Shown: one piece after another, positions 1 through 64,000 of the stretch
Position numbering within the stretch: the first letter of the stretch is position 1
How the letters are laid out: every line of letters starts with the position of its first letter
DNA from: Rebecca billardiae RCC1528
Lineage: Eukaryota; Protista; Haptophyta
Direction: 5' to 3'
Assembly (NCBI GenBank): GCA_965240325.2
Contig: OZ251236.1
Coordinates: 62,001-126,000, forward strand
Length of the DNA stretch: 64,000 nucleotides
The notes under the pieces: generated by a model
Databases searched by the model: none
What the model was told of the DNA's origin: nothing
The model's input: only the letters and a program-made list of their open reading frames with translations
Made by a program: the position numbers and the translations under genes

Positions 1-434
1 CGACGCTACTCGATCAGATCGGCGTGAGATCGAGCGCCGGACCGGTCAGACATCAGCAGCTCTGCCGTGGCAGCCGTGCCGGGCTCATTCTGACCTCGGT
101 ACGACTAATAATATAATATATAAGACGCGACCGCCGTAGTCAATAATCGCGGTAGCGCGCGCACATCATTCTCAGCGAGTAGATACTGAGGATGCCGATG
201 TATCATCGTATATATTCAGCATCACGTCGTCATGCTGCAGTAGATTATTTATTATTTAGACAGATAGACGACGCTCGCGGCGCGGAGTCGGTCGTCGTCA
301 CAGACGTCAGTCGTCATCGTCGCGTATGACTATTATTGCCGCCAGCAGGCACCGGCCGCAAGAGTCCGCAGGGCTCCCCCTGGCCCGCCGGGCGCATCGA
401 GCGGAGCGGGCCCGCCGCGGGCTGCACGCCGCGC

Positions 435-1312
435 TCAGACGCGCGTAGCGACGGGGCGCCCGGTCGCGACGGCGCCGCCGCGCGCCGAGGTGGGGTGGCC
501 CGCCACCGTCACCCGGCCGGCGCCTCCTGCTCGAGCGGCGGCGGAGGCGTGCTGCGCCGTCCGCGGCGCGGCGCGCGCGGCGGGCGGGGGCGCGTTCGCG
601 GCGGCGGCAAAGGCGGAGCCGACGGCGGCGGCGACCTGCTTGAGCCCGCCCGTCACCGCCTGGATCGAGCTGCTCAGCGTCACCGGCACGTACTCGACGA
701 ACAGCTCCTCGCGCCGCAGCAGCGAGGCGAACCCGCGGCCGCACGGCGCGCACGCCGCGTGTGCGTGCACGTACCACTCGCCCTCGGCGCGCTCGGCGAC
801 GTGGGCGAGCGCGCTGCGGTACCGGCCGAGCTGGGCGCGTCGGTACACCACGCGGAGGAAGAGCGCGGCGAGCAGCGGCAGCGCCGCCGCCGCGAGCGGG
901 ACGGGCACGCTCGGCACGCGCAGCGCGGCGGCGGCGACGCCGCCCGCCAGCACGAGGCCCGCCAGCGCGATTGCGATCTCGCCCCACTTGTCGGGCGGCC
1001 GCACGGCGTTGAGCGCGCCGAGGCCGCGGCGGCCCACCTCGTCGACCACGACGGCGGGGCCGTCGACGGGCTCGAAGCGCGGCGCGCCGCCGCACGGGCA
1101 GTCAAACGCGAGCAGCGCCGGCGCGCTCAGCCGGAAGAGGATGGCCTGCGGCGGCGGGGGCGCGGCGGCGGCGGCGCCGTGTCGGCGGGTCGGGTACGCG
1201 GCGGGGTGCGCGCGCACGCCGCGCGGCCTACCTGAGGCGCGCTCTTGTGCGGCACCTGCGCGTCGCGCGCGAAGGCGCTCGCGCCGCGAAAGGTGGGCGT
1301 GAGCGCCGCCAT
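435..1312 (-). CDS. Hypothetical membrane protein (2 exons: 1312-1256, 1145-435)
   Basis: The ATG at 1312 gives MAALTPTFRGASAFARDAQ. A GT-AG phase-0 intron (1255-1146) joins it to AILFRLSAP... of ORF 435..1337. Two hydrophobic helices (IAIALAGLVLAGGVAAAAL; VPLAAAALPLLAALFL). No family recognised. Confidence 0.55.
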
Positions 1313-1378
1313 GGCGGACTCTTCGTCTCTTCCCCACTTTGAACTTGGCAACCGCCGACTGGTTCGGTCCTTTCCACG

Positions 1379-2947
1379 ATGGAACACGCCTTCCCCAGGC
1401 TCTACGACGACGTCTCTCTCCAGCGGACCCTTAGGGGCCTCGCGTGGAACGCATCAAACAACGCACCACTTACGCAAACGCAGCGCATAATCCGCATCAA
1501 TAGGGTGTTCACGCCCAGCGCGCATCTCTCGCGAAAACAAGCACGAGAACAGCACCGCTACCGCAACATGAAACGCACTTCGACAGCACCTCTTGGCCCT
1601 CGGGCGCAAGCGCACACATCGGCAACGAGATCTCGGCAGAGAGGAGCGGTGAGACAGCATAACCAGAAGCACCCCCCCTCCCAGCGAACAGCGCACCTCA
1701 ACACACATGCGCCCTCCCAACAGGAGCAGCAACTCCAGACCAACCACGTGCCCGACACCGACCCGCCGCCAGAGGACGACCTTCCAGGCGCAGAGGGAGA
1801 GCGATGGGTGCTAGTGCGCAGCGGCTCCCGGCACGACACGGTGCGTCGCACACACATACCCCCCGCGACATGCCCCGCCGTCTCTCCCATTGGGGACTTA
1901 GCCGCGCCGGGCGAGCGTAAATCGCGCGTGGGCGGCCGTTTCGCGCCATTAGCGGCTTTTGCGCCAGAAACGCTCACCGCTAACCCGGACGGGCCGGCGA
2001 AATGCGCGGACGAAAGTCCGGAGCACCGGGCGCGCGCGCCGGATTTGCCGGGCCGGGCGGAGGCGAGGCGTAAAAACCCACTGCCGGTCGCGGGCGTCGC
2101 CAGAACGACGATGGCTGCGACGCAACCGCGACGCCCTGCGCCCGAGGCACTGGCCCGCGGAATGGCTGGCTCGACCGACGGGCCTACCGAGCAGGCGGGG
2201 ACCGTGCGGCCGCGAGAGATGGGGATGGAGAGAGCGCAACCGCAGGCGCAGCGGCAGCGCGTAGACGGCCAGCACGCTGGCGGCTCGACGGAAGATGCGC
2301 CGCGCGGGGCGGTGAAGCTCGAGGACGCTGTGAACAGGAACAACCGCTCAAAGCCCCCCGGGACATGGCAGGCAGCTGCCCGGGGTCCCAGCTGTCTGAA
2401 AGTGCCGAACCGGCCCAGCAGTACCAGGACAGCTGGGAACTACTGCCCTGGCTGGACGCAGCCCCGCAAACACACCCGTGCGCTCAGGTTCGTACTAATG
2501 TGCAGCACCAGAGCACGTTCACGCACCTGCCCTGCGCATCTGCGACGGGCCGGACGACTGCGAAAAGGCAGCACTAGTAGTAGTAGGAGGAAGAGTAGGA
2601 GGAAGACTAGCAGGCATCGAAATCGTCACATCGCCCAAGCCCGGCCGGCACCAGGTGCATCGGTCGATCCATCAAGATTGCCCAGGCAGCGGCCTAAGGG
2701 CAACACAGCACCACCAACAGCAAGGCATGTGCCACTGCGCCGCACTATGTCCTACCACCGGACAGCACTGCCGGTAACCAGGCGTACAGTTCTGGCCTAT
2801 GGGCGCAAGCTTCTGCAGCACGCCGCCAGCAGGGTAGCAGTGCTCTCACAGCCCAGCAGACCAGGCCACGCGGACGCGCAGTGCGCCCAGCCCCCATACC
2901 ACAACAGTGATCGGCAGCAGCCCACACCCCGACCGGTGCCAAAATGA
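1379..2947 (+). CDS. Putative LINE ORF1 (basic, low-complexity, no recognised domain)
   Basis: 522-codon open frame immediately upstream of ORF2. Its TGA overlaps the ORF2 start in ATGA (2944-2947). No RRM or zinc knuckle recognisable. Confidence 0.4.
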   Translation: MEHAFPRLYDDVSLQRTLRGLAWNASNNAPLTQTQRIIRINRVFTPSAHLSRKQAREQHRYRNMKRTSTAPLGPRAQAHTSATRSRQRGAVRQHNQKHPPSQRTAHLNTHAPSQQEQQLQTNHVPDTDPPPEDDLPGAEGERWVLVRSGSRHDTVRRTHIPPATCPAVSPIGDLAAPGERKSRVGGRFAPLAAFAPETLTANPDGPAKCADESPEHRARAPDLPGRAEARRKNPLPVAGVARTTMAATQPRRPAPEALARGMAGSTDGPTEQAGTVRPREMGMERAQPQAQRQRVDGQHAGGSTEDAPRGAVKLEDAVNRNNRSKPPGTWQAAARGPSCLKVPNRPSSTRTAGNYCPGWTQPRKHTRALRFVLMCSTRARSRTCPAHLRRAGRLRKGSTSSSRRKSRRKTSRHRNRHIAQARPAPGASVDPSRLPRQRPKGNTAPPTARHVPLRRTMSYHRTALPVTRRTVLAYGRKLLQHAASRVAVLSQPSRPGHADAQCAQPPYHNSDRQQPTPRPVPK

Positions 2948-5900
2948 TTCAGGGGCATCGCCAGGCTGGCACTGCCAGGCAGACAAGTGAGCAGGCTGCA
3001 GCGGGAAGGCCACAGGCGAGGGGCTCAGGCAACAGGGCTGAGGAACGTTCGCTCACAATCGCCTGTGGGAACGTAGGGGGCATGGCAGGCTTGACACGCA
3101 GGGCAAGACTGCAGAGCATCCTGGACACCAAGCGCTGGGACATCGTTCTGCTCCAAGAGACCGCACTCACTAGAGACAAAGCCACTCAGGACATCCTTAG
3201 TGGCTATACGACCTACCACGACCCAATGCCCCCCAACTCGTGCTCAGGCAGAGGAGTGGCAATAGCAGTGCGGAAGGATGGCAGGCTGCCTCTCTCCAGG
3301 CTGGAGGTGACCCGAAGCGGCACTGAAGGCGGCCAGGACACTGCCGGATACATGCTCCAGGGGCGCCTGGTCTTCACCACCGCCAGGGGTACCAGCTTTG
3401 TGGTGGAGGCCACATCCTTCTACATCCCCCCTAACAGTAACCGCAACAGAGCAACTATACTGCCATGGGTAACAGAAGTCCTCCGCACGGGCACCCCGCT
3501 ACACACGGGCCGACAAGATCTCCTCAGGCTTGCAGGAGGGGACGCCAATGGCACTTGGGAGGTCGGCGAGGCACTTAGGCGGCTCGACACAACACGCGCG
3601 TTCACCGCTCACCGACCAGGGGATTTCAAAGCGGCCATGGAGACAGTGACTGACCTTCACAACATGAAACCAACCGGCAGTTTCAACCCTGCCACCGAAT
3701 ACACCCACTCGAGTGGCAACACCCTGGCCCGACTGGACTACATATTCACCAACATGGCAGAGCTAACGCAACACTTTTGGCACTCGGACCCTCTCCTGGA
3801 GGACGCATGCATCCCTGCGCTCCCCAACGGGGACGGGAGCACCCACCATTTTATCCAGGGTAGAATCCCACTGCACAAGCTGCGGGGGGCCACCAGGCCT
3901 GTGGTCCACGAGCTCTACAGGCCATACAGGTTCTACATAAACCTGGCACACGGAGAGACGGTCAAGGAACTCAAAGCCGCATTATCCGACCCCGTAGAGA
4001 GCGACATCAGGCGGCTGGACGACGTCCACACCCATGCACACCTGTTCGCAGCCCCAGTTGCGACGATTACTGCAGCTCCGCCACAAGTGGTGAGCGACAT
4101 GGAGGAAGCCCTCCCTGCCGTCCTGGAGTGGCTCGCCTCCGTAGCAACTGACAGAGTCACGTCTGCACTCGACTCCAGCCAGCAGCCACGGGAGACCACA
4201 GTAGCCCCTGGCAGGCGGGCCCCCAAAGCGATCGCGCCGAATGCCCTCAGGGATTTCAAACTGGGGAATGCGTACCGCCGCCAGGTCGCAGTGATCACCA
4301 GGCTGCAGCAAATCCGCCCAGGTGCTAGCGAGCAGCACGGGGAAGTGCACACAGGCTTCAGGTACAGCAGCCACAGCAGGCATGGGCGACTTGCGGAGCC
4401 GGTGCGCCTGGCAAAAGCACTGGACAGTTATGAATCGGCACTGACTACCGCAAACGCCCCCCCTGAGGGTATGCCCCAGCCGCTCGGCTTGCCTTTCCCC
4501 ACCCTGGAGGCCATCTACCAGGCTGGGCCCGCCTCGACAGCACAGTGGCTGTCGGAACTGAAAGCACGACAAGCCTTGCACCAAAATGAATACGAGCTCC
4601 TGCAGCGCGAGCACGAGGACACTCTTGCCAAGGACAGGACGAGAAAAATCCAAGACGACATGCGGAGGAAATGCACCCGCCACTTTCGCAAAATGCTCTT
4701 CCCCAAATCAAACCATGCTGGATTCGAGATGATGATGCTCAATGACCTGGACGCTGGCAGTGGGAAAATTACCTCCGACCCAAGCAAAATCAAACGATAC
4801 GCAGAGGCGCACACGGCGAACAACGTGGGGACAGCGCCGAGCTGCAGGCAGGGGCCTGCCATAGAGGATACAAATGAAGCAGTCTGGGAAGAGATCCAAA
4901 GCAGATGGACTCCGGCCCAGCGAGCGCTGGAAAGCTCCCTGCTGGACCTGGAAGGCCTGCGCTCCCTCCTGGCAAAAGCTGACTCGAACGCTGCCCCTGG
5001 TTTGGACGGGATCCAAGTATGCGCCTTGAAACTCTTGATAAAGATCAACAAAGCCTTTGAAGGCATCTTGGTCAACATCGTCAACACAATCCTCCGCGCA
5101 GCGGCTGTACCAGCCCACCTCAAAGACGCAGAGCTTGCCTACTTCTACAAAGGCAAAGGGGACCCTCACGATCTGAACAATTATAGGGGAGTGGCACTCC
5201 AAAGCACTGTGTACAAACTGGCGGCAGCACACAGGGCGAGATGCATCCAGTCGATCTGTGACCAGCTGGGTCTGATCTCGCCGGAACAAGCAGCAGCGAG
5301 CAAGCACGGGCAGCCGGAGCTCCAAGTGGCGGCACTGGTGGCAGCCATGACCCATGCCAAGGCCAGTTCTGCCGAGATCCACGTCACTACATGTGATATA
5401 AGCAAGGCCTTTGACAGAGTGCCCCATGAGTCGCTGAGGAAGGCCCTTCTCCTGCACGGCTTCTCCGCCCAACTAATTGATGAACTTGACCGACTGGACG
5501 CTCACTCTGTGGCCACCACCAGGACCCCCTATGGCCACACTGACAAAGTGCCGATACTGCGTGGGTGCAAGCAAGGCTGCCCGCTAAGTCCCATAAAATT
5601 CTGTCTCTTCATGAACATGTTCATTGCATCCTACTCAGCCAGCCACCCTGACCATGGATACTCGTTTCCAGCCGCCAGGCATGACGCTGGCGCAGGAGAC
5701 TCCCTGAAGGTGCGCATCTTGGGGTACATGGACGACATAGCTTTCCTTGCAGAGTCAGAGACGGACAGCGCCGCCCAAGTGCGCGCACTGGGACTATTCC
5801 TCAGCGCTCACGGCATGGCACTCAACCCCTCGAAGTGTGTGCACGCAAAGAAAGGAAGGGGCAGAGGGGCGCACGGCGCGCCTCCTCTGCCCCCCCTCCG

Positions 5901-8900
5901 CGTTGAGATAGCCGGTGAGCAGGCCACTGTCCCCTCCATCGGACCAGACACCCACTTTGAGTACCTCGGATACGTCCTCACCCTCCACCTCGATTGGTCA
6001 AGGCACGCCGCAAAACTGGAGACAAAGCTGCGCGCGGCCTCCTGGAAAGTGGCAGTAGCGGCCAGGGACCCGGCCTGCCACACTGTGACCACAGGCACTC
6101 TCCTCCAGCATGATGTGGTCTCTGTGGCAGGCTACTACCTGGCTGCGAGCGATGTGCGCCGCTACGGCATCACAGACAAAATGCGCGCCATCGTGATGGA
6201 CATCGTGTGGGGCAGAGCTGGTCTCCCGCCCTCCGCGGCCCGCATAGCAGGCAGTGGGCCAGCCCCCAGCATGGGGATAGGCCCGGAGGAGCCGAGCGCC
6301 CTGCAGGCCGGGGTGCAAGCGGCTGCCCTCCTTCGGACTGCCAACAGCCCCACACAAGTGGGCCTGCTCACCAGGACCTGCCTGGAGGCACACCGACAAC
6401 AACCGGCCAACGGAACACTGGCGCCCCCTGCAGTGAGAGGCGGAATGGAGGCCCTGTCGCTCGCGCCCAGGGGCACAGAGCCATGGCTGCTGGCCTGCTC
6501 CGCAACACTGGCCAACCTGACCCTGCGAGAGGCCTGCAGGTCCCCCCTCATCCCTAGCAGGGCCTCTGATCAGGAGAGACTCGTGGAGCTGTTAGCGGAC
6601 TGGGACGCGCGGGACTACGCAGCCCTGGGCGACACCCCCATGGGCACCCTGCTGCAGGCTGCAAGTGCAGGGGGAGACGGCCAGCCTAGCCTGATGGAGC
6701 GCAGCATCCTGAGCGATAATGGCACGTCCATGGAACGCCTGCTCAACGCACAGGGCACCCCAGCTCTCAGCCATCTCACACACACTGGCAGCAGCATGGT
6801 GTGGACGGCTGTGCAGCACCACGCAGGAGCTGCGGAAGCAATGGCAGGCCTCATTGTCCGCACTGCGGTAAAACTGGCCACGAGCCCCGCAAATTTCCTG
6901 TACACCGCCCATCTGCAGGAAGCCAGAACGGCCGCCTATGAGGCAGATGTGCCCACTGCACCAGCAGACGTGACCCAGGCAGCAGCCACCGTCACAGCGG
7001 GGGTAGATGGGTCGTACAAGCCAGACACAGCCACAGGGGCCGCTGGGGCCGCCTACATTGTACATGCCCGTGGCGCAGGCCGGCTGCGAGACCAGGAGTG
7101 CGTGCGCCTGGCAAGTGCCACATACCACGGGCAGCAGACTGCAGCCAACTCGGAGGTGGCATCTGCCACACTCCTCACCAAACTCCTGGCTGGCCTACCA
7201 GGTAGCACCATTCATGTCAGCTGGGACTGCGACGATGCACTCAAGCACCTCCTCTGGGCCAGGCCAGCGTTGGACTCCGCAGCAGGGGGCCAGGCAGCCC
7301 AGCCAAATACCACCCGCCCCCCAGGCTGGGAGCCCAGAATGAGCAAGAATCAGGCCCACAACCCGCACATGTCCAGGCTCCTGCATGTGATTGACGAGTG
7401 CTCTCGCGGCACCACCTGGATGTACTACCCCCAAATGAGCGGCCACTCACGCGGAAGGGGTGGACCATCACTGGACGATATGGTGCGCGAAATTCTCCAG
7501 CCGGAACCGGACGCGTCGGGCGGCACCTACACAGTGCCCCCTCCCCAGCTGGCATCGCTGCGCAGAGCCACCAGGGCCTTCGTGGGCACCGAACCTTCCT
7601 CCGAAGACGTGGACCGCACTGTATGCAACCTGTGTGCGGACTGGGCAGCCAAGCGAGTGGCTGTAGATGGCATGGACCCATCACACATGCTAGGAAAGAA
7701 CGTCTGGCTCCCTGCAGCATATGGGCTGGTGGACACTGCAGGGGCTCTCCTGCAGTCAGGGCCCCTCCCCGTCAGGAGGCTGGTAATAGAGCGCGCCCGC
7801 AGAGCAGCCCTGGAGGCGCGCCTGGATCCCACCCCTGGCAACGACGAGTCCCCCGAACAGGCGGCAGAGAGGCAGCGCAGGAGCGCCAAGTACGCCATCA
7901 AGATGGGGGACGACTCCCTACACACCCAGGAATCCACCCTCTCGCTGCGGAACCAGTTCACCAAGCCAGAGCGCCTCACCAAGTTCGTCCTCAGGTGCTG
8001 CGTCGGGGCGCTGGAGTATAATCAAGATGCTGCAGGGGCCAACCCAGGATTGGATGCAGTCCCATATAGCCAGCAATGGCCGGACTGCACGCTGGGCACC
8101 GACTGTCTGTTCTGCCTCGAGGCAGGATCGGACGCCCCTGGGCCGGACTCTGCCACGCACGTCTTCTGTGACTGCCCCCACGCCGACGCCAGGAGCATGG
8201 CACAGCATAGCATCATCCGGATGCTTGACAAGCGCACTGGCGGCAGGATGCCGATGCAAGACAGGCAAGACCTGGCAGAGCAGGCTACAGCCCACCGGCA
8301 CTACTATGCGGGCCAGATCCCCAAGGCAGTAGTGGCAGCCGCCCAGGAGAGCGCAAAACAGTACCCCTGGCGGACCGCGCGGGACGGGGGAGACAGTAAC
8401 AGCGCCTCTGCCGATGCAGACCAGTCAGACGAGCAGGATGGCCAGCCAGCCGGGCGGGACGGCAGCTACAAGGTGGGAAGCTTACACTCTACCATCGTCA
8501 GCGTCACCACCCACATCCACCACAAGCGCCTCGAGCTAGCTACAGCTGGGACGGAGGGCCGCCAGCGCCGGTACGACCTCGCGCACTTCCTCACCGCTCT
8601 CCGCCGCGGCCGCCTCACAGGGGGAGCGAGCCCCAGAGATGGGCAGACCCAGGGATCGTCCGCCAGCGGCCCAAGACTCACACCCTCCCCTGACCGAACA
8701 CAGGGCCCCCGACCCCCATCAAGCAGCCAGGAGGGCCCAGCAGGGGGGCGCCAGCCCCCGGCCGGCAGCAGGGCCCCTCCACCCCCTGGCCCACTGGCCC
8801 AGCAGGAACCTGGCCAACAGGCCCTCAATGCCTACTATGCAGCAGCTGAACTGCAGGATGCTGACGTCGATGGCACTGGTGCCAACTGCGGGTTCCTTGC

Positions 8901-9423
8901 GGTACTGGGCGTCACCCGCGCAGGGGCCCGCGAAGACCCAGCAGGGGCAACCAGGAGCGCCCAGGCACTGAGGCAAGCCACCGTACAGCACGCCCTGTCC
9001 CTGAGTGCGCAGCACCAGGGGGTCCTGGCGGCCGCAGTGGCCCTCCAGCCGGCCCACCTCGAGCCCGATGGGAGCGCACAGAGGGCAGCAGCAGCGGCTG
9101 CCACCCTGGGCACGGTTCGAGAGGCTGGCACCCCGTTGGCAGATGCACTCCTCCCCTGTGTGGCAGCAGGGGCGAACACCACAGTCGTCCTGGTCACCAG
9201 AGACCCTCACACCGGCGCCCCTCTTCGTATGGTCCAGGTCTTCCACAGCCCAGGCTCCCCCCAGTACAACCGGCACGACCCGCTGCACATTGAGGTGCTA
9301 CCCTGGCCCCAAGTGGCCACCAGGCTGGCAGCGGGCGCACTCGGACAGACCAGGGTCATCTCTCACTGGAGAGGCCATTACAGGACCACAGTCCCAAGGG
9401 CACTGCCAGGTCAGGCCCACTGA
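2944..9423 (+). CDS. LINE ORF2 polyprotein: AP endonuclease + reverse transcriptase + RNase H + CCHC finger + C-terminal OTU-like domain
   Basis: APE: IACGNVGG, DIVLLQET, GGDANG, RLDYIF. RT: APGLDGI, NYRGVAL, DISKAFDRV, GCKQGCPLSP, YMDD, FEYLG. RNase H: VDGS, NSEV, WDC, GHS, NLCADWAAK. CCHC: CLFC...HVFCDC. OTU-like: VDGTGANCGFLA...HWRGHY. Confidence 0.93.
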   Translation: MIQGHRQAGTARQTSEQAAAGRPQARGSGNRAEERSLTIACGNVGGMAGLTRRARLQSILDTKRWDIVLLQETALTRDKATQDILSGYTTYHDPMPPNSCSGRGVAIAVRKDGRLPLSRLEVTRSGTEGGQDTAGYMLQGRLVFTTARGTSFVVEATSFYIPPNSNRNRATILPWVTEVLRTGTPLHTGRQDLLRLAGGDANGTWEVGEALRRLDTTRAFTAHRPGDFKAAMETVTDLHNMKPTGSFNPATEYTHSSGNTLARLDYIFTNMAELTQHFWHSDPLLEDACIPALPNGDGSTHHFIQGRIPLHKLRGATRPVVHELYRPYRFYINLAHGETVKELKAALSDPVESDIRRLDDVHTHAHLFAAPVATITAAPPQVVSDMEEALPAVLEWLASVATDRVTSALDSSQQPRETTVAPGRRAPKAIAPNALRDFKLGNAYRRQVAVITRLQQIRPGASEQHGEVHTGFRYSSHSRHGRLAEPVRLAKALDSYESALTTANAPPEGMPQPLGLPFPTLEAIYQAGPASTAQWLSELKARQALHQNEYELLQREHEDTLAKDRTRKIQDDMRRKCTRHFRKMLFPKSNHAGFEMMMLNDLDAGSGKITSDPSKIKRYAEAHTANNVGTAPSCRQGPAIEDTNEAVWEEIQSRWTPAQRALESSLLDLEGLRSLLAKADSNAAPGLDGIQVCALKLLIKINKAFEGILVNIVNTILRAAAVPAHLKDAELAYFYKGKGDPHDLNNYRGVALQSTVYKLAAAHRARCIQSICDQLGLISPEQAAASKHGQPELQVAALVAAMTHAKASSAEIHVTTCDISKAFDRVPHESLRKALLLHGFSAQLIDELDRLDAHSVATTRTPYGHTDKVPILRGCKQGCPLSPIKFCLFMNMFIASYSASHPDHGYSFPAARHDAGAGDSLKVRILGYMDDIAFLAESETDSAAQVRALGLFLSAHGMALNPSKCVHAKKGRGRGAHGAPPLPPLRVEIAGEQATVPSIGPDTHFEYLGYVLTLHLDWSRHAAKLETKLRAASWKVAVAARDPACHTVTTGTLLQHDVVSVAGYYLAASDVRRYGITDKMRAIVMDIVWGRAGLPPSAARIAGSGPAPSMGIGPEEPSALQAGVQAAALLRTANSPTQVGLLTRTCLEAHRQQPANGTLAPPAVRGGMEALSLAPRGTEPWLLACSATLANLTLREACRSPLIPSRASDQERLVELLADWDARDYAALGDTPMGTLLQAASAGGDGQPSLMERSILSDNGTSMERLLNAQGTPALSHLTHTGSSMVWTAVQHHAGAAEAMAGLIVRTAVKLATSPANFLYTAHLQEARTAAYEADVPTAPADVTQAAATVTAGVDGSYKPDTATGAAGAAYIVHARGAGRLRDQECVRLASATYHGQQTAANSEVASATLLTKLLAGLPGSTIHVSWDCDDALKHLLWARPALDSAAGGQAAQPNTTRPPGWEPRMSKNQAHNPHMSRLLHVIDECSRGTTWMYYPQMSGHSRGRGGPSLDDMVREILQPEPDASGGTYTVPPPQLASLRRATRAFVGTEPSSEDVDRTVCNLCADWAAKRVAVDGMDPSHMLGKNVWLPAAYGLVDTAGALLQSGPLPVRRLVIERARRAALEARLDPTPGNDESPEQAAERQRRSAKYAIKMGDDSLHTQESTLSLRNQFTKPERLTKFVLRCCVGALEYNQDAAGANPGLDAVPYSQQWPDCTLGTDCLFCLEAGSDAPGPDSATHVFCDCPHADARSMAQHSIIRMLDKRTGGRMPMQDRQDLAEQATAHRHYYAGQIPKAVVAAAQESAKQYPWRTARDGGDSNSASADADQSDEQDGQPAGRDGSYKVGSLHSTIVSVTTHIHHKRLELATAGTEGRQRRYDLAHFLTALRRGRLTGGASPRDGQTQGSSASGPRLTPSPDRTQGPRPPSSSQEGPAGGRQPPAGSRAPPPPGPLAQQEPGQQALNAYYAAAELQDADVDGTGANCGFLAVLGVTRAGAREDPAGATRSAQALRQATVQHALSLSAQHQGVLAAAVALQPAHLEPDGSAQRAAAAAATLGTVREAGTPLADALLPCVAAGANTTVVLVTRDPHTGAPLRMVQVFHSPGSPQYNRHDPLHIEVLPWPQVATRLAAGALGQTRVISHWRGHYRTTVPRALPGQAH

Positions 9424-9499
9424 GGCCACGGGCCCGCAGGCAGAACTCAGGCTGGCCAGAGGCCCCTGCTGGGGAGGGTGGGGGAACTGCCCAAGCGCC

Positions 9500-9525
9500 G
9501 GGGGGGGGGGGGGGGGGGGGGGGGG
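9500..9525 (+). repeat. Poly-G tract (26 nt) in LINE 3' UTR
   Basis: Uninterrupted G run, preceded by further G-rich runs at ~9471-9485. Confidence 0.9.
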
Positions 9526-9604
9526 AGGAGGACGAGCTCAACCAGAACCACCAGGCCCAGCAGAGACACGTCCATCCCCCACAAGTACCGGAACCAGTCC
9601 CCGA

Positions 9605-10114
9605 CGGCGAGTCCAACTACTACTAACTTCGGCGAGTCCAACTACTACAAACTTCGGCGAGTCCAACTACTACTAACTTCGGCGAGTCCAACTACTACTA
9701 ACTTCGGCGAGTCCAACTACTACTAACCTCGGTGAGTCCAACTACTACTACTAACTTCGGCGAGTCCAACTACTACTAACTTCGGCGAGTCCAACTACTA
9801 CTAACTTCGGCGAGTCCAACTACTACTAACTTCGGCGAGTCCAACTACGACTACTAACTTCGGCGAGTCCAACTACTACTAACTTCGGCGAGTCCAACTA
9901 CTACTAACTTCGGCGAGTCCAACTACTACTAACTCAGGCGAGTCCAACTACTACTAACTTCGGCGAGTCCAACTACTACTAACTTCGGCGAGTCCAACTA
10001 CTACTAACTTCGGCGAGTCCAACTACTACTAACTCAGGCGAGTCCAACTACTACCAACTTCGGCGAGTCCAACTACTACTAACTCAGGCGAGTCCAACTA
10101 CTATTAACTTCGGC
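9605..10114 (+). repeat. Tandem minisatellite, 20 copies of 25-bp CGGCGAGTCCAACTACTACTAACTT
   Basis: Units start at 9605, 9630 ... 10086. Two units are 28 bp (one extra triplet). Few substitutions; no spacers. Confidence 0.97.
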
Positions 10115-10687
10115 CACAACATCACCCACCAGCTGCTGACCAAGAACAGGCTACACCATCGTCCACCATGACCTGCCACTGACCAAGTAGGCGACGACAT
10201 CATCCGCACCAGCTGCTGACCAAGTAGGGGACGGCCTGGCCGACGCCAACATGCTCACTCGCCTTTGATTTCGTACCCATGCACTTCCTGGTGGGCCTGA
10301 CGACGTCCGGACGACGACAACAACGACATCCGCCATGGGGACCAACATCAACGCGCTCACACCACTGCCACTGCTGCAAGCTTCGACCAGTACCACTACA
10401 GACGAATCAGGAGAGCTGCGCCCTCGTGCCTGTGTCTTTAAATCATAGAATTAGTCTATGATACAATTCGTCGTTTTTTTTGGCTTTCTAAATACGGGCT
10501 GGCCGCCCCGAGCCGGCCGTGATGGCCGGCCGAGAGGCCAAGTCAGCTCGTGGGTGCGGATCCAGCTGGCGGCGGATGCGCGGATGCGCGCGGCGTGCGG
10601 CGTCTGGCGGCGCGCGCGCCAGCCCCGGCGGGCGGCCGCGAGCGGTGCGCCGTCGCTCCGGGTATGCAGCGACGGCGCGTTGCTCGC

Positions 10688-10760
10688 GGCCTGGCTCTCG
10701 GCGCCCGGCAACCGAGGGGGTCCCTCAGCTTTGTGCCGGGCGCGTCATCTGATCCGGGGC
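10688..10760 (-). promoter_or_regulatory. SECIS element (type II) in peroxiredoxin 3' UTR
   Basis: Minus strand reads AUGAC-GCGCCCGGCA-C-AAA-GCUGAGGG-ACC-CCCUCGGU-UGCCGGGCGC-CGAG. This gives the AUGA/GA core, a perfect 10-bp helix II, unpaired AAA and an apical minihelix. Confidence 0.9.
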
Positions 10761-10841
10761 TGGGCGCGCGCGCGCGCGCGGGCCGGCCTGCGCGCCGCGT
10801 CGCGCTCGGCGCGGTCTGGGCCGCGTCTCGCGCGGCGCGGT

Positions 10842-11761
10842 CTAGATCGCGGCGAGCATGGCGTCGACGCACGACGCCGACGGGTCCGAGTCGCCCGCCG
10901 GGTCGTCCGGCCCCTCGCTCACCGCGAGGTGCTTGATCACGCCGTCCTCGGCGTAGAAGGCAAACCGCTTCGAGCGCTCGTTGCCTAGCACCTCCTTGGG
11001 GCCGGGGTGCGTCATCACGAGGTCGAGCGCCTTGGTGAACTCGCCGCGCGTGTCGGCGAGGAAGGTGATCATCGAGCCCTCCACGCCCTGGTCCTTCGCC
11101 CACGCCTGCATCACCGCGCCGTCGTTCACGCAGTACACCAGGATTTCGTCAACCCCCTTGGCCTTGAGCTCGGCCTGCTTCTTGAGATACCCGGGCACCT
11201 GCTCGTTGGATCAGGTGGGCGTGAACGCGCCGGGGAGGCCGACGACGATGGTCTTCTTGCCGGCGAGGCGCTTGGTCATGTCCACCTTCATCGGCGGGAA
11301 CATGTAGTCCAGCGACACCGCGGGCACCTTGTCGCCCACCGCCGCCTGCGCGCGCGCGCGGCGCACGCGCGCGGTGGGGCGCCATCGCCGAGCGCGCCGC
11401 GGCAGCAGCCGAGGCGGCGTGAGCGCGGGAGCGTGGCCGCCCGCGCGCGCGCAGCGCGAAGCGGGCGTGTGGGATCGAGCCACACACGCGCCGCCGCCGT
11501 GCGAGCCGCATTCGCGCCGCGCCGCGCCAGCGCCAGCGCTGCCGCCGCGGCCGCGCCGCGCGGCCAGCGGCCGCGCCGCCGCCGCGTGTCGCGCGCGGCC
11601 GGCCGGCGAGGTGTGGCCTCGCGCGGCGCGCGCGCGGCGCGCGCGGCGATGCGCGCGCTCGCACGCACCATGCGGAAGGCCGACGTGCGGTAGCCCATGC
11701 GGCCCACGCGCGACGCGAGGCCGGAGGACAGCATCAGCGACACGGACAGCAGGCGCAACAT
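10842..11761 (-). CDS. PRX5: Selenocysteine-containing type-II peroxiredoxin (Prx5-like), probably plastid-targeted; exons 11761-11669 and 11345-10842; Sec UGA at 11213-11211
   Basis: VGDKVP...VVGLPGAFTPT-UGA-SNEQVPGY...GVDEILVYCVNDGAVMQAW...FLAD..GEFTKAL...RSKRFA match the Prx5 family. GT-AG intron 11668-11346. Hydrophobic plus Ser/Arg-rich N-terminal leader. SECIS downstream. Confidence 0.9.
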
Positions 11762-11949
11762 CGACGGCGCACCCTTCGTCTTGCGGCACGGCGGCCGTCT
11801 CGAGCTGATGAGCCAGGCGAGGTTTCGTCACGGCCGAATCTCAGTCCGCGAGCGTGCCCCAACTTCAGACTGCCTTTGAACTCGGAACATTAGTCCGGGA
11901 GCAGCAGCAACGGCCATCACGATTTCAGCATGGCGGCTCGCCCCGGCGG

Positions 11950-13306
11950 CTAGAGGCCATGCGCCTCGCGCACGGGCACGAGGTGCTCGATCCCACCCCC
12001 CGGGCCGGGCGTCGAGCCCAGCGGCGCGCACATCGTCGTGTTCATCGGGTCCTCCTCCTCGGGCCGCCGCACGCCGCCGAGCGCGCCGCCGCCGCCGCCG
12101 CCGAGCGCGGCGGCGCTGCCACCGCCCCCGCCCCCAGCGTGCGCGCCCGACGGCTCGGCGGGGCGGTCGGCAAGCGGCGCATCCGCCACGCCGGGCGCCT
12201 CGCCCTCCCCCGCCGCGAGCCCGCCCGCCGGCCGGCTGAGCAGCAGCGCGCCAGGCGGCGAGCTGCTCGCGTCCGATTCGCCGGCGGTCGAGCCGTTGCT
12301 CAGCAGCCCGTGGCTCAGCGCGCCGGGGCGGAGGCCCGCGGGCGGCGAGGGCAGCGCGAGCGGGCCGAGGCGCGCGCCGAACGCGGGGTCCAGCCCGTGC
12401 GGCCCGCCCGCGCCATCGGCCGCGCCGCCCTCCGCCGCCGCGCCGCCCGCCGCGCCGCCCGCCGAGCGATCTGGGCCAGGGCCGTCCGCGCCGCCCATGC
12501 GATTTGGGCCGAGGCTCCGGCGCACGTCGTCGAGCTCCGCGAGCTCGGCGTCGAGCGGGGCGGCGTGCGCCGGCTCGCCGGGCGCGAGCACGCCCTCCGG
12601 CGGGCGCAGCCCCGGCCAGCCGCCCGCCGCGCCGCCCGCCGCGCCGCCGCCCGGCGCGGCGCCGCCGCCCTCGCGCGTGGGCGAGGGCGGCGAGGCGACG
12701 ATGGCGATGGTGGGGGGCGAGCGCGCGGCGTCGGCGCCGTCGGCCTCGACGGGCGCCGCGCCGCCGGCAGCCGCGGCGGCGCGCGCGCGCGCCGCCGGGC
12801 CGCCGCGGCCGCCGCGGCCGCCGGCCACCGGCGAGGCGGCGCGCGCGCCGCCGCCGCGCGCGGGCGAGGCGGCGCGCGGCGCGCGCGCGGCGGCGGCGCC
12901 GCCGCCGCCGCCGCCCTCCGCGCCGCCGCGCCGCCGCGCCGCGGCGGCGGTCGGGCTCGGCGCGCGCGCGGCGGCGCGCGCGGCCGGGCGCTGCGCCGCG
13001 CCCGCCGAGACCGGCCGCGCCGCACCGCCGCGCGCGCCCGCCGCCGCGCCGCCGTGCGCGCGCAGCGGCGAGGCGGCGCGTCGCGGCGCCGAGCCGCGCC
13101 GCGCCGCGCCGCCGGCGGCCGCGGCGGCGGCGTTGGCGGGGTTGGGCGGTGGCGCGCCCTCGGCCGGCGCGGCGCGGCGGCTATGGAACGGGCTGCTCGC
13201 GCCGCGCGCCCGCCCGCCCGCCGCGTCCGGCCGCGCACCCGCGCGCGCGCCCCCGCCGCCCGCCGCCGGCGCGGCGCGGCGCGCGGGCGACGCCGAGCGC
13301 CGCGCC

Positions 13307-13340
<34 letters not shown>

Positions 13341-14502
13341 ATGTGGCGGCGGCGGCGGCCCCGCCGCGTCCGCGCGGGCGGGAGAGGGCGCGGAGCTCGG
13401 TGGACGCCGCCGCGGCGCGGATCAGCGCCGCCACCGGGTCCGACGCCAGCGCCGCCGCCTGAGCCAACTCGAGCGGGCTCGGCGGCGGCGGCGCGCCGCC
13501 GCCCGCGCCGCCGCCCGCGCCGCCGCACGCGCCGGCCGCGCCGCCGTGTGCGCTCGGCCGGCGCGCGCGCGCGTGCACGTCGGCGCGCGCGTCGAGCAGG
13601 CGCTGCGCGCGCTCCACGCCGAGCAGACCCGTGCCCACGTAGTGCAGCGGCGTGCTCAGCTCGCGCGTGCGCCCGAGCCACCGCGCCACGGCGGCGTGGC
13701 CGCACGCCGCAGCCGCCGCCTCGGCGGCGGACGGCGGCGGCGCGCCCGCGGCCGCGCCCGCGCCCGCCGCGGCGGCGGCGGCGGAGCCGGCGGAGGAGCG
13801 GCGGCGGTGGGGCGAGCCGGGCGGCTGCTGCGCGGCGCCGCCCACGCTGCCGCGCACCCGGCCCCGCGCCGCGCCCCACGCGCACAGCAGCTGCACCGTC
13901 GACAGCTCGCCGCGTGCGCACGCGCGCGCCAGCGCCGTGTCGCCCAGAGAGGCGAGGGCGCGGCCGGCGGCGTCGTGCGCGCCGGTGGGCGCGGCGGGCG
14001 CGTCGGCGGGCGCGTCGGGCTCGGCGCCGTGCTCGAGCAGCGTCTCCGCCGCCTCCGCGTGCCCGAGCTCCGCCGCGACGTGCAGCGCCGTCGCGCCGTC
14101 GGCGCGCGCGCGCGCGGACACGTCAGCGCGCGCGCGCAGCAGCGCGCGCGCGCACGCGGCGCTGCCCGCGCGCGCGGCGGCGTGGAGAGCGCGCTCGCCG
14201 CTCGGGAGCGGGCGGTCGGGCTCGGCGCCATGCTCCAGCAGCAGCTCCACCACCGCCGCGTGCGCGCCCGCGCACGCCGCCGCGAGCGCGCTCGGGCCGC
14301 CCGCGGCGCGCGCGTCGGCCGGCGCGTCCGCGTCGGCGCGCGCGCCGCGCGCGAGCAGGTGGGCGCAGACGTCGGCGTGGCCGCGCGCGGCGGCGTGCCA
14401 GAGCGCCTCGCCCATCGACGCGTCGAGCTGCCGCGCGACGCTGCGCACGTCGCCCTCGCGCGCCGCCTCGCGCAGCGCCTCGGCGCCGTCGCCGCCCACC
14501 AT
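11950..14502 (-). CDS. Ankyrin-repeat protein with long Ala/Gly/Pro-rich C-terminus
   Basis: ALREAAREGD, ALWHAAARGHADVCAHLLARGA, ALAAACAGAHAAVVELLLEHGA, ALHAAARAG, TALHVAAELGHAEAAETLLEHGA, TPLH. ATG at 14502. Introns in the tail not excluded. Confidence 0.8.
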
Positions 14503-14713
14503 GGCGCCGCGGGCCTGGGCGCTCCTGGCGCCAAAAATTGGCAAGACGGCCGGTGGCGCTTCGTCACGTTGCGCGTTTTGGGCGGCCGGCTGTTTCCGGT
14601 CCGGCGCTTCAAGTCCGCATCGATGGCGGCGGTTGCCTGCGCCCGCCACTGAGCGAGGCACATTCGTCACGCGCACGCGCTGCGCACGGCGCTCAGCGCA
14701 CGCGACGCGCGCA

Positions 14714-15032
14714 ATGGTGGTGACCGACCTGCGCCGCTCGATGCCGCCCAAGCCCGGCGCCGAGCCCACGCGACTGTTACACATGCTCGGCCAGGTGCGC
14801 ACTCTCCACGCCGAGATGGCGAGGCTCGGCCGGCCCGCGGCCGGCGCCGAGCGCGAGGGCGGCGGCGAGGGGGCGGAGGGCGCGGCGGCGGAGGGCGCGG
14901 CGGGCGGCACCGCGCGCCAAGGCTCCGCCGGCCCGCCCAACAGGCGCGCGAGCACCACCGCCGCCGCCGCCGCGGCCGCGGGCTCGCGTCACGGTTCGGC
15001 GGGCGATCGGCGGCGCTCTGTGGCTCACCCGA

Positions 15033-15072
<40 letters not shown>

Positions 15073-15416
15073 GGCGCTCTCGGTGGACTCGGCGGTGCGG
15101 TACCGCCGGCTGCTCTCCGTCGACGCGCACGCGCACACGCTCCCCGAGCTGCCCGGCGCCGCGTACATACCGGCCGTGCTCAGCGAGCTGGAGGGAAGCA
15201 ATCTCGCGGACGAGATAGCGCGCGCGCTCGCGCCGCGCGCCGCGCGCGACCCGCCGTCGCGCGCCGCGGCGGACGGCGGCGGCGGGCTCGCGCCCGCGGT
15301 GTGCCGCTGGCTCACGCCGCAGCCGGGCGCGCCGCTGCCGCCGCCGCTCGCCGAGCTCGCCGCCGTGCTCGTCCGCGCAGGCCTGCTGCCAGCCGAGTGT
15401 TCGCGCGCGGGCGACG

Positions 15417-15475
<59 letters not shown>

Positions 15476-15843
15476 AGCGGCGAGGCGGGCACGGCGCTCG
15501 CGGCGCGCGCCAAGCTGCACGTCTCGGTGCTGGACTACGACGTGCGCGCCGCCTCGATCGTGCCGCCCGGCGGCGAGCCGCCGCCCTTCTCAACGCCGAG
15601 CCCGCAGCGCGCGGTGGTGGCATTGTCGCTGGTGGCGCCCGCGGCAGTGTGGTTGCACCCTCGCCCGCCGGCCGCGCACGCCGCCGCGCCCGCCGCCGCG
15701 TCGAGCGCGCGGCCGGACGCGCACCTGCCGGCGTACATGCGCGCGACGGAGACCACCTCGTCCAAGCACCAGTACAAGCGCCTCGCCGCCGCCGTCGCGC
15801 TCGGCGGCGCGGCGGGCGGCGCGCGCGCCAGCAGCGCTCACCT

Positions 15844-15874
<31 letters not shown>

Positions 15875-17464
15875 GGGCGCAGCTCCAAGCAGCATGGCAG
15901 CCGCTCGGCGTCGCGCACGGTGCTGCCGGAGCCGGCGCTGTTCCTCGAGCCGAACTCGCTGCTGCTCCTCCCGCCGAGCTGCCTCGCCCCGCCGCCCGCC
16001 GTCGCCTCGCTTCTCCTCAGCTCCCTCGCCTCCGAGCAGCCGCCGCCGCCCGCGCCGCCGCCGCCGCCCGCGCCGCCGCCGCTCGCGCCGACGGCCGCGC
16101 CCGCCGCCGAGCGCCGCAGCCGCAGCCGTAGTCGCAGCCGCGGCCGCGGCCGCGAGCGCCGCCGCCGCTCCCCGCCGCACCGCGCGCCCGCGCGCGACCC
16201 GCCCCACGCGGCGCGCGCCGCCGCAACCGCCGCCACCGCCGCCGCCACTTCCGCCGCCTCCGCCTCGGCGGCGCGCAGCAGCCGCGCGGCCGCCGCGGCG
16301 GGTCCGCGCGGCGGCGGCGTGAGCGGCGGCGGCGTCAGCGTCGGCGTCAGCGTCGACGAGATCCTCGGGGACTTCGAAGCAGGCTCTGAGGATGGCGGCG
16401 ACGGCGGCGGCGGCGGCGCGGCGGGCGCGCACGAGCCGCGGCCGCCCGGCGGTGGACCGGGCGGCGGTGCAGCCGATGATGCACGCCGCGGCTCGGTGGG
16501 CGAGATCACGCTGCCCCTGCCGCCCGCGCCGCCCGCGCCGCTGGCAGCGGACGCGCCGCTCGCAGCGGACGCGGACGGTGCGGGCGTGGACGGCGGTGCT
16601 GGCGCGGACGGGACGGGCGGCGGCCATCCGGACGGCGAGGCGGCGGCGCCCGCGCACGCAGTCCTCAGCGCCAGTGCGGGTGGAGCGGCCGGGGCGGCCG
16701 GCGCGGCCGGCGACGCGGACGGCGGTGACGGCAGCGAGCACGTGGGCGCGCACCGCCGCTCGTCGCAGGAGCCGAGCCCGCCCTCCAGCCCGGCGGCGGG
16801 GCGCGTCTCACTCGCCACGGACGCACTGATGGCGCAGCAGCAGCAGCCGCACTCGCCCGGCTTGCACGCGCGACCCGGCAGCGTCGGCTCGTGCGGCGGC
16901 AGCCCTGGACCCAGCAGGCGCCGCCCCAGCTTCGCCTCCACGGCGGGCGGCGGCGGCGGCGGCGGCGGCGCGGGCGGCGGCGCGCGGCTGAGCCACGCCA
17001 GCCACGCTGGCCACGCGCCCAAGCGCGCCTCGGGGCGCTCACCGCGCCACAGCCGCGCGGGCCCGCCCGCGCCGCCCGCCGCGTACGCCAACGCGCGGCT
17101 GCTGCAGCAGCAGCCGCCGCCGCCCGTGCTGGAGCACGGCGGCGGCGGCGGCGGCGGCGCGGGCGGGCCCGAGGGGGCGCCGGGCTGGCTGGATGACGGC
17201 GAGCTGCTGCTCCTCGAGCAGCGCGCGCTGGCGGCGGGCGGCGGCGCGCGCGCGCGCGGCGGTGGCACGCGCCCCGCGGCCGCCCACCATCACCACCAGC
17301 CAGCTGGGCGGCGCATGATGATTGTCTTCGCCGCCGACGGGCCGGTCCCGGGGTTCCCCCAGCAGGCCGCGGCGCCGGAGCCGCAGGCGCAGCAGCAAGC
17401 GCCGCAGCACCTGGAGGCTGGCCTGGCGCTGCCGGACGGCGGGCAGCAGCAGCAGCAGCAGTAG
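14714..17464 (+). CDS. Low-complexity protein with a dispersed, degenerate AlkB-like (2OG-Fe(II)) fold
   Basis: ATG 14714, divergent from the ankyrin gene. Blocks LPGAAYIPAVLS..E, LPPPLAEL, HVSVLDY, VVALSL, LFLEPNSLLLL and RMMIVF occur in ALKBH order. Confidence 0.55.
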
Positions 17465-17718
17465 TAGCTCAGCTCAGGCGACTGGAGTACCAGCGGCGGA
17501 GCCTGAGCCCGGAGCTGCAGCGCGCAGCATATAGCGCGCATCATCAGCGCATATTAAATATGCCATCATATATATATATATGCATATATATATGCATATA
17601 TATATATGCATATGCTGCGCCGATATCGATGATGATCTCATGATGATCGTACCGCGGTACTCTAGCCGCTATGCTCTGCCACCAGCGCCGACTTCGTCGA
17701 CGATCGGGCACTGCCGAC

Positions 17719-17780
17719 GACGAATCACCGGGAGACCTGCGCCGTCCTACCTGTGTCGTTAAATCATACTGAATGAGTCT
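17719..17780 (+). repeat. Short diverged copy of the sequence at 10401-10457 (putative LINE 3' end)
   Basis: GACGAATCA..GGAGA.CTGCGCC.TC...CCTGTGTC.TTAAATCATA..GAAT.AGTCT is shared by both loci. Confidence 0.7.
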
Positions 17781-18239
17781 GCAGATCGATCGCTATTTAT
17801 ATCAATATCATATCATCATTATGGCCCGCGGTGCAGGGCGGAGCGCGTAGCGTGGAGCCCCGCCGGGGGCCCTCACTACTCGTTGTCAAAAAGATCGCTT
17901 TTGATCAATATATATATATAAAGAAAAGGGGATGGGGGACGACGATTTTGAGGGCTGTTCAGCCTACTGTTGCAGGGTGAGCTAGTTTTCGACTTTTTTT
18001 TGAGGGCGGGGGGTATATTGCTGTCCATCACAGCTGAAAAGGCCGCGCGCCCGCTCCAATTCTTGATGTATCTACTACATGGATCGACGGACGTGGGATC
18101 AGATACCCCGGCGGGGTGCCAACAAGTGACGGTTATTCCGACTATCCGCCTCAGCGGCCTCTTGTATGCTGAAGTACGAGTTTGCCGAGCGACGTTTGAT
18201 ACTGTCTTTGGGTCGAAAACAGCTGCTATGAAGCCAGAT

Positions 18240-18530
18240 TCTTTTGAATAGTGCTTGATGTTCAAATACGTTACCCGCCTGTCTCGATGGATGAACCGCC
18301 TCGTCTGATATATTAAAAGAGACTCTTTTCAATATAGCGCTACTTGTCCAATAACCAAGTTACCCGCCTGCCTCGTGATGCGGATTGAACCTTCTGTGCC
18401 ATATATATAATAATGAAGGGGTTCGTCTTTTGAATGGCGCTTGTAAAACCAAGTTACCCGTCTGCCTCGATGGATGAACCTCCTCGATCTGCCATAATAT
18501 GAAAGAATAATAAAAACGGCGGGTTACCCG
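18240..18530. repeat. Degenerate ~90-bp tandem repeat (3-4 units) in an AT-rich island
   Basis: GTTACCCG.CTG.CTCG..TG..GAT.GAACC recurs at 18270, 18359 and 18453, partially at 18523. TCTTTT.AAT..GC..CTTG precedes each full unit. Confidence 0.75.
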
Positions 18531-18809
18531 CCGCCAGCGTCTCGCAACGAGGAGGTGCCCGCCAGCGGCAAGCGCGCACATATCATCGCCGTCGGCGCGG
18601 CGTCAGCCCCGCGTAATCTTCCGGGCCAGGCTCGAGCTCGGATGCACATCACGACGCTCAAGCAGGCGCTGTCCGTACCGACGTTGGCGCGCCTCCAGCG
18701 GATGGTCGACAAAGCACCATGTAATATAAATAAGTGTCACGACGCGATGACTACGACGACGACGACGGCCGCGACTGCGCGCGTGATGACGTGGCGCTCG
18801 TCATCAACA

Positions 18810-21396
18810 TCATCGCACCGGCGGCTCCGCGCCGTCGTCGTCCGCGGCGGCGCCAGCGCCCTGCGCCCGGCTCGCCGCCTTGAGCGCGGCCCTGAGCGCG
18901 CGCAGGCCCTCGCGGCTCGCCGGCGCGTGCTCCTCCGCGACGCACGTGTCGAGCTCGGCGCACGCCTCGCCCACCGCGAGCGCCATCGCCCTGAGTGCGT
19001 CCGCGTCGGCGCGCGCGCGCCGCTCGCGCGCGGCGAGCGCGCGCGTGCGCGCGGCCGCGTCGTTGTCGACCGCGTCGGCGAGGGCGAGGGCGGGCGCGGC
19101 GCCCTCGGCGTCGTCGTCGGCGCCCGGCCCCGCCGCGCTGCCGTCCGCCAGCACCTCCGAAGCGAGCAGCGCGGTGAGCTGCTCGAGCTCTCCCCGAGTG
19201 TCCTCGCCCGCCGCCTCCGAAAGTTCGGCCCAATCTGCATGCAGCTGCCGGATCGTCTCGTCGAGGCTGCCGCGGATGCGGAGCCGGCGCGTCGCGGCGG
19301 CGTGGGCGAGGGAGAGGCGGGCGAGCGCGTGCAGCGCGCGGCCGAGCGCCTGCACGCTCTCGAGCGGCGGCGGCGGCGCCGCCGCCGGCTGCGCGCACGC
19401 CGCCGCCGCGCCGCCGCCGAGCGCGCGGCGCGCGCGCACGGCGGCCGCGGCCGAGCTGACGGGCGCTCGGACGATGGCGGAGACGCCGACCGCCCAGCCG
19501 GCGGTCGGCGGCGCCGCCGGCTCCGCGCCGGCACCGCCGCCCGCCGCCGCGGCGCGCGACGCCGCGGCGAGCCCCGCCGCCGCCGCGCCGCCGCCGCAGC
19601 TGCCGCCGCGCGCCCACGCGCGCCTCAGGCCCAACGCGGCGGCCGCTGCGTAGCCGCTGCGAGCGCCCACGGCGGCGGCGGGTGGCGGCGCAGCGGCGGC
19701 GGCGGGCGCGGCGGCGGGCGGCGGCGGCGGCGCGAGCGCGGCGGCCGCCGCCGCCTCCGCCGCCGCCGCCGCCGCCGCGGGCGCCGCCGCCGCCGCCGCG
19801 CGCCGCGCCGCCGCCGCCGCCCGATGCGCCGCGAGTGCGGCCGTCGCGCGTCGCTTCAGTCCGTGGTAGCGGGGCGCCGCCTCCTGCAGCCAGCCCACGC
19901 CCATCGCGCGCGCCTGCGCGGCGAGCCGCGCGCTCACGAGCGCGTCGGCGGGCGCCGCCGCCTCCCCACCGCCGCCACCGCCGCCGCCGCCGCCAGCGGC
20001 GGGCAGCGCCTTGAGCGCCGCCATTGCTCTTGGCAGCAGAGATTCAATCTCGGCGCCTCGGCGTTCAATCTCGGCCTCGTACACCGTCGGGTCGAAGACG
20101 CGCGGCAGCCGGTGCTCGACGATGCGCGCGTAGTGCGCCAGCTGCTCCGAGATCGCCTGCCGCAGCGCCGACAGCCGCGCGTACGCCCGCACGAACGCCG
20201 ACCCCTCGGCGGCGCCGAGCGCCGCGGCAAATTCAATCGCTCGAGAGCGGCGGTCTAGGAGCGCGGCGCACGGCGCGCACGCGCGCAGCGGCGGGGCGAG
20301 GGCGGAGACGGCGGCGGCGGCGGCGGCGGAGGGCGCGCGGCACGCGGGGCCGAGCAGCGAGGACGCCGAGCCCGACGCCGCCGCGCCGCACCCGCCCTCC
20401 GCCGCCGCCGAGCCGCCAGCCGCGCCGGCGCGCGCCGCGGCCGGCGCGAGCGCGCGCTTGGCAGAGCAGTCTGCGCACACGAGCCTGCCGCACAGGCGGC
20501 AGTGGTGCCTGCGCACGAAGGTGGAGAAGGGCGCCTGGCACACCGCGCACGCCGTGCGGCTCAGGTCGTGCTCCCACGTCGGCAGCCCGCCGCCGCCGCC
20601 GCCGCCGCTTCCGCCGCCGCCGCCGCCGCCGCCGAGCCGCGCCGTCCGCGTCATTGCCGCGAGCGAGCGCGCGTGCGCCGAGGCGAGCTGCCACGCGTGC
20701 ACGGCCTCGGCCACGTCGAGCCGCGCCTGCGCCGCCAGCTTGCGCCTGCGCGCGCGCGCGAGCGCCCACGGCCGCCGCCGCGCGCCCGGCGGTGAGCGTC
20801 GGGGGGTTCGGGGCCGCGCGCTCGCGGCCGCGCGCGCGCGGCGGCGCGCGCGCACCGCTGCAGCAGAAAGGGCGCGGTGAGGTCGCGGCTGGTGGGGAGC
20901 ACGTCCTCGGCCGCGTACTCGGCCACGCCACCGGCCACCAACACCCCGCCCGCCGCCCCGCCCAGCGCCGCCGCCGCGCCGCCGGCCGCGCCCGCGGCGA
21001 CGCACTCGTCGTGGCACCCGTCGCACACGCGCACGGGCGTGCCCGCCGCGGCGTCGACGAGGAGGGCGGGCGTGAGGCGCAGGCGGCGCGAGGTGTGCGC
21101 CGCACAGAACACCCGCCCGCACCTGCGCGCGGCGCGGCCGCGCGAGCCGCCAACCGGTCGGCGCGCGCGCGGTCGGCGCGCGGCGCGCCGCGCGCGGGCC
21201 GCGCCGCGCCGCGGCTGGCGCACCGGCGGCAGTGGTGCTTGCGCACGAGGCGGCTGAAGGCGCGGCCGCACGTGGGGTGGGCGCACTCGTCGACCGCCTC
21301 GTCCGGCACCCAGTGCGACGTCTCCATCGCCTCCTCCTCCTCCGCCGCCTCCTTCTCCGACGGCGGCTGCCACCGCGAGCGCAGCCACGCTGCCAT
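18810..21396 (-). CDS. Twin FYVE-domain protein (rabenosyn-5/Vac1-like); exons 21396-21224, 21122-20856, 20745-18810
   Basis: WVPDEAVDEC..C...FSRLVRKHHCRRCGRVFC...RVCDGC and WEHD...CAVC..FSTFVRRHHCRLCGRLVCADCS...RACAPC. GT-AG introns restore the frame. Confidence 0.85.
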
Positions 21397-23177
21397 GGCT
21401 GGCTGTTGGTCGCCGTCCGGGCGTGTGCCTCCAACGATTTGTTAGTGTGATTGCGCCGGAACATGAGCCCGGAAGTACGGAACCTTTGCGCGAGCCTCTG
21501 CGTCGTCGCACCAAAGAAAAACTCTGCCCTGGCGGGCGGGGGGGTCGGCGGGCCGTGCCAGTGCTGTCGCAATATTTCCCCAGCGGGTTCGCGCCTTTTA
21601 TTTAGCGGTTTGACGGGCAGGATGACGAATAACAATGCGACACACAGATGATGGTGAGCTACCTGACTCACTGACGAATAATAACGCGACAGCATCTCCT
21701 CCTGCCGCCAGCCGTGAGATCCGTGTGTCGCGAGGATGCCGATGTCCGCTCCGGGCACGATGGGCTCGGCGAAGGTCGCGTCGGCGTCGTGCACGGCCGC
21801 CACGCTGCGCAACAACGCGTCCAGGTCCAAGCGCTCGTCGGCGCTCGCCGCTTCGCGCGACAGGTCCGGCACCCGCACGTTCGGCGGTATCAGGAGCTGA
21901 GTCGGCGGTGCGCGCGCGCGCAGTGCGAGAGCGTGTGCCACTCGCGATCGAGGGTGGGCACGCGCTGCTCGAGCAGGCACAGGAAGCGCAGCGCATGTGC
22001 CACTGGCTTCACGACGTCGGCCTCGTCCCGCAGCGCTCGTGACATGGTGGAGGATGGGGCGACAATGTTGCACGCTCGGCGTTTCAGCTCGTGGCGGATG
22101 CGCCTCACGGAGCCTCTGGGATCGGTCATACTGTAGCGCTGTGCGACGAGGGCCGCCGACTCGCCAAGACGCGGTTCCTGCCACGGCGACAGACACGGCA
22201 GCTGCGTTCGCTGCGCCTCGTACGCGCCGCTTTGCGCTGCGCCTCCGTCGCATTGGTCACCGTCGACGCCATGCTGAAGGCCGGACGTGGGCTTCGGCTG
22301 TGAGGGACCGCGAGCGCCGAGCGATCTTTGGCCGCGATCGCGAAAGATGATCGCCGGGACAAGGGCCGGCCCTTCGGCTTGGCCGGGACAAAGGACCGGT
22401 ATTTGATGGTCCTTTGGCCGGGAACTGGTACAGCTGTAGCAAACGGATTTGCATGCGCCCGAGAAGTTGTGGCACGCGACAGTCCGGTGCGCCGTTTCCG
22501 GCGATCGAGTTCAGAAGGCCGCGCCAAAGCTTGCGTCGCGTGCGATGGCGCTCAGTCCCGCCCGCGAGACGCCTCGTGATGAGGGCCTTTCCGCACCGAG
22601 CCCGACGCGCGACGGTGGATCGCGCGAGGTGGTTGTCGTGCGCAGCGCTTAATACTATGGCTCGTGCGAGCGCTCGACGTGCAAGTCGGGCGAGGACCGC
22701 CCCAGGTCGCACGATCGTGTCGACGCGCCGAGCGTGCCTCCAAACGCGTCGACTTTGGCCCCCGTTCGACCTGCACGCGAGACGACGAGGGCAGCAATCG
22801 CGAATCGGGCGAAAACCCGTCTCGGGAGTCCTCTCACGATGTCCGCGCCGGCGTTGGATTTGGCGCGCGCCGCCCACGCGCTCCGCGCCATGGCCGGCAT
22901 GGTTTTCGGCCGAGCGTCCCCACTGGGAGCTGCGAGGGCGCCCGGTAGTGAGCGAAGCGACCCGGCAGTGAGGGAGGCGATTTTCTTTATTTCTTTGCGA
23001 GGCGATTTTCTTTTTTCCTTTTCTTTTTCTTATCTTTTTCCCGGGCACTACAAGGGGCGGACCTACGGCCCGCCATATCACGATGGCGGCGGCGAGCGCC
23101 CCCTTCTCTTGCGGCTGATTTTTCGCGGTTTTGAAACAATTCAGGTGCCGGCCGCGCACGCACGAGCGCGCGCGCGG

Positions 23178-24237
23178 CTAGCGCGCCTTACGGCACACCT
23201 CCTGCAGCCGCGCGCGCTGCGCGTCGGTCGCCGCGTCCGCCAGCGCCGCCTCCGCCGTGCGCCGCGCCTCCTCCAGCCGGCCGCGCGCGAGCTGCACCTC
23301 GGCGAGCCGCACGCGCGCGGGCACGGTGCGCGCGTGGTTGGCGCCCCAGAGCTTGGCGCACAGCGCGTGCGACTCGTCAAAGGTCTTCTCGGCGCGCTCC
23401 ACCTGCCCCAGCTCCTGCTGCGCGTCGCCTGCAACGTCCGCGCCGCGCGGCGGGGCGGGGCGGCGCGCGGTGCGTGGGGCGTGGCGGCGCGTGCTGGCCG
23501 GCCGGCGGCGGCGCGGCGCGACGCGCGCGGCGGACGGCGCGCGCGCGCGCACCGAGGCGCAGCAGCGTGGCGGCGAGCGCGGGCGAGCGCCTCGGCTCCT
23601 CGCCCACCGCGCCGCGCAGCCGCTCCGCCGCCGCCTCGAGCAGCGCTGCGCTCTGTGCGTGCCGGCCCGAATCCGCATGCAGCTCGGCGAGCGCGCTCAT
23701 GCAGGTGGTGGTGGTGCGGTGCGCGGGCCCGGCGGTGGTCTCGAAGATGTCGAGCGCCTGCTCATACAGCCCCGCCGCCTCCGCCCGCCGCGCCCCGCCC
23801 AGCCGGCGCAGCAGCTCCGCCAGGTTGAAGAGCGAGGTCGCGACCGGCGGCCCTCGGTCGCCAAAGTAATGCGCCTGCTCGAGCGCGGCGCGGAGGGTGG
23901 CCTCGGCCTGCGCGCGCTGGCCGGCGCGCCAGAGCTCGCGCGCCTCGCCGATCAGCGCCTTCCACGCCTGCACGCGCGCCACGTCCACCTCGAGGTTGCG
24001 CGCCACCGGGTCGTTCTGCGTGTCGCCGAAGAAGTGCTCGGGCGGCGGCCGCGGCGGCGGCTCGGCGCGCTCGCACTCGGCGAGGCGGGCGGAGAGCGCG
24101 GCGGAGGCGCAGAGCGCGCCGCCGGCGAGGATGGCGGTCGCGGAGGCCGACGACGCCGCGCGCGCGAGGCTCACGCCGCCGCGGGCGCGCGCCGTGCGCG
24201 CGCACGCCGCGAGCGCGCGTCGAAGGTGCGAGGCCAT
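23178..24237 (-). CDS. TPR (kinesin-light-chain-type) repeat protein with putative mitochondrial presequence; intron 23552-23429
   Basis: VATSLFNLAELLRRLG..AEAAGLYEQALDIFE..GPAH; LWGANHARTV..RLAEV. Arg/Ala/Ser-rich N-terminus MASHLRRALAACARTARAR. 3' end uncertain. Confidence 0.75.
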
Positions 24238-24508
24238 CGTGTGGTCGATCTTGAATCTGGGAGCAATCTGCTCACCAATCTCCCGGTCCGGGGCGACTTC
24301 CGAGTTCCGGGCGCCGTGAGACCAGATTCTAATTCGTCTCACGAGCTTGCGACCGGTGCAAGAACTAGTGTGCGCAGGTCTGCACGCATGGCGGCCGCCG
24401 CTCGGCGCGCCGGCGCTGCAAGGGCACGTCGGCTAGCGGCCGCCGGAGCCTGGGATGGCGCCCCCGGCACGCGCGCGCGCGGCGGCGGCGGCGGCGGCGC
24501 GGGCGCGC

Positions 24509-26961
24509 TCAGAAGTTCTCCTTGTGCAGCCGGAACACCGTGCCCGACGCCTCGTCCGAGTGCTGCACGCACGCGTGCTTGAGCGTCTGGCCGATGCCCG
24601 CGGCGCCGCAGAAGATCACGCCGATCGGCCGGCCGCCGAAGCGCTCCTTGACGCGCCCAAACTCGCGCGCCCAGTCGGGCCGGCCGGCGTGCACGCGCAC
24701 GTACGGCTCGCCCGTGCGCGGGTCCGTCACCGCCTGCATCTCGCGCAGCACGCTCCACAGCTCGGCCGAGCCGCCGGCCGCGCCGCCGGCCGCGCCGCCG
24801 CGCGCGTCGAGCGCCTCCGCCGTCGTGCCGGTGAGGTAGATCGAGATGTCGAGGGCGCGCTCCGCGTCGTTGGACGCGGCGACGGCCGCGGTGATCTCCG
24901 CCGCCTCCGCGTCGAGCGCGCGCACGCGGCCCCGCGCCTGCTCCACGTCCACCGCCGTGCCCGAGCGCAGCGCGCCCAGCAGCCGCGCGCGCTCGGCGTC
25001 GAGCGCGCGCGCGCGCCGCTGCAGCTCGGCGCGCTTGTGCGCGGAGGCGGCGTCGGCGCCGTAGAGCTCGGAGTGCGCGAGCTGCCGCGCCTTCAGGTGC
25101 GGCAGCCGCAGCAGCAGCCAGCGGAACGCCGTCACGTCCTGCAGCCGCGCCACCCACACAAAGTGCACGTGGTACGGTTGGAAGCCGAGCATCCAGCTGC
25201 AGCCGCAGCCGGACCGGACGCAGCCGCACGAGAGAAAAAAAGTCCGGCCGGGCAGAAGAGAGTCCGGGGCCCGAGAGTCCGGGGTCCGAGAGTCCGGGGG
25301 AGGGCGGGCGCAGGCGCGCGCGGGGATGAGGCCGGCCGACCGGGCGGGCGCCGCGCCGCGTGCCGCCGAGGCCCTCGCCGCGCGCGCGCCGCGCACGGCC
25401 ACGCCCGCCGCGGCCGGCGCCGCGCGGATTGGTGGGGGGGGGGGCGCTGACTCGGCGCGCGCGGCCAGGCAGCCGGCAGCGCAGCGCAGCCGGCGAGCGC
25501 GCGCACCGGTGCATGACGGTGCCCTGCAGGATGGAGGCGAAGGGGGTGACGCCGATGCCCGCGCCGATGCACAGCACCGAGCGGTACGTGAGGAACGCCT
25601 GCGACGGCGCCCCGTACGGGCCGTCCAGCCGAAACAGCCGTCGGCCGTCGGGCCCCCACACGGTCCCAAAGTGCATGGCGCCGTCGGCGGCGGTGGAGCG
25701 CGTGCCGAGCTCGACCGCCGGGCGCTGCCGCGGGTTGAGGAGCGAGAGGTGCGCGCACACGCGCCACGTCCACGAGGCCGCGTCGGGGACGACGCTGCGC
25801 CGCGCGGGGGGGGGGGGCGGGGGGCGGGGGCGGGGGGGGGGGGCGAGCCGAGCGGCCGCGCGGGAATCAGACGTGCGGACGTGGGAATCAGACGTGGGGG
25901 AAGAATCAGAGTACGTGCGCACGCAGAGCCTCAGCACGCCGCCCAGCAACGCACCGGATGTTGATCTCGACAAAGTCGTCCTGCGGCGACGACGCGATGG
26001 TGAACGGGTGCCACTCCCACCGCGAGACCGCGGGGCAGCACAGGTAGAGATACTGCCCCTCCAGATAGTCCATGCACGCGCGCACGGGCGAGCCTCCCAC
26101 GCCGCGCCGGTTGTCGAAGCTGATGGGTGGCGGGGGCGCGGGAGGGCGCGCGGCGCGGGGAGGGAGGGGTGGGTTGGGGCGCGGGGAGGCGCGGCAGAGC
26201 GGGCCGGCGTCCGGCGGCGGCGGCAGGAGGCGCGGCGCGGCGGGGCCGCCGCGGGCGAGCACCCCGCGCCGCGCGCCGCGCCGCCGCCGCCACAGCGCGC
26301 GCGCGCAGCCCCGCGCGCACCGCAGCGTGAACACCGCCGGCTGCCGCGCCGACCGCAGCGGCCGCGCGACCGCGCCGCCGCCGCCGCCGCCAATGGGCGG
26401 CGCGCCGCGCTCGGCGGGCGTCGGCGCGGCGGGCTTGGACGCGGCGCCGCCGGCCCCGTCGGCGCCGCCGCCGCCGAACAAGCGCCAGCTCGCGCCGCCG
26501 CCTTGCTGCGCGGCAGCGGCCGGCCCCGCGCCCTCCTCCGCACCGGCGGCGCCGCGCGGCGCCGGGGCCGTGCGCGCGCCCGCCTTGGGCGCGCCGCCAC
26601 GCGGCGCGGCCGCGCCGCCGGCCCCGTCCGCCGCCGCGCCACCGCGGCCGGGCGCGAGCCAGCCCAGCACGCCGCGCTTGGGCGCCTCGGCGCGGCCGCC
26701 GCCGCCGCCGTCCGCGTGCGCGGCGTGCGCGGGCGCGTCCGAGTAGTACCAGGCGACGCTGAGCAGCGCGACCGGCCTGCGCCCGCGCAGGAACTGCCGG
26801 AACAGCCGCTCCGCGGCGTACAGCGACAGCGGCCCGCTCGCCCACAGGTAGAAGGCGGAGCCGTGCGAGAGCAGCAGCGCGAAGAACGGGACGAACAGGT
26901 GGTGGCACAGCCTGGGCGCGCGGCCGGCACAAAACGCAAAGAGGCGGGCGGGGCGTGCGCG

Positions 26962-26992
<31 letters not shown>

Positions 26993-29900
26993 GCGGCGCG
27001 GTCGACACGGAACAGCGCGCAGGGGCGGGGCGGGGCGTGTGCGGGGTGTGGTGTGGTGTGGTGTGGTGTGGCGGCGCAGCGCCGCCGCCCGTGCGCCGGA
27101 CCGCCCCGCCCCCCCCCGCTGACAACCGGCGGGCGGGCGCATTTTATTTTCACCACCCCGCCCGCCTCGCATTCCCCCAAGCTGCTGCTGTGTCCGCTGT
27201 GCGTGTGTGCGGCTACTGTGCGTGTGTGCGCGTGTGCGTGTGCGCAGCTGTGTGCGCGTGCGTGCGGCCGTGCGTGCGGCCGTGCGTGCGCACCAGAAGG
27301 TCTCGTAGTGGCAGCGCTTCACGTTCTCAGCGGCTGCCGCAAACAGCAGCAGCATCACGCCCAGCAGCAGGTGGCCGGACAGCCCGAGCCACACGCGCGC
27401 GGAGTAGGCGAGCACCTGCGCAGCGCGAAGCGCAGCGCGGCAGCCGCGGGGCGGGCGGGGGCGGGCGCCGGGCCGTGAGCGCGGCACGGACGCGCGGGTT
27501 CGGGGTGAGGGTTAGGGGTTAGGGTTAGGGTTAGGGTGAGGGCTAGGGCGCGCGCACCGTCGCGTCGCCCGACGGCGTGACCCCCGCCTTGAAGTAGCTG
27601 CTGGCGAACGCGTAGTTGGCGTAGTGGCACGACGCGTGGCCGAGCACGCTCGCGCACAGCCCGTACTTGGCCAGCGCCTGGTGCGCGACGATGTTCTTGT
27701 CCAGCGGGATCAGCCGCGGGACGAGCGCGCCCAGCCGGGTGGGCAGATACGCCGCGGCAGAGTGCAGCGCGGCCGCGGCCGAGCGGAGCACTGGGAGCAG
27801 CAGCAGCGTGCAGTGGAGGTTGCACAGCTGGCCGAAGCCCTTGGCGAGCGGGTACCAGCGCGTGAGCGCCTTGGCCGACTGCCCGTGCCGCCACGCCGCC
27901 TCGGCGAAGAGCAGCAGCACGGCGGCGGTGTAGAGCGACACCCACACGCGCCGCGGCAGCCGGTCCGATCGCACGTGTTGCGAATACCATCCTGAGGCCT
28001 TGCGCCGCAGGGCGCGCAGCTGGCGCGCAGAGTAGCCGCCGCCGCCCTCCGGCCCCGGCGCGGCGGACGGCGCACCCGCCGCCGCCGACGCGCCGCGGCC
28101 CGCGCCGCCACCGCCGCCGCCGGCCGCCGCGGGGTGCAGCGCCCACGCGCGCGCGTCGGGCGGCGCGGCGAGCGCGGCGCCCAGCTGCAGTGCCGCGCAC
28201 AGCAACAGCATGGCGCCGCCAAACCGCAGCGGCACCGGGCACGGCTGTGCGAGCAGCGTGGTGGCGTAGTACCCGGTGGCGCACGCCTTGAGCGGCCACT
28301 GCGCGCGCGAGCGCACGCACACCTACGCGAGCGAGCGCGGCGGGAGGGTGAGTGTCATAGGGCTAGGGTTAGGGTTAGGGTGGTTAGGGTAGGGTAGGGT
28401 TGCGCGCCACGGCTGCTGTGCGCGCATGCTCGCGCGCGCACCTTGGTAAGAGCGGAGCTGCCGGCGGGCGGGGCGAGCGCGTGGAGCACGGCGCCGAGGC
28501 CGTGCGAGACCGAGCGCGCGAGGCGCACGCGCGCCGACGCGTCCGCCGCCACCGCGTCCGCCACGATCGCGCCCGAGCTGCGCCGCCGCATCATCGCCGC
28601 GCCGCCGCCAACGCCGCCGCCGCCGCCGCCGCGTCCGCCGCCGCCTTCCAAGTCGCCGCCGCCGCGCCGACCACCAGCGGCGGCGCCGCCTCGCGCGCCG
28701 CCGCCCCCACCGCCGCTCGCGCCGCTCGCGCGCCGGCTCGCGTCGGGCGTGCGGAACGACGAGCCGCCCGCGCCGCCCTCCGTGAGCGGCTCGGTCTCGT
28801 CGCCTGCGGCCGAGCCCTTGGCCCAATACTGCGGAGGGTGCGTGCGCACCCAGTTGCGCAGGCCGAACGGAGCGCCGAGGCCGAGGAGGGCCCAGGCGTG
28901 CGTGGGGCGGACGGGGCCGGAGGGCGGCGGGAGGTGCGCGTGCCGCGCCGCCCACGCGTCCGCGCAGCCGCACCACCCGCCGCCGCCACTCCGCCGCGCC
29001 GCCGCCGCGGCCGCGCGCCGCTGGCCGCGCGCCGCGCGCGCGTCGAGCGCGCGCCGCGCCTCCGCCGCCGAGTGCGGCCCCGCTTCGAGCGCCAGCACGT
29101 ACTCGAGGGCGGCGCAGCCGACGCAGGCGAAGAAGGCGCCGCTCGCCTCGGCCACGCACCCGTAGAACACCAGCGTCAGCACCGCGCTCCACGCCGTCAG
29201 CGCGCACGTCAGCAGCGTCAGGTTGCGCGCCAGGAACGGCAGCGCGCGCAGCCGGTGCGCGGACGGGACGTGCACGGCGGAGGCGCGCGCGTGCGCGGAG
29301 GCGCAGGCGGCCTTGGCGCGGGAGGCGAGGGCGGAGGCGAAGGCGGGGGCGCGCGGGCGGAGCCGCGCGCGCCACGAGTGGCCGCCGCCGTCGCCCGTCG
29401 GCGCGCCCGTCGCCGTGAGCCGCGGCGGCACCGGCGGCGGCGCGGCGGCGCCGCCCGCGCCCGCGCCCGCCGCCGCCTCGCCTGCGCCCGCCTCGTCGTC
29501 GTCGGCGCCGTCGGTGGGCGCGCGCGCGCGCCAGCCGAGGAGCGCGCCGACGCCGCCGAGCACGCCCGCCGCGGGCGTCGGCGCGTCGTCCGCCGACAGC
29601 CCGCGCCGCGCCGCATCCTGCACGTCCAGCTCTGTGAGGATTTCGTCAAGTTTACCCAGCTTGCTAATGATGTCCTCGACCTGCGCGGACTGGCGCTCCT
29701 CGGTGCGCTTGAGGCGGGCCTCCTTGAGCGAGCGCGCGCCGCTGGAGAGCGCGTCGGCCACGCGCTCGACCAGGCTCGAGCCGCCGCCGCCGCCGCCATC
29801 GCCCTCCTTTGGCGCGGCGGCGGCGGCGGCGGCGGCCGAGCCGGCGCCGCCGTGCGCCGAGCCGCCCGACTCGGCGGAGAGCGAGGCAGGGACGGGCGGC

Positions 29901-30124
29901 GGCGTGGGCGCGCGCGAGGAGAGCTTGGCGCTCGGCTGCGCCGCCTCCAGCGGCACCTCGCGCAGCGCGCGCCACGCGCCGCTCACGCCGTCCGCGCCGA
30001 GCTGCGGCGCCCACACGGCCGTGCCGTCGCCGAGCACGCCCTCGCGCCTGAGCTCGCGCAGCGCGTCGGCGGTGACGGGGCCGCGGGTCTCGCCGCGCGG
30101 GTTGACGTAGTGGAAGCTCGCCAT
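24509..30124 (-). CDS. NADPH oxidase (NOX/Rboh-like) with N-terminal GYF_2 and extra membrane module; about 7 exons
   Basis: Heme His in IVAHQAL, LGHASCH, LCHHLF and LLSHG. FAD motif EWHPFTIASSP. DGPYGAP. NADPH motifs GAGIGVTPFASIL, HFVWVAR, GRPDW, IFCG. Terminal FRLHKENF*. Phase-0 intron 28441-28323 links the N-terminal exon. Confidence 0.88.
26963..27071. repeat. (TG)n and (GTGTG)n microsatellites in a NOX intron
   Basis: Direct reading. Confidence 0.85.
27502..27547. repeat. Interstitial telomere-like (TTAGGG)n in a NOX intron
   Basis: GGGTGAGGGTTAGGGGTTAGGGTTAGGGTTAGGGTGAGGGCTAGGG. Confidence 0.85.
28358..28401. repeat. Interstitial telomere-like (TTAGGG)n in NOX intron 1
   Basis: TAGGGCTAGGGTTAGGGTTAGGGTGGTTAGGGTAGGGTAGGGTT. 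Confidence 0.85.
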
Positions 30125-30326
30125 CCGCGCGCTGCGCCGGGCGTGCGTGCGCGCGGGGAGCCGGGCGTGCGCGCGGGCGTCGAGCGCGCGGCCGCGCTGC
30201 TGCGGCTTTTTAAGGCCCGACGGCAGCAGCGCGGGCGTGGCACCTTCCTGGACCGGCCAACCGGCCCGTTATTCGCTGGAGATTTCCTGCACCCGCAAAG
30301 TCCGGCGCGGCGCCCCCGGACTCAGC

Positions 30327-31625
30327 ATGGTGGCGGCCATCGGGGCCATCGCGCTCGCCACTTGGGCGCTCGCGGCGCACCCCGCCGCGCCGCCGGGGTA
30401 CGCCGTGCGCCACGCGTTCACGGCACCCGCCGCGGCCGCGCGCACCCGCGTCACCGAAGCGCTGCGCGCGCAGCTGCCCGACGCCTTTGCCTCGCCGTCC
30501 GCCGCGCGGCGCGCGGTCCGGCGCCGGCTCGTTCTGCTCGACGGCACGCCGTGCGCGTGCGACACGGTGCTGCGCGGCGGCGAGCGGCTCGTCGTGGTGC
30601 ACCGCGCGGGCGAGCCGGAGGGCGCGCCCGGCCGCCCCGCCGCCCCGCGCCGCTACGCAGATCGCGATCTCGAGATTGCGTACGAGGACGAGGCGATGGC
30701 GGTCGTGGTGAAGCCGCAGGGCATGCCGACGCAGGGCGCGCACCGGCTCTCGGTGCACACGCTGCTGCCGCACGCGCTCGCGCCGTCGGCGCTGGACGGG
30801 CGGCTGCGCCGGCCGCAGCACGCCCACCGCCTCGACGCGCCCACCGGCGGGCTCCTCGCCGTCGCCAAGACGCACGACGCGCTCGTCGCCCTCTCGCGAA
30901 GTTTCGCGGAAAGGGCCGTGCAGAAGACGTACACGGCGCTCCTCGCGCCGGACGCGTGGGCGGCGGCGGCGGGCGGGCTCGTGGGCGGCGGCGCGGCCCG
31001 CGCGGCCGAGCCGCCGGCGTGCGCGACGGGCGGCGGCTACCGCCCGCTGCCCGACGCGGGCGAGATTGCAATCTCGCTCGGCGGCAAGGAGGCGAGCACC
31101 GCGTACGCAGTGACGCGGCGGTACCGCTCGCTCGGCCGGCTGCGCGAGCTGGCGGCCGTGACGCTCACGCCGCACACGGGTCGGACGCACCAGCTGCGCC
31201 GGCACGCGGCGCAGGGGCTCGGGTGCGCGCGCCGTCCGCGCGCGAGCGCCTACCGCGCGCGCGCGCGCGCGCCCGCCGACCGTGCGGCCGCGCGCGCGCG
31301 CGCGCCGCGCGCCCTCCGTCGCAGCTGGCCGATCGTCGGCGAGCCGCGCGGCGCGTACGCGTCGGACGCGTTCCGCGCGGCGTCGCCCGGCCGCGGCCTC
31401 TTCCTGTGGGCCAGCGGCCTCGCGCTGCCCCACCCGCTCTCCGGCGAGTGGCTCGTCTTTGAGCGGCCGCCGCCGCACAAGTTTGCGAGGTGGCCGGAGC
31501 GGGAGGCCGCGCGCGCCGCGGCGGCGGGTGGCGGCAGCGGCGTGGGCGAGGGCGAGGGCGCGCCGCCCGGGCCGGGGCCCGGCGCTCCCGCGCGCGCGCC
31601 GCCACGCCCGCCGCCGCGCTGCTGA
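30327..31625 (+). CDS. RluA/RluD-family pseudouridine synthase with S4-like region and signal-like N-terminus; intron 31223-31324
   Basis: IAYED..MAVVVKPQGMPT, catalytic HRLDAPTGG, VQKTYTAL, TGRTHQLRRH, LG|WPIVGE, LFLWASGLALPHP. Confidence 0.9.
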   Translation: MVAAIGAIALATWALAAHPAAPPGYAVRHAFTAPAAAARTRVTEALRAQLPDAFASPSAARRAVRRRLVLLDGTPCACDTVLRGGERLVVVHRAGEPEGAPGRPAAPRRYADRDLEIAYEDEAMAVVVKPQGMPTQGAHRLSVHTLLPHALAPSALDGRLRRPQHAHRLDAPTGGLLAVAKTHDALVALSRSFAERAVQKTYTALLAPDAWAAAAGGLVGGGAARAAEPPACATGGGYRPLPDAGEIAISLGGKEASTAYAVTRRYRSLGRLRELAAVTLTPHTGRTHQLRRHAAQGLGCARRPRASAYRARARAPADRAAARARAPRALRRSWPIVGEPRGAYASDAFRAASPGRGLFLWASGLALPHPLSGEWLVFERPPPHKFARWPEREAARAAAAGGGSGVGEGEGAPPGPGPGAPARAPPRPPPRC

Positions 31626-31891
31626 TATCGCATCACGGCATCAGTCAGCCTCGGCCGCCATGCTGACTGTCTGATCACGCTGACTGCGTTCCGCCAAAGT
31701 TGAGCGCCTGCGTCAGCTACTGTACTTGCGAGCGAGTGCAAACGATCAAATCATCTTGCGGGATCGTACCCGCGTTCCCCATACTCGCTGCTGGCAATTC
31801 GTTCAAGCGCGCGCGCAGCGCCGGCCCGTTCCGAGCGGATCGTTGGCAGGCGGCCCGTCGCCTCATCAGCCGCGCGCGGCGCGGCGGGCAG

Positions 31892-32938
31892 ATGGCGCCG
31901 GAGCGGCCGACGGCCGAGGGCTTCGCGCCGCCCAGGCAGCTGTCTGCGCCGTTCCTCCTGAAGGGGCTCGTGCCGCGCGTCTCGCCCCCGCCCCGCGACA
32001 CGCCCACGCCAAGCTGCCCGCCCCCGCCGGCGCCGGCGTCCGAGCCCGCGGGCGGCGCTCGCCGCGCGGCCGGCGGCGCGCTGCGGACGCCGTCGCCCGC
32101 GCGCGCGCGCGCGGCGCGCTCGGCCGAGGCGAAGGGCGGCTCGGGCCACTCGGCCTCCCTCCGCCACCGCGCGCCGCCCCCCGTGGCGCACGAGGCGGCC
32201 GCGGCGGCGCCGGCGCCAGCCGAGCCGGCGGCCGATCCAACTTCCGGCGCCGGCATGCTCAGCAAGCTGTTGACGCCGTCGCCCGCGCGCGTGCGCGCGG
32301 AGCGCTCGGCCGAGAAGGCGGGCGGCGGCTCGGGCCTCTCCGCCGCCCTCTGGCACCGCTCGCCGCCCGCCGTGCCGGGCGGCGCCGCCGAGCCGCTGCG
32401 CACGCCCTCGCCCGCTGGGCCGACGCCGACGCCGCAGGAGAGCGGTACTTTCTCGGAAAGTTCCGAGCGGTCGAGCGGGCGGCCGTCGCTGCTCGGCGCG
32501 ATCCTCTTCCGCTCGCCCGAGCCGTCGCGCACGCCCGGCTCCGACGCCGGCTCCGACGCCGACGCCGACGCCGACGCCGATGGCGCGCCCGCCGCCGACG
32601 CCGCCGCCGCCGCCGCCGCGCCCGCGCCGCGCCCGAGCCTGGCTGGCTGGGGCGTGGCGGCGCGCAGTAAGCCGCGCGGCGCGGCGCGCGGCGGCGGCGT
32701 GGCGCTCGGCCTCGTGCTGGCGGTGCTGCTGCTGGGCGGTGGCGGGCTCGCGGTGGGGATGCTCGTGCGCAGCGCCAGCCGAGCGGGCGGGCCCGCGCTC
32801 GGCGGCGGCGGCGGCGGCGGCGATGGCGGTGGCGGCGGCACCGCCGCCGCCGCCTCCGCCCGTGGCGCGGCGCCGCCGCCCTCGCCGCCGCCCTCGCCGC
32901 CGCCCTCGCCGCTGCCGCCGCCGTCGCCGCCGCCGCCG

Positions 32939-32969
<31 letters not shown>

Positions 32970-35900
32970 TCGTCGAGTACATCCGCCTCCTCCTCGACCT
33001 CGACCCCTCCGCCCTCGCCACGGCCGAGCAGCGCTCCGAACTCTCGGCCCAAATCGCTTCGCTGCTGCAGCTGCCGGCGGGCGCGGTGTCGGTTGCGAGT
33101 GTGCAGCCGGGCTCGGCGGTGGTCGTCTTGCGCGTGGTGCGGCGCGGCGGCGGCGCGGCGGGGCGGAGCCTCGCGGACGCGCTCGCCGCGCTGCCGCCGG
33201 GCCGCCTCGCGCAGGCGCTCGGCGCCCCGCTCCTCCGCCCGGCCGAGCAGATGGTCGCTGGGTGCGCGCGCCGCCGCGCGCGCCCCCGCACGCGCATGCG
33301 CGCCGCGGCCGCGCGCGCGTGCGCGCCGCCGCCGCGGCCGCGCGCCGTGCGGGCGTGGCGCGCGAGCTCACGCGCCGGGCGTGCGCGCCGCGTCCCCCGC
33401 CCGTGCGCCTCGCGCAGCTGCACGCTGCCCAGCGCGCCCAACTATGACTCCGCCGCCGACGTGGACGACAGCTCATGCACACACGGCCCGCCGCCGAGCG
33501 CGCCGCCGCCGAGCGCGCCGCCGCCGCGCGCGCCGCCGCCGCGCGCGCCGCCGCCGAGCGCGCCGCCGAGCGTGCCGCCGCGCGCGCCGCCGCCGAGCGC
33601 GCCGCCGCCGAGCGCGCCGCCCGGCGCGCCGCCCGTCGCGCCGCCGCCGAGCACGCCGCCGCAGCCGCCGCCGAGCGCGCCGCCGAGCGCGCCGCCGAGC
33701 GCGCCGCCGCCCGCCGCGCCGCCGCCGCCGCCGAGCGCGCCGCCGCCTGGCGCGCCGTCGGCGCCGCCACGCGCGCCGCCGAGCGCGCCGCCGCCGCCGC
33801 CGCCGCCTCGCCGCCCGCCGCCGCCGCCGCCGCCGCCACCTTCCGAGCCGCCGCCGCCGCCACCGCCGCCCGCCGAGCCGCCGCGCCCGCCGCCGCGCGC
33901 GCCGCCGCGCGCGCCGCCGCCGGGCGCGCCGCCGCCGAGCGCGCCGCCGCCGGGCGCGCCGTCGGCGCCGCCACGCGCGCCGCCGAGCCCGCCGCCGCCG
34001 CCGCACCCGCCTCGGCCGCCGCCGTCGCCGAGCCCGCCCGGCCCGCCCCGCCCGCCGCCCTCGCCCCCGCCTGCCCCGCCCCACCCGCCGCGCAGCCCGC
34101 CGCCCGCCACCCTCGTCGCGCTGCGCGGCAGCACGCCGCGCACCAACGCGGCCGTGGCGGCAGGCGGCTGCTTTAGTTGCGCGCGCGTGGCGTGCACGCG
34201 CGCGGGGGCGAGGGCGGCGGGCGCGAGCGCGGACGGCGTGGCGTACAACGCCACCGACGCTGCCGTGCGCTGCTGGGGCTGCGCCGACGGCGGCGTGCGC
34301 GGCACGCAGACAGCCGCCCCACACGTGCGCGCCGCGCCGCGCGCCGCGCCGCCGCGCGCCGCCGCGCGCCGCGCCGCGCCGCGCGCCGCGCCGCACCGCG
34401 CGCCGCGCGCCGCGCCGCGCCGCGCGCCGCGCCGCGCCGCGCCGCGCGCGCGTGCACGCGGCGGCGCCCACGCGCGGCGCGCCCACGCCTGCGCGCGTGC
34501 TCGCGTGCGCACGCGCGCGCGCCCCGCCCCTCAGGACCCGTTCGTCCGGCTCGGCCTCCCCGCCACCCGGATCCGCCGGCTGGGCGCGGGCCGCTGCCAC
34601 GCGTGCGCGCTGTTTGCTGACGGCCGGCTCAAGTGCTGGTGCGCAGCACCGGACTCGCCCGGACTCGCGCCCGGACTCGCGCCGGACTCGCGCCGCGTGC
34701 GCGTGTGGCTGCCTGTGCGCACGTGCGGGCGGGCGCTCGGCTGCCACGCGTGCGCCGTCCCGCCCTGCGGCCGCGCCCGTCGCCGCCGTGGCGCAGCGCT
34801 GTGCGCGCGCGCTCGCGCCGCCGACGCCCCGCGCCTCCGCGCGCGCGCCCACCGCCGCCGCGCCGCCGCGTCGCGCGCAGGGGCTGCAACGGTCACGGCC
34901 AGCTGGGCCTGGGCGTCGCGCAGCCGGACGTGGGCACGCCCGCGTACCCGCTCCCGAGCAACGGCAGCCTGCCGGCCCTCGACCTGGGCCCGACGCGGCT
35001 GGCCGTGCGCGTGAGCGCGGGCGAGCACTTCACCTGTGCCATCGTCGTCGACCGCGCGGCCGGCGCGGACCGCACGCCGCGCGCGCTGTGCTGGTGCGAG
35101 CGCGCGCGCCGCCGCCGCCGCGGCCGCACCCTCGCGCACTCGGCTCTCACGCCCCCCGGCCCTCCCCGCCGCGCCGCAGGGGCGACAACGCGCACGGCCA
35201 GCTCGGCGCGGGCGACGGGGACTCGCGCGGCGCGCGCCCGCGCGAGATGGGCGCCGCCCTGCGACCCATCGACCTCGGCTCGCGGCACGCCCCCGCGTGG
35301 CTGGCGGCCGAGGTGCCGATCTCGGCCGCCCAGATTGCAATCTCGGCGCGCGAGGTGGTCGAGGTCGCGACGGGCGACGCGCACGCGTGCGCGCTGCTCG
35401 GCAGCGCGCGCGTCGTGTGCTGGGGCGACAACGCGCACGGCCAGCTCGGCCGCGGCGACACGGCCGCGCACGTCGGGCGGCGCGCGGCCGACCTGGGCGA
35501 TCGGCTGTCCGCCGTTGACCTCGGCCGAGATCGCAATCTCGGCGGCGGAGATGGCGATCTCGCCGCGGCGCGCTGGGTGTACGCCGGCAGCCACTTCGCG
35601 TGCGCGCTGCTGCGCTCGGGCGGCGCCAAGTGCTGGGGCCACAACGCCGACGGCCAGCTCGGCCAGGGCGACGACCGGAGCCGCGGCCGCGCCGCCGACC
35701 AGCTCGGTGACCGGCTGCCGCCGATCGCGCTCGGCGGCGGCGTGGCGGCGCGGCTGCTGACGACGGGCGACGCGCACGCGTGCGCGCTGCTGCGCGGCGG
35801 CGAGGTGGCGTGCTGGGGGCGCAACGCCGCGGGGCAGCTGGGGCACAGCCTCGGCGCGCGCGTGGGCGACACGCGCGGCTCGATGGGCACGAGCCTCGCG

Positions 35901-36095
35901 TGCGTGCAGCTGCGGCCGGCGCCGGGCGAGGTCGTGCGCGGGCTGAGCGCGGGCGCGGCGCACACGTGCATCGAGCTGAGCAGCGGGCGCGTGCGCTGCT
36001 TCGGCGCGAACGAGCGGGGGCAGCTCGGACGCGGGGCGGGCACGCACGAGGACGTCGGCTGGGGCGCGACGGGCTGCCGCGCGGTGTCGGCCTGA
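31892..36095 (+). CDS. Membrane-anchored protein with extensin-like Pro-rich stalk and C-terminal RCC1/BLIP-II repeats (several introns)
   Basis: TM VALGLVLAVLLLGGGGLAVGMLV; (SAPPP)n region 33490-34110; repeats HACAL...CWGDNAHGQLG, KCWGHNADGQLG, ACWGRNAAGQLG, RCFGANERGQLG. Confidence 0.75.
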
Positions 36096-36181
36096 CGTGC
36101 GCCGCCATTCTGATTCTGGCTGATGCGGCTGCCAACGGCCTCACCGTCAGGGCGGTCCCAGGTCGCGAGATCTTGAAACGA

Positions 36182-36220
36182 CCTACAGTTTATTCAGAAT
36201 AAGAGACGCACGCAGCTCAG
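36182..36220 (+). repeat. Dispersed intergenic repeat, copy 1 (partial)
   Basis: CCTACAGTTTATTCAGAATAAGAGACGCACGCAGCTCAG, homologous to 54887-54938(-) and 63692-63746(+). Confidence 0.8.
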
Positions 36221-36471
36221 TGGTGTTGTAGATACTTATAGGCGAAAAGGGCCGCGAAACGAACCCCCTTGGCGAAACCGCAAGCCCTTCTCTGTGTTCA
36301 GCGTCGCGGTGGTTACGGAACCGCGCCGCCGAGAGGCCCACCCGCGAAGGCTGACGGTGGCGGCTGCGCTAGCGGCAGCTGCTGCCCGACGAGGCCCTCC
36401 GCCACCACCGGCGCAGCGCTGCGCCCGCGCCGCGGCGTGAGCGCGCACGCGCCCCCCGCGCCGCGCGACCG

Positions 36472-37383
36472 ATGCAGTCCGCCAGCCCGACGGCGCGCCC
36501 GGGCGCGTTCAGCTTCTCCGACGCCGACGGCGCGCAGCCCGCCAGCGGCTACCTGAGGCGGCGGCAGGGCGAGGGCGGCGCCGCCGACGGCGGCGGCGGC
36601 GGCGGCGGCTCGTTCCGCGCGCCGCCGGGCGTGCTGGGCGCGGGGGCGCCCGGGATGATGCGCCAGACCTCGCGCCTCGCCAACCTCGCCGCGCCGCACG
36701 CCGCCGCCGCCGCCGCCGCCTCGCCGCTGCCTGGGCTCGATGGGCGGAGGGCGGCGGGCGGCGCGGCGTGGCGCGGCTCGGCCGCGGCGGGCGTCGCGCC
36801 GTCGGCCGAGGACGAGGCGGCGAGGGCGCGCGAGGAGGCGCTCCGCGCGAAGGCCTCCGCGTACGCGCGCTCGCTCGGCCTCGGCCTCGGCCGCCCCGGC
36901 ACGGCCGTCGCCGCGCTCGGCGGCGGCAGCGGCAGCTTTGGGCTCGGCGGCGGCGGCGCCGCGCGCGGCCTCGGCGGCGGCGCGGACGCGAGCGGCGAGG
37001 AGGGCGCGGGCGGCGCGGGGCGGGGCGCGGGCCTGCGCGCCTCCGTCGAGAACGTGCTCGCGGCGCGGCGCCTCGCCGACGCCGCCGCCGCGCCGCCCAG
37101 CCTGCGCCCACCGCCGTCCGCGCTGCCGCGCGTGCAATTGCAAACCGAAGCTGAGTGGAAGGTCGCTGCGCTGCATTCCACTTTGGAATTATTCCCGCCG
37201 ATGCACCGCAACGAGCGCGTGGTCAGCCGGATCGCCGCGCGCGAGCGGCAGCGCCTGCTCCACGCCGACGAGGACGGCGCGAGCCCGCCCGGCGGCGCGC
37301 GCGCCGTGCCGCGCGCCGCCGCCGCCGCCGCCGCCGCCGCGCCCAGTCGGTTTGGCCTTCGCACCGCGCCCGCCGCGCCGGAG

Positions 37384-37421
<38 letters not shown>

Positions 37422-40400
37422 GGCGCTGGAGGCGGAGCTGCCGCTGCTGCTCGCGCAGCTCGGCGTGCGCGCGGACGGGGGGCCGGGCGCCGCCGCGCCG
37501 CCGCGCACGGCGCCCGCGGGCGCACGCCGTGGCTCGCGCGGCGGCGGCGCCGTCGCCGACGCCGACGCCGACGCCGCCGCCGACGACGGCGGCGGCGTCG
37601 GCACGGCCGTCGACGCCGCGGCGGCGGACGGCGCTGCGCCGCACGCGCACGCGCACGCGCCGCGGCGGCGGCGGCGCGGGCGGCGGCGCGCGCCGCTCGC
37701 CGAGCGCGCGAGCGCGCTCGCCGCGCAGTTCACCGACTGGCCGCCCTCGCCGCCGCGCACGCCGCGCTCTGCAGCGCTGCGCCGGCGGATGCTAGGTGAG
37801 CGCGCGGCGCGCGGCGCGGCGCGCGCGCGCGCGCGTGCGAGCGTGCGCGCGCCTCGCGCGCGCCTCGCGCGCACCGCCAGCGCCGGCGCAGAGCGCGCGC
37901 GCGCGCGCGGCTCGGGCCGAGCGCTGCCGCGCGCCCTCGCCCCCGCGCCCCCGCCGCGCGCAGGCGAGCTCCTTGTCGACTTTGCGCAGCTCGAGTCGGA
38001 GGAGGAGCGTCGCGCGGCGCGCGCGCGCGCGCTCGCGGGCTCGGGCGCGCGCAAGCACACGCTGCGCGCGTCTCGGCCGTCGAGCGGGGTGCAGCAGCCG
38101 CCGCAGCAGCGTGGCGGCGGTGCGGGCGGGGTGGTTGGCGCGTGGAGCGACGGCCGGCTGCCGCCGATGGAGCTCGCCCGCGCGGAGGGCGCCGAGGCGG
38201 CATGGGCGGAGGAGGGCGGCGGCGCGCCCGCCGCCGCGCCGGCCGCGGACGGCGCCGCCGACGCGGCGGCCGCGCCCGCCGCGGCCGACGGGGCGCCGGC
38301 GCCGGGCGGCACGCCGGGCGGCGCGGACGGCGCGGACGGCGCGGATGGCGCGCCGGACGGCGCGGTGGCGGCGGACGGGGCGGCCGACACGACCGCCGCC
38401 GCCGCCGCCGCGCCGGCGGCGGCGGCGGCCGACGCGGCCGCCGCCGCGCCCACCGCCGCAGCCGCCGAGGGCGGCGCGGGCGCCGACGGCGACGGGGGCG
38501 TCGGCGTCGGCGCGCCCGGCTCCGACGCGGAGGCCGGCCCCGACGGCGGCCCAGCAGCACCGCCGTCGGCCCCGCCGCCGCCCTTGCCCCGCCCCGCCGA
38601 CGCCACCGACCTCCTCGCAGCGGAGGAGGCGGCGGGGCTGTCCGCCGCCGACATCGGAGCTGTGCGCGCGGCCGCGGCGAGCTCGGCGGCGCACGACGAC
38701 CGCGTGGGCGCGCTGATGGACGCGGCGGCGAGCTCGCGCGAGGAGGAGCTGCGCCGGCTGATGGCCGCGCGCCGCGAGAAGGCCTCCGAGCGCTCGCTGC
38801 AGCGCGCGCAGGTGTGCGCGCGCGTGCCGCGCGCGCGCGCGCGCGCCGCGCCGCGCCGCGCCGCGCCGCGCCGCGCCGCGCCGCGCCGCGCGCGCCGGCC
38901 GCCGCGCATGACGGCGCGTGCGCCCGTCGTCGTCGCGCGCGCGCCTCCCCTCGCGCAGGGCCTGATGCAGGCGGGTCAGTACGCGCTCGCGGGCGCGTGC
39001 TGCGTGCGCGCGCTCGGCGAGTTCCCGGACAATTCCGGCGCGATGGAGTCCGGGCTTGCACACGCGGTGATGTGCCTGCGGTGCCACTACGCGCGGCCAC
39101 TGCACGCGGGCAAGGCGCGCGTGCGGGTGCGGACCTCCGAGTCCGTCGCGGCCGCGGCGAGCCGCAACGCCGCGGCGGGCATGGCCGGGACGGGCTCATG
39201 TGCGCGCGCGCCGCGCGCCGCGCGCTCGCTCGCGCGACGACGACCGCCGCCCGACCGCCGCCGCGGGCGGCGCGGCGCGGCGCGGCGCCCAGCGGCCGCG
39301 CGCGCGCGGCCGCGCGGCCGCTCAGCGCCCCCCCTGCCCGCGCCCTCCGCGCCGCGCCGCGCCACCAGCCGCGTTCGCCGACAAGAGCTTCTACGAGCTC
39401 GTCGTCGACCCCCGGACCGGACAGCTCGTCTCGCCGATGGGCTGGCGGCCGCGCGCGGGCGCGCCGCCCAAGCTGCCCGCGGGCGGCTCGGACGACGCGG
39501 GGCCGCCCGTCCGCGTCGCGCGCCGGCGCCGGCCCGCGCCGGAGGAGGAGGAGGCGCGGATCCTGCGCGAGTTCGACGCGGTCGTGCGCCGGATCGACGT
39601 GGCGGACCTGATCCCGCGCGACCTGGAGCCGGAGGACAAGAAGGCGATCCACGCCGAGATCCTGAGCACGCTCAGGTGCGCTGCCCTAGCCCTGCCCCAA
39701 CCCTACACCCCAACCCTACACCCCAACCCTACACCCCTGCCCCTCTGCCCGTTTGCACTGGGAGCGCCACCGGCGGTGGCGGCGGCGACGTGAATTCACC
39801 GCCCCCCGCACACCCCGCCCCCCGGGCGCACGCGCGCACCGCTCGCAGAGCCAACTTTGTGACGATCCGGCGCGTGATGGCGTGGTACGCGATGCTCACC
39901 GCCGTCGACTCGTCGCCCGAGGGCGGCGGCGGCGGCGCGCAGGGCGACGCCAACGAGGCCTTCACGATGAACCGCGAGGAGTTCTGGCGCCTGGTCTCGG
40001 ATATGCGCGTGCTCGACGCCGCGCTGCCCAAGGGCATCGTCGACATCATCTTCGTGCGCGCCAACTGGACGCGCGACATCGCCACGGGCCAGCTCGTCGA
40101 GGAGCCGGGTAACTCCTCCTCCGAGCTGGTCGTGCATGAGCTGCTCGGCGTGCTCGTCAGGATGGCCGCCGCCAAGTACGGTCCGGGTAACCGCGGGCTG
40201 CCGCGCGAGAAGCGAGAGCCGCTCGCGGCGCAGGTGCGCGCGGCGCGAGGCGCGCGCGCCCCGCCCCGCCCTGCCTGCGCGCGCGCGCGGCCGCTGCCCA
40301 GCGCGACACGCGCCGCGCGCGTCGGCTGCCGAGCACACTCGATTCGGGCCGACGACGCCCGCACGCCCGCCCGCCGTGCATGGCGTCCATGCGTCACGCG

Positions 40401-40836
40401 CACATGCACATGCGCACACACTCCGCTCACGCCCACCCTCCGCCCTCCGCCGCCTCCGCGCCGCACTCGCCCGGGACGAAATCGCTTGGCCGCCCCTGGA
40501 GCGCAGCTGCAGCGGCTGTTGGACAACCACCTCTCGAGGGCGCAGCGGCTGGACGACGGCCCCTTCTTCGGCGCGTTCGAGACCGTCGGCGTCGAGCAGT
40601 TCTGCGAGCGGTACGGCGCGGTGCTCAGCGCGTTGCACGGCTACTACGCCGAGCAGAGCCGACGCGGCAAGGCGGCGGTCGGCGCGGGTGGGATGGGCGC
40701 TGTGGCCAAGTTTGCGGGGAAGGCGCACAGGCGGCAGCAGCAGCAGGCGGCGGCCGCGGCCGCGGCCACGGCCGGCGCGGGCGCGGGCGGCGGCGCCGCG
40801 GCCGGCGGCGGGGGCGCCGCCGCCACGGCCGCGGGC

Positions 40837-40869
<33 letters not shown>

Positions 40870-41499
40870 ATCAGCGCCGCCGCCGCCGCCGGCGGCGCCG
40901 CGGGCGCGGGCCTGCTCGGGGCTGCGCCCAAGTCGAGCGCGGTCGTGGGCCTGCACGAATGGCTCACCTTTTTGGCCGACGTGCGGCTGCTGGGCGACCG
41001 GCTCGTGCCGATGGCCACCGCGCAGCGCGTCTTCGTCGCCGCGCAGTTCGAGGACGTCACGGCACTGCCCACGCCGCTCGGCCGCTCGCTGCCGCCCAAC
41101 GACACGCGGATGAATCTTGACGAATTCGTGGAGGCGCTCGGCCGCGTCGCGTTTGAGCTGCTCTCGGCGGGGGCGGCGCCGGCGGTGCCGCTCGGCCACG
41201 GCGACGACGACGGGCGGTACGCCGCGCTCCTCCCGCCCGACGCCAACCCCCTCGCGCACCTGCTCGAGCGCATCGTCGGCATCGTGCTTACACGCTGGAA
41301 GGAGAATGACCTGGCCGGCTCGCGCGCGATCGCCGGGCGCAAGGTGAAGGCGATGCTCGGCGCGCAGCACTCGCTGCGCACGGCCGCGATCGACCTCGCC
41401 GTCGAGCGCGGCCAGCCGGACGGGCCCAACGTCGCCACCGAGATGATGCAGCTGCGCGCGCCCACCGTGCTCGCCAAGGCCGTCGCCTCGCTCCAGTGA
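36472..41499 (+). CDS. Large hypothetical protein with C-terminal EF-hand/p25-like helical repeats; introns 37796-37963, 38812-38958, 39200-39368, 39676-39848, 40234-40506
   Basis: Ordered blocks MNREEFWRLVSDMRVLD...VDIIFVRAN, HELLGVLVRMAAAKY, MNLDEFVEALGRVA. GT-AG introns with CG-repeat filler separate them. Confidence 0.65.
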
Positions 41500-42454
41500 C
41501 GAGGCGCGTTCCGGATGCACGAACGGATCTGCTGGACCGGGGGCAGCGCGCGGCGAGGATCGGCCGCCATCAGCCTGACGACCGTTAGGACTCAGTGCCG
41601 AGCACGTCGGCGGATTGCCGCGCCGCGGTTCCCAACTCGGAACACTGAGAGGTCGTCGCTAGCTTAGAGTATAGCCGTGACGTCCGGACCGGTACGGGCC
41701 GCGCGCCGGGTCATTACTACTAGTAGCAGCAGTAGTAGTACGACGACCACCGGACCGACTCGCGGACTCGACGACGACTACGTCTACTATACTAGCGCGC
41801 TATATGATCGTCGCGTCGTCGTCGTCATCATATATCGTCAGAGGATCGGAGCAGACTGCGCTAGGCGCCTAGGCAGGGGTAGACTTGTTCCACCTTGTGT
41901 AACAGCACGGATTATTGATGTAATTCGTCGTCGTATTCGCGTAGTTTTTCATCAGACTCAGAGAGCCCGGTGTGACGTGACAACGGTTGCCACGCGTGAT
42001 GATCACACGGCTGACCGAGCTTTCCGGCGGAATGAATGAGTGTCAGTGACCCGACGGCGCCCCGCGTCACGCGCTTGGGGCGCGCCCGACTCCCGCGTGG
42101 CGCGCTACTGCGGCGGACGTCCTGCGACCCGCTGGCTGACCGTCACCGCCAGTCAGCTGCAGCGGAGGCGATCGGCGGCGCAAGCCTGGCCGTCTCGGGC
42201 CTGCCTGACTGCTGTTGGCTGGAGCCTGGGCGCCTGGCTCGCGGGCAAGGACCTGGAAGGGTGCGGGACGGCGCTCCTCCGAGCAGGTGCTGATCAAGAG
42301 GTTGAGCTCACTGGGGACCGCCTGCACCGCCAGTCCCGTCGGGCCGCCATGCGCGCCGCCAACCAAGAGCGGGAGCGGGAGGCCGGGGATCCGAAGTGGG
42401 GAACGGACGTGTGCGCCTGTGCGGAGGGGGGGCCGTATACGTAACGTTCGAGCC

Positions 42455-43829
42455 ATGGCGTCGGGCCCTCCCGCCCCCGCCAAGAAGACGCCCTCGCTCG
42501 GCCAGCTCAGCCTGCCCGAGCGGCGAGCTGACAGCGGGCGCGTGCCGCACGCAGTGCGCTCGCCCGCCCCGCTCTCCGCCAGCGGCGCCCCGCGCACCGG
42601 CGCGCGCGGCCTCTCGGCGCAAGTGTCGGGCGGCGGCTCGGGCGCAGGCGGCGAGAGGCGGTGGGGCAGGCGCTCGTCGGTCCCGAAGCCGGCGACGGCG
42701 CTCGGGCTGGACGACCAGCAGCGCGAGCAGATCAGGCAGCTCTTCTACTACGTGGACACGCACCGGGAGGGCCTCATCTCCGCCGAGCACGCGCGCCAGC
42801 TCTGCTACAAGCTCGGGTGCGCGCGCGCCCGCGCCGCGCCTCAACGCGCGCGCCGCGCACGCAGCAGCGCGGCGCGCGCGGACCGAGGCTGACGCGCGGC
42901 CTCGCGACACGCGGCGGCGCAGCTACTCGGTCGATTTCGAGGACATGGACGAGAACGAGGGCCTCACCCTCGACGACCTGCTCGACGAGGTCGACTCGGC
43001 GTTCGCGCGCGCGCAGGGCGAGCCTGCGCTGCGGCTGGGGCAGGTCTTCTCACTCACGAGCGCGGACGGGCGGTACGCGACGGCGAAGGACCTGCGCCGC
43101 GTGGTCGAGATGGGGCACGTCGAGGCGTTGCACGCGTACGGCGGCGAGCTGCGCGACGAGGAGATCCTCTCGCTGCTCGACGCCATGGTGTACAACTACC
43201 GGTGCGCGCGCGCGCGCGCCGGCGCCGGCGCCGGCGCCGCGCCGCGCGCGCATCGCCATCGGCTGCGCCGCCAAGCGCCACAAAGCGCCGCCCGCGGGCG
43301 AGGGTGGGCGCCACGGACGCGCGCGCGCTGACGCGGCGCGGCGGCGCGCGCGCGCCCTGCGGCGCGGCGCAGGCCCGACGTGCAGCACGCCACCGAGGCC
43401 GAGTTTCACGACTTCCTCGGGTACACCGGCCCCCGCATCCTCCGGCTCAGGCAGCCGTTTGATGCGCCGGCCAACGAGACGATCGTGCACGACATTCTGA
43501 GGAACTCGACGCCGAGGCCGCCGCCCAAGCCGCGCAGCGCGACGGCGGCGGCGGGCGCGGGCGGGAGCCGGCCGGGCGGGCGGCCGCTGCTGCGCCGCGT
43601 CTCGCAGCTCGCGCTCGCCGAGCGCGACGCCGGCGGCGGCGCCGCGCCCGCAGGCGCGCCGGGCGGCGCCCCTCCGATCTCGGCCCAACCCAGCGCCGCC
43701 GACAACGCGAGCGGCACAGACGGCGGCACGGGCGTCGGCGCGCCGTCGGCTCGCGAGTCGACGGGCGCTGGCGGCGGGGAGGGCACGGACGCACCGGACG
43801 GCGCGTCGGAGGCTTCCGACCCGTGGTAG
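42455..43829 (+). CDS. Divergent EF-hand (calmodulin/centrin-like) protein; introns 42817-42922, 43202-43372
   Basis: LDDQQREQIRQLFYYVDTHREGLISAEHARQLCYKLG|Y; DENEGLTLDDLL; ELRDEEILSLLDAM; ATEAEFHDFL. Confidence 0.7.
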
Positions 43830-44668
43830 GCGCGCAGACCTGCGCGCGCCGCGCCGGCAGCTCCCAGGGACGGCGCGGCTGCAGCGCTCGCGCGGGTCGG
43901 ATTGTGCAATGTAGTGCGTCAGCAGCACAGTATCGCCTTTGATGGTTCCAACGCGTCAATCTGAAAGGAATAATATGCACGTAATGTAAAAGGGGGAGGC
44001 CGGATTCCGTATGTGCCAACTCGGTTGGCAGCCGGCCCGCCGACCAATAAGCCGACTGCAATCGAGCGGGTGCCAGCCGTGCAATGACCCATTGATGCCT
44101 GATGGCCCCCGCGGGCAGGCCACCGGCACCGATCATCGGGTCGGACGGTGATACTGACACGGACACGGCACTCCTCGGAGTTCTGGCGCGCCGTCAACCA
44201 GTCACTACGTCGTCCGCGCACACACATGGCGGCAGCCGCCCGCCATGCGGCGGCGGGCGGCTGCCGCGTGCCCGAGCCGCATGGCTCATTCCTAACGGGT
44301 AGCTCATAGGTAAGCCGTCTATGACCAAAGGACCATCAATAATGTTTTGGTCTGACGGTCTGAGCCGTCTGGGACTGGAGGCGGCGCGCGTATCAGGGGC
44401 AGACGTGCCGCCGATTGCGCCGAATGACATGGCCTGTACTCGGTCAGTGTCCGAGTCCGAGGCGCGGCGAAAGGCGGCGGCAAGCAAGGGCGCGCGGCGC
44501 AGAAGGGCGAGACGCGCTCCCTATCACCTGCCCCGCCGCGCGCGCCGCCTCCACAGGTATGGCGGGCCGTTTTGTGCGGTTGCAGGAGCTCGCGCCGTGC
44601 ACATCCACTCGTCCGGGGCCGGGCGGGCGCGGCAGGACAGGTCGAGGGTTCGTCCATCATATTATTAG

Positions 44669-44783
44669 GTTTCCCCTGCACATGATGACTTAATGAGTTA
44701 ATGTGCAGGGGAAACTGAATGTGAGCAAGATGTGAGGATAATGACTTAATGAGATAATGTGCAGGGGAAACTGAATGTGAGCA
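44669..44783. repeat. 15-bp perfect inverted repeat nested in a ~43-bp direct duplication
   Basis: GTTTCCCCTGCACAT (44669-44683) pairs with ATGTGCAGGGGAAAC (44701-44715). 44685-44728 is repeated at 44741-44783. Confidence 0.9.
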
Positions 44784-45218
44784 GTGGCGAATATTCAATA
44801 GATCCGTCGATCCTGGCCTCAATCAGGGGTTAATCAATCCCTGCGGTTGTGAGGGAAGTACCCCTTTCTGTATGTGCCTGAGTATTACCACTCGGTTCCT
44901 ATCGTAACTTCCAGAACAAAGTCAGTGAGTTCGTCAACCAACCCGAACGGGATGCGCACCTTCCACTTTTATGATTGGCCGATGCCCAAAAGACGTACTT
45001 GCCTGACGTACCTCAGATCCCATACGCGCGCGATGCTTGCTATACCTTCCCAAATCATCTTGCTTACGACCGATAGACTGCACATGATGACTGGGGACCG
45101 CAGCGGTTCGGCATGGGGGACCTTTACCCGCTCCCACATCTCGCTGATGACCAGGCGTGCGACACATTGCAACCTCGCCAGGGCGTTCGACGCCCGCACG
45201 AGACCAGCATCAGGCGCG

Positions 45219-45728
45219 ATGTCATCCATTGAACAGACGATCGGGTGGATCCTCCTCGGCATCTTCGAGGTCATCTTCTTCGGGATGGTCGCGGAGAAGC
45301 TGCGCAGGAGCTTCGCCGCGCACAAGAAAAAGGGGTTGGAGCTGCTCGCGAAGAACTTGAAGCGGCTCGTCGTGAAGGACTCGGCGGTGAACACGATCTG
45401 CCATGGCGCCAAGCTCGTGCTCTCCGGACTGGCGCGCCCGGAGCCCGACGTGGCGGTGGGAGAGGAGGTCGCGCTCGTGACGAGGAAGGGCGAGACTGTC
45501 GCGCTGGGCGTCGCGCGGATGACCACCGCCGACATGGCCGCCGCGCACTGCGAACAGGAGGGCGTGGTCGCCAACATCAACCGAGTGATCATGGACCGTG
45601 ACACGTACCCGCTCAAGCAGCACAAGTCTGAGGGGCTTTTGACGAGGGAAAAGAAGTCGTCCAGTGTGTGGCAGGGAGAGTTGGCGACGACAACGGTGCG
45701 GCAGGTGGCGGCTACACAAGCTGAATGA
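45219..45728 (+). CDS. Transmembrane helix fused to a Cbf5/dyskerin-derived PUA domain
   Basis: IGWILLGIFEVIFFGMVA, then KRLVVKDSAVNTICHGAKLVLSGL...GEEVALVTRKGETVALGVARMTT...GVVANINRVIMDRDTYP, matching the Cbf5 PUA region. No TruB catalytic domain. Confidence 0.75.
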   Translation: MSSIEQTIGWILLGIFEVIFFGMVAEKLRRSFAAHKKKGLELLAKNLKRLVVKDSAVNTICHGAKLVLSGLARPEPDVAVGEEVALVTRKGETVALGVARMTTADMAAAHCEQEGVVANINRVIMDRDTYPLKQHKSEGLLTREKKSSSVWQGELATTTVRQVAATQAE

Positions 45729-46096
45729 GGGAGTGAACTCCAGGGCAGCAGCTCCGGGACCGTCGGACCGGCGTGAGCAGTGCCGGCGTGGCCGCCGGCC
45801 ACTCACCGTCAGACCGCGCGTGCCGGCCGCCAGTGTGCGCTGCCGGGGGCGCGTGGCGTCATCCTGAGGCAACTGCGAGGTTCGATGCCGTCACACACTG
45901 ACGCAATAGCGTAGTGAGCATGCCCAGCGCACATCTGGCGGTACTAGGCGGCACCAACCGGCAGGAGCGGACAGCGGTGACCCGGCTTCCCGCCTCCGCC
46001 CCGGCCGCGGATGCATCCGATCTCGAGATCGAGAACTTGAAACCGCCACGCGCGAGGACGGCCAGCCGCTTGTGGCGCCGCCGGACGTCATCGGCC

Positions 46097-48442
46097 ATGC
46101 GCAGCCGCGTGCCCATCATCGTCGCGTGCCTCGCGCTGCTCGCCGGCGGTGCGCTCGGCGCGTGCCCGCGCGCGGGCGAGCTGCCCGCCGACCACCCGCC
46201 GGTCCTCGCGCGCGCGCTCTCCTCCGCGCCCTCGAGCGGCCGCGCGCCCGCCGCCGCCGCCCGCTCTGAGTACGAAGCCGCGGTGCGTGCGCTGCCGCTC
46301 GAGGCGGTGAAGGCCGACCTGCGCGCGCTCTTCACCGCGTCGCGGCCCGAGTGGCCCGCCGACTACGGGCACTACGGCCCGCTCTTCGTGCGCCTCGCGT
46401 GGCACTGCTCGGGCTCGTACCGCGTGTCGGACGGTCGCGGCGGCTGCGAGGGCGGGCGGCAGCGCTTCGACCCGGAGCGCTCGTGGGCGGACAACACGAA
46501 CCTGGACAAGGCGCGCGCGCTGCTCTGGCCGCTGAAGAAGAAGTACGGCCTCGGCCTCTCGTGGGGCGACCTCTTCGTCCTCGCGGGCACCACCGCCGTC
46601 GAGGCGATGGGCGGCCCGACGCTCGGCTTCTGCGCCGGCCGCGTCGACGACGACGACGGCGGCGCGAGCGAGCCGCTCGGCCCGTCGGCGGCGCAGGAGG
46701 CGCGGTGGCCGTGCCGCGTGAACGGCACGTGCGTCTCGCCGCTCGGCTCGACCACCGTCGGCCTCATCTACGTCAACCCCGAGGGCCCGATGGGCGCGCC
46801 GCACCCGGCCGGCAGCGCGGCCGAGGTGCGCGACACGTTTCGTCGCATGTCAATGAACGACTCTGAAACGGTCGCGCTGATCGGCGGCGGGCACTCGTTC
46901 GGCAAGGCGCACGGGGCGTGCCCCGCCGGCGCGGGGCCGAGCCCGCGCGACGACCCGGCGAGCCCGTGGCCCGGCCGCTGCGGCACCGGCCGCGGCGCCG
47001 ACGCATTCACCTCGGGCATCGAGGGGCCATGGACGCCCGAGCCGACGCGCTGGGATTACTCCTACTTCCCTACGCTGCTGGCGCATAAGTGGGTCAAGCA
47101 CCGCGGGCCGGGGGGCGCGTGGCAGTGGCGCGTGGCGGAGGGCGGCGGCGACGACGCGCCCTCCGCGCCCGCCGCGCACGGCCCCGGTCGGCAGCCCACC
47201 ATGATGCTCACCTCCGATCTCTCGCTCGCTGCTGACCCGGCCTACCACGAGCTAGCGGCGAGCTTTGCGTCGGACCGAAAGCGCTTCGACGACGCGTGGA
47301 GCCACGCGTGGTACAAGCTGACGACGCGCGACATGGGCCCGCGGAGCCGGTGCGTGGGCGCGCTCGTGCCGCCCGCGCAGCCGTGGCAGCACCCGCTCCC
47401 GCCGCCGCCCGCCGAGCCCGCCGACTTTGGCGCCGTGGCGAAGGCGGTGCGCTCGCTGCTCGCCGCCGCCGCCGCCGCCGAGCCGGCGGCCGGCGGCCTG
47501 TCCGGCGGCGCGGCCGGCGGCGCGGGCGCGGGCGCGGGCGAGGGCGCGGGCGGGCCGCCGCCGCTCGTCGCCGCGGCCGCCGGCGCGTCGGCCCCCGCCG
47601 CCGCGAGCCCCGCCGCCCTGCTCGCGCGCCTCGCGTACCGCTGCGCCGCCACCTTCCGCGCGACCGACTGGCGCGGCGGGTGCGACGGCGCCCGCATCCG
47701 GCACGAGCCCGAGGCGTCGTGGCCGGCGAACGCCGGCCTCGGCGAGGCGCTCGAGCTGCTGCGGCCGGTGAAGAAGGCGTTCGGCGAGCGGCTGTCGTGG
47801 GCGGACCTGATCGTGCTCGCGGGCTCCGAGGCGGTGCGCGCGGCGGGCGCGCCGCACGCCCCCTTCTGCCCCGGCCGCACCGACGCGGCCGACGGCTCCG
47901 CGTCCAAGCCTCTCGCCCCAGTGCTGTCGGACGCGCCCGGCGGCACGGTCGGCGACCTCCGGGAGGCGATCTCGCTGAGTGGCCTCTCGGCGCGCGAGTG
48001 GGTGGCGCTGCGCGGGCTGCGCTCGCTCGGGGAGGCGCACCCGCCGTACGCCGGCGCGTCCACGCTCACGCCGCACGCCCTCTCCGCCGCCTACTTTTCA
48101 AACCTGATTGAGCTGCGCTGGACGGCGCACACGGTACGCGCCACCGGCGCGCGGGAGTACCGCGCGCGCGACGGCCGCGCGGGCACGCCCCTGTACATGC
48201 TGCACTCCGACCTGCTGCTCACGCTCGACGCGGAGCTGCTCGCGCTGGTGATGGAGTACGCCGCGGACGAGCGCGCGTGGCTGCACGCCTTCGCCGCCGC
48301 GTGGGTCAAGCTGATGAACCTCGACCGCTTCGACGGCCCGGTGCGCAACGCGTGCGACGACGTCGACGAGGGCGCGGGCGGCGCCGACGACGACGGCCGT
48401 CGTCCTGGCGGCCACGGCGGCGGCGACGCGTCGGCCCGCTGA
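46097..48442 (+). CDS. katG: Catalase-peroxidase with N-terminal signal peptide, intronless
   Basis: WPADYGHYGPLFVRLAWH, RF.PE.SWADN.NLDKAR, SWGDL, GLIYVNPEG, TFRRMSMND, GGHSFGKAHG, TSGIEG.WT, AWYKLTTRDMGP. Duplicated C-terminal domain ending KLMNLDRFD. Confidence 0.95.
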   Translation: MRSRVPIIVACLALLAGGALGACPRAGELPADHPPVLARALSSAPSSGRAPAAAARSEYEAAVRALPLEAVKADLRALFTASRPEWPADYGHYGPLFVRLAWHCSGSYRVSDGRGGCEGGRQRFDPERSWADNTNLDKARALLWPLKKKYGLGLSWGDLFVLAGTTAVEAMGGPTLGFCAGRVDDDDGGASEPLGPSAAQEARWPCRVNGTCVSPLGSTTVGLIYVNPEGPMGAPHPAGSAAEVRDTFRRMSMNDSETVALIGGGHSFGKAHGACPAGAGPSPRDDPASPWPGRCGTGRGADAFTSGIEGPWTPEPTRWDYSYFPTLLAHKWVKHRGPGGAWQWRVAEGGGDDAPSAPAAHGPGRQPTMMLTSDLSLAADPAYHELAASFASDRKRFDDAWSHAWYKLTTRDMGPRSRCVGALVPPAQPWQHPLPPPPAEPADFGAVAKAVRSLLAAAAAAEPAAGGLSGGAAGGAGAGAGEGAGGPPPLVAAAAGASAPAAASPAALLARLAYRCAATFRATDWRGGCDGARIRHEPEASWPANAGLGEALELLRPVKKAFGERLSWADLIVLAGSEAVRAAGAPHAPFCPGRTDAADGSASKPLAPVLSDAPGGTVGDLREAISLSGLSAREWVALRGLRSLGEAHPPYAGASTLTPHALSAAYFSNLIELRWTAHTVRATGAREYRARDGRAGTPLYMLHSDLLLTLDAELLALVMEYAADERAWLHAFAAAWVKLMNLDRFDGPVRNACDDVDEGAGGADDDGRRPGGHGGGDASAR

Positions 48443-49376
48443 GGCGCGGGCTGACGAGGCTGGGAGTGCTACGACGCGGTGCGGCGTCGTCGCCGGCGGT
48501 GGCGTCTGATATCCATAGTGCGCTGCTGCGCGCAGGACGGTAGTAGCACGGAGCACCGCGCCGCGCGACCGTACCGGCGGTGCGCGCCGCGCGCCGCCGC
48601 CGCGCTACTGTACCTGCTCTCAGAGTCCAAAACATCCGCCGCCAAGACAAGTGACATCATGCAGCAACGCGCATCATGCGGCGGCATCCGCCGAGCTCGC
48701 GGGGCTGATGCGGCGCGGCGCTGACAATCGATCCGCCCGCCTGACTACGACGCGATATGACGACGCGATATGATGATCGCCATGACTCATCAGTGACTCC
48801 AGCCGCCGTATACGGTTACGGTATACGTACTACTAATAATAACGGTATATATTATATATTACGGTAGTACTAGCTTATATATATATATATACCTATAACT
48901 TACCGCCGAACTAGTAGTGCGCTCATATATGATATATCATCAGCCCGCGCGGATCGGGATTCGGGATCAGTGCTGGCGGCCATGCGTCGTGACCGAGCTG
49001 AGCAGTCGTCAGATACGCGCGTATAGCACGCCTACAGCACTGCTGCTAACGAGCTGTCTAGTAGCAGTATAGTACTCTCCATCCAGGCGGTGCCGCCGTG
49101 CCGGTGCCAGCGAGACGACCGCACGGCCGGCAGGCGTCACGGACACGCGGCGCCAGCCCGGCACGGCGGACGCACGGGACCGGCGGTCCGAGCACGGCTG
49201 CTGGTCGACTGCGGCGCTGATGCCGTCACTCCGCCAGCAGGCGGCACCGACGCCGGGCGCCGCGTGCACCCGCAGCGGCACCGCCGCCTCCGCAGAGGCG
49301 GCCCGCGGCCGCCCCGCCGGGCCACCGGACGGCGCGCAGCTGCGCGCGCCGCCGCACGGCTTCGAGGCGCCGGCTG

Positions 49377-51443
49377 CTACTGCGCCTTGGCCGAGGCCGC
49401 CTTGGCGGGGCGGCGGCCGAGCGCGTACATGTGGCGCAGCGTCGAGGCGAGGTTGGACCAGACAGTCTGCCGCGGCGCGGCCGGCGCGCGCACGGCGCGC
49501 GGGGGCCGCGCGTCAGCACGCGCCTGCACGGCCAGCTACGGCGATTTCGGGTGCGCCGCCGCGCGCGCGCGCAATCGCGACAGACACGCCCGAAGCGCGG
49601 GCGCGGGCGAGACGGCGGCGCGCGCGCGCACCGGGTAGTGTTTGTACTTGAGGCCGCGCGCCTCGATCTCGGCGCGCACGAGCGGCGCGAGCCGCGCGTA
49701 GTACCCGTGGTGCACGCGCGGGAAGAGGTGGTGCTCGATCTGGTAGTTGAGTCCGCCGTTGAGAACACCGAGCCAGCTGCCGCCAACGTTGGATGACGTC
49801 TCCACCTGCCGCTGCACGAACGTGGCTGAGCGCGGCAGCGAGGTGGGGCCGCCGTCCGGGCCGACGCTCGCCACGCCCTGCGCGACGCGGCGGGGGCGGC
49901 GAGGCCACCACAGGCCGTGAGCGCGCCGCAGACAGCGCGGGGCGCGCGAGCCGCGCCGCAGCGCCACACGGCGCGGCGGCGGCGGGCCGCACCCGCCGTT
50001 GCGCCCGCCGCGCGCCGCGCGTCGCGTCGCACCTCAAAGTTGTGCGAGATGAAGAAGAAGAAGGCGAGGTAGAAGCTGCCCGTCATCACCGTCGCGGCGA
50101 TGCACACCGCCGTGTGCACGCTCGGCTGCAAGTACAGCGGCAGCGCGACGAACCGCGCCCAGAACGCCAGCTTGAGCAGCAGGGACGGGTAAAACAGGTA
50201 GCCCGCGAGCCCGCTGATTGGCTCGCCCTCCCACCGCCAGCCCACCAGCTCGGTGATGTCGAGGAAGAGCAGCTTGAACGCGTACATCGCCTCGCCCTGC
50301 ATGCACAGCACAGCACAGCCCAGCACAGCCCAGCACAGCACAGCACAGCACAGCACAGCCCAGCACAACAGCACGGGCGGTCGTCGGAGAGGCCGGGCGC
50401 GCGTGAGGCGCCGAAGCGGCCAGCCCCCGTGGCGGGTCCGGCGGTGCGCGGGGCGCGCGGTGCGCGTGGCGTGGGCGCGCCGTGCGCAGCGGTGCGCACG
50501 CACCGGCAGCAGGTAGAGGTGCTGCAGCCAGTGGTGGGGCGACCAACTGTCAGTCGGCTTCAGCCGCAGCGCGCCGTGCGCCTGGGCAAGCGCGGCGGGC
50601 GTGTCCGGCGTGTCCGGTGTCCGGGTGTGAGCGGTGTGTGAGCGGTGTGCGTGTGCGGCCGTGTGTGCGCGGTGGGCCCCCCGCTTCGCCCCGCCCCTGC
50701 CTCCCGCCGCTCCCTCCGCGGCCCCTCCGTGCGCCGTGCGCGCACGCGGCGCCCCGCCTCACCTTCTGGTCAGGGTCGTCCTCGACGTCGTTGGTGTGCA
50801 GGTGGTGCATCACGACGTGCTCCTGGAGCCACAGGATCATGTTCCCGCCGATCCAGTCCTGGCACAGCCCGAGCGCCAGGTTCACGCCCGGACGCTTCGA
50901 GAGCGCGCCGTGGTTCGCGTCATGCTGAATGTTGAGACCGATCAGCGCAAAGAGCCAGCCGAGCAGGATGGACGGGAGGAGGCGCTTGCCCGCGTAGAGC
51001 ATGGACGCCTCGATCGCGACGGCCGAACCGAGGATCAGCCCCGCCTTCGCCCAGTACGACGCGGGCGCGAACCCGCTCCCGACCTCGGGCAGCTGCTTGG
51101 CGATGCGCGCGCATAGAGCCAGGTACCCCTCGTCAGCGGCGACCGGCTTCTCTGTGGGCGCGAGTGCGCCGACGTGGAAGCGCGCCATGCGCGACTTGGG
51201 CCACGCGCGCCGGTGGTACTCCATGAACGCCTCGGTCGCGTCGCGCCCGCCGAACAGCGAGACGAAGTGCGCGCCGCCCGGGTGCTCGGAGCGGAACGCC
51301 TTGGCGTCGTACACGGCGTCGCCGACGATGGTGAGGTCCGGGCGCCCGGACACGTCCTTGCGCGTGAAGGCGTGCGCGTCGGCGGGGTCGATGTCGGGCA
51401 CGCCCGCGCTCGGGCCGTTGCTCCGGCTCGCGCTCGGCGGCAT
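49377..51443 (-). CDS. Delta-4 fatty acid (front-end) desaturase, 5 exons
   Basis: Cytochrome b5 HPGG, His boxes HDANH, HVVMHH and QIEHHLFP. Close resemblance to recalled Pavlova/Rebecca delta-4 desaturases (RPDLTIVGD.VYDAKAFR.EHPGGAHFVSLFGGRDATEAFMEYH). Stop at 49379-49377 after ...AKAQ. Confidence 0.92.
50304..50373. repeat. (CAGCA/CAGCC)n pentanucleotide repeat in a desaturase intron
   Basis: Direct reading. Confidence 0.85.
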
Positions 51444-51795
51444 GCTCGCTGTGCGCCTGGGGCCGCGCGCGCCACGCCCAACTGCAGCTGCTTCGCGCTG
51501 CGTCTCCGGGGCCGCGCCCGAATCTTCAAGCGGCTCAGTCGCCCAATCAGGACCGGGCGCGAGGCGCAAGATGCTGCCGCGGTTGGCCCGCGCTGCTGCG
51601 CAGCAACGGGCTGCTCACCACTCACCTGCAAAGCAGGAGTTCGCGCGCATTCTCACCGGACTTTCATCCTCGGCGCCAAACCGGCCGCCATTATTGCTGC
51701 CGTCACGACTGGGCTGGGGAGGCTCAGTGTGGGGCTCCAGATCGCTGTTACGCTGGGCTCACGGGCGGGCCCACGCACACGCGCGCGCGGCGACC

Positions 51796-52656
51796 ATGTC
51801 GATGGCGCGCGCCGAGCACGGCAACCTGCCGGACTGGCGCGACCTCTCGACGGTGCGCGGGCAGCGGTACTGGAACGAGATGGTCGGCCAGGAGCTGCGC
51901 ATCCGCGGCTCGTGGCTCGTCGAGCACGACTCGCGCACGCGCTCCAAGGCGCTGCTCAAATTGCTTGGGCCGTCGCAGACGCCGCGCGAGCCGCTGACGA
52001 CGAGCGTGAGCAAGCGGACGGGGCAGTGGGAGGTGCGACGGCTGGACACGCGGCCCTTCACGCCGCACCGCTACGGCGCGGCCACGCCCTTCGCGCCGCT
52101 CACGCCGTACGAGGCGAGCCTGAAGCAATGGCTGCTCGACGGCGGCGGCGGCGGAGACGGCGGCGGCGGCGCCGACGCGGGCGCGCCGGCGAGCGACGGC
52201 TCGGCGGCGGGCGGCGGCGGGCGGCCTGCGCTGCTCATGTCCACCATGCCGCGCGTCGGCGAGCGCCCGCGCCCGAGCACGCACCACGCGCGCCACACCT
52301 CCGACCTCGAGCTCTCGGCAGCCGATCTCTTCTCAACCCTGCCGCCCGGCCCGGGCGGGATGCCGCCCACGACGCCGCCCGCCGCCGCGCGGCTGCGCGC
52401 GTCGGCGGGCGCGGGGTCGGCGGGTGGGCGCGTGTCGACGGCGGGCGCGTCCACCCAGTTCGACCGCTCCCGCCGCCGCTCGACGATGGAGCGCGCCGCG
52501 CGGAGCGTGCACGCGCAACGAGCAGAGGAGCGGAGGCAGCAGTTGATGGAGGGGGCGGCGGGCGCGCCGCGGCGGTACGACGGCAGCCGGCCGCCGCCGC
52601 CGCCGCTTGACCGTGCGGTGGGGCAGGGCGGGAGGGGGCTGTACCGCCGGCCGTGA
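51796..52656 (+). CDS. Hypothetical protein
   Basis: ATG in ACCATG context, host-like codon usage, ordered N-terminal block (WRDLSTVRGQRYWNEMVGQELRIRGSW). Divergent from the desaturase. Confidence 0.55.
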   Translation: MSMARAEHGNLPDWRDLSTVRGQRYWNEMVGQELRIRGSWLVEHDSRTRSKALLKLLGPSQTPREPLTTSVSKRTGQWEVRRLDTRPFTPHRYGAATPFAPLTPYEASLKQWLLDGGGGGDGGGGADAGAPASDGSAAGGGGRPALLMSTMPRVGERPRPSTHHARHTSDLELSAADLFSTLPPGPGGMPPTTPPAAARLRASAGAGSAGGRVSTAGASTQFDRSRRRSTMERAARSVHAQRAEERRQQLMEGAAGAPRRYDGSRPPPPPLDRAVGQGGRGLYRRP

Positions 52657-54219
52657 GCGCCGCCGCTCGGCGCGCGCGCCGTGCGCCGCGCCGCGCCGGG
52701 GACGGCCGTCCGGCGCGCGCGGCGCGCTCATCGCTGGACTCACAGTGGCCGCTTGTCTGGGCGCGGCCTGGCTGGCTGCCTGTTGCCACGAGGCGCTGGC
52801 CCGGGGCTGTCGACGCGAATCGGCCGCGCCGCCGACGCAGAGGGCATGGCCGCACGGGGCGAGCTCTGCTGGCAGCAGTGTCGCGGCTCAGTGACAGTGG
52901 CAGTGAGTCGAACTTATTGCTCAGAGACAGATATCTGAAAGAGGACGCCAGCGCATGATTCATTATTATTATATGCTGATAAGAAGTGTGGCTGGTAGTG
53001 GCCCCGGCTTCGATCGTCAGTGAATCGTAGTCTGTGCATGAATCGTCAGCGGCACTCTTTGGACCAAACTGAGTTTGCTGGAGTTCAGGAGTACGGCCGT
53101 TGCCGGTTCAGATTCACTCACATTCGGCCCGGCACGTACGCGGGTCACGGGGCCGGTCACACGACTCGGCGGGCACTGCGCGGCACCTCGGACCTCCGTT
53201 GTAGACACGTACTTAAATAATACAGCAGCATGCAGTGATCTACGCTAAAATTCACTGCTGCTAAACAACTAACGGCGGTGCCGCAGGCCCGCGGAGCCCC
53301 TCACCCGGGCGGTCCGCCGGCCGCCAGTGCACCGCTCAGGCCGGCCCGACGGTTAGGGCTCCGACGGTTTCCGATTGGGGCGCTCAGACTCGCGCCGTTC
53401 AGAGACGGGCCGCGCGGCGCCCGATCGTCCGTGCTGCCGCACGCCGGTCACCGCCGGACCGTCCGACCGATCACCGAACCGCCTGATTGATGTCACCGGT
53501 CGGCGTCGATCCGTCGCCGCGGAATTCAATTCGGTTTACACGTGAGCTCAGCAGCCTCGGCCCGGGCTCACTGCCAGCTGTCACACACGTGCGTGCGGTC
53601 TGACCGATGCCAGCATGGCCGACGGCGAAGCAGGGATGATGATGTCAAATATTTCCCATACCCATCGCATCGAAGCGAAAAAGCTGACCTTTGAATGTCC
53701 TAGGGGCGCACGCGCGCCCATCATCGGCTCGTCAGAGAGTTGACGGCGCCCTTAGTAGGCGCGGTGGCGGGCCGGCATGAGATCCGGACGGACTCACGAA
53801 TTCATTAGTCGACGAAGCTGAGGCGGGCATGCATGCGCGTCGCGCGCTTATTATATTCGATCATCAGCATCAGCATATCATTATTATAAATATTATTAGT
53901 ATTATTATTTATTCGGATTTCGTCGTCGCGGTCATGCTGCCCGGCCACGGTCCGTCAGCCCGTCTCAGCAGCCGCCGAGTGCATTATAAAAACCGAGTTA
54001 TTTATATTATTATTAAGTACATGCTGATGATGATCCGGGTCATATCAGCAGCGACACTGTCCGCCCGGTATTAACAGACTCCCGGCAGGTTGACAGGTTC
54101 GATTCGCGCGCCGAGTGGCGAGACGTCTCTCGGATGGACTCTACTCATCTCTAGCTGGAGTCTCAGTCTGGGTGGGGGCGTCAGCGCCCGACAGCGGTCC
54201 GTGTGCCAGCAGGCCGCCA

Positions 54220-54233
54220 CTCTCTCTCTCTTA

Positions 54234-54317
<84 letters not shown>

Positions 54318-54378
54318 ACGACTCTCTCTCTCTCTCTGCTCTCTGCTCTCTCTGGCTCTCTCTCTCTCTCTCTCTCTC
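54220..54378. repeat. (CT)n microsatellite, imperfect
   Basis: Direct reading. Confidence 0.95.
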
Positions 54379-54886
54379 TAGTCCCTATTATATAATTATA
54401 TATATATATAATATCATCTACTTCATCTCAGTAGATATAAGATAGACGACGAGCCACATTTTTAAAAACTCATCATGAGTCATCCAGCCGAGCATCACAG
54501 CACTTGAGTGAGTGTCACCGCTGACCGCTGACCGTGTGCACAGGTCGCGGGCCGGCACCGCCGCCGGACCGCAGGCGACTGCTTATTATTATATTATAGA
54601 AGTTGAGGTCGTCAAGTGACGACCTCACCGACTACAGCTACTGCTGACGTACTGTCACTCGGACTCACCGCGGCTGAGCCGGCTGACCCGTGCGACTGCC
54701 GGAGCTGTCGTCCCGTTGGCTGCCACGCCGGACGGGCTCGGCCACTGGCACTGCGGACCGGGTGTGGCCCCCGCCGAGGGACTTGCCTTTATTACGATTT
54801 TCCGTATTCAGATCGACGGTCCAGGACGCGCGACTCGCCGGAGAGAGTAACGAGAGCCCGCAGCAGATTGTTACTACTGTACTGTG

Positions 54887-54938
54887 ATCTCGCCTGCCTG
54901 AGCTGTGTGCGTCTCTTATTCTTATAGTAAACTGTAGG
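54887..54938 (-). repeat. Dispersed intergenic repeat, copy 2
   Basis: 54887-54924 is the exact reverse complement of 63709-63746 (38 bp). Confidence 0.9.
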
Positions 54939-55021
54939 TATGACGACCCGCAGGACCGCGCCCCTCGCCGAAAGACACCGCCGCCGGCCACAAAACAGTA
55001 CTTAGGCGAGGGGAGGGCACG

Positions 55022-56194
55022 ATGGCGGCGAGCCTCCGACACGGTGACACCCATCCCCGTCCGCGCGTCACCAGAGGCCCTCTATGCTACCTGCTGCTTG
55101 GCTTGGTCATCGGTGGGACCTTTGTCCACCTGCAGAGCATCATCCAGCTCGATCGCGTCCGCAACATCGACCCCCGAAATGATGATGGTAGTAGTAGCAT
55201 CATCATGGAAGACATGATGGTGCGCCCGCTCAGTTACTCTCACGCGCTCGCGCTCGGTCCGAGCCAGAAGACGATCCTCCTGGACTTGGTGCAGTGGCTG
55301 CTGCTCAATGGTGCCACGATGCCCCTGCTCCGCCGCTCGCGTTTCACGATGATCGCAAAAGGCCCGGCTCGGGTGCGTGGTCTTGTCGCGGTCGAGCCGA
55401 TTCGCGCGCCCATCCTCGTGGCGCGAATCCCGGAGCGCGTGCTGCTCAGCCGGGAGTCGCTGCTGCAGACGCCACTGCGCGCGGAGGTCATGCGCGCGCG
55501 CATGGGGCCCTTCGTCGGCCTGGTCCTCGCTATCCTCTACCACACGAAGCAGGCGGCAGACGCGCCGCACACAGCACCCTGGGGGCCGTACATGCGCTTC
55601 CTCTCGACGGTGTCGCTCGAGATGCCCACATCGTGGCCGCCCGAGCGCGTCGAGAAGTCGACGCCAGTGCTGCAGGCGCTCATCAAGCTGAGCCTCCAGG
55701 TGCAGGAGTCGACATACAACGCGCTGCGCCTGAGTACGCCCAACGCGCTCGCGCTGTGCGGCAGCCCGTCGTTCGAGGAGTTCCGACGCGCGTGGGACTT
55801 GGCCACATCGCGCTGCTGGGAGTCGCGCGACCGCATCTACATCGCGCCGTACGCCGACATGCTGAACTACGGCGAGAAGAATTCGACTGGACGGATGGTG
55901 GCGCGCGATGCTGCCGGCAGGGTGGTCCTCCACGCGAATGCGCCGAATGCGATCTTTGCGTCGCGAGCGTACGAGCTCTACCTGCTGCACAACTACTCGA
56001 AGGGGGAGGAGATCGTGTGGAAGTACGGCACGCACTGCGCGGAGGAATTTGAGGTGTACTACGGCTTCGCGCAACCGGGCGCGTCGCCGTGCACGGCGTA
56101 TGCAGCGACGAAGAACTTTTGGCGCATGCACCGCAACCTGCTGAACCCGCCGCCCACGCGGGAAGCCGGCGCCAGCCGAGCTCGGCGGCGGTAG
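55022..56194 (+). CDS. SET-domain protein (Rubisco LSMT/SETD3-like) with N-terminal membrane anchor
   Basis: RGLVAVEPI...RIPERVLLS, WGPYMRFL, P..W, AWDLATSR, IAPYADMLNY, KGEEIVWKYG, YYGF. TM LCYLLLGLVIGGTFV. Confidence 0.75.
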   Translation: MAASLRHGDTHPRPRVTRGPLCYLLLGLVIGGTFVHLQSIIQLDRVRNIDPRNDDGSSSIIMEDMMVRPLSYSHALALGPSQKTILLDLVQWLLLNGATMPLLRRSRFTMIAKGPARVRGLVAVEPIRAPILVARIPERVLLSRESLLQTPLRAEVMRARMGPFVGLVLAILYHTKQAADAPHTAPWGPYMRFLSTVSLEMPTSWPPERVEKSTPVLQALIKLSLQVQESTYNALRLSTPNALALCGSPSFEEFRRAWDLATSRCWESRDRIYIAPYADMLNYGEKNSTGRMVARDAAGRVVLHANAPNAIFASRAYELYLLHNYSKGEEIVWKYGTHCAEEFEVYYGFAQPGASPCTAYAATKNFWRMHRNLLNPPPTREAGASRARRR

Positions 56195-56565
56195 TTATTC
56201 CCGGAGTATCGGAGCGCGCGTATGATAGCAGCGCACCGCTCTGCCAAGTCCAGCCCCGGCGCTGCTGGGATGAGCCTAGGAACTATATATATATATATAC
56301 ATAAGGAAGACGTCGACTGCGTCGTCGTTGACGCGACCGCCAGCAGCTCATCACCGCGGCCAGTCACTAGAGCGCCGAAAAAAACTCGCGCGCGCAGCGC
56401 GTAGTGTTACCGCGGCCGGTATGAGCATCAGTCTTTTACGATGCCAGTATAGTAGTAGTGTACAATCCATTGTTCAAAGGATCAGTGCCGACAGTGCGCA
56501 TTGTTCCGGAGACGTCTGTCGTTCAGTGCTCTTTGTCTCATCGTCCGGAGCAGCAGTGGCCAGCG

Positions 56566-58038
56566 ATGGCGCCGCCAACCGTGCGCATCGCGGGCGGCGG
56601 CCCGGCGGGCCTGCTGCTCGCGCTGCAGCTCGGCAGCCTCTCGCCGCGGCCGTTCGACGTGGTCGTGCACGAGCGCGCCGCCGCACTCGACGCGTGGTCC
56701 TCGCGCTCCTACTCCATCGCGCTCAAGGAGAAGGGCGTGCGCGCGCTCGAGGCGGCAGGCGTGCTCGAGGCGGTGACGGCGGTCGCGCACGAGCGGCGGC
56801 GCGTGGTGGTGCACCCCGAGGGCGAGCCCTCGGTAGAGCAGGCGCTGCCCGGGCTGGTCGTCTCGCGCCCCGCGCTCGTCGCGTGCCTCGCGCGCGAGCT
56901 GCGCGCGCGCGGCGCCGGCTCGCTCGAGCTGGGCTGCGGTGTCGATCGCGTCGTCCCACCGCCGGGCGGCGGCGCGGGCGGCGGCGCGGAGGCGGGCGAC
57001 GTGCGGCTGGAGCTGTCGGACGGGCGCGTGGTCGCGTGCTCGCACGTCGTCGGGTGCGACGGCAAGTGGTCGCGCGTGCGCGACTCGCTCCCCGCGTGCT
57101 GGCTACCCACGTGGGTAGAGGAGGGCTCGTGGGGAGTGCTGTTCCAGCCGCCCGCGCTGCCAGATTGCAATCTCCCGGGCGGGTACAACTGCCGGGCGGA
57201 TGCCGATGCCATGCACATCTTCTACCCGCGCACGCCCGCGCTGCGCGAGTGCATGTACGGGCTGCTCGTGCCGATGGCGGGCGGCGCGTGCCACGCCACG
57301 CTCGTCTGCTTCGACGCGCTGCTCGAAGCGGGCGGCTGGCCACAGCTCGGACCGGCACCGGGCGGCGCGCGCGCGCGCGCGGCCGGCGGGGGCTGGCTGG
57401 ACGACGGCGATGGCACCGCACCGCTGGTGCCACCGGGCGGCGCGCGCGCGCGCGCGGCCGGCGGGGGCTGGCTGGACGACGGCGATGGCACCGCACCGCC
57501 GGTGCCACCGGGCGGCGCGGCGCGGCAGGGCGAGGAGCGCGCGTGGATGCGGCCGGACGCGGCCCGCGAGCGGCCTGCCCCGGACTCGGCCGGCCCGTGG
57601 CGCGAGGCCCTCTCCGCTCTCCTGGCCGAGGAGATGCCAGCGTTCGGCGCGGCCGTGCAGGACTCGGCGGTGGCGCTCGCGCGGCCGCGCGCGAGCTGGG
57701 TCGATCTTGGCAGCGGCAGCGAGTACAGCGCGCTGAGCGGCCGCGTGGCGCTGGTGGGCGACGCAGCGCACGCGATGACCGCGAGCCTCGGCGAGGGGTG
57801 CAACACCGCGCTGGAGAGCGCCGCCGAGCTCGGCCGCGCGGTGGCCGAGCAGCTCGCCGCCGCGGCCACGGCTTCCGGCGGTCCGGGACCGCCGCCGGGA
57901 GGGCGGCAGCCGCCGGACGGGGAGGCCGTGCGCGCGGCGCTGAGCAGCGCGTTCCGCGCGTACGGCGCGGCGCGCCCGGCAGCCGCGCGCGAGGTGCAGC
58001 ACCGCTCGGCGCAGGCGAGCACCAGGCAGAGGCGCTGA
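56566..58038 (+). CDS. FAD-dependent monooxygenase (kynurenine 3-monooxygenase-like)
   Basis: IAGGGPAGL, RSYSIAL...G, VVGCDG..S.VR, VALVGDAAHAM...GEGCNTALES. Confidence 0.85.
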   Translation: MAPPTVRIAGGGPAGLLLALQLGSLSPRPFDVVVHERAAALDAWSSRSYSIALKEKGVRALEAAGVLEAVTAVAHERRRVVVHPEGEPSVEQALPGLVVSRPALVACLARELRARGAGSLELGCGVDRVVPPPGGGAGGGAEAGDVRLELSDGRVVACSHVVGCDGKWSRVRDSLPACWLPTWVEEGSWGVLFQPPALPDCNLPGGYNCRADADAMHIFYPRTPALRECMYGLLVPMAGGACHATLVCFDALLEAGGWPQLGPAPGGARARAAGGGWLDDGDGTAPLVPPGGARARAAGGGWLDDGDGTAPPVPPGGAARQGEERAWMRPDAARERPAPDSAGPWREALSALLAEEMPAFGAAVQDSAVALARPRASWVDLGSGSEYSALSGRVALVGDAAHAMTASLGEGCNTALESAAELGRAVAEQLAAAATASGGPGPPPGGRQPPDGEAVRAALSSAFRAYGAARPAAAREVQHRSAQASTRQRR

Positions 58039-58699
58039 TGAAGACGACGAGCGTGTATATCTGTATGGCGGGCCGACGATGTATTCGCTTCGCTGCTTCG
58101 CACAGCCGCGCCCCCGTCAATTGACCCCCGGCTCGGATCCCGCGCGGCTCAGCCGAGCTGCAGCGCGAGCAGGCAGCGCCCGAGTCGTCCGCGCTACATC
58201 ATCGTCATATATCAATTATCATCGACAGCAATCCGTGATGCGTGTGATCCGTCGCGTGTGTACTGCTGTGTTCCGTAATCGCGGAGAGTAGCTATAGGGC
58301 GGCGCGCGCAGCGATGATACATCATCGCGCGCGCGTCATCAGCAGCAATAATAATTATATTATTATATATATATTCGTCCGGCTGCTAATCCGCGTCGTC
58401 GTAATTAGCTTATTAGCTTATCCGCTTATCGCGAGTCCGGTGAGTAAGTCACCGTCACGCGGAGTGGCCGCATCGGATGCGGTCCGCCACGCGCAGTCGT
58501 CGCCATCCGCGACTATACACGCCTCCAGCATCGTCATGACGCCAGCAGTGACGACGCCAGTCGTCCGACGCGGATGCCCACAGTTACTGGCGGGCCACAG
58601 TTACAGTAGTGCGTAGGCTCTGAGGCAGCCGCATTAAGCTCGGACTGCTCGTCGTCTGACGTAGCAGTCGTCAATGCGCACGACCCTGTGCTGGTATTA

Positions 58700-59211
58700 T
58701 CACCGGCGCGGCTCGTCCGACGGCGGCGGTGCCCCGCCCTGCTCGCCCACGAGGCTCCGCCGCTTCTCCTCGAACTTGCGCGCCGCCTCCTCGAGGCAGT
58801 GCCGGCCGACCAGCAGCCGCTGCATCACCTCCGCGGAGTCGGTCACGTGGCGCGCCGCCTCGAACTCGGAGCGCGCGCTCTCGACGAGGACGTCGCGCCT
58901 GTATGTGTGTGTGCGCGCGCACGCACGGGCCGGGCGCCCTGAGCCGCAGGGCGCGGAGCGCATGCCAGGCGCGCACGCGCGTCGCAGCTCGCTCGCATCC
59001 GCTGCCCAGCGGGTGCGCGCACCACGGTCGTCCTTGCTCGTTCGGCCACTGGAAATTGCGCGCGGCGCGCACGATGTCGCGGTACAGCTGCAAGGCCTCC
59101 TGCGGGCACGCGTACGTGCAGCGGGCGTGCCGCCGCGGCGCGTGAGGCTGAGCGCGTCGCTTCGCCACGCGGTGCTCGTACCTTTCGCAGGTGGCCTGGT
59201 GGAGCCGCCAT
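58700..59211 (-). CDS. LYR-motif (Complex1_LYR) protein, 3 exons
   Basis: MAAPPGHLRK|EALQLYRDIVRAARNF.W...PW|RDVLVESARSEFEAAR...LLVGR. Phase-0 GT-AG intron 59181-59100. Confidence 0.8.
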
Positions 59212-60209
59212 TTGATCCTGCGCACCCTGGACCTGCGCACGCCGTTTGTCGTCGGTCCGAGGATGGGGGCGAGTGCACAGCCGAGTACCCCGACGAACCA
59301 GCCGTGCTCCACCTACCAGAGCGCGCCATGCCCATGTGGAGCTTGATCTGCGCGTGCAAACAGTCAAAGACGGTTGTTGGTGGCCCGGCACTCGCAATGG
59401 CACGTGCCACTGCCAGTTGGGCGGGCACCCGACCCCGTCGGCCGTCAGGCGTGCGAATCGGGAGCGTCGAATCATGGCGCGCGCGGAGTAGGGTAGCCGC
59501 CGGGTTCGGGCGGAAGTGTCAGCTGAAGACTTTTTACGCTGATGTTAGGGCGTTCAGGTGGTCGTGCAGACTCTCGCGCGCCACCGCTCACCCTACCGGC
59601 GCGTCTAGCGTCATTCAGATGAGTGCGAGACTCCGCGGTCTGATCGGCGTGGATGTCATATTGTCGCGAGCTGAGCGAAATTCCTGACGCGCAGCTGCGT
59701 ACCTTGGAAGGCGCAACCACCAGCGTCAGTTGCAACCCCATCGTGCCTTGGAGGCAGCGAGAGGGGCGGCGGACGGTAGGCTGCATGCCGATCCGTCGCC
59801 ATTCCTGCCACTGCCGCTGCTGCGCGGAATCCTGACGGTTACGTGCCTGTACGGTATCAGAGGGGGACGTAACGGAACTTGACGAAGCAGTTTTCGTAGT
59901 CACTTTTCGAAAGGCACCTGCTAGGACTGACGACGTCTCTCAGGGTCGCAGCCCGCAGGTCGTATCATAAGTACTCGTCGGCTGCATCATGATTGTATCA
60001 TTTCATTATGATAGTTGTGATGATACAAATACAGTGACGGTATGACAGTACTGTTAAGACCAGGCTCTCCCGTGCGTGCATCTCGACAGATCCCCTCGAG
60101 TGCTGACCAGCAATCGCGCGAGTTTTCGGAGCGACGCGCGCGAGCCGCGAGGCGTAACAAGCAGCCCCCCTCCCTCCCCCACGCCCGGCGCACGCCGCCG
60201 CGGGGCGCG

Positions 60210-61755
60210 ATGGGCGGCGGCGGGCCGATCGCGCGGAGGGCCACGCCGATGACCGAGCTGGTGAGCGAGACGGACACCGAGCACGCCGCCCTCCTGCTGC
60301 AGCAGGCGCACGAGGCCTCCGCCTTCCTCCAGGAGATGACGGCGGGCGACCTCGACCAGCTGGCGCGCACGCTCACCGTCGTCGAGTATCAGCCGGGCGA
60401 GACGATCATGCGCGCGGGCGAGCAGGCGACGTGGTCGGGGATCCTGCTCACGGGCGAGCTCGTCGCCGCGGGCTACGACGGCGCCGTGCTCAACACGCTC
60501 CACGCCGGCGCGATGATTGGCGAGGTCGCTCTGTTTGTGGACGGCGGCGAGCGCACCGCGTTCATGCGTGCGCAGACGGGCGGGTACGTGGCGTGCGTGC
60601 AGCTGCACGACATGCAGCACATGTTCGCCGAGGCGCCGCGCACCGCCGTCCGGCTGATGCGCGCCTTCTCCGCCTCCGCCGTCTCCAAGACCGCCGCGGC
60701 GCGCGCGGCGCAGCTCGAGTCGGCTCGCCGATTAGACTGGAAGCCCTATAGCTCGATCCAGCGCGACCTGGTGGACGGGCACCTGGCGATCCTGCGCGGC
60801 GGGAGCTTCGCGCGGGAGTACGGCCTGCTGCCCGAGCAGCTCGACACGCTGCTCGCCGCGTGCACCTTCGCCAGCTTCGCCAAGGGCGAGACGCTGATCC
60901 ACCGCGGCCAGCGCGCGCCCGCGGTAGCCATTGTTCTAAGTGGGTACGCCGAGTGCCTGCTGCATGCGGAGCAGGTGAAGCGGTATCAGCACGGCTCGCT
61001 GCTGTGGGCGAAGCACTGGCTGGACGAGCACCACACCGCGCGCGCCGACCTCATCGCCACCGAGTCCGGCACCCTCGCCGGAATCGCGTTCGACGCGCTC
61101 GACGCGCTGTGCGCGCGAGATATCGATCTCGGGCTGCGGCTGGCGCGCGCGCTCGGCCGCGTGGCGATCGAGTCGGTGTCGGGGCCGAAGGAGGCGGAGA
61201 AGCTGGGCGAGGCGGTGCGCCGCGCGGGCACGGGGGCCGCCTCCGCCGACGCCGCCGCGCCCGACGCCGCGGAGACCTTCCTGCGCAAGCACGCCGAGCA
61301 GCAGAGCGAGCGGGACACGGCAACCGTTCGCGCAAAGTCCAAGGCGGCCGCGGACGCGGAGAAGGCGCGGGCGCGCTCGAGCGCGCTGGTGATGCGCAAG
61401 CTGCAGCGGGAGAACGGCGAGCTGCGCGCGAGGGTGACCGAGCTCGAGGCGGAGCAGCTCACCGAGAAGGCCAAGAAGAAGAACAGGAAGCCCGACGACC
61501 CCGGCGCCACCGGCGCGTCGTCCGCGTCCGCGGCCGCGTCGGCCGGCCGGCCGCGCCGAGACCAGCAGCCGCTGCGGCGGACGGTGGAGGAGCAGCGCGC
61601 GCAGATCGACGCGCTGGTGGCGCGCGAGGCGGAGCTGGTGGCGGAGCTCGAGCGGCTCGAGCGCGTCGACGAGGCGCCCGCCGCGCCGCCCAAGCCGCCC
61701 TCGCCCGTCAAGCTGCCCTCGCCGCTCAAGCGCGCGCCGCCCGGCTCGCCTGAGC

Positions 61756-61816
<61 letters not shown>

Positions 61817-63530
61817 AGGGTTCCATCGCGGCGGCGTGCGCTTCGCGGGCGAGGGGGCGGAGGAGGAGGAGGACGTGAGCAAGCTGAGCACGCCCGAGCT
61901 GCGCTCGCGCGGGCTGCGCGCGCGCTCGCACTCGCACGCCGCGGGCGTCATCGCCCGGCTCGAAGCGAATGTGCATGAACTCCGAGCGGCGCACTCGGCG
62001 ACGGTGGCGGCGCTGGACGGCGCGCGGCGCGAGCTGGCGACCATCAGTCGAGGCGCGGTGTCGGCGGAGGCGCACGCGGCGGTGGGGAAGGAGAAGGCGC
62101 AGCTCGCGGCGGTGCTCGGCGTGCGCGAGGCCGAGCTCTCCCGCGCGCGCTCCGACGCCGAGCTCGCGCGCGCCGCCATGCTGGCCGGCTTCGCCGAGGC
62201 GCGCGTGGCGCAGGCGTGCCTCGGCGCGGCGCTGGCGGAGGCGGAGGCGCGCGCGCACGCGGACGCGCGCACGCTGCGGCTGCAGCGGCTGGGCGCGAAG
62301 GCGCTGGGGATGGCGTACCTGCTCTCGCTCGCGCGCGCGCGGCGCGCCGCGCGCGACGCGCGCGACGCCGCCGAGAGCGCCTCCGTCGACCAGCGCCTCG
62401 CCGACGCGCAAGTCGGCGCGACGCTCGCCGCGGCCGACGCCGAGCGCGCGCGGCGCGCCGAGGCGGCGATGGCGGATGAGCTGAGCGCGGTGAGCGCGGA
62501 GCGCGCCGAGCTGGGCGCGAGCAACCGCGAGCTCGAGGCGGAGATCCGCGCGTACCGCATCCAGCTCAAGCGGCTCTCCGACCAGACCGCCACGCAGTCC
62601 GTCCGCCTCGGCACGCTCAACCGCAAGCTTGGGGGCGCGCGCGCGCAGCTCGAGGCCACGGCCTCGCGGCTGCAGCAGACGCGCGCCGAGACCAAATTGC
62701 ATGGCGCGCTCGAGGCGGCGGAGGCGAGGCTGGCGGAGGCGGAGACGAGCGGCGCGGGGCCGCTGTACGCGCCCTCCGCGCGCGCCGGCGCGGCCAGCGC
62801 CGGCCGCGCGCGCGGCGCATCCTTCGGCGCCACGGTGCGAGGGCTCTCGCCGCCGCCGCCGGGCGCGCACGCGCGCGGCGCGTCCGCGGGCGCGTCGCGC
62901 GCCGCGCCGCCGCCGGGCGGCCGCCCGGCGCTCGGCGGCTCGTCGCCGTCGGCGGCGCGGCCGGGCACGGCGATGGCGGCGATGGGCGGGGGCCGGGGCG
63001 AGCACCCCGGCGCGTCGCCGGGCGCGCGCCACGAGCCGCAGCCCGGGCCGTGGCAGTCTGCGGAGACATCCGCCGGCGACGGCGGGCTCGCGGCGATGGC
63101 GGGCGGCGCTGCCGGCGCGGGCGCGGGCGCGGGCGCGGGCGCGCGGCTGCGCGCCGGGACGGGGCCGGCCGCGGCGTACCACGCGCCGAGCTCGCCGCGC
63201 GGCGGGGCGACGCCGCTCTCGCCGACGACGGGCGCGGCGAGCGGCGCGCGCGCGCTCGCGCCGCTGCGTGCGCCGGCCGCCGCGGCGGGAGGCAGCGGCG
63301 CGATCGCAGGGCGGCGGCGCGGCAGCACAAGCGCGCCGGGCGGCGGCGCCGCCCTCGGCGCGGGCCCGGCGCCCGCGGCGCCGCTCGGCGCGTCGCAGCG
63401 GTACAGCGGCGGCGGCGCGGCCGGCGGGCCGGCGGCGGGCGCGGGCGGCGGCGGCGCGAGCCTCACTACCGCCGCCCGGCGGGCCGCCATGCCGCCCGCC
63501 CCGCCCGCGGCGGCGATCAACGCGTGGTAG
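60210..63530 (+). CDS. Protein with two cyclic-nucleotide-binding domains and a long coiled coil
   Basis: YQPGETIMRAGE...ILLTGEL...GAMIGEVALF..GERTA; FAKGETLIHRGQ...IVLSG. Heptad-rich C-terminal half. Confidence 0.8.
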
Positions 63531-63691
63531 TACGCGTAGCTGCGCTGCTACAGATCGCGACTACAGATCGATAGTATATGAGTACGGCGGTAGTCCGGGT
63601 GGGGCGGACTTGCCGGCCATCAGCAACTCGCGTCATCATCACGCATGCTAGCTGGCGACGACTCACTGACTGCTACGAGCAGACAGCAGGT

Positions 63692-63746
63692 CTACAGTTT
63701 ACTAAGTCTAAGAATAAGAGACGCACACAGCTCAGGCAGGCGAGAT
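63692..63746 (+). repeat. Dispersed intergenic repeat, copy 3
   Basis: CTACAGTTTACTAAGTCTAAGAATAAGAGACGCACACAGCTCAGGCAGGCGAGAT. Confidence 0.9.
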
Positions 63747-64000
63747 TGACGCCCGTTTTTTTTATATTTGTTGTTGAGCTGACGCAGCCTGGGGCGCGCA
63801 TCTCAGCAGATGGCGTCGCCGCTGGGACGTCAGGGCCGGCGCCGCACCAGGCGGGCCGGCGGCATCAGCTACGCAGTGGCTGGCTCTGGCGGCGCGCGCG
63901 CGCGGCGCGCGCGGCGGCAGGAGCGCGAGCGCAGCAGCGCTGGCGCGGAGCGACGTGGACGCGGAGCGCGGACGCGGCAGCGCGGACGCGGAGCGACACG

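Follow-up and report, generated by a model that had tools for sequence, protein, structure and literature searches.

Why does ORF2 of a LINE from the alga Rebecca billardiae continue for some two hundred residues behind its zinc knuckle, and what could such a tail do for a retrotransposon? The element lies in a 64,000-nt stretch of DNA from strain RCC1528 (GCA_965240325.2 OZ251236.1:62001-126000), which as a whole is called the window below; the genome of the host alga is very GC-rich. The features of the element, all numbered from the first nucleotide of the window, are as follows:

1379-2947, + strand: candidate ORF1, 522 aa, Arg-rich, taken from the ORF list
2944-9423, + strand: ORF2, 2159 aa, collinear in BLASTP with the environmental LINE proteins P0003-P0007
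3070-3753, + strand: APE-type endonuclease, aa 43-270 (Pfam PF03372, E 6.7e-6, 26.5 bits, cut-off 24.5)
5173-5976, + strand: reverse transcriptase (RT), aa 744-1011 (Pfam PF00078, E 1.9e-23)
7003-7653, + strand: RNase H-like region containing a long insert (VDGSY ... ANSE ... WDCDD ... CADWAAK)
8104-8178, + strand: CCHC zinc knuckle (CLFC...H...C), aa 1721-1745, from the sequence pattern
8179-8595, + strand: conserved post-knuckle stretch (HYYAGQIPK ... HKRLELA ...), aligned with L001, L002, P0005 and P0007
8596-8808, + strand: Pro/Gly/Ser/Gln-rich linker, aa ~1885-1955 (16 Pro and 13 Gly in 76 residues)
8809-9396, + strand: predicted OTU-fold cysteine protease domain, aa 1956-2151, from AF2 models, structure matches and invariant residues
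9421-9423, + strand: ORF2 stop codon, TGA
9500-9525, + strand: 26 consecutive G in the 3' UTR
9605-10114, + strand: tandem array of 20 x 25 bp, 3' of ORF2 (TRF: 20.2 copies, 93% matches)

ORF2 is a single uninterrupted frame of 2159 codons, in which an APE endonuclease, an RT, an RNase H-like region, the CCHC knuckle, a conserved helical stretch and a linker precede the terminal domain of ~195 aa. The APE domain is located N-terminally to the RT within one ORF, which is the arrangement that defines APE-type non-LTR retrotransposons (LINEs). The BLASTP matches to P0003-P0007 cover aa 36-1184 and 1346-1794, and in P0005 and P0007 they extend up to the C-terminus. The region 7003-7653 finds no match in Pfam; a profile-profile comparison of our clade alignment A3 with the Pfam-positive RNase H domains of P0008, P0009 and P0012 (probability 76%, E 2.3e-5, first half only) lends partial support to its assignment as a putative RNase H. 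The CCHC knuckle is kept in P0002/L001, P0003 and P0005-P0007. An RNase H and a CCHC knuckle downstream of the RT would together give a layout like that of the I group. The linker, which on the basis of its composition is presumably flexible, varies in sequence among the relatives and is not conserved. The stop codon of the candidate ORF1 overlaps the ORF2 start in an ATGA, and from its position only we infer that 1379-2947 is the true ORF1; it belongs to no Pfam family, and a comparison with the first 880 aa of the relative P0005 gave no significant match. The 25-bp array is probably the 3' tail region of the element. No direct repeat that could represent a target-site duplication was found flanking the element, which is apparently a full-length, intact and young LINE.

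The last ~210 residues of ORF2 contain DVDGTGANCGFLAVLG (with Cys1982, nt 8887-8889), AQALRQ, and RVISHWRGHYRTTVP, which holds His2145 (nt 9376-9378). The preliminary description of this locus, made from the sequence alone, had quoted these segments behind the knuckle and the Pro/Gly linker as the marks of an OTU-like protease, and all of them are located where it placed them; the domain it delimited is real, but its proposed start at 8850 falls inside the first helix/strand, and the modelled domain begins at ~8809. Profile annotation misses this domain entirely. The Pfam OTU family (PF02338), against which the preliminary description had suggested that the tail be checked, gives no match at E<=10 either with this domain or with P0001, P0002, P0005 and P0007. 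Pfam scans of the complete ORF2, three parts of it and the tails of the relatives returned no OTU match, and the gathering threshold of PF02338 was not reached. Likewise, neither single-sequence nor profile searches of the PDB revealed a significant match to any solved OTU structure; the sole sequence matches of the family profile, weak and sub-threshold, were OTUD3 and EschOTU, both aligned on the Cys loop. An exhaustive HMMER search retrieved only two relatives at E<=0.001, both LINE-borne, hence there is no sequence bridge to ordinary OTUs. A word-index search with aa 1950-2159 among full-length proteins found nothing, and of the 600 pattern matches in a metagenome locus scan with alignment A1 none was confirmed. 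Since Pfam overlooks such a domain, accessory enzymes on retroelements may be under-counted.

The assignment to the OTU fold is based on two AF2 models, built from three input sequences (pLDDT 77.2) and from seven (pLDDT 84.6; all five models of this run score 80-85). Comparison with 48,161 PDB representatives by VIA-align gave OTUD3 (4bou) with Z 12.4 and 12.9 for the two models (138 and 133 of 141 residues aligned), OTUD1 with Z 11.9 and 12.8, and yeast Otu2 with Z 11.4 and 12.0. All of rows 1-32 are OTU-type, and the first unrelated row has Z 3.6-3.9. Among the best 50 rows of Foldseek, OTU structures account for 49 with the first model and for all 50 with the second (best E 3.8e-4, probability 1.00). 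In the ESM Atlas, a search by shape led to PF02338/PF10275 clusters, and the first cluster found by features also carries PF02338. With both models the top matches in Foldseek and VIA are solely OTU deubiquitinases, so that the predicted structures show the terminal domain to have the OTU fold that had been proposed for it. The insert in the helical lobe (domain residues ~86-113) is poorly modelled.

Could the tail nevertheless be an accident of this single copy, i.e. a host exon, a read-through or a chance extension of the ORF in GC-rich DNA? The sole support for such a reading is the absence of Pfam matches, while the same domain follows the same CCHC knuckle in frame in L001, L002, L003 and L004, and occurs at the same place in environmental LINE fragments and full-length ORFs on contigs from independent samples; hence its motifs are not due to chance. 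Between the relatives L003 and L004 the dN/dS ratio is 0.34 for the OTU domain, 0.21 for the RT and 0.28 overall, which shows that in this sister lineage purifying selection acts on the domain with about the strength seen in the rest of ORF2. The recurrence behind the knuckle in L001, L002 and other independent environmental LINEs refutes the accidental origin, which we consider virtually inconceivable. Two relatives that lack the domain, P0003 and P0006, have no OTU remnant downstream of their stops. Sister lineages with and without the domain thus offer a natural comparison.

The residues expected of an OTU catalytic centre are found at the expected points of the chain, with one exception. 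Cys1982 (C32 in domain numbering) opens the first core helix, which starts at residues 29-32 in the models, behind a G-x-G-x-N-C loop; a Cys in a loop of the G-D-G-N-C type at a helix N-terminus is characteristic of OTU proteases. His2145 (H195) opens the last beta-strand (residues 195-200) within an H-Y/F motif, again as in OTU proteases, and arithmetic on the VIA ranges would place it, to within ~1 residue, in the terminal part of OTUD3 where the His of that enzyme is located. In accordance with the conservation of the motifs foreseen for related copies, C32 and H195 are invariant in an alignment of 10 sequences that share 27-41% identity with the window's copy. The exception is the canonical third residue of the triad, an Asp, Asn or Glu. 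At His+2, where OTUD, OTUB and viral OTUs usually have Asp or Asn, the window's copy has Arg2147, and Arg is invariant at this position in all members of the alignment; any third catalytic residue would therefore be non-canonical. It may be supplied from elsewhere, and D24 (domain numbering; Asp1974 of ORF2), invariant across the alignment, is a candidate; Trp2121 is a further candidate for orienting the His. In addition, the Cys loop of the window's own copy is degenerate (GTGANC): the Asp at Cys-3 is replaced by Gly, and is lost in the window's subgroup. Sister LINE lineages from metagenomes bear the canonical VPGDGNC loop, and DADVPGDG(N/D)C is present in P0005, P0007 and P0034-P0044.

The Arg at His+2 and the loss of the Asp at Cys-3 might suggest a catalytically dead OTU fold, retained to bind ubiquitin or to dock proteins, for which there is a precedent in pseudo-OTUs without catalytic residues, such as FAM105A. 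However, a module that only binds would have no reason to retain the Cys and the His together, and it is precisely the nucleophile and the general base that are invariant among lineages with just 20-41% identity, in which most other positions vary. We therefore regard a dead domain as unlikely.

Our preferred interpretation is that the last ~195 residues of ORF2 are a highly diverged cysteine isopeptidase of the OTU fold, an integral and inherited component of part of this APE-RT-RNase H-CCHC clade, acting as a tethered deubiquitinase; we assign it a probability of roughly 0.6. The domain would be catalytically active by virtue of its Cys-His pair and, suspended on a flexible linker of ~70 residues at the end of ORF2p, would strip ubiquitin or a ubiquitin-like modifier from targets in its vicinity. 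The most likely targets would belong to the element itself, its proteins or its RNP, and loss of the modifier would protect them from ubiquitin-dependent degradation; alternatively, the domain could work where the endonuclease has nicked the DNA, on chromatin or on repair factors. This compact domain of ~200 aa provides a handle on the question of whether LINEs must resist ubiquitin-dependent restriction.

An active domain could also serve as a processing protease, cleaving in cis the polyprotein encoded by ORF2, or ORF1p, for instance to free itself or to separate the modules; OTU-fold proteases encoded by arteriviruses (PLP2) and by tymoviruses process polyproteins in this way. The long and probably flexible linker that precedes the domain would suit such a role, and viral proteases do occur among the VIA matches, albeit with low scores (TYMV Z 4.3-4.7, MRFV 3.0-3.5, PRRSV/EAV PLP2 ~2.5), but the best structure matches are cellular OTUD-type deubiquitinases rather than viral processing proteases. 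Moreover, we found no conserved Gly-Gly or LxGG site in ORF2 or its relatives: RGG was observed twice, with 1.0 occurrences expected, and P0001, P0002 and P0007 lack the LTGG found in the window's linker. For want of a conserved Gly-Gly site, self-processing is less likely than a tethered deubiquitinase, and we judge it distinctly improbable.

A more specific variant can be derived by analogy from the nearest structural neighbours, OTUD3, OTUD1 and Otu2. Both OTUD3 and Otu2 take regulatory ubiquitin off proteins of the 40S subunit. The structure of yeast Otu2 was solved on this subunit in its ubiquitinated form. The LINE domain might thus be directed to ribosomes, as the element's own antagonist of ribosome quality control, which would help the translation of a GC-rich ORF of 6.5 kb. 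A preprint on 2A peptides (2026) linked ORF2p-associated deubiquitinases to relief of stalling-dependent protein loss. We consider this variant a long shot; if true, the domain would represent an OTU subfamily of its own, characterised by Arg at His+2.

How does the terminal domain compare with known OTUs? With the OTUD deubiquitinases (OTUD3, OTUD1 and Otu2) it has a common fold across nearly the whole core of ~140-150 residues (Z 12-13, 133-144 residues aligned), including a helix after the Cys loop and a His with which the last strand begins, and VPGDGNC is common to the LINE relatives and OTUD3. On the other hand, it shares only 9-16% identity with them, escapes PF02338, has an additional insert of ~30-50 residues in the helical lobe and Arg instead of Asp/Asn at His+2, and is fused to the C-terminus of ORF2p instead of being encoded by a host gene. 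The vOTU of the nairovirus L protein (VIA Z 9.3-10.8) likewise resides inside a polymerase polyprotein, and is a deubiquitinase and deISGylase, not a processing protease; in contrast to the LINE domain, it is N-terminal, belongs to an RNA-virus RdRp and has the canonical H-x-D.

Among mobile elements, several classes of transposons have independently gained proteases of the ubiquitin pathway: Helentrons and Ginger1 have OTU, Mutator transposons and NeSL have Ulp1, and Dualen has Josephin. Such domains are a precedent for a deubiquitinase on a transposon. The published papers, on Dualen, NeSL/Utopia, Helentrons and Ginger1, agree with the background that the preliminary description had given on Dualen, NeSL and Helitrons. 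The OTU cysteine proteases encoded by Helentrons and Ginger1, which were proposed to aid transposition via the ubiquitin pathway, belong to DNA transposons and are recognised by Pfam/CDD (pfam02338), whereas the LINE OTU is not. NeSL/Utopia non-LTR elements carry Ulp1, a protease of ubiquitin-like modifiers, which differs in its fold family (Ulp1/SENP), in its N-terminal position and in its association with RLE-type elements. Dualen/RandI is a non-LTR element whose polyprotein comprises a Josephin-like cysteine protease, APE, RT and RNase H. Both have a deubiquitinase-type cysteine protease together with APE and RT, but the protease is Josephin there and OTU here, and Dualen adds a restriction-like endonuclease; the Pfam scan of ORF2 detected neither PF02099 nor an RLE signal, which sets the element outside Dualen/RandI. 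The RT tree places the Josephin-bearing P0010 in another clade than the window's element, and the distant RT matches include Haematococcus proteins with PF02099, RT and APE.

The order APE-RT-RNase H-CCHC-OTU, which the preliminary description did not recognise as a standard LINE architecture, is indeed non-standard in the literature searched, with the caveat that an OTU deubiquitinase domain on ORF2p of a dinoflagellate (Symbiodinium necroappetens) was mentioned in passing in the 2026 preprint on 2A peptides. An OTU tail is a rare add-on for LINEs, but an OTU domain on a LINE ORF2p is not wholly new. In Symbiodinium the domain is N-terminal and found together with a 2A-like peptide and an additional RT domain, whereas in the window's element, in which we found no 2A-like motif, it follows the RNase H-like region and the CCHC knuckle at the C-terminus; in both cases an OTU-type domain is fused to the ORF2p of a LINE.

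The preliminary description read the end of ORF2 as an OTU-like cysteine protease, which the element would use as its own deubiquitinase or processing protease. The region in question was modelled as a domain at aa 1956–2151 (nt 8809–9396, plus strand) and closes the following arrangement:

Features of the element and its 3' flank (positions in the window, or ORF2 residues where stated)
1379–2947, upstream Arg-rich ORF of 522 codons, whose stop overlaps the ORF2 start codon (ATGA)
2944–9423, plus strand, ORF2, 2159 codons with no interruption
ORF2 aa 43–270, APE-type endonuclease (Pfam)
ORF2 aa 744–1011, reverse transcriptase, RT (Pfam)
ORF2, C-terminal to the RT, RNase H-like region
ORF2 aa 1721–1745, CCHC knuckle
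ORF2, between the CCHC knuckle and the linker, conserved helical stretch
ORF2, directly before the last ~200 residues, Pro/Gly/Ser/Gln-rich linker of ~70 residues
9500–9525, perfect run of 26 G behind the ORF2 stop
9605–10114, tandem array of 20 x 25 bp (93% matches), after the 26-G run

Sequence searches alone say little about whether the tail is an OTU domain. The two strings quoted for it do lie in frame, with the Cys of GTGANC at aa 1982 (nt 8887–8889) and the His of the terminal GHYRTT at aa 2145 (nt 9376–9378). The Pfam check proposed for the tail was negative: the OTU model gave no match at E<=10 in ORF2 or in any relative, and phmmer and profile searches of the tail against all PDB sequences returned nothing significant. 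HMMER, run exhaustively against 1.84 billion representatives, found only P0001 and P0002 (E 3e-21 and 4e-17), both encoded on short metagenome contigs that are 3' parts of related LINEs; they share the RNase H end, knuckle and tail with the element studied here and also have a linker. A first hint came from the ESM Atlas feature search, in which some members of the top cluster (score 0.93) have PF02338.

The fold was settled as OTU by structure prediction. AlphaFold2 gave pLDDT 77.2 and pTM 0.77 with three sequences, and pLDDT 84.6 and pTM 0.82 with an alignment of seven (three alignment rows left out), for which all five models scored 80–85. In Foldseek searches of the PDB, OTU deubiquitinases took 49 of the 50 top places with the first model and all 50 with the second; OTUD3 was the best match (E 3.8e-4 to 5.7e-4, probability 1.00), and TM-scores normalized by target reached 0.71 (OTUD1). 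VIA, a Foldseek-independent search of 48,161 representatives, identified OTUD3 (Z 12.4/12.9; 138 and 133 of 141 residues aligned, rmsd 3.5/2.9), OTUD1 (Z 11.9/12.8), yeast Otu2 (Z 11.4/12.0), a Wolbachia OTU (Z 11.4/11.7) and nairovirus OTUs (about 10); the first unrelated chain appeared at Z 3.6–3.9, after 32 OTU-type entries. Since the modelled domain is mixed alpha/beta and not a helical bundle, these values lie well above the background stated for the tool. The Atlas shape search led to PF02338 and PF10275 clusters. In the models the first core helix starts with the Cys and the last strand with the His, as in OTU enzymes. VIA aligned model residues 9–201 with residues 54–188 of the OTUD3 chain, and by arithmetic on these ranges, as opposed to a measured superposition, the Cys and His would fall within about one position of the OTUD3 loop Cys and C-terminal His strand.

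A search with the RT region revealed five close whole-element relatives (P0003–P0007, 36–38% identity over the RT, E ~1e-81 to 1e-84). The same domain closes two of these proteins, P0005 (3009 aa) and P0007, where the Cys loop takes the canonical OTU form, DADVPGDGNCLLYAALG, and the terminal motif is GHFRAV. A profile built from a five-sequence alignment added eleven further fragments, including a third subgroup (P0042, P0044) with VPGDGDC and HFRTTIP that bridges the other two. One fragment with the canonical loop, P0043 (117 aa), comes from a deposited genome assembly (NCBI GCA_041443065.1). Against the PDB, the family profile and the P0005 tail matched only OTUD3 and EschOTU, at non-significant E-values of 0.5–1.6, aligned on VPGDGNC. 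The ten aligned sequences are 27–41% identical to the window's copy, and all keep Cys32 and His195 (domain numbering; aa 1982 and 2145), together with Asp24, Gly27, Gly29, Ala36, Trp171 and Arg197. The OTU reading is thus upheld at the level of the predicted fold, by the AlphaFold2 models, Foldseek and VIA, and at that of the catalytic dyad, by the invariant Cys and His.

Two features are atypical of the known enzymes. At His+2, where OTUD, OTUB and viral OTUs have Asp or Asn, every member of the LINE-borne family has Arg, and the Asp at Cys-3 has been lost in the window's subgroup. Inactive OTU domains such as FAM105A exist; hence catalysis by the LINE domain is no more than likely. The Arg would also suit a pseudo-enzyme that only binds its partner, but this explanation fits poorly, because the Cys and His are precisely the pair that is invariant.

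As for function, we prefer a tethered deubiquitinase: the predicted Cys-His isopeptidase, carried at the C-terminus of ORF2p by a long flexible linker, could remove ubiquitin near the RNP, either from proteins of the element itself or at the nicked target. Mammalian hosts are known to restrict LINEs by degrading their proteins in a ubiquitin-dependent manner (UBR2/TEX19.1, L1 ORF1p). The other proposed role, that of a processing protease, seems less likely: two RGG occur where 1.0 would be expected, the LTGG of the linker is not a conserved site in the relatives, and the tymovirus and arterivirus OTU proteases of the processing type match the domain only weakly in structure. The nairovirus OTUs, fused to a polymerase like the LINE domain, serve as deubiquitinases and have no part in polyprotein processing.

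Several independent samples yielded contigs in which the domain follows the same knuckle in frame. Comparing L003 with L004, the DNA loci of P0005 and P0007, gave a Nei-Gojobori dN/dS of 0.34 for the OTU domain, 0.21 for the RT and 0.28 overall, so that in this lineage the tail is under roughly the same constraint as the remainder of ORF2. In the RT tree the window's element and P0003–P0007 form a clade (support 100/99) with the window's element as the first branch, and the other members divide into P0003+P0006 and P0004+P0005+P0007. The OTU domain is present in P0005 and P0007, and the P0004 sequence stops at the contig end; P0003 and P0006 have complete C-termini with neither an OTU domain nor a remnant of one downstream. 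Instead, P0003 (L006) ends in a long acidic tail rich in Asp, and P0006 (L007) in a Pro/Thr-rich one. One gain and one loss require as many steps as two gains. From the sequences we prefer a single origin with later loss, because the unusual Arg and a leader (LNA-Y-A ... DAD) are common to both OTU groups, and because the exhaustive HMMER search detected no sequence relatives outside these LINEs.

Other parts of the element are less clear-cut. Pfam does not detect the RNase H-like region, and only its first half matches, in profile-profile comparison, the Pfam-positive RNase H of distant LINE proteins (76% probability, E 2.3e-5). The 522-aa upstream ORF belongs to no Pfam family and does not resemble the first 880 aa of P0005; hence this candidate ORF1 either evolves very fast or is not a real gene. 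G+C content is 59–65% in the element and 70–88% in the flanks. No second copy was found within the window, nor was a target-site duplication of the element found when looked for. Some 350 bp of moderate-GC sequence separate the tandem array from the next gene. The apparent 5' edge (1300–1340) lies some tens of bases from the start of a minus-strand host ORF (435–1337), and the element may therefore sit in the 5' region of that gene.

A full-text literature search found no description of a C-terminal OTU domain on an APE-RT-RNase H-CCHC LINE; an association of OTU domains with LINEs is nevertheless not without precedent, since a Symbiodinium ORF2p with an OTU deubiquitinase domain at its N-terminus is mentioned in a 2026 preprint. 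Among the distant RT relatives, P0010 and P0013 from Haematococcus lacustris combine PF02099 (Josephin) with APE and RT; they are Dualen-like LINEs with a deubiquitinase of a different family, and P0010 falls outside the clade of the window's element in the RT tree. OTU domains have been documented in DNA transposons (Helentrons and Ginger1), Ulp1 in NeSL and Utopia LINEs, and Josephin-like proteases in Dualen LINEs and one Penelope-like element. The predicted OTU tail described here is a variant of this known theme of transposon-borne proteases of the ubiquitin pathway.

Follow-up and report, generated by a model that had tools for sequence, protein, structure and literature searches.

Results

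The window analysed here (64,000 nucleotides of a Rebecca billardiae contig) contains a minus-strand gene that spans positions 24509..30124, running from an ATG at 30124 to a stop codon at 24511-24509. (All features described below lie on this strand.) The gene has six certain exons, which together comprise 1,500 codons, or 1,433 if a probable 201-nt intron is taken out; the model contains no internal stops and is free of stops and frameshifts over 4.3-4.5 kb. GC3 per exon ranges from 0.92 to 0.98, and all of the introns begin with GTGCG directly after an exonic G and end in (C/T)AG. Exon 1 consists of 561 codons, begins with MASFHYVNPRGETRGPVTADALRELRREGVLGDGTAVWAP and ends at 28442 with the residues ALTK; GC3 in the gene frame is 0.89-0.99 along its full length and is flat in the introns. 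Intron 1 (28323..28441; 119 nt, phase 0) has AAG followed by GTGCGCGC as its donor and TAG followed by GTG as its acceptor, such that exon 2 starts in phase 0 at 28322, and the mRNA-like contig of the closest relative, L002, is continuous across the site. Intron 1 also holds telomere-like CCCTAA repeats. Potential hidden introns at two further G-GTGCG sites in exon 1 (29160 and 28850) were rejected, the flanking residues being conserved with L002. Searches were done exon by exon; the joined spliced protein was checked only for length and stops, and in one comparison with the relative P0003, over 32 residues spanning the probable extra intron.

The C-terminal part of the gene encodes a complete 6-TM NADPH oxidase (NOX) with FAD and NADPH domains. 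The rest of exon 2 (27558..28139) specifies a cytosolic linker and NOX TM1-TM3; this NOX part matches the csNOX5 membrane domain (5o0t; phmmer, E 0.002) and is 57% identical to P0003. Exon 3 (27294..27415) carries TM4 and HYETFW and is colinear with the intron-free relatives P0002 and P0003. Exon 4a (26321..26911) encodes TM5 (HHLFVPFFALLLSH) and TM6 and then enters the FAD domain, which here contains a low-complexity insert. The FAD-binding motif WHPFTIASSP lies in exon 4b (25955..26119; Pfam FAD_binding_8, E 4.6e-10), the remaining FAD domain and the NADPH-binding motif GAGIGVTPF in exon 5 (25507..25794; Pfam NAD_binding_6), and the NADPH domain, with a coiled insert, FCGA, FRLHKENF and the stop, in the last exon (24509..25196; NAD_binding_6, E 2.2e-8), whose PDB matches are the dehydrogenase domains of csNOX5, human NOX2 and human NOX5. 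All six NOX helices were found. The His pair of TM5 is spaced H-x12-H, both His of TM3 are present with a spacing one residue wider than in csNOX5, and the NOX motifs HPFT, GxGxxP and HKENF can be read directly in the translation. That the enzyme produces superoxide is inferred. Between exons 4a and 4b lies an in-frame segment of 201 nt (26120..26320) that runs from GTGCGCGC to CATCAG; its removal yields AVFTLRFDNRRGVGG, which matches AVFTVRFDNRRGLGG of P0003, and the segment is likely to be an extra intron, a call for which there is no RNA evidence. It had initially been taken for coding sequence.

At the N-terminus the gene encodes a GYF_2-type domain (aa 1-55; 29960..30124). Pfam GYF_2 matches aa 6-43 with an E of 3.6e-5 and 23.9 bits, slightly below the gathering score of 25.8, and the orthologous position of L002 also matches GYF_2 (E 1.5e-5, 25.1 bits). 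An AF2 model of the head, made from a two-row alignment, had a pLDDT of 77-85 over aa 1-40, and when this model was compared with the PDB using Foldseek the best nine matches were all GYF domains, with probabilities of up to 0.99 (Smy2, 3fma, 0.99; GIGYF1, 7ruq, 0.97) and E values of merely 0.03-0.1. The head is thus predicted to adopt the beta-beta-alpha-beta fold of GYF domains. The canonical aromatic proline-binding pocket of these domains has the pattern W..Y..GPF..M..W...GYF. The window head reads F.Y......GPV....L..L...GVL, with several pocket aromatics changed to aliphatic residues and the aromatic G-Y-F positions occupied by G-V-L; as judged from the translation, the canonical aromatic pocket is not kept. 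Proline binding by this domain is unproven and can only be inferred, there being no binding data. The head is followed by a cytosolic low-complexity or coiled segment (aa 56-288; 29261..29959), defined from the translation, that contains the proline runs TPPPVPA and APPPVPPR, has an in-frame GC3 of 0.91-0.99 and matches no Pfam family. EF-hand families in Pfam matched none of the exons at E<=10.

Between this arm and the NOX core lie four additional helices, a to d, encoded partly in exon 1 and partly in exon 2. The motif AHRLRALPFLARN together with helices a and b (aa 289-348; 29081..29260) is supported by hhalign (see below), by hmmsearch (21 bits), by 47% identity to L002 and by hydropathy, which indicates a hydrophobic hairpin at exon-1 aa 300-348; helix b terminates in LEY. 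A Gly/Ala/Arg-rich insert (aa 349-561; 28442..29080; GC3 0.89-0.98) forms the loop between helices b and c, which is ~215 residues long in the window, ~135 aa in L002 and ~10 in other relatives, and which corresponds in an unforced MAFFT alignment (A5) to the cytosolic ICL1 of p22phox, the topology of which is described in PMC9711523. Helices c and d (exon-2 aa 9-61, with WPLKAC... and VPLRFGGAMLLLCAALQLGAALAAPPDARAW; 28140..28298) share 50% identity with L002 and are also supported by hhalign and A5. They comprise a strong hydrophobic segment at exon-2 aa 34-52 and a marginal one at aa 13-30 (helix c), which falls below the Kyte-Doolittle cut-off of 1.4. Helix c has a Lys where all relatives carry Arg. 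All of the extra segments precede NOX TM1 (exon-2 aa 126). When all six frames of the entire window were scanned with a profile of the relatives' module, the top two matches were the exon-1 ORF (E 6e-6) and the exon-2 ORF; because of this result and the GC3 pattern, we consider the extra segments to be more than a product of chance.

These findings bear on an initial annotation, made from sequence alone, that had placed the feature at 28160-30124 and had described a GYF-type head without EF-hands, a phase-0 splice of exon 1 onto the NOX core and four extra hydrophobic segments ahead of the NOX helices. The range holds only in part, covering as it does the first exon and just the beginning of the second in a gene that continues to 24509. 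The splice (28442/28322) is upheld at the level of sequence; the head lacking EF-hands is upheld by Pfam, the GYF_2 match of L002 and Foldseek; and the four segments are upheld with the qualification that helix c is marginal.

Relatives of the gene combine the module and the NOX core in the same chain. In ~50 of 110 relatives the module lies 70-100 residues upstream of NOX TM2, and in many relatives module and NOX share a single ORF. At the same N-terminal place the relatives carry a GYF_2, WW or SH3 domain. L002 unites the GYF domain, all four helices and the NOX core; its sequence runs on without a break at the position of window intron 1, and it has UTRs at both ends and no introns. It also shows an apparent frameshift near nt 1615. 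The in-phase splice, the continuous coding signal, the relatives and L002 together support the view that the window gene encodes a single chain, there being no RNA data for the window genome. A word search with exon 1 returned no relatives, one with alignment A1 returned a single fragment, and scans of metagenomes, one with exon 2 and one with A3, returned no relatives.

The relationship of the module to p22phox could be established only through intermediate profiles. We used a profile of the module that haptophyte-type relatives carry ahead of their NOX core (A1), one of the equivalent module of SH3-headed NOX proteins (A2), and a version, A8, that omits the sequences that themselves match Pfam. 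The window motif AHRLRALPFLARN and helix a matched A1 in hhalign with a probability of 96% (E 2.7e-9). A1 in turn matched A2 (98.4%, E 8.6e-15) and A8 (98.4%, E 5e-15), and human p22phox (8gz3_A/7u8g_B/8kei_A) was matched by A2 with an E of 7.5e-11 and by A8 with an E of 5e-11 over residues 5-141, which include all four helices. Window helices b to d matched A1 and A2 only weakly (E 0.001-0.007, probabilities 6-19%), colinearly and in one register, with helices c and d (E 0.003-0.007 against both profiles) placing their K at the invariant Arg column. Direct comparisons were negative: neither exon 1 nor exon 2 of the window gene matched Pfam PF05038 (Cytochrom_B558a) at E<=10, nor did L002 or the members of A1; a phmmer search of PDB sequences with exon 1 gave Gly-linker noise only and no p22phox; the A1 profile did not match p22phox in the PDB; and the A2 profile did not find the locus in the six-frame window. 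Cytochrom_B558a exceeded its gathering score only in the distant relatives P0096, P0097 and P0132. When the whole N-terminal piece of L002, or A7, was compared with A2 by hhalign, the long loop insert was not bridged.

In p22phox a caged, buried polar network is formed by N11/E53/R90/H94/Y121 (PMC9711523). A5 places the window residues N, E, K, T and Q in the network columns or directly beside them, an assignment that depends on the alignment; the Glu is kept, the Arg is replaced by Lys, and the Asn is one position off in a HMMER alignment. The aligned register pairs ARN..LEY and K..FGG of the window with ANE..LEY and R90..LGT of p22phox. Taken together, the transitive profiles, each step of which is significant, make it likely that the module is homologous to p22phox, on evidence that is indirect only and weak for helices b-d.

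An AF2 model of the L002 module contained four helices with pLDDT >90. When used as a Foldseek query, this model ranked p22phox first among 350,542 chains (TM by target 0.64-0.65), and every match other than p22phox had a TM of <=0.22. VIA-align also ranked a p22phox chain first (8kei_A; Z 12.2, 23% identity), but here unrelated four-helix bundles attained the same Z, and p22phox was not separated from them. Note that the input alignment for the model contained p22-like rows, and the model is therefore not independent of that alignment. The ESM Atlas yielded only generic helical bundles when searched by shape and no usable match when searched by features. From the model and from hydropathy, we predict a four-helix bundle that has its two ends and the helix 2-3 loop in the cytosol, a topology inferred because the N-terminus of NOX is cytosolic.

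The initial annotation had further read the extra helices as p22phox-like, in a stated register, and the whole as a single-chain fusion. The likeness to p22phox holds, indirectly, through the chain from the window to A1, to A2/A8 and to human p22phox, and the alignments give the same register; the profile comparison with the alpha subunit of cytochrome b558 that it had proposed is negative when made directly with the window and significant when made stepwise, by way of helix a. Its proposed AlphaFold comparison finds p22phox as the top PDB match of the L002 module, with packing on the NOX helices inferred only. The fusion is sustained by the in-phase splice, the continuous coding signal, the one-ORF relatives and L002. 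The refutation it had envisaged, that cDNA would reveal two separate genes, is not borne out in the closest relative, whose mRNA-like contig carries both halves, and the survey of NOX architectures it had called for shows the same fusion, with SH3 or WW heads, in several protist groups.

Discussion

Our results indicate that the gene probably (we would say ~0.78) encodes a one-chain flavocytochrome of ~1,430-1,500 residues made up of a GYF_2 head, a p22phox-homologous module and NOX. What the analysis shows is the domain arrangement, the fact that relatives conserve it, and the profile chain to p22phox; how the protein works is inferred. From N to C, a GYF_2-type domain and proline-containing arm are followed by the diverged four-helix module, a ~70-residue cytosolic linker and the two-haem NOX. 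Electrons would pass from NADPH to FAD, to the two haems and to O2 outside the membrane. The p22-like bundle may pack in cis on the NOX helices, where it would take the stabilising or maturation role that p22phox plays in trans for NOX1-4, and the N-terminal head would recruit or sense cytosolic partners, replacing control by Ca2+ through EF-hands. Regulation through a proline-binding GYF domain instead of Ca2+, as put forward in the initial annotation, remains an inference without binding or regulation data. The presence of three unrelated adaptor folds (SH3, WW and GYF_2) at the same position points to regulation by the docking of short motifs rather than by Ca2+. SH3 and WW domains both read proline motifs.

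The alternative that survives best, which we consider unlikely, is that the module is a lineage-specific membrane anchor unrelated to p22phox, with a chance likeness of helices and at most helix a in common with the WW-headed relatives. In its favour, every direct test of the window against p22phox was negative, helices b to d match weakly, and four-helix bundles are common folds. Against it, the helix-a motif is highly significant, the parent module is homologous to p22phox at E 5e-15 and 5e-11, and the weak matches are colinear, in a single register and, in A5, with polar residues at or beside the buried network columns. Moreover, with respect to the NOX core the module sits where the relatives have it, and only p22phox chains reach a TM >0.5 in Foldseek. 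Also unlikely is an FRE-type activity, in which the enzyme would reduce metals (ferric or cupric) instead of making superoxide as a NOX does, and the extra module would have another purpose. The unusual TM3 His spacing and the fact that activity itself is inferred would allow this, but the best solved relatives are NOX5 and NOX2 rather than FRE or STEAP, and the known partners of p22phox are NOX1-4 (PMC9421330). A C-terminal HKENF and a TM5 of the form HHLF...H are NOX-type features, which counts against FRE; no FRE set was compared.

A third, very unlikely, alternative is that there are two genes, one for a GYF protein with two membrane helices and one for a NOX that is only briefly extended at its N-terminus; the open frame that joins them would be a by-product of 80% GC. 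At this GC, stop-free frames of 500-1,000 codons do occur by chance on both strands, there is an in-frame Met-Met within the Gly-rich insert, and the window genome lacks RNA evidence. However, GC3 remains within 0.89-0.99 in a single frame over all of exon 1, falling only in introns; the donor and acceptor of intron 1 lie in phase 0 and agree with the consensus of the other introns of this gene; L002 has both halves and reads through the junction; and splitting the chain behind helix b would sever a module that ~50 relatives have in one piece. Equally unlikely is a decaying or mis-modelled locus, with low-complexity expansions that have ceased to code for a functional protein. The very long Gly/Ala/Arg inserts, present both in the FAD domain and in the loop of the module, at least one in-frame intron first read as coding and the frameshift in L002 speak for it, but it is countered by 4.3-4.5 kb without a stop or frameshift, intact cofactor motifs, a codon-position bias that is strong throughout and an insert at the same FAD-domain site in intron-free P0003.

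The one-chain p22-NOX that we favour is best compared with mammalian flavocytochrome b558 (NOX2 and p22phox; PDB 8gz3, 7u8g, 8kei), which likewise combines a p22-type bundle of four helices with a 6-TM two-haem NOX that has FAD and NADPH domains. As far as can be inferred for the window protein, the two have in common cytosolic N- and C-termini and a cytosolic helix 2-3 loop, and a logic of proline motifs and reader domains at the cytosolic face; depending on the alignment, polar residues of the window also fall at or beside the buried network positions. Whereas flavocytochrome b558 has two subunits, the window protein is a single polypeptide in which the module precedes NOX. The C-terminal proline-rich tail of p22phox, which binds the SH3 of p47phox, is absent, and helix d is followed instead by a Gly/Ala linker into NOX TM1; the proline runs of the window sit in the N-terminal arm, and the reader domain, a GYF_2, is on the enzyme itself rather than on a partner of the p47phox type. 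The helix 2-3 loop spans ~215 residues compared with ~35 in p22phox, Lys and Thr stand in for R90 and H94, and sequence similarity is detectable only through intermediate profiles.

Among the relatives, those with an SH3 head, namely P0132 (EukProt), P0039 (Cafeteria, MMETSP1104), P0024 (Paulinella micropora), P0068 (Amorphochlora amoebiformis GAB5364594.1) and P0098 (Rhodelphis marinus), follow the same plan: the N-terminus bears a small adaptor domain, a p22-type module of four helices ends up 70-100 residues ahead of NOX TM2, and the NOX core is complete. Unlike that of the window, their modules match p22phox directly (E 5e-11), and they lack both the HRLRALPxLARN motif and the long loop insert. 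The WW-bearing haptophyte-type relatives (P0004, P0006 and P0014; P0005 and P0156, with the WW inside the NADPH domain; and P0051, from Prymnesium polylepis) have the nearest NOX cores after P0003/L002, and have the same HRLRA.P.LARN motif and the A1 type of module; they differ in having WW for GYF_2, a short helix 2-3 loop and a retained Arg in helix 3. Fungal NoxA, a Ca2+-independent NOX, needs a p22-type membrane partner, the p22phox homologue NoxD/Pro41 (PMC9421330), which, unlike the window module, is encoded by a separate gene; no sequence comparison lies behind this likeness. EF-hand NOX enzymes (NOX5, plant RBOH, DUOX) have the common catalytic core and a regulatory N-terminal extension on the same chain, but the window protein has no detectable EF-hand and its extension is membrane-embedded.

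Surveys have described p22phox and its phox partners as restricted to opisthokonts (PMC9421330), and the origin of p22phox as unknown (PMC3591440). In the literature searched, we found no description of natural p22-NOX fusions. The presence of fused modules in several distant protist groups makes it likely that p22phox is not confined to animals and fungi; the fusions widen its distribution and provide independent evidence that p22 and NOX belong together. A bolder reading, for which we see at least as much reason to doubt as to believe, is that p22phox is no opisthokont invention, and that the p22 bundle is part of the NOX chain in haptophyte-type algae, stramenopiles (Cafeteria), Rhizaria (Paulinella, Amorphochlora) and Rhodelphis, under interchangeable SH3, WW or GYF_2 heads, in a family that is apparently undescribed. 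The free p22 of animals, whose proline tail is read by the SH3 domains of p47phox, would then have come from an earlier single-chain design by splitting and inversion, or stand parallel to such a design, and in either case the fusions would be a natural Rosetta stone for the pairing of p22 with NOX.

A single-chain flavocytochrome is naturally stoichiometric and might be easier to express and to investigate than one built from two subunits. Regulated extracellular superoxide production has been reported in haptophytes (PMC6640029), and the window gene is a candidate for the enzyme involved, a link that has not been shown. A built-in reader of proline motifs is known from the NOX of Naegleria gruberi, which has an SH3 inside its NADPH-binding domain (Zhang et al. 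2013, PMC3591440); there the reader is in the C-terminal domain and no p22-type module was reported. P0005 and P0156 parallel this enzyme, with a WW in place of the SH3.

A p22phox-like module is joined to a complete NOX core

The gene at 30124-24509 on the minus strand encodes, in order, a GYF_2-type head, four extra membrane helices (a-d) and a NOX core; this domain order, its conservation in relatives and a chain of homology from the four-helix module to p22phox are shown. The NOX core is complete. Pfam detects FAD_binding_8 (E 4.6e-10) and NAD_binding_6 (E 2.2e-8), the csNOX5 membrane domain (5o0t) aligns with exon 2, and the csNOX5, human NOX2 and human NOX5 dehydrogenase domains align with the last exon. 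Motifs that can be read directly include the TM5 pair HHLFVPFFALLLSH, WHPFT, GAGIGVTPF, FCGA and the C-terminal FRLHKENF.

The initial annotation had proposed a GYF_2 domain at the start of exon 1, four additional hydrophobic segments ahead of the NOX helices, an absence of EF-hands, and a resemblance of the extra segments to p22phox. The first three claims held. GYF_2 matches aa 6-43 of exon 1 (E 3.6e-5; 23.9 bits, where the cut-off is 25.8), and no EF-hand is found by Pfam at E<=10. In the hydropathy profile, exon 1 has a hairpin (aa 300-348) and exon 2 a marginal helix (aa 13-30) and a strong one (aa 34-52), all upstream of NOX TM1 (exon-2 aa 126). With the NOX N-terminus on the cytosolic side, any extra helices must come in an even number, and four fits. 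The fourth claim is supported, but only indirectly: tests of the window itself against p22phox were all negative, so that for this gene homology to p22phox rests on intermediates.

The spacing of the two TM3 histidines (27610-27670, minus strand; exon-2 aa 218-237) is 15 positions (H-x14-H), and alignment of TM3 with csNOX5 requires a one-residue gap. The same 15-position spacing was read by eye in WW-type relatives (e.g. P0005), and the relative P0132 has the usual 14. The FAD domain contains a long low-complexity insert (26330-26760, minus strand) and the NADPH domain a coiled insert (24850-25080, minus strand); P0003, the closest relative, has inserts at both sites, shorter than those of the window gene.

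Intermediate relatives connect the module to p22phox

A word search with exon 1 and scans of metagenomes recovered no relatives; an exhaustive search with exon 2 gave 110 representatives, with P0003 (57% identity) the closest. In all homology searches and folds we used single exons or segments, not the joined spliced protein. In the next group (P0004, P0006, P0008, P0010, P0013, P0014 and P0047), a motif HRLRA.P.LARN, which reads AHRLRALPFLARNLTLL in the window, and four helices precede the NOX core. Ten modules of this type were aligned (A1), as was a second group of relatives whose four-helix module is differently worded (A2); a version of the latter (A8) excludes three near-identical sequences that match Pfam themselves. 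A local HMM search detects a module of the A1 or A2 type in about 50 of the 110 representatives (69 of 144 proteins), and in module-bearing relatives the module always ends 70-100 residues upstream of NOX TM2. Named sources are Rhodelphis marinus (P0098), Paulinella micropora (P0024), Amorphochlora amoebiformis (P0068, GAB5364594.1), Cafeteria (P0039, MMETSP1104, taxid 33652) and Prymnesium polylepis (P0051), the last with an A1-type module.

Three relatives score above the Pfam gathering threshold for Cytochrom_B558a (P0096, 27.4 bits; P0097, 28.0; P0132, 27.8), and in P0132 the Pfam domain order is SH3, Cytochrom_B558a, Ferric_reduct, FAD_binding_8 and NAD_binding_6. The A2 profile matches human cytochrome b-245 light chain (8gz3_A, 7u8g_B, 8kei_A) over all four helices at E 7.5e-11, and A8 matches the same chains over residues 5-141 at E 5e-11. 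Comparison of A1 by hhalign with A2 (98.4%, E 8.6e-15) and with A8 (98.4%, E 5e-15) links the two groups. The window joins the chain through helix a, the segment of which matches A1 at 96% (E 2.7e-9; 21 bits by hmmsearch). When all 64 kb were scanned in six frames with A1, the top two matches were the exon-1 open reading frame (E 6e-6) and, in the colinear position, that of exon 2. Helices b-d give only weak matches (E 0.001-0.007, probabilities 6-19%), with order and register preserved in every case.

An unforced MAFFT run over all modules (A5) places ARN of the window at WA.N of the relatives, LEY at FEY (E53-Y54 of p22), and PPDARAW at LP..KEW; WPLKA places Lys in an invariant Arg column (p22 R90), and the window has Thr in the H94 column and Gln in the Asn/Y121 column. 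In p22phox, N11, E53, R90, H94 and Y121 form a caged polar network that is a hotspot for mutations in chronic granulomatous disease (CGD) (Liu et al., PMC9711523). We do not press the correspondence to N11, because the module Asn lies one position off N11 in the HMMER alignment.

A contig from the closest relative carries both halves

P0003 is encoded on a JGI contig of 4,062 nt (L002) in which 62 nt precede a Met and 140 nt follow the stop after KENF, and which has no intron at any intron site of the window gene; judged only from its shape, the contig looks like a transcript. Frame 3, from nt 63 to about 1615, encodes MAPAPLFFYANRTGEQRGPVS..., which matches GYF_2 (E 1.5e-5, 25.1 bits), then IHRLRALPMLARN and a hairpin with IEY at its end (47% identical to the window), then helices c and d (50% identity to the window). 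The NOX core follows in frame 1 (nt 1636-3918). The GC3 signal moves from frame 3 to frame 1 at about nt 1615 without a non-coding gap; the change lies in a G-rich run (around nt 1600-1640) that separates the p22-like module from the core. Two separate genes are thus a less probable explanation than a one-base or assembly error, or a real frameshift, within the G-run. The frame change accounts for only the NOX half having been called, as P0003. Where the window has intron 1, with ...ALTK before it and VCVRSRAQWPLKA... after it, the contig reads straight through (...TAKGSVRSVWQWPVKA...), which supports the exon 1/2 junction.

Structure models of the module and the head

For the module of this contig (279 aa, alignment A5), AF2 predicts four helices with pLDDT >90 and a disordered insert. 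Foldseek against 350,542 PDB chains placed p22phox first (8gz3_A, prob 0.75; 7u8g_B; 8kei_A), with TM scores by target of 0.64-0.65 for p22phox chains and <=0.22 for all others, at an E of ~3 that is not significant. VIA-align against 48,161 chains ranked 8kei_A first (Z 12.2, 119 residues, 23% identity), with unrelated four-helix bundles reaching equal Z. Because the alignment supplied to AF2 included p22-like rows, the model is a test of consistency and not independent proof. An Atlas shape search was uninformative. For the first 68 residues, AF2 with the two-row alignment A6 predicts a beta-beta-alpha-beta unit (pLDDT 77-85), the top nine PDB matches of which are all GYF domains (Smy2, GIGYF1/2, Arabidopsis GYF; prob <=0.99, E 0.03-0.1).

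Adaptor heads and a proposed mechanism

Relatives with a complete N-terminus carry a small adaptor domain: SH3 in P0040, P0019, P0026, P0098, P0132, P0039, P0075, P0024, P0068, P0021 and P0043, WW in P0004, P0006 and P0014, and GYF_2 in the window gene and L002. A WW domain also occurs away from the N-terminus, inside the NADPH-domain insert of P0005 (aa 710-739) and P0156 (aa 766-797), in parallel with the SH3 inside the dehydrogenase domain of Naegleria NOX (Zhang et al. 2013, PMC3591440). SH3, WW and canonical GYF domains are readers of proline motifs. The window GYF_2 reads F.Y......GPV....L..L...GVL, and since aliphatic residues replace aromatics at several canonical positions, proline binding is only an inference from position and by analogy, without binding data.

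By inference from the NOX family, electrons would pass from NADPH to FAD, through two haems, to extracellular O2. From what is known of p22phox, the module bundle may lie in cis against the NOX helices and stabilise the haem-loaded enzyme. In the animal complex, p22 M1 and M4 pack on NOX2 M3-M5 (PMC9711523); helix a, the counterpart of M1, is the best-conserved part of the module in the window. Unlike p22phox, the window gene has a 215-residue insert in the counterpart of p22's cytosolic loop, and a linker after helix d in place of the proline-rich tail. Regulation is likewise inferred: the head and the proline runs of the N-terminal arm (TPPPVPA, APPPVPPR) may serve partner docking or autoinhibition rather than Ca2+ control.

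A 2022 survey confined p22phox to opisthokonts (PMC9421330), and its origin was described as unknown (PMC3591440). In the literature open to searching we came across no account of a natural p22-NOX fusion, yet the architecture is visible through Pfam in public proteomes (P0132). The window gene therefore adds a new, diverged form with a GYF head to a family present in databases and seemingly unreported.

Gene model and neighbouring genes

GC content is 72-88% in this part of the window, and both strands contain stop-free frames as long as 1,100 codons; in a window so extremely GC-rich, open frames alone are weak evidence. A six-exon model was read from the sequence and then checked by script. 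On the minus strand, exon 1 spans 30124-28442 (561 codons, from the ATG at 30124 to ...SSALTK at 28442), exon 2 28322-27558, exon 3 27415-27294, exon 4 26911-25955, exon 5 25794-25507 and exon 6 25196-24509. Every intron in the model starts G/GTGCG (slash, exon boundary) and ends (C/T)AG; the introns are, in order, in phases 0, 0, 2, 2 and 2, and the joined exons contain no internal stop. GC3 is 0.92-0.98 in all six exons; over the full length of exon 1 it is 0.89-0.99 in one frame, and in the introns it is flat at 0.70-0.78.

A 201-nt, in-frame, stop-free piece at 26320-26120 (minus strand; GTGCGCGC...CATCAG) is missing from the intron-free P0003. Without it, the window reads AVFTLRFDNRRGVGG against AVFTVRFDNRRGLGG in P0003, and from this comparison the piece is most likely an intron that creates a seventh exon boundary. 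The product is 1,433 residues long, or 1,500 if the piece is kept. In-frame introns of this genome, such as the probable one at 26120-26320, can be mistaken for coding sequence. Introns 1 and 2 contain telomere-like CCCTAA repeats (28363-28380 and 27506-27542, minus strand): CCCTAACCCTAA at <=1 mismatch has six matches (0.04 expected), all in these introns and none elsewhere in the 64 kb.

Little space remains for further upstream NOX exons, because a divergent, plus-strand pseudouridine synthase gene (30327-31622; PseudoU_synth_2, E 4e-22) has its start only 203 nt away from the NOX ATG. Judged by eye, that gene has a probable in-frame, GC-rich intron near 31210-31325. Beyond it, in the ORF list only, a very proline-rich plus-strand frame (31700-36100; PPPSAPPP-type repeats) is followed by GDNAHGQLG stretches resembling RCC1 repeats.
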